Positions 1-12,099 of a stretch of DNA of 12,099 nucleotides are shown piece after piece. The notes under the pieces were generated by a model, which saw nothing but the letters and a program-made list of their open reading frames with translations, had not been told where the DNA came from and ran no database searches. The stretch's first letter is position 1, and every line of letters begins with the position of its first letter. The DNA is from Gemmatimonadota bacterium (GTDB lineage: Bacteria > Gemmatimonadota > Gemmatimonadetes > Longimicrobiales > Gaopeijiaceae): NCBI GenBank assembly GCA_039589315.1, contig JBDHHQ010000116.1, positions 1-12,099 on the forward strand, in the 5' to 3' direction. The position numbers and the translations under genes are program-made.

Positions 1-109
1 CCGATCCACCCAGCTCTCGGGCGACGGCGGCCGCGACTGTAACGACTTCGTTGGCGACCCCGCGCAGGGATCCGTCACGCTGTTCGGCAAAGGCGAGAAC
101 GTCGCCCAT
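1..109 (-). CDS. etfA: Electron transfer flavoprotein alpha subunit, N-terminal fragment (runs off the window edge)
   Basis: Manual translation from ATG at 109 gives MGDVLAFAEQRDGSLRGVANEVVTVAAAVARELGGS, matching the usual EtfA start (VLxxAExxxGxLxxxxxE). GGGAG RBS at 116-120; lies directly downstream of etfB. Not in the ORF track. Confidence 0.88.
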   Translation of the reverse strand, partial: MGDVLAFAEQRDGSLRGVANEVVTVAAAVARELGGS

Positions 110-130
110 CGTCTACTCCCATCACGCTCG

Positions 131-218
131 GCTTCGACCCGGCGGGCCCGGTCGGGCAACGGGTGAAGCGGGTTTTCGAGGTGCCGACGGACGGATGCGC
201 AAGACCCGTCCGGTCGGC
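131..218. repeat. Two GC-rich inverted repeats in the etfB-etfA spacer
   Basis: 183-218: GCCGAC-GGACGG pairs with CCGTCC-g-GTCGGC. 131-169: GCTTC/GAAGC, ACCCG/CGGGT and GCCC/GGGC are nested. No U-tract on the coding strand. Confidence 0.55.
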
Positions 219-220
219 GG

Positions 221-970
221 TCACAGGACCTTCGCTTCTTCCCTCAGGAGCCGGACCAGCTCACCGGCCGCCTCGGCGCCTTCACCCACGATCCGGCCCT
301 CGGGCCGGGCCGGCGGGGTCTCGAGGGACTGGACGACCAGCCGGGATTCGGCGACCTGGGCGTCCTTTTCCACCAACGGCTTCCGCTTGGCCGCCATGAT
401 CCCCTTGAGGGACGCGTAGCGGGGCTCGAACGCGCCCTTCGTGATCGTGAGCACGGCCGGCAGGGTCAGCTCCACCTCCTCGGCGCCGCCCTCCACCTCT
501 CGATGACCCGTCACCACGCCGTCGCCGACCTCGAAGCTAGCCACCGCCGTGGCGCAGGGGCGACCCAGGAGCGTGGCCACCATCGGGCCGGTCTGCTGTT
601 GGTCGTCGTCGGCCGCCTTCACGCCGAACAGCACCAACGGGGCCCCCGACGCCTCGACCTCGGCCGCCAATGCCTTGGCGGTCGCCAGCCCGTCCATGGT
701 GACCTCTCCCTTGAGGAGGACCGCCTTGTCGGCTCCCATCGCGAGCCCCGCCCGAAGGGTCTCGGTGGACGAGGGGTCACCGAGGGTGAGCAGCGTGATC
801 TCGCCGCTCCCGGCCGCTTCCTTGGTGCGGAGGGCCGCCTCGAGCGCGAACTCGTCGTAGGGGCTCATCACGTACTTGACGCCCGAAGGCTCGATGGCGG
901 TGCCGTCGCCACCGATCTTCACGCGAGTCTCCGTGTCGGGGACCCGCTTGATGCAGATCAGGATGTCCAA
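221..970 (-). CDS. etfB: Electron transfer flavoprotein beta subunit (249 aa, TTG start)
   Basis: Motifs ICIKRVPD, MSPYDEFALEAALR, LAMGADKA, LVLFGVKAADDDQQQTGP and recognition loop EPRYASLKGIM; GGAG upstream of the TTG; followed by etfA. Confidence 0.96.
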   Translation of the reverse strand: MDILICIKRVPDTETRVKIGGDGTAIEPSGVKYVMSPYDEFALEAALRTKEAAGSGEITLLTLGDPSSTETLRAGLAMGADKAVLLKGEVTMDGLATAKALAAEVEASGAPLVLFGVKAADDDQQQTGPMVATLLGRPCATAVASFEVGDGVVTGHREVEGGAEEVELTLPAVLTITKGAFEPRYASLKGIMAAKRKPLVEKDAQVAESRLVVQSLETPPARPEGRIVGEGAEAAGELVRLLREEAKVL

Positions 971-1010
971 GTCTCTGCTCCGAGGTGGGGTTCAGACGGT
1001 ACGTGGACAG

Positions 1011-1044
1011 CCTCGAAACTTACCAGCTTCGAGGTGCAGTTCAA
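1011..1044 (-). promoter_or_regulatory. Putative sigma70-type promoter for etfBA with an overlapping palindrome
   Basis: Minus strand TTGAAC (1044-1039), 16-nt spacer ending in TGG, then TAAGTT (1022-1017, extended -10). Inverted repeat CCTCGAA-N10-TTCGAGG at 1011-1034. Confidence 0.55.
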
Positions 1045-1055
1045 CCGGAGAGGAA

Positions 1056-1125
1056 CCGAATGCCGTGTCGCTTTTCGCCCCGGCCCCGCGACGGGCGCGA
1101 AGGCCGGCGACGCCAGGCACTTCGG
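1056..1125. repeat. Long imperfect inverted repeat downstream of the NhaC-family gene
   Basis: Nested pairings CCGAA/TTCGG, TGCC/GGCA, GTGTCGC/GCGACGC, TTTTCGC/GCGAAGG and CCCG/CGGG. Confidence 0.5.
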
Positions 1126-1151
1126 GTGCTGCAGAGAGGACCCGCCTCCGG

Positions 1152-2561
1152 TCAGATCACCGCCCCCAGGACGGCGAATGCCAGGGTGGCCACGCCCCCC
1201 GCCAGAAGCGCGTACGGCAGCTGCGTTCGGACGTGGTCGATGTGGTCGGTGGCCGCAGCCATGGACGAGATGATGGTGGTGTCGCTGATGGGGGACGAGT
1301 GGTCCCCGAAGATGCCCCCGGACAGCGATGCCGCGACGAAGGGCGCGGCGGGAAGCCCGATGACCCCGGAGAGAGGGACCGCGATGGGGAGCATGATGGC
1401 GAACGTGCCCCAGCTCGACCCGATGGAGAATGCGATGCCCGCGGCGACCAGGAAGATGAGGGGCACGAGCACGAAGTTCGGCACCCTTCCCGCCGTGAGC
1501 TGGGCCACGTAGACGCCGGTACCGAGCTCGTCGGCCACGTTGCCCAGGGCGATGGCCAGGAGGAGGATCAGGGCCAGCGGCACCAGGCCCCCTGCCCCCT
1601 TGAGACCCACCCGCGTGAGCTCGTCGACCGACATGGCCGCCTGGGCCGTCAGCATGATCCACGCCGTGGCCAAGCCCGCCAGGACGGCCCAGAGCACCGA
1701 GGTGGAGCCCGACCCGGCCAGCATGTCGCCGTCACCGGTGACGTAGAGACCCAGGGGCATGGTCAGAACCATCACCAGGATAGGGATGACCATGTTCCGA
1801 GCCCGGGGGTGGACGGACTCGTCCAGCTCGGGCGAGGTCACCGATTCGTCGATCATCGGCTGGGCGCCGGGCCAGTGGAGGGCCCCTTCCCTCGTCCGCG
1901 CCTCCGCCTTCTTCATGGGCCCCACGTCGATCCCCCAGACGACCACCGAGAGGGCCAACAGCACGGCGGCGATGGCGTAGAAGTTCAGCAGGATCGACTG
2001 GAGGAACACCTCGAGGGGGGCATCCACCAGACCCGACAAGATCCCGAGGTTGTACGCGCCCCAGGCGTTCAGGGGGATGAGTATGCAGATCGGCGCCGAG
2101 GTGGAGTCGATCAGGTAGGCCAGCTTCTCCCGCGACGTGCGAAAGCGGTCGAACAGCGGCCGGGCCACGGAGCCGGCCACGAGCACCGTGATGTTGGACT
2201 CGATGAAGACCACCACCCCGATGATCCAGGCCAGCATCTGGGCGCCTCGCGCCGACGTGACCCAGTTGTTCTGCTCGATCCAGTTGACGAACCCGCGCAC
2301 GCCCCCTGCCGCCTCCACCGTGGCGATGAGCGCGCCGATGACCAGCGTGAACAGGATGACCTTGGCGTCGCCGTCGCTGGCGAGGACGGCCACCGTCTCG
2401 TCGATGGCCCGCCACAGGCCCGTGCCCGGGTTCCAGCCGGAGAGGACCGTCCAGCCCAACCAGATCCCGCCGCCCAGGCTCAGGAACACCTGCCGTGTCG
2501 TGATCGCCAGCACGATGGCCAGGATGGGCGGCAACAACGAGATCCAGGTGGGCTCGGTCAT
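1152..2561 (-). CDS. Na+/H+ antiporter NhaC-family membrane transporter (~469 aa)
   Basis: Many hydrophobic helices. Family motifs WISLLPPILAI, SREKLAYLIDSTSAP, GSSWGTF, GDHSSPISDTT and HIDHVRTQLPY. Start moved to ATG 2561, which forms an ATGA overlap with the glycosylase stop (2558-2560). Confidence 0.92.
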   Translation of the reverse strand: MTEPTWISLLPPILAIVLAITTRQVFLSLGGGIWLGWTVLSGWNPGTGLWRAIDETVAVLASDGDAKVILFTLVIGALIATVEAAGGVRGFVNWIEQNNWVTSARGAQMLAWIIGVVVFIESNITVLVAGSVARPLFDRFRTSREKLAYLIDSTSAPICILIPLNAWGAYNLGILSGLVDAPLEVFLQSILLNFYAIAAVLLALSVVVWGIDVGPMKKAEARTREGALHWPGAQPMIDESVTSPELDESVHPRARNMVIPILVMVLTMPLGLYVTGDGDMLAGSGSTSVLWAVLAGLATAWIMLTAQAAMSVDELTRVGLKGAGGLVPLALILLLAIALGNVADELGTGVYVAQLTAGRVPNFVLVPLIFLVAAGIAFSIGSSWGTFAIMLPIAVPLSGVIGLPAAPFVAASLSGGIFGDHSSPISDTTIISSMAAATDHIDHVRTQLPYALLAGGVATLAFAVLGAVI

Positions 2562-3238
2562 GGTGTCTCGACGGGATGTGGGGTCCGGGAAACGGCGGGA
2601 TGCCCCACCACGTGGAACCGGAGCGGCCAGTCCGCGGCATGGCGCACGCCGATGCGGCCGGTGGCGACGACGTCGCGGTCGTCCAGGGGCCACCCGGGCA
2701 GGAGTCTCAGCGGAGCCTGCCGAAGGTCGTGCCCGTTCAGGTCACCGGTGATCCCGAGTGCCTGGCAGAGCCGCCCGGGACCCGAGGCGAGCGGCGAGCG
2801 GCCGCGCCGGTGGGCCATGACGTCGCCACCGACGAGGGGGTCCAGGGCCCGAATCAGGACGGCTGACGGATGGCCCTGGGCGCTCGTCACGACGTTGAGG
2901 CACCAGTGCATGCCGTAGATGAAGTAGACGTACGCGACTCCGGCGGCGGCGAACATGACGTCGTTCCGCTCGGTGCGGCCGATTCGCTCCGCCGCGTGTG
3001 ACGCCGGATCGTGGGGGCCTACGTACGCCTCCGCCTCGACGATGACGCCTTCGGTGTGCCGGCCCCCCACCTCCGACACGATCCGGTGGCCCAGAAGGTC
3101 CCGGGCCACCAGGTCGGCGGCGCGCTCCAGGAAGTTGGGCGGAAACCGCGCGAGGGCGGGAGCCGACGAGCGCCAGGGCCAATCGAACGCTGCGTCGCCA
3201 CGGGCGGCGGCTGGCGCGGAGGCCGGAGGCGTGGGCAC
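2558..3238 (-). CDS. mpg: DNA-3-methyladenine glycosylase (MPG/AAG family)
   Basis: Motifs ARDLLG, IVEAEAY..PHDPASHA (catalytic Glu), AYVYFIYGMHWCLNVVT, AVLIRAL, SGPGRLCQALGI and RIGV. Start uncertain: GTG 3238 chosen as the first start clear of the upstream stop at 3258; the frame is open to 3322. Confidence 0.93.
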   Translation of the reverse strand: MPTPPASAPAAARGDAAFDWPWRSSAPALARFPPNFLERAADLVARDLLGHRIVSEVGGRHTEGVIVEAEAYVGPHDPASHAAERIGRTERNDVMFAAAGVAYVYFIYGMHWCLNVVTSAQGHPSAVLIRALDPLVGGDVMAHRRGRSPLASGPGRLCQALGITGDLNGHDLRQAPLRLLPGWPLDDRDVVATGRIGVRHAADWPLRFHVVGHPAVSRTPHPVETP

Positions 3239-3257
3239 GGACTCGGGAGTGCCCGAC

Positions 3258-5138
3258 TCAGTCGGCGGCCTTGCCCCGTGCGCCCCGACGCGTTCCCCGC
3301 CTGCGCCGCCGGGCACCGTCACCTGCGGGTGCCTCCTCGCGGCCGTCGTCTCTCGAGGCGTCGCCTCCGCGGGCCGGTGTATCGTCGCCGGCCGGCCGGG
3401 ACCCCGTCCCGGAACGACGATCGAAGTCTGCGCGCCACGCGTTGAGGAGCTGCTCCGCCCGCTTGGCCGGTACCAGTGACCCCAGGCGATCCGGGTCGGC
3501 GTGAAGAGTCTGGAAAAGGTCCCTCCCCAGCGCGCTCACGACCGTCTCCGCGGTCTTCTGGCCCACCCCCTTGTACCGGCTCGTGAGGTACCGGACCATC
3601 GCGTCGGGCTCGGAGGGAAGTCCCAGAGCCTTGACGTCGACGGCGCCGGAAGGCGGGCCGGATGAAAGGGGAGCCGAGCGGGACTGGCGACCCGCCACCT
3701 GGCCCTCCAGCAGAGGCGGCGGTCCTTCGCCCTTCTGCTTGCCGCGCTTGGAGCCACGACGCGCTCGCACGCCGCGACCGGACCGCGCCCCCGCCGCCTC
3801 GTCTGCAGGCGGGCCGGCGGCTTCTACCTCTGCTTGCGACGCCTCGTCGGGCTCCACGCGGCGCGCTTCGACGGGCTCCTCGACGGCCTTCCTGGCGCGG
3901 GCCCCTCGCGCGGTCGGCGTCCGGCGAGAGGGCGGCGCCTCCTCTTCCTGGTCGTCCGCGCCCTCCGGCGGCGAGCCCCCCGGCAGGGTCACCTCGAAGT
4001 TGCCCTTGTCCATGCGAGTGAGGGCGACCACCCCTTGCTCGTGGGCCTGGCGCAGGAACCGGCTGAACTTGGGGAACCCGAGCTCGGTCTCGTCGAAGCT
4101 ACCGTCGATCTCGAGCATCTTCCGCTTCACGTCGGAGTCCCGAACGGCGTCCCTGCCGTTGTCCTTGAGCCCGCCGAGGGCGGAGCGGAGCAGGTCGTAC
4201 GCCAATGAAAGCGGATCCTCCGGCGCAGCCGAGGTCTCCGGAGTCCCCGCCGACTCCGTCTGATCCGCCTTTCGTCCGCCCCTTCCTTCCCTCGATCGCC
4301 GGCCCCTCGTCCTCTCCGCCCGCCGCGGCCGTGCCTCCGGGACCTCGCCCGTCCGCAGGCTCGCGCCTCCCGAGGGGCTCACTTCGTATTGGCCGTTCTC
4401 CAGCTTCTTCAGGTTGATGAGGTTTCGGGACGACGCCTCCGCCAGGAACTTGCTGAACTTGGAGAACCCGTAGCTCTTCTCGTCGAACCCGGGGTCGAGC
4501 TCGAGCATGACCTGCTTGAGGCGATCGGAGCGCATCACATCGTCACGCGCCACCATGCGCTCCAAGGCCTGCTCAACCGTGGCCCAGGGGTCGAGAGGCT
4601 GATGCTCCAGGTCGCTGGTCTTCCGGAGTCCCGCCAACGACGTGTAGGAGTAGTACTCGTCGCAGTTCTGTACGAGGATGTCCGAGCTGGACTCCTGGAT
4701 CCCGATGCCGATCACGTACTTCCCGTACTCCTTGAGCTTGAGGACCAAGCTGGAGAAGTCGCTGTCTCCCGTCAGGAGGATGTACGTGCCGATCTCCGGA
4801 CGGATGAAGATGAGCTCCATCCCGTCGATGGCCATACGGATGTCGGTGGCGTTCTTCTTGGAGCTTCCATACGCCGGGGCGAAGATCAGGTCGATCGAAG
4901 CCTCGGAGAGTGGCACGATATACTGCGGATACCTGCGCCAGTCGGCGTAGGCCCGCTGGACCGTGACTTTTCCTTTGATGATGTCGGAGTTGAGGAGGGT
5001 CTTCAGCTCTTTGGCCAGGTCGCTCCTCATTCCCATCGTGACGTTGTCGAAGTCGATGAGGAGGGCAGCGTTGAGCGCATGCGCACCCGGTGCGGTGGCC
5101 CCCTCTACGTGGGGGGCCCGCGAAAACGGTGTGGTCAT
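3258..5138 (-). CDS. NYN-domain (PIN-fold) ribonuclease with two OST-HTH/LOTUS domains and a C-terminal RecD2-like HhH module (~626 aa)
   Basis: NYN motifs LLIDFDN, RAYADW, KKNATDIRMAID, LLTGDSDF and CDEYYSY (~5072-4635). Two LOTUS-type repeats, LDPGFDEKSYGFSKFSKFL (~4592-4377) and IDGSFDETELGFPKFSRFL (~4217-3984). HhH YLTSRYKGVGQKTAETVV (~3620-3426). ATG 5138 preferred over GTG 5201. Confidence 0.9.
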   Translation of the reverse strand: MTTPFSRAPHVEGATAPGAHALNAALLIDFDNVTMGMRSDLAKELKTLLNSDIIKGKVTVQRAYADWRRYPQYIVPLSEASIDLIFAPAYGSSKKNATDIRMAIDGMELIFIRPEIGTYILLTGDSDFSSLVLKLKEYGKYVIGIGIQESSSDILVQNCDEYYSYTSLAGLRKTSDLEHQPLDPWATVEQALERMVARDDVMRSDRLKQVMLELDPGFDEKSYGFSKFSKFLAEASSRNLINLKKLENGQYEVSPSGGASLRTGEVPEARPRRAERTRGRRSREGRGGRKADQTESAGTPETSAAPEDPLSLAYDLLRSALGGLKDNGRDAVRDSDVKRKMLEIDGSFDETELGFPKFSRFLRQAHEQGVVALTRMDKGNFEVTLPGGSPPEGADDQEEEAPPSRRTPTARGARARKAVEEPVEARRVEPDEASQAEVEAAGPPADEAAGARSGRGVRARRGSKRGKQKGEGPPPLLEGQVAGRQSRSAPLSSGPPSGAVDVKALGLPSEPDAMVRYLTSRYKGVGQKTAETVVSALGRDLFQTLHADPDRLGSLVPAKRAEQLLNAWRADFDRRSGTGSRPAGDDTPARGGDASRDDGREEAPAGDGARRRRRGTRRGARGKAAD

Positions 5139-5262
5139 TTCTGTCTTTTTCTCTCGCAGCGAGTCGTGTGTCGTGCCGCGAGACCTCCCCGCCTGCTCCA
5201 CTCCGCCTGACCGCGTACGGTGGGTGCGAATGTGGAGCGGGCCGGGGTGGCCTCCAGCTATG

Positions 5263-6864
5263 CTATGGCCGACGGGCCTGGTGCTCGGCCTGAATCATGC
5301 GGGCGAGCTCGACTCGTCGGACCTTGCCTGTCCCCGTGCGGGGGAACGCGTCCAGGAAGCGGGTCAGATCGGGGACCTTGTAGTCCGCGAGCGTCATCCG
5401 GCACCACTCCTGAATCTCCGGGCCGGTGACGATGGCTCCTTCCAGAGGCACGATACAGGCACAGATGGCCTCGCCCAGAACCTCGTCCGGGACGCCGACC
5501 ACGACGGCCTCGTCGACCGCCGGGTGGGACTGGAGGCGATCCTCCACTTCCCGGGGGTGGACGTTGAAGCCGCCCCGGATAATAACGGTCTTTCTCCTAC
5601 CCACCAAATGGAGAAAGCCCTCTTCGTCCACCATGCCCAGGTCTCCCGTGAGGAAGAACCCGTCCGCGCTGAAGGCCCGGCTGGTCTCGACGGGCTGGCG
5701 GTAGTACCCGACCATGAGCCCCGGTCCCTTCACCGCGATCTCTCCCACGCTCTCGACCGGAAGCTCCGTGCCGTCGCTCTCCAGGACACGAACCTCGCTC
5801 CCGCGAAGTGGCCGCCCCACGGTGAAACGAACCTTGTCGTCGGGATCGTCCGGGGAAGTGACGGACACCGTCGATCCGGTCTCGGTCAGGGAGTAGGCGA
5901 TCAAGAAATCCGGGCACAATCGCTCCCGGACGCCCTGCACGAGGCTGTCGCTCACGGGAGCGCCGGCGGCGACCCCGAGGCGCAGGCTCGAAACGTCGGA
6001 GCTCACGGTGTCCAATGCCTTGAGCTCGGTGACGAAGAGGGTCGGCACGCCGTACTGGACCGATGCCCCGTGACGCTCGATGAGCTCGAGGGTGGCCACG
6101 GCGTCGAATCCGTCCTGGAGGATCAGTGATGCACCGGCCACGAGTGCCCCCAGGACGCCCGGTCCCAGGCCGAAGACGTGGAAGAGCGCGTTCACCCCGA
6201 TGATCCGATCCTCGGGCAAGAGGCCCACCGCCTCCGCGGTGGCGGCGGCGACCTTGAGCAGACTGTCATGTGAGAGCTCCACACCCTTGGGTTTCCCGGT
6301 GGTCCCGGAGGTGTAGAGGATGGTGAAGACCGTATCGGCAGGCTCGAAAGGCGGCACGTCGTAGCTCCGGCCCGCGCCCGCCGAAAGCGCGTCCTCGAAC
6401 TGGAAGATCCGATCGTCGTACCAGAGATCCTCTTCCCCCACCGTGACCAGGTACTGGAGCTCGGGCAGTTGCGGGATGAGGTCCTCGAAGAGCTGCAGGT
6501 AGTCCACCCCGTCCAGGGTCTCGATGCAGACCGTGGCCACCGCTTCCGAGTGCCGGAGCATGTACTGGAGCTCCGGCACGGTGAGGCGCGGGTTCAGCGG
6601 GACGATCACGGCGCCGAGCTTGGCGGCCGCGAACATGGCGACGACGAACTCGGGACGGGCCGGCAGGATCAGCGCGATCCGATCTCCTGCCTCGATTCCC
6701 AGGTTGGCCAGGTGGGCGGCGAGAGATTCGGACTGGCTCTCCAGCTGCCCGAATGTCAGGACCTCGTCGTCGAAGAGAACGAAGGGTGCTTCGGGATCGG
6801 TCGTGGCGCGGATGGCGAGGGCACCGGCCACCGTCATTCCTGCAGTGCGCTGTAGGAGCGCCAT
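5263..6864 (-). CDS. Class I adenylate-forming enzyme (acyl-CoA ligase, FadD-like; 533 aa)
   Basis: P-loop ILYTSGTTGKPKGV, plus LFHVFG, AYSLTETG, FLTGDLG, GRRKTVIIRGGFNVHPREVE and catalytic Lys in PRTGTGKV. RBS GAGGTG just before the ATG. Substrate not determinable from sequence. Confidence 0.93.
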   Translation of the reverse strand: MALLQRTAGMTVAGALAIRATTDPEAPFVLFDDEVLTFGQLESQSESLAAHLANLGIEAGDRIALILPARPEFVVAMFAAAKLGAVIVPLNPRLTVPELQYMLRHSEAVATVCIETLDGVDYLQLFEDLIPQLPELQYLVTVGEEDLWYDDRIFQFEDALSAGAGRSYDVPPFEPADTVFTILYTSGTTGKPKGVELSHDSLLKVAAATAEAVGLLPEDRIIGVNALFHVFGLGPGVLGALVAGASLILQDGFDAVATLELIERHGASVQYGVPTLFVTELKALDTVSSDVSSLRLGVAAGAPVSDSLVQGVRERLCPDFLIAYSLTETGSTVSVTSPDDPDDKVRFTVGRPLRGSEVRVLESDGTELPVESVGEIAVKGPGLMVGYYRQPVETSRAFSADGFFLTGDLGMVDEEGFLHLVGRRKTVIIRGGFNVHPREVEDRLQSHPAVDEAVVVGVPDEVLGEAICACIVPLEGAIVTGPEIQEWCRMTLADYKVPDLTRFLDAFPRTGTGKVRRVELARMIQAEHQARRP

Positions 6865-6899
6865 CTCACCTCGTGGCAGGGGATTCGACGTGCGCCCGC

Positions 6900-6928
6900 A
6901 AGATAGAGGCGGGCCTCACCGGCGTCAA
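6900..6928 (-). promoter_or_regulatory. Putative sigma70 promoter for the acyl-CoA ligase (and possibly the NYN-mpg-NhaC genes)
   Basis: Minus strand TTGACG (6928-6923), exactly 17 nt, then TATCTT (6905-6900); about 35 nt upstream of the ATG. Confidence 0.72.
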
Positions 6929-6946
6929 CGCGAGGGCGGAGCGGTA

Positions 6947-6971
6947 TAAATGGCTGATTTGCATTGGGTTA
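6947..6971. promoter_or_regulatory. 25-bp spaced palindrome TAA-N5-TG-N5-CA-N5-TTA, candidate protein-binding site
   Basis: TAA ATGGC TG ATTTG CA TTGGG TTA is an AT-rich patch in GC-rich DNA, 18 nt upstream of the -35. Its TTA end is the aroB stop codon. Confidence 0.4.
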
Positions 6972-8123
6972 GGGACGAACGTCAGACGGGGTTAGAACGG
7001 CTCGCACCGCCGGTTCGGGAACGGCGTGGGTCCAGAGCTCCCCTGCAGACACGGCGCCCATCTTCTCCAGCAGCACGAAGCGGGGAGCACCGCTGCGCGA
7101 TTTCTTGTCTCGAGCCACGAAGCCTAGGACGGCCTCTGCGTCCAGGTCCGTCGGCATTCCGGTGGGCATGTCGAGTCGCCTGGCGATCGCGGCGAGCCGC
7201 TCCGCGGCACCGGGCTCGGTGACACCCAGGCGTTCCCCCAGGGTGGCCTCCAGGATCATGCCCAGCGCCACGGCCTGACCGTGTCGGATGCGGAAGCCCG
7301 AAGCGGCCTCCACGCCGTGGCCGAGCGTATGCCCGAAGTTCAGGACCTGACGGAGCCCGCCTTCCCGTTCATCGGCACCCACGACCCTGGCCTTGAGGCG
7401 CACCGAGCCCTGAACCACGCGTTCCACGGCCTCGGCGTCACCCGCCAGCACGCCGTCGAGGTCGGCCTCCACCGTCGCGAGGTAGGCCGGGTCGAGGATG
7501 GCACCGTGCTTCACCGCCTCCACCAACCCGTCGGCCCGAGCCCACCGGGGGAGGGTGGAGATCACGGCCGGGTCGGTCACGACCATCAACGGCGGATGGA
7601 AAGCCCCCACCAGGTTCTTGCCCGCCGGCGCGTCCACGCCGGTCTTGCCACCCACCGAAGCGTCCACCATGGCGAGGAGAGACGTGGGCACCTGCACCAG
7701 TGGAACACCGCGCATGAAGGTCGCCGCAACGAACCCCGCCAGGTCTCCCGTGACACCTCCCCCAACGGCGACGACCAGGGTGTCGCGCCCGCAGCCGTCG
7801 TCCAGGAGCGCGTCGGTGAGGCGCGCCCACTCGGCGCGGTTCTTGGACGACTCGCCGGGAGGAAACGTGAAGAGCGAAGCGCGGCGCCCACTGCCTACGA
7901 GCCGGGACGTGACCTTCGATCCGTAGAGCGCACCCACGGTGTCGTCGGAGATGACCGCGCACCGGTGCCCTTGTTGCGGATCCAGCAGCCCGGCCAGCTC
8001 GGCCAGCAGGCCGCGCCCGACCAGCACCGGATAACGGTGACCCCCGGCGTCTACGTCGATACGCCGGTGCCGCGGGCTTCCATCCTCACTCGTGCTGTTC
8101 GCCGCGCCCCCGTCGGAGGTCAA
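6969..8123 (-). CDS. aroB: 3-dehydroquinate synthase (384 aa, TTG start)
   Basis: Motifs GESSKN, GGGVTGDLAGFVAATFMRG, PTSLLAMVDASVGGKTG, KNLVGAFH, EAVKHG, LNFGHTLGHGVE, HGQAV and DKK. GGAG RBS; TTGA overlap with the upstream stop. Confidence 0.96.
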   Translation of the reverse strand: MTSDGGAANSTSEDGSPRHRRIDVDAGGHRYPVLVGRGLLAELAGLLDPQQGHRCAVISDDTVGALYGSKVTSRLVGSGRRASLFTFPPGESSKNRAEWARLTDALLDDGCGRDTLVVAVGGGVTGDLAGFVAATFMRGVPLVQVPTSLLAMVDASVGGKTGVDAPAGKNLVGAFHPPLMVVTDPAVISTLPRWARADGLVEAVKHGAILDPAYLATVEADLDGVLAGDAEAVERVVQGSVRLKARVVGADEREGGLRQVLNFGHTLGHGVEAASGFRIRHGQAVALGMILEATLGERLGVTEPGAAERLAAIARRLDMPTGMPTDLDAEAVLGFVARDKKSRSGAPRFVLLEKMGAVSAGELWTHAVPEPAVRAVLTPSDVRP

Positions 8124-9334
8124 GGGACTCCACCGGTGAGCCGCACTCGCACCTCCGGCGCGGGGCCCACGGTGAGCACCGCGGCCGCACGGTCCATGAC
8201 GCCGAGGGGTTCGAGCGTGGCGGGGCCGCCGAGGCCCCCGAGGCCCCGGGACAGCGTGGCGACGAAGCGGTCCCTGGCCGCCTCGTCGTCCCAGACGCTG
8301 ACCCAGACCAGGGAACGCTCACCGCCGGCTTCGAAGAGCGCGTATCGATCTCCATCCCACCCGGAGCGGGCCGCCCGCGCTGCGGGCCCGCCATGGGCTT
8401 CGAGCAGGATGCCGGTCTCGAGCGCCCCCAGGGTGTTCTGGTACACGACCGCGCCGTCGCCCGTGGGCTCCAACCCCACCTCGGTGGGCCGGTCCGGTGG
8501 CTCGCTCAGGAGGCGCGTGGGCTCCAGAATCTGCTCCGTGGACTCGGGCAGTCGGTCCCCGAAGGGTGCGGGGCGGTCCGGCGCGCTCTGCCATACCGCC
8601 TGGACGAACGCGGCGCCCTCCAGGTAGGGAAACAGGAGGGACTCCTGAACGATGGCCGGCGCCGACGCCAGCGCTGGGAACTGCGTGCGCATCATCTCCA
8701 GCGCCGGCCTGATGGTGCTGGAGAAGTCGGGGACCGCCGCCAGGTCCAACGGGAGCCCCTGGGCCCCCATGAGGTACTCGAACATGACCAGGGTGGCGTG
8801 GCCCTCGATGGCCGACTGTGCGGCGAGCTGACGGTCGTTCCCCCGCTCCTTGGCCGTGATCGAATCCAGATCCGTGGCCTGATCTTGCACCGCGTGGACC
8901 AGCTCGTGCACGAGCACGGTCTCGGTCGTGGCCTCGGGCTGGTCGTCCATGACGAAGAGGGTCGCTGCCGCCGGATCGTAGAACCCGGCCACCTGCTCCC
9001 CGTAGACGGAGAGCAGCAGCGTCCTCAGGTCCAGATCGGGGGGGACCAGGCCCAGCAGGGCGTAAGCGTCTCTCAGCGACTCCGCCTCGTCCGGGGGAAG
9101 CTCCTCATCCAGCTTCTCCATGAGAAACGCCTCGAGCTCGTCGCGACTTCTGCGCTCGACCCGAACGGGCGCGGCCAGGTCCAGGCTGGACCGGTCGGCC
9201 AGCTCCGGAAGAAGCCGCGAGGCTTGCCGGGCCAGTGCCGGATCGGACGATTCGACCAGGGCGGTCGCCGCATCCTGTTGAGCGCTGCACGCGCTGACGA
9301 GCAGCAACGAAGCGGTGGCGAGCGTGGGAATCAA
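8120..9334 (-). CDS. Putative lipoprotein zinc metallopeptidase, HEXXH plus downstream Glu (~404 aa, TTG start)
   Basis: TTG 9334 has a GGAGG RBS and a TTGA overlap with the folK stop. Lipobox-like LLLVSA-C16; VAGFYDP; HELVHAVQDQ (HELVH at 8908-8894); AIEGHA 30 aa later; FPYLEGAAF; PESTEQIL; GWDGDRY. Confidence 0.8.
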   Translation of the reverse strand: MIPTLATASLLLVSACSAQQDAATALVESSDPALARQASRLLPELADRSSLDLAAPVRVERRSRDELEAFLMEKLDEELPPDEAESLRDAYALLGLVPPDLDLRTLLLSVYGEQVAGFYDPAAATLFVMDDQPEATTETVLVHELVHAVQDQATDLDSITAKERGNDRQLAAQSAIEGHATLVMFEYLMGAQGLPLDLAAVPDFSSTIRPALEMMRTQFPALASAPAIVQESLLFPYLEGAAFVQAVWQSAPDRPAPFGDRLPESTEQILEPTRLLSEPPDRPTEVGLEPTGDGAVVYQNTLGALETGILLEAHGGPAARAARSGWDGDRYALFEAGGERSLVWVSVWDDEAARDRFVATLSRGLGGLGGPATLEPLGVMDRAAAVLTVGPAPEVRVRLTGGVP

Positions 9335-9873
9335 AGCGCGTCCTCCAATGCCGATGGGTCGGCGAAGCGGCGAAGACCGGAAGCGGCGACACCCGCGCAT
9401 ACCGCGTGGACGGGTTGGCCCGTGCTCGGGTCGACGAGGTCCGGGGCCACCTCCATGAGGGGCACGCAGACGAACGCCCGGCGGGACCAACGCGGGTGGG
9501 GAACGACCAGGTCGCGGGTTCGAATCATGAGACTACCGTAGAAGATCAGGTCAAGGTCCAACGTGCGGGGGCCCCGGGAGACCGTGCGTCGCCGTCCGGC
9601 TCGCCGCTCCGCGCTCATGAGGACGGCTAGCAGATCCTCGGGCGTGAGCCGTGTTGTCCCGCAGACCACCGCGTTCAGGAAGTCCGGCTGCTCCAGATAG
9701 TCCGCCGGCTCGGACTCGTACACCGAGGACACGCGTTCGACCCGTACGGGTCCGGACACTGCCTCGAGGCCCGACCGGAGGTGGTCCAGCCGGTCTCCCA
9801 CGTTCGACCCCATCGCCACGACGACGCGCGCATCAGGCTCCTCGCCCCCGTCACGCCTGGTCCGCGCCGTCAC
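9331..9873 (-). CDS. folK: 2-amino-4-hydroxy-6-hydroxymethyldihydropteridine diphosphokinase (HPPK)
   Basis: Motifs VAMGSNVGD, SSVYESEP, QPDFLNAV, ERRAGRRR, GPRTLDLDLIFY, LVVPHPR and RAFVCVPL. Start uncertain; GTG 9873 overlaps the cupin 3' end by 23 nt. Confidence 0.95.
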   Translation of the reverse strand: MTARTRRDGGEEPDARVVVAMGSNVGDRLDHLRSGLEAVSGPVRVERVSSVYESEPADYLEQPDFLNAVVCGTTRLTPEDLLAVLMSAERRAGRRRTVSRGPRTLDLDLIFYGSLMIRTRDLVVPHPRWSRRAFVCVPLMEVAPDLVDPSTGQPVHAVCAGVAASGLRRFADPSALEDAL

Positions 9874-10231
9874 CCTCCGGAGCCCTTCCGTATCGGTCCT
9901 CCAGACGCACCACGTCATCCAGGTGCGCCGTGGAGGCTTCGAGGATGTCGCAGTCGGTCAGCGCCTCCATGCGGTGGATCGTACCCGGACGAACCCGGTA
10001 GCTCTGGCCCGCATCCAGCGCGACCTCCTCGAGTCGGTCCACCGCGGTTCCCACCGTGAAGCGCATCCGACCCGTCAGCAGGTGGATGGTCTCGTCCTTG
10101 ATCTCGTGGTATTGCAGGGAAAGGGACTCCCCGGCGTTCACGTGGAGGATCTTGCCCACATACTGTGCCGTCTCGGCCCAGAGGAGCTCGTACCCCCAGG
10201 GCTTCTCGACCCGTCGCGGCGTGATCTTCAT
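9851..10231 (-). CDS. Stand-alone cupin, mannose-6-phosphate isomerase type II C-terminal-like (126 aa)
   Basis: ATG 10231 with GGGAG RBS. Motifs VEKPWG, LSLQYHEIKDET, PGTIHRM and EAST..LDDVVRLEDRYGR. The upstream extension in the ORF track is a shadow of the neighbouring gene. Confidence 0.88.
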   Translation of the reverse strand: MKITPRRVEKPWGYELLWAETAQYVGKILHVNAGESLSLQYHEIKDETIHLLTGRMRFTVGTAVDRLEEVALDAGQSYRVRPGTIHRMEALTDCDILEASTAHLDDVVRLEDRYGRAPEGDGADQA

Positions 10232-10298
10232 GGAGCTCCCGGTATCATGTTCATGGAGTCTGCGGAGGGGCCGGGCCGGGGACTGCTGGAGCCCGGGC

Positions 10299-11465
10299 TC
10301 AGTTCCTGTACAGCTTCGCTGCTGCCCGGTCGAGAATGTAGAGGCGCCCGGCCCGGACCAGAAGGTCACCCGAGAAGTCGGGCTCCCGGACCACGCCCAG
10401 CTTGACGGGTGTACCCTGGCCATCGAAGTCGTAGACGAAGACGCCCTGAGCGCCCGCCGCCACGTATACGCGGCGGTGCAAGGCCGCGGCATCGTACGCG
10501 AAGTCCATGCCGGTGAGCACGTGCTGGATGGCGAGGGACCGGGGGTCGGACACGTCCACCATCGCCGCGCCGGCGTCGCCCATGGCGATCGTTGCCAGTG
10601 GCCCCGCCAGATTGATGGCCACCGCTCGCCCGGGCAATTCGAGCCGACCCAGCTCCGACAGATCTCCCGGGCTCCGCGCCACGAGGCTCGAGTCCTCCAG
10701 CGTCCAGAGCACGTTGCCCCCGGGCGCAAGGCGCAGGGAGGGAGCCAGTCCGACCGTGGACACCGACGTTCCTTCTCGGACCGATGGCGCCAGCGCCGAT
10801 CCAGTCAGCTCCAGGCGTCGAATGCTCCCAGGCTGCGCCACGGCCAGGGCGCCACCCCGTAGCGTCTCCAACGACGCGGCCCCGGTCGACGCGATGGGTA
10901 CCGGTTCCTCGACCGCGCCCGGAATCGGGACCCCTACGAGCTGGTCGCTCGACGCGAGAAGCAAGAGTCGGCCCTCCATGCCGACCGCAGCGGCGCGGGC
11001 CGGAAAGCCGCCGAGGATCCTCTCGGCCGTCAATGCGTCGTCGACGAAGAACACCCAATCCCGCGTCAGCGCGTACACGCCGTCCTCGGCCTCTCGCAGC
11101 CTGTTGGGCGTCTCGGCCAGATCCACCGAGGAGAGCTCCAGCTCCACGGTGGGCCCCTCCAACGCCCGCCGCACCGCCTTCTTGTCCAGCTCGGACCCCA
11201 GCAGGTATCCCAACCCCGCACCCAGGAGAGAGCCCAACGCCACCACACAGCCGGTGGTGTCGCATACGCCTGTCCGGGACTGCTCGCCGGCTTGGTCGGT
11301 GAAGGTGGCCGCGCCGCCCAGAATCAGCGCGCCGGTCGCGGCCCCTGCCCACCGGCGCCAGCGGCTCGGCACGTCCTCCTGCTCGACCGACTGGGCCAGC
11401 AGCGTGCCGGGTTGGAGGAGAACGGTCAGGACCAGGGCCCGCACGAGGCCCGTTCGGAAGGTCAT
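10299..11465 (-). CDS. Secreted protein with a glycine-zipper-like hairpin and an LVIVD-like beta-propeller (~388 aa)
   Basis: ATG 11465 with GGAG RBS. Signal peptide MTFRTGLVRALVLTVLLQPGTLLA-Q; two Gly-rich hydrophobic segments around CDTTGC; LVIVD-like repeats AMGDAGAAMVDVSDP and VYVAAGAQGVFVYDFDGQGTP. Confidence 0.72.
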   Translation of the reverse strand: MTFRTGLVRALVLTVLLQPGTLLAQSVEQEDVPSRWRRWAGAATGALILGGAATFTDQAGEQSRTGVCDTTGCVVALGSLLGAGLGYLLGSELDKKAVRRALEGPTVELELSSVDLAETPNRLREAEDGVYALTRDWVFFVDDALTAERILGGFPARAAAVGMEGRLLLLASSDQLVGVPIPGAVEEPVPIASTGAASLETLRGGALAVAQPGSIRRLELTGSALAPSVREGTSVSTVGLAPSLRLAPGGNVLWTLEDSSLVARSPGDLSELGRLELPGRAVAINLAGPLATIAMGDAGAAMVDVSDPRSLAIQHVLTGMDFAYDAAALHRRVYVAAGAQGVFVYDFDGQGTPVKLGVVREPDFSGDLLVRAGRLYILDRAAAKLYRN

Positions 11466-11632
11466 TCGCTGATCTCCAGGGTCACGATCTCCTGTGCAAT
11501 CGGTTCGGCGCTCCCCAACGGCGGCCACGGACCCTTCTCGATCGCTTGGGTCCTCTCTTGGCATCCCTCGGAAGCCCCAATCGATACGTGGCACGACCGT
11601 TGGCCGCGCCGACCACAAAGGAAGTTCAGCCC

Positions 11633-11672
11633 AAAGAGCGGCGCCCGCCACCCGCATGGGGCGACGGGCGCC
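11633..11672 (-). terminator. Probable intrinsic terminator
   Basis: Minus strand GGCGCCCGTCGCCC-CATGC-GGGTGGCGGGCGCC, a 14-bp stem whose two G-U pairs form only on this strand, followed by GCTCTTT; 22 nt after the stop at 11695. The U-tract is weak. Confidence 0.65.
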
Positions 11673-11694
11673 TATGCCTCCGGGGGACTTTGGT

Positions 11695-12099
11695 CTACCT
11701 GGGGAAGAAGCTCACGAACTTGAACTGGTAGTTCTCGCTCACTTGTACGAAGTGCTGGGTAAGCACCTGCAGTCCGTCCGGTTCCAGCAGCACCGCGTAG
11801 GTGTTCTTGGGGTTGAACGAGCCCACCGTCGACTCGGGGATGATGTCTAGTCCGTTCCCCAGGGCGTCCACCGCGAACTCGTTCGCTCGCGCGAACTCGG
11901 TCACCGGCGTGCTCGGGATCAGCTCCACGATGTAGCTGGTGTAGTGGAACCCCTGGGGTGGCTGGGGCAGACGCCGCAGCTCGGCCTGCAACTGGCGTCC
12001 GGCGTTCAGGCTGATGAACTCTGCCGTGCCGGAGCCCCCGTTCAGGAACTGGTAGTCGTTGGTGCCACCGTTGAAGCCGCCGAGGGTCATGGCGCCGGC
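11695..12099 (-). CDS. C-terminal part of a hypothetical, probably extracytoplasmic protein with RskA C-terminal-like motifs (5' end outside window)
   Basis: Frame is open to the window edge (AGAMTLGGF...). Protein-like composition, GC3-rich codons and a downstream terminator. LRRLPQPPQGFHYTSYIV and YAVLLEPDG resemble the LPxxPxGxxYxxW and AVTxEPxG motifs of RskA-type domains. Confidence 0.7.
   Translation of the reverse strand, partial: AGAMTLGGFNGGTNDYQFLNGGSGTAEFISLNAGRQLQAELRRLPQPPQGFHYTSYIVELIPSTPVTEFARANEFAVDALGNGLDIIPESTVGSFNPKNTYAVLLEPDGLQVLTQHFVQVSENYQFKFVSFFPR

Follow-up and report, generated by a model that had tools for sequence, protein, structure and literature searches.

We found that the 12,099-nucleotide stretch of Gemmatimonadota DNA analysed here (the window, from genome G000) encodes a protein, P0001, in which an NYN nuclease domain is followed by two LOTUS (OST-HTH) domains and, at the C-terminus, a helix-hairpin-helix (HhH) domain. 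By its domain content, P0001 is a member of the NYN.COG1432 plus OST-HTH (LK-nuclease/LOTUS) family, with lineage-specific variation. We suggest, at a probability of roughly one half, that it is a housekeeping, metal-dependent single-stranded RNA (ssRNA) endoribonuclease of the class Gemmatimonadetes. It would resemble DNE1 and MARF1, carry the one-hairpin HhH as an accessory module, and regulate its own synthesis through an mRNA leader. The contextual evidence, namely the structured leader and the RNase complement of the class, points to RNA metabolism.

Domain architecture of P0001

The four modules had been proposed in a first-pass annotation of the locus, and Pfam, NCBIfam and AlphaFold agree on them (Table 1). 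The start methionine is shared by the homologues of P0001. Separately, an alternative GTG start at 5201 lies within the RNA leader of the gene.

Table 1. Features of the P0001 locus, in window coordinates
Feature	Position	Strand	Remarks
NYN-LOTUS-LOTUS-HhH protein gene (P0001)	3258..5138	-	ATG 5138, stop 3258; 626 aa
NYN (LabA/DUF88, COG1432) nuclease domain	4623..5072	-	aa 23-172; D29, N32, D66, D99, D125, D127
LOTUS/OST-HTH 1, minimal type	4371..4592	-	aa 183-256
Disordered Arg/Gly-rich linker 1	4218..4370	-	aa 257-307; pLDDT <50 and composition
LOTUS/OST-HTH 2, minimal type	3981..4217	-	aa 308-386
Disordered linker 2	3633..3980	-	aa 387-502; conserved short motif at aa ~452-482
Pseudo-(HhH)2 domain	3405..3632	-	aa 503-578; homologous to first RecD2 HhH pair
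Disordered C-terminal tail	3261..3404	-	aa 579-626; ends in Arg/Gly-rich patch
Conserved structured 5' leader	5131..5258	-	folding, covariation; single copy in genome
mpg (3-methyladenine DNA glycosylase, PF02245)	2558..3238	-	probable GTG start 19 nt past NYN gene stop
Acyl-CoA ligase (FadD-like), upstream, conserved neighbour	5263..6864	-	context only

The NYN domain was matched over aa 24 to 164 (Pfam E = 3.4e-24; 86.5 bits against a cut-off of 24.2). The complete acidic set that the first-pass annotation had read here was borne out: the IDFDN, ATD and GDSDF motifs are all found, and the four catalytic aspartates that are required in MARF1 (PMC6217404) correspond, by motif and strand position, to D29, D66, D99 and D125. 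N32 and D127 are also present. Of 102 complete orthologues, 101 retain all four catalytic motifs, and the structure matches of the domain include VPA0982 and the MARF1 NYN domain. The OST-HTH domain was found twice, with an E value of 9.3e-12 over the whole protein and of 4e-7 and 4e-5 singly; the two copies score 30.2 and 24.0 bits, at or above the cut-off of 23.8. Both are of the minimal type in the AlphaFold model, ending at the beta wing with no extra helix after it.

The four modules are joined by disordered linkers that account for about 215 of the 626 residues and are rich in Arg, Gly and Pro. The conserved motif in linker 2 has the consensus LGPRRGSxRRR...PPPLLEGQ, and its profile matched 52 of the 73 complete named loci. 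AlphaFold gave pLDDT values above 90 for LOTUS1, LOTUS2 and the C-terminal domain and below 50 for the linkers. The NYN region was poorly modelled because its alignment barely varies. It has low confidence in the full-length model (pTM 0.32), and therefore no inter-domain docking can be read from that model, with which a fold search gave no match at E ≤ 0.001.

As the first-pass annotation had stated, bacterial proteins that combine NYN with one or two OST-HTH domains have been described before (PMC2848206; PMC5499597). In these sources, bacterial LK-nuclease (NYN.COG1432/DUF88) proteins with OST-HTH domains are predicted standalone RNA-degrading enzymes, sporadic and laterally spread. They share with P0001 the N-terminal NYN domain and the duplicated OST-HTH. 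The P0001 subfamily, in contrast, is class-wide, vertically inherited, more conserved than RecA, and longer by virtue of its disordered linkers. The HhH and structured leader of one P0001 clade are not noted for such proteins in the available parts of Anantharaman et al. (2010, PMC2848206) and Matelska et al. (2017, PMC5499597). Among the entries listed in the 2017 supplement of PMC5499597 is one Gemmatimonadetes protein with NYN, OST-HTH and OST-HTH, without an HhH. The literature covered, which takes in few subscription papers, yielded no description of a bacterial NYN-LOTUS-HhH protein, in agreement with the earlier impression that the four-module architecture had not been characterised. 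It also yielded nothing on a Gemmatimonad NYN gene with an RNA motif.

Among eukaryotic proteins, Arabidopsis DNE1 has the same NYN and two-LOTUS core as P0001 (PMC10226599), and both DNE1 and animal MARF1/limkain-b1 share with it the four catalytic aspartates of the NYN domain and minimal LOTUS domains. These are proven or inferred ssRNA endoribonucleases, whereas the activity of P0001 is predicted from sequence. They also differ from P0001 in being tied to decapping factors and lacking an HhH, and MARF1 has RRMs.

The HhH domain, RecD2 and the neighbouring mpg gene

The C-terminal domain gave an HHH_5 match at aa 523 to 569 that was under the gathering score (E = 3e-4), and aa 507 to 571 matched positions 68 to 135 of the NCBIfam RecD2 model TIGR01448 (E = 5e-7). 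When aligned by hhalign with six RecD2 N-terminal segments, it matched over 65 columns with a probability of 98.9 (E = 1.7e-17). These columns belong to the first HhH pair of RecD2, an SF1B helicase, and hold the shared pattern P-x-T/D...YL...GhGxKTA...FG...P...W. RecD2 was also the best non-family match of the HhH profile in the phylum search and among annotated plasmid matches. An Atlas search ranked it the same way, although its scores of about 0.8 make this a lead only. Thus the RecD2-type kinship proposed in the first-pass annotation stood, but its assignment to HHH_4 (PF14490) was rejected: the matching part of RecD2 is its HHH_5 unit (about residues 91 to 140), and the PF14490 unit (about 141 to 231) follows it. 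OB_YrrC, HHH_RecD2 (PF14490) and the SF1B helicase domains, all found in true RecD2, were absent from P0001.

The first hairpin, YKGVGxKTA, is kept, with GhGxx[T/S]A in 333 of the 340 distinct HhH copies. The second GhG hairpin is lost (0 of 333 scored copies); it is shortened by about two residues and shows a two-residue gap against RecD2. P0001 is neither a RecD2 nor a canonical (HhH)2 protein. The phosphate-binding hairpin shows no variation at G524, G526 or T529 in an alignment of 73 sequences. A conserved face that is specific to the family (L505, L507, P508, W568, D571, R574, R575) is distant from that hairpin in sequence. The median net charge of the 340 copies is -1. FAAP24 has the same layout, a canonical hairpin and a second one without two residues, and it binds duplex DNA weakly, with micromolar affinity, through hairpin 1 (PMC3711432). 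The pseudo-(HhH)2 domains of FAAP24 and XPF also lie C-terminal to a nuclease-fold domain. However, those proteins are rigidly coupled, dimerising, ERCC4-fold DNA-repair factors, whereas in P0001 the HhH and a PIN-like RNase lie more than 300 residues apart, with flexible linkers in between.

The AlphaFold model of the domain has five helices and a mean pLDDT of 96. The top Foldseek rows were RuvA, LigA and XPF, all with E > 0.5, and none reached E ≤ 0.001. The best VIA-align rows were SAM and the NusA AR (Z 7.1, rmsd 2.5 to 3.5), tied with HhH proteins at Z 6.0 to 6.7. Searches with this predicted structure confirm an HhH/SAM-type helical fold, and they do not separate DNA-binding relatives (RuvA, XPF, LigA) from protein- or RNA-binding ones (SAM, NusA AR). 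The SAM and NusA AR rows and the conserved face away from the hairpin would suit a protein-interaction or oligomerisation module that binds no nucleic acid, comparable to SAM, NusA AR or the XPF/ERCC1 dimer domain. We consider this very unlikely. The invariant glycines and threonine of the phosphate-binding hairpin are not needed for pure protein interaction, and common helical arrangements give Z values of about 7 as well.

The gene order aroB - fadD - NYN - mpg - nhaC - etfB is widely conserved. When loci that end too early are left out, mpg starts at most 300 nt from the NYN stop in 68 of 72 named loci, 13 of 13 loci of families f2, f3, f6 and f7, and 13 of 16 HhH-less loci. As a synteny control, we took 400 kb from each of two HhH-less genomes, and 21 of 31 (G121) and 49 of 77 (G193) adjacent same-strand orthologue pairs were also adjacent in G000; the NYN locus is included and contributes at most 2 pairs. 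We therefore rejected mpg as a sign of a repair operon: the adjacency is real, but it is at background level and independent of the HhH.

These data bear on the earlier proposal that the HhH could anchor the RNase on the nucleoid, at R-loops or at damaged DNA. In that case, the enzyme might clear RNA that is nascent or hybridised, perhaps with the MPG encoded next to it. By kinship, the HhH stands closest to RecD2 DNA helicases, the canonical DNA-backbone hairpin is retained, and the top Foldseek rows are DNA-binding proteins. The closeness of mpg also favours a tether, and human MPG generates abasic sites in RNA in a way that is coupled to R-loops (PMC7456069). However, the second hairpin is gone, the net charge is near neutral, and the fold is also SAM- and NusA-AR-like. 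Moreover, mpg adjoins the NYN gene without the HhH too, and no more often than ordinary pairs are kept; the remaining neighbours (fadD, aroB, nhaC, etfB) are metabolic; and LOTUS domains showed no preference for DNA G-quadruplexes (PMC7498356). With the HhH also missing from sister-family orthologues, as described below, tethering to DNA or R-loops is possible and plausible, but we rate it as unlikely.

Distribution and descent

The named homologues of P0001 are from Gemmatimonadota, mostly Longimicrobiales, which we therefore regard as the order of the host. In a stricter first look the gene was carried by 60 of 61 relatives. Across 301 genomes of the phylum that are at least 90% complete, including the unpublished G208, 291 had an NYN match. 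The NYN-LOTUS core is typically single-copy across the class Gemmatimonadetes, with one copy in G000.

The HhH profile, by comparison, matched all 83 genomes of families f1, f2, f3, f6 and f7, and elsewhere 1 of 125 in f4, 1 of 71 in f5, 0 of 3 in f8 and 0 of 3 in f9. We inspected 20 of the profile matches. All 13 from the f1/f2/f3/f6/f7 group were fused to NYN-LOTUS-LOTUS. The f4 and f5 matches and four of the nine in f10 were RecD2 helicases, and one of the two in f12 was a DNA polymerase I. The fusion is therefore common to the relatives, as the first-pass annotation had supposed. Of 80 named loci, 73 are complete and 72 of these have the HhH; the exception contains a run of Ns and a frame change. 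No stand-alone HhH family appeared among the best 150 profile matches, which were all full-length members or apparent fragments, with some 1800 weaker matches besides. A short-protein search with the profile gave 5 matches.

Orthologues from f4, f5 and f8, which we infer to be Gemmatimonadales, lack the HhH. Among 18 such proteins, 16 of them complete, all have NYN and LOTUS1, most have a degenerate LOTUS2, and the Arg/Gly/Pro-rich linkers are similar. The HhH was absent from all 16 complete ones, and therefore the core function appears to be independent of it. About two thirds of the class sample belongs to these sister families. In a quick tree of NYN plus LOTUS1 (56 rows), all 37 HhH rows fell on one side of a branch with an SH-aLRT of 89, and distant outgroups, on a very long branch, attached among the HhH-less rows. 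This topology would be compatible with a single gain of the HhH.

RecD2 was found in none of the 83 genomes with the fusion. Above the cut-off it was present in 9 of 9 f10 genomes and in only 2 of 196 f4/f5 genomes, where 13 more had partial RecD-like matches. Because a RecD2-like domain sits in genomes where RecD2 was not found, the HhH looks like a relic of, or capture from, recD2, a gene absent from most of the class.

Other origins and roles were rejected. As to a mobile origin, the only matches in plasmid and phage records were distant NYN proteins (<37%) and, for the HhH, sequences that were RecD-like or unannotated. As to transfer to Gammaproteobacteria, the two records so titled (L117, L118) share the gene order of the family and branch within it, and we deemed the title unreliable. 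An anti-phage defence or toxin-antitoxin role is at odds with 0 PADLOC families and a gene that is class-wide, syntenic and conserved.

The structured leader and RNA metabolism of the class

The 124-nt gap upstream of the NYN gene out-folded 200 of 200 shuffles (z -3.46). It contains a long hairpin, P1 (arms 5254-5244 and 5190-5180), and a second hairpin, P2 (arms 5182-5175 and 5160-5153). Over 44 aligned loci, 90.5% of cells in P1 and P2 are paired and 11 of 20 pairs have changed on both sides. None of 500 shuffles paired as highly and slid controls gave 42 to 59%, although the structure was drawn from the same 44 sequences, whose kinship makes the shuffle test too favourable. A UCU segment is shared between alternatives, pairing with the P1 5' arm in 39 to 43 of 44 loci or with the P2 3' arm in 40 to 44 of 44. 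In the window sequence the two competing forms differ by 2.7 kcal/mol. P2 mostly ends 5 to 17 nt ahead of the start codon, and the leader thus reaches the ribosome-binding region.

A model of the leader matched once in G000, in 23 of the 36 named loci that were held out and have upstream DNA, in 5 of 13 loci of f2, f3, f6 and f7 (E < 0.01), and in 0 of 18 loci of the sister families f4, f5 and f8. It matched 22 genomes of the 101-genome class sample, in some of them away from the NYN gene. One sub-lineage has wholly lost the leader spacer (8 upstream regions inspected). Therefore, the leader is real and clade-restricted, not universal. Rfam gave no match to it at E ≤ 1 across the window. Its reading as an intrinsic terminator was rejected, as there is no terminator-like site there on the coding strand. 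Since in E. coli the mRNAs of rne, pnp and rnc mediate autoregulation of these genes (PMC3997798), we infer that the NYN gene may do the same.

G000 has RNase Y and one short RNase E/G, elsewhere in the genome (a 531-aa ORF with PF10150 and no long tail). RNase J was found neither in G000 nor in any of the 101 class genomes. RNase E/G matched in 299 of the 301 phylum genomes, singly in all but one, with open frames of 472 to 823 aa among the 150 matches listed; other classes of the phylum likewise have a short form. This complement leaves room for another disorder-scaffolded RNase, without requiring one. RNase E itself has a catalytic N-terminus, an Arg-rich disordered region with a conserved microdomain and a structured leader on its own mRNA, as does P0001, by analogy only. 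The catalytic folds are unrelated, and P0001 has no RNase E/G domain. RNase E also has partners, a membrane anchor and an autoregulatory 5' UTR, whereas for P0001 autoregulation is a proposal.

Compared between G000 and five genomes of the class, the NYN domain is 76 to 83% identical, against 72 to 76% for RecA and 57 to 65% for RNase E/G, one catalytic domain being set here against whole proteins. Conservation above that of RecA is typical of proteins with one conserved ribonucleoprotein partner. It would suit a nuclease dedicated to maturation and quality control, either associated with the ribosome or acting on stable RNA. Such an enzyme would process rRNA or tRNA, or cleave in a translation-dependent manner, and its HhH would hold on to a ribosomal protein or to a helix of the rRNA. 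In support, tRNA/rRNA processing has been proposed for bacterial NYN domains (PMC5499597), the Synechocystis NYN-OST-HTH proteins Slr1870 and Slr0650 co-purified with Rbp3 and ribosomes (PMC12232666), and RNase J was not found. However, no rRNA, tRNA or ribosomal gene was among the conserved neighbours tested, and the linkers are long and variable (497 to 1043 aa from the NYN start), as would be expected of a flexible scavenger more than of a docked maturase. We regard such a dedicated nuclease as an unlikely reading, but the extreme NYN conservation by itself is just as compatible with a single substrate, ribosome or tRNA.

We instead favour the housekeeping ssRNA endoribonuclease. In this scenario, the LOTUS domains and Arg-rich linkers would capture RNA, G-rich or structured, and present its single-stranded stretches to the NYN site; one of two bacterial LOTUS domains tested bound an RNA G-quadruplex (PMC7498356). 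The linkers may serve as a scaffold like RNase E's C-terminal half, which is absent from the RNase E/G of the class. The enzyme would bind or cut its leader, where the two hairpins compete beside the ribosome-binding region, and so curb its own synthesis. The HhH, probably captured once from a recD2 gene, would keep one phosphate-backbone-binding hairpin as an accessory, low-affinity, sequence-independent grip on a long tether. Its ligand may be a nucleic-acid duplex or junction, in RNA stems, hybrids or DNA, and it would not be the function-defining part of the enzyme.

Several observations weigh against this endoribonuclease model. The retention of the HhH throughout its clade and the invariant hairpin residues indicate real selection, which may outweigh the term "accessory". 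RNase Y in G000, and a short RNase E/G that is common in other phyla, mean that no role is obviously vacant. The leader has disappeared from one sub-lineage, is unmatched in 13 held-out named loci and was not detected in the sister-family loci.

A broader picture, which we think decidedly unlikely as a whole, is that the class uses a MARF1/DNE1-like NYN-LOTUS enzyme, rather than an RNase E tail or RNase J, as an autoregulated, disorder-scaffolded RNA-decay centre, a bacterial counterpart of P-body and nuage nucleases. One branch would then have salvaged an HhH from the RecD2 it lacks, anchoring the RNase at the nucleoid and clearing nascent or R-looped RNA with co-transcribed MPG.

The prediction that bacterial NYN-LOTUS proteins are RNases dates from 2010, and no activity or substrate is reported for them in the literature covered. 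The naturally occurring orthologues with and without the HhH lend themselves to asking if this helicase-derived domain turns an RNase towards DNA or hybrids. Should the HhH turn out to be a minor accessory, it would be a case of lineage-specific domain accretion, of moderate interest. An environmentally widespread class, in which no RNase J and no long RNase E were found, keeps NYN-LOTUS above RecA-level conservation, in one clade with a structured leader. Therefore, the class is a good entry point for the function of bacterial NYN-LOTUS proteins, and for a possible different RNA-decay hub.

An RNA leader in the fadD-NYN spacer

The spacer between fadD and the gene for the NYN-LOTUS-LOTUS-HhH protein contains an RNA leader of two hairpins (see the table). 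Comparison of the leader with Rfam gave no match, and we consider it a candidate new cis-regulatory motif. In one sub-lineage the spacer has shrunk and now measures at most a few tens of bases. The leader is lost there, and all four domains of the NYN protein are retained.

Features in the window and in homologous loci
Feature	Position	Strand	Description
Two-hairpin RNA leader, unannotated	5131-5258	-	Conserved; covariation; segment shared for strand exchange
Short linear motif in disordered linker of NYN protein	3693-3785 (aa ~452-482)	-	Conserved; basic RRGS-type patch, then PPPxxEGQ
Lipoprotein-like protein	8120-9490	-	HELVH zinc-metallopeptidase motif; weak Hvo_1808 family match
Secreted or membrane protein	10299-11657	-	Glycine-zipper-like segments
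ORF truncated by contig end	11695-12099	-	
Spacer-collapsed, leader-less sub-lineage	L132, L139, L141, L142, L146, L148, L152, L154, positions 5780-5960		

The protein family and its genomic setting

Orthologues from families f2 and f3 (L042, L050-L052) carry PPxLPGQ repeats related to the linker motif, and HhH-less orthologues have a PP..LLxxGVV-like variant. Records L117 and L118 (5,800-8,000) are titled Gammaproteobacteria. They have the NYN gene in the Longimicrobiales gene order, fall inside the family tree of the protein, and are probably mislabelled or mis-binned.

In the class Gemmatimonadetes sample, RNase E/G is short (L073:1057-2652), RNase J was found in 0/101, and full RecD2 is almost absent; in the phylum's family f10, by contrast, 9/9 carry RecD2.

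Other reading frames

The lipoprotein-like protein scored 94 bits against the archaeal Hvo_1808 surface-protein family, under the cut-off of 200, and its gene is kept upstream of aroB in 45 of the 80 named loci. The secreted or membrane protein has repeats that we take to be probably beta-propeller, LVIVD-like; a Pfam search gave nothing over the cut-off, and none of the 80 named loci was found to encode the protein. The truncated ORF matched nothing in Pfam or NCBIfam and has homologues in four of those loci.

Promoter and transcript

A sigma-70-like promoter match lies directly upstream of fadD at 6900-6928 (-), with 9/12 matches (0.2 expected). Because it is the sole such match within 2400-7100, the sequence suggests that fadD, NYN and mpg may share one transcript.
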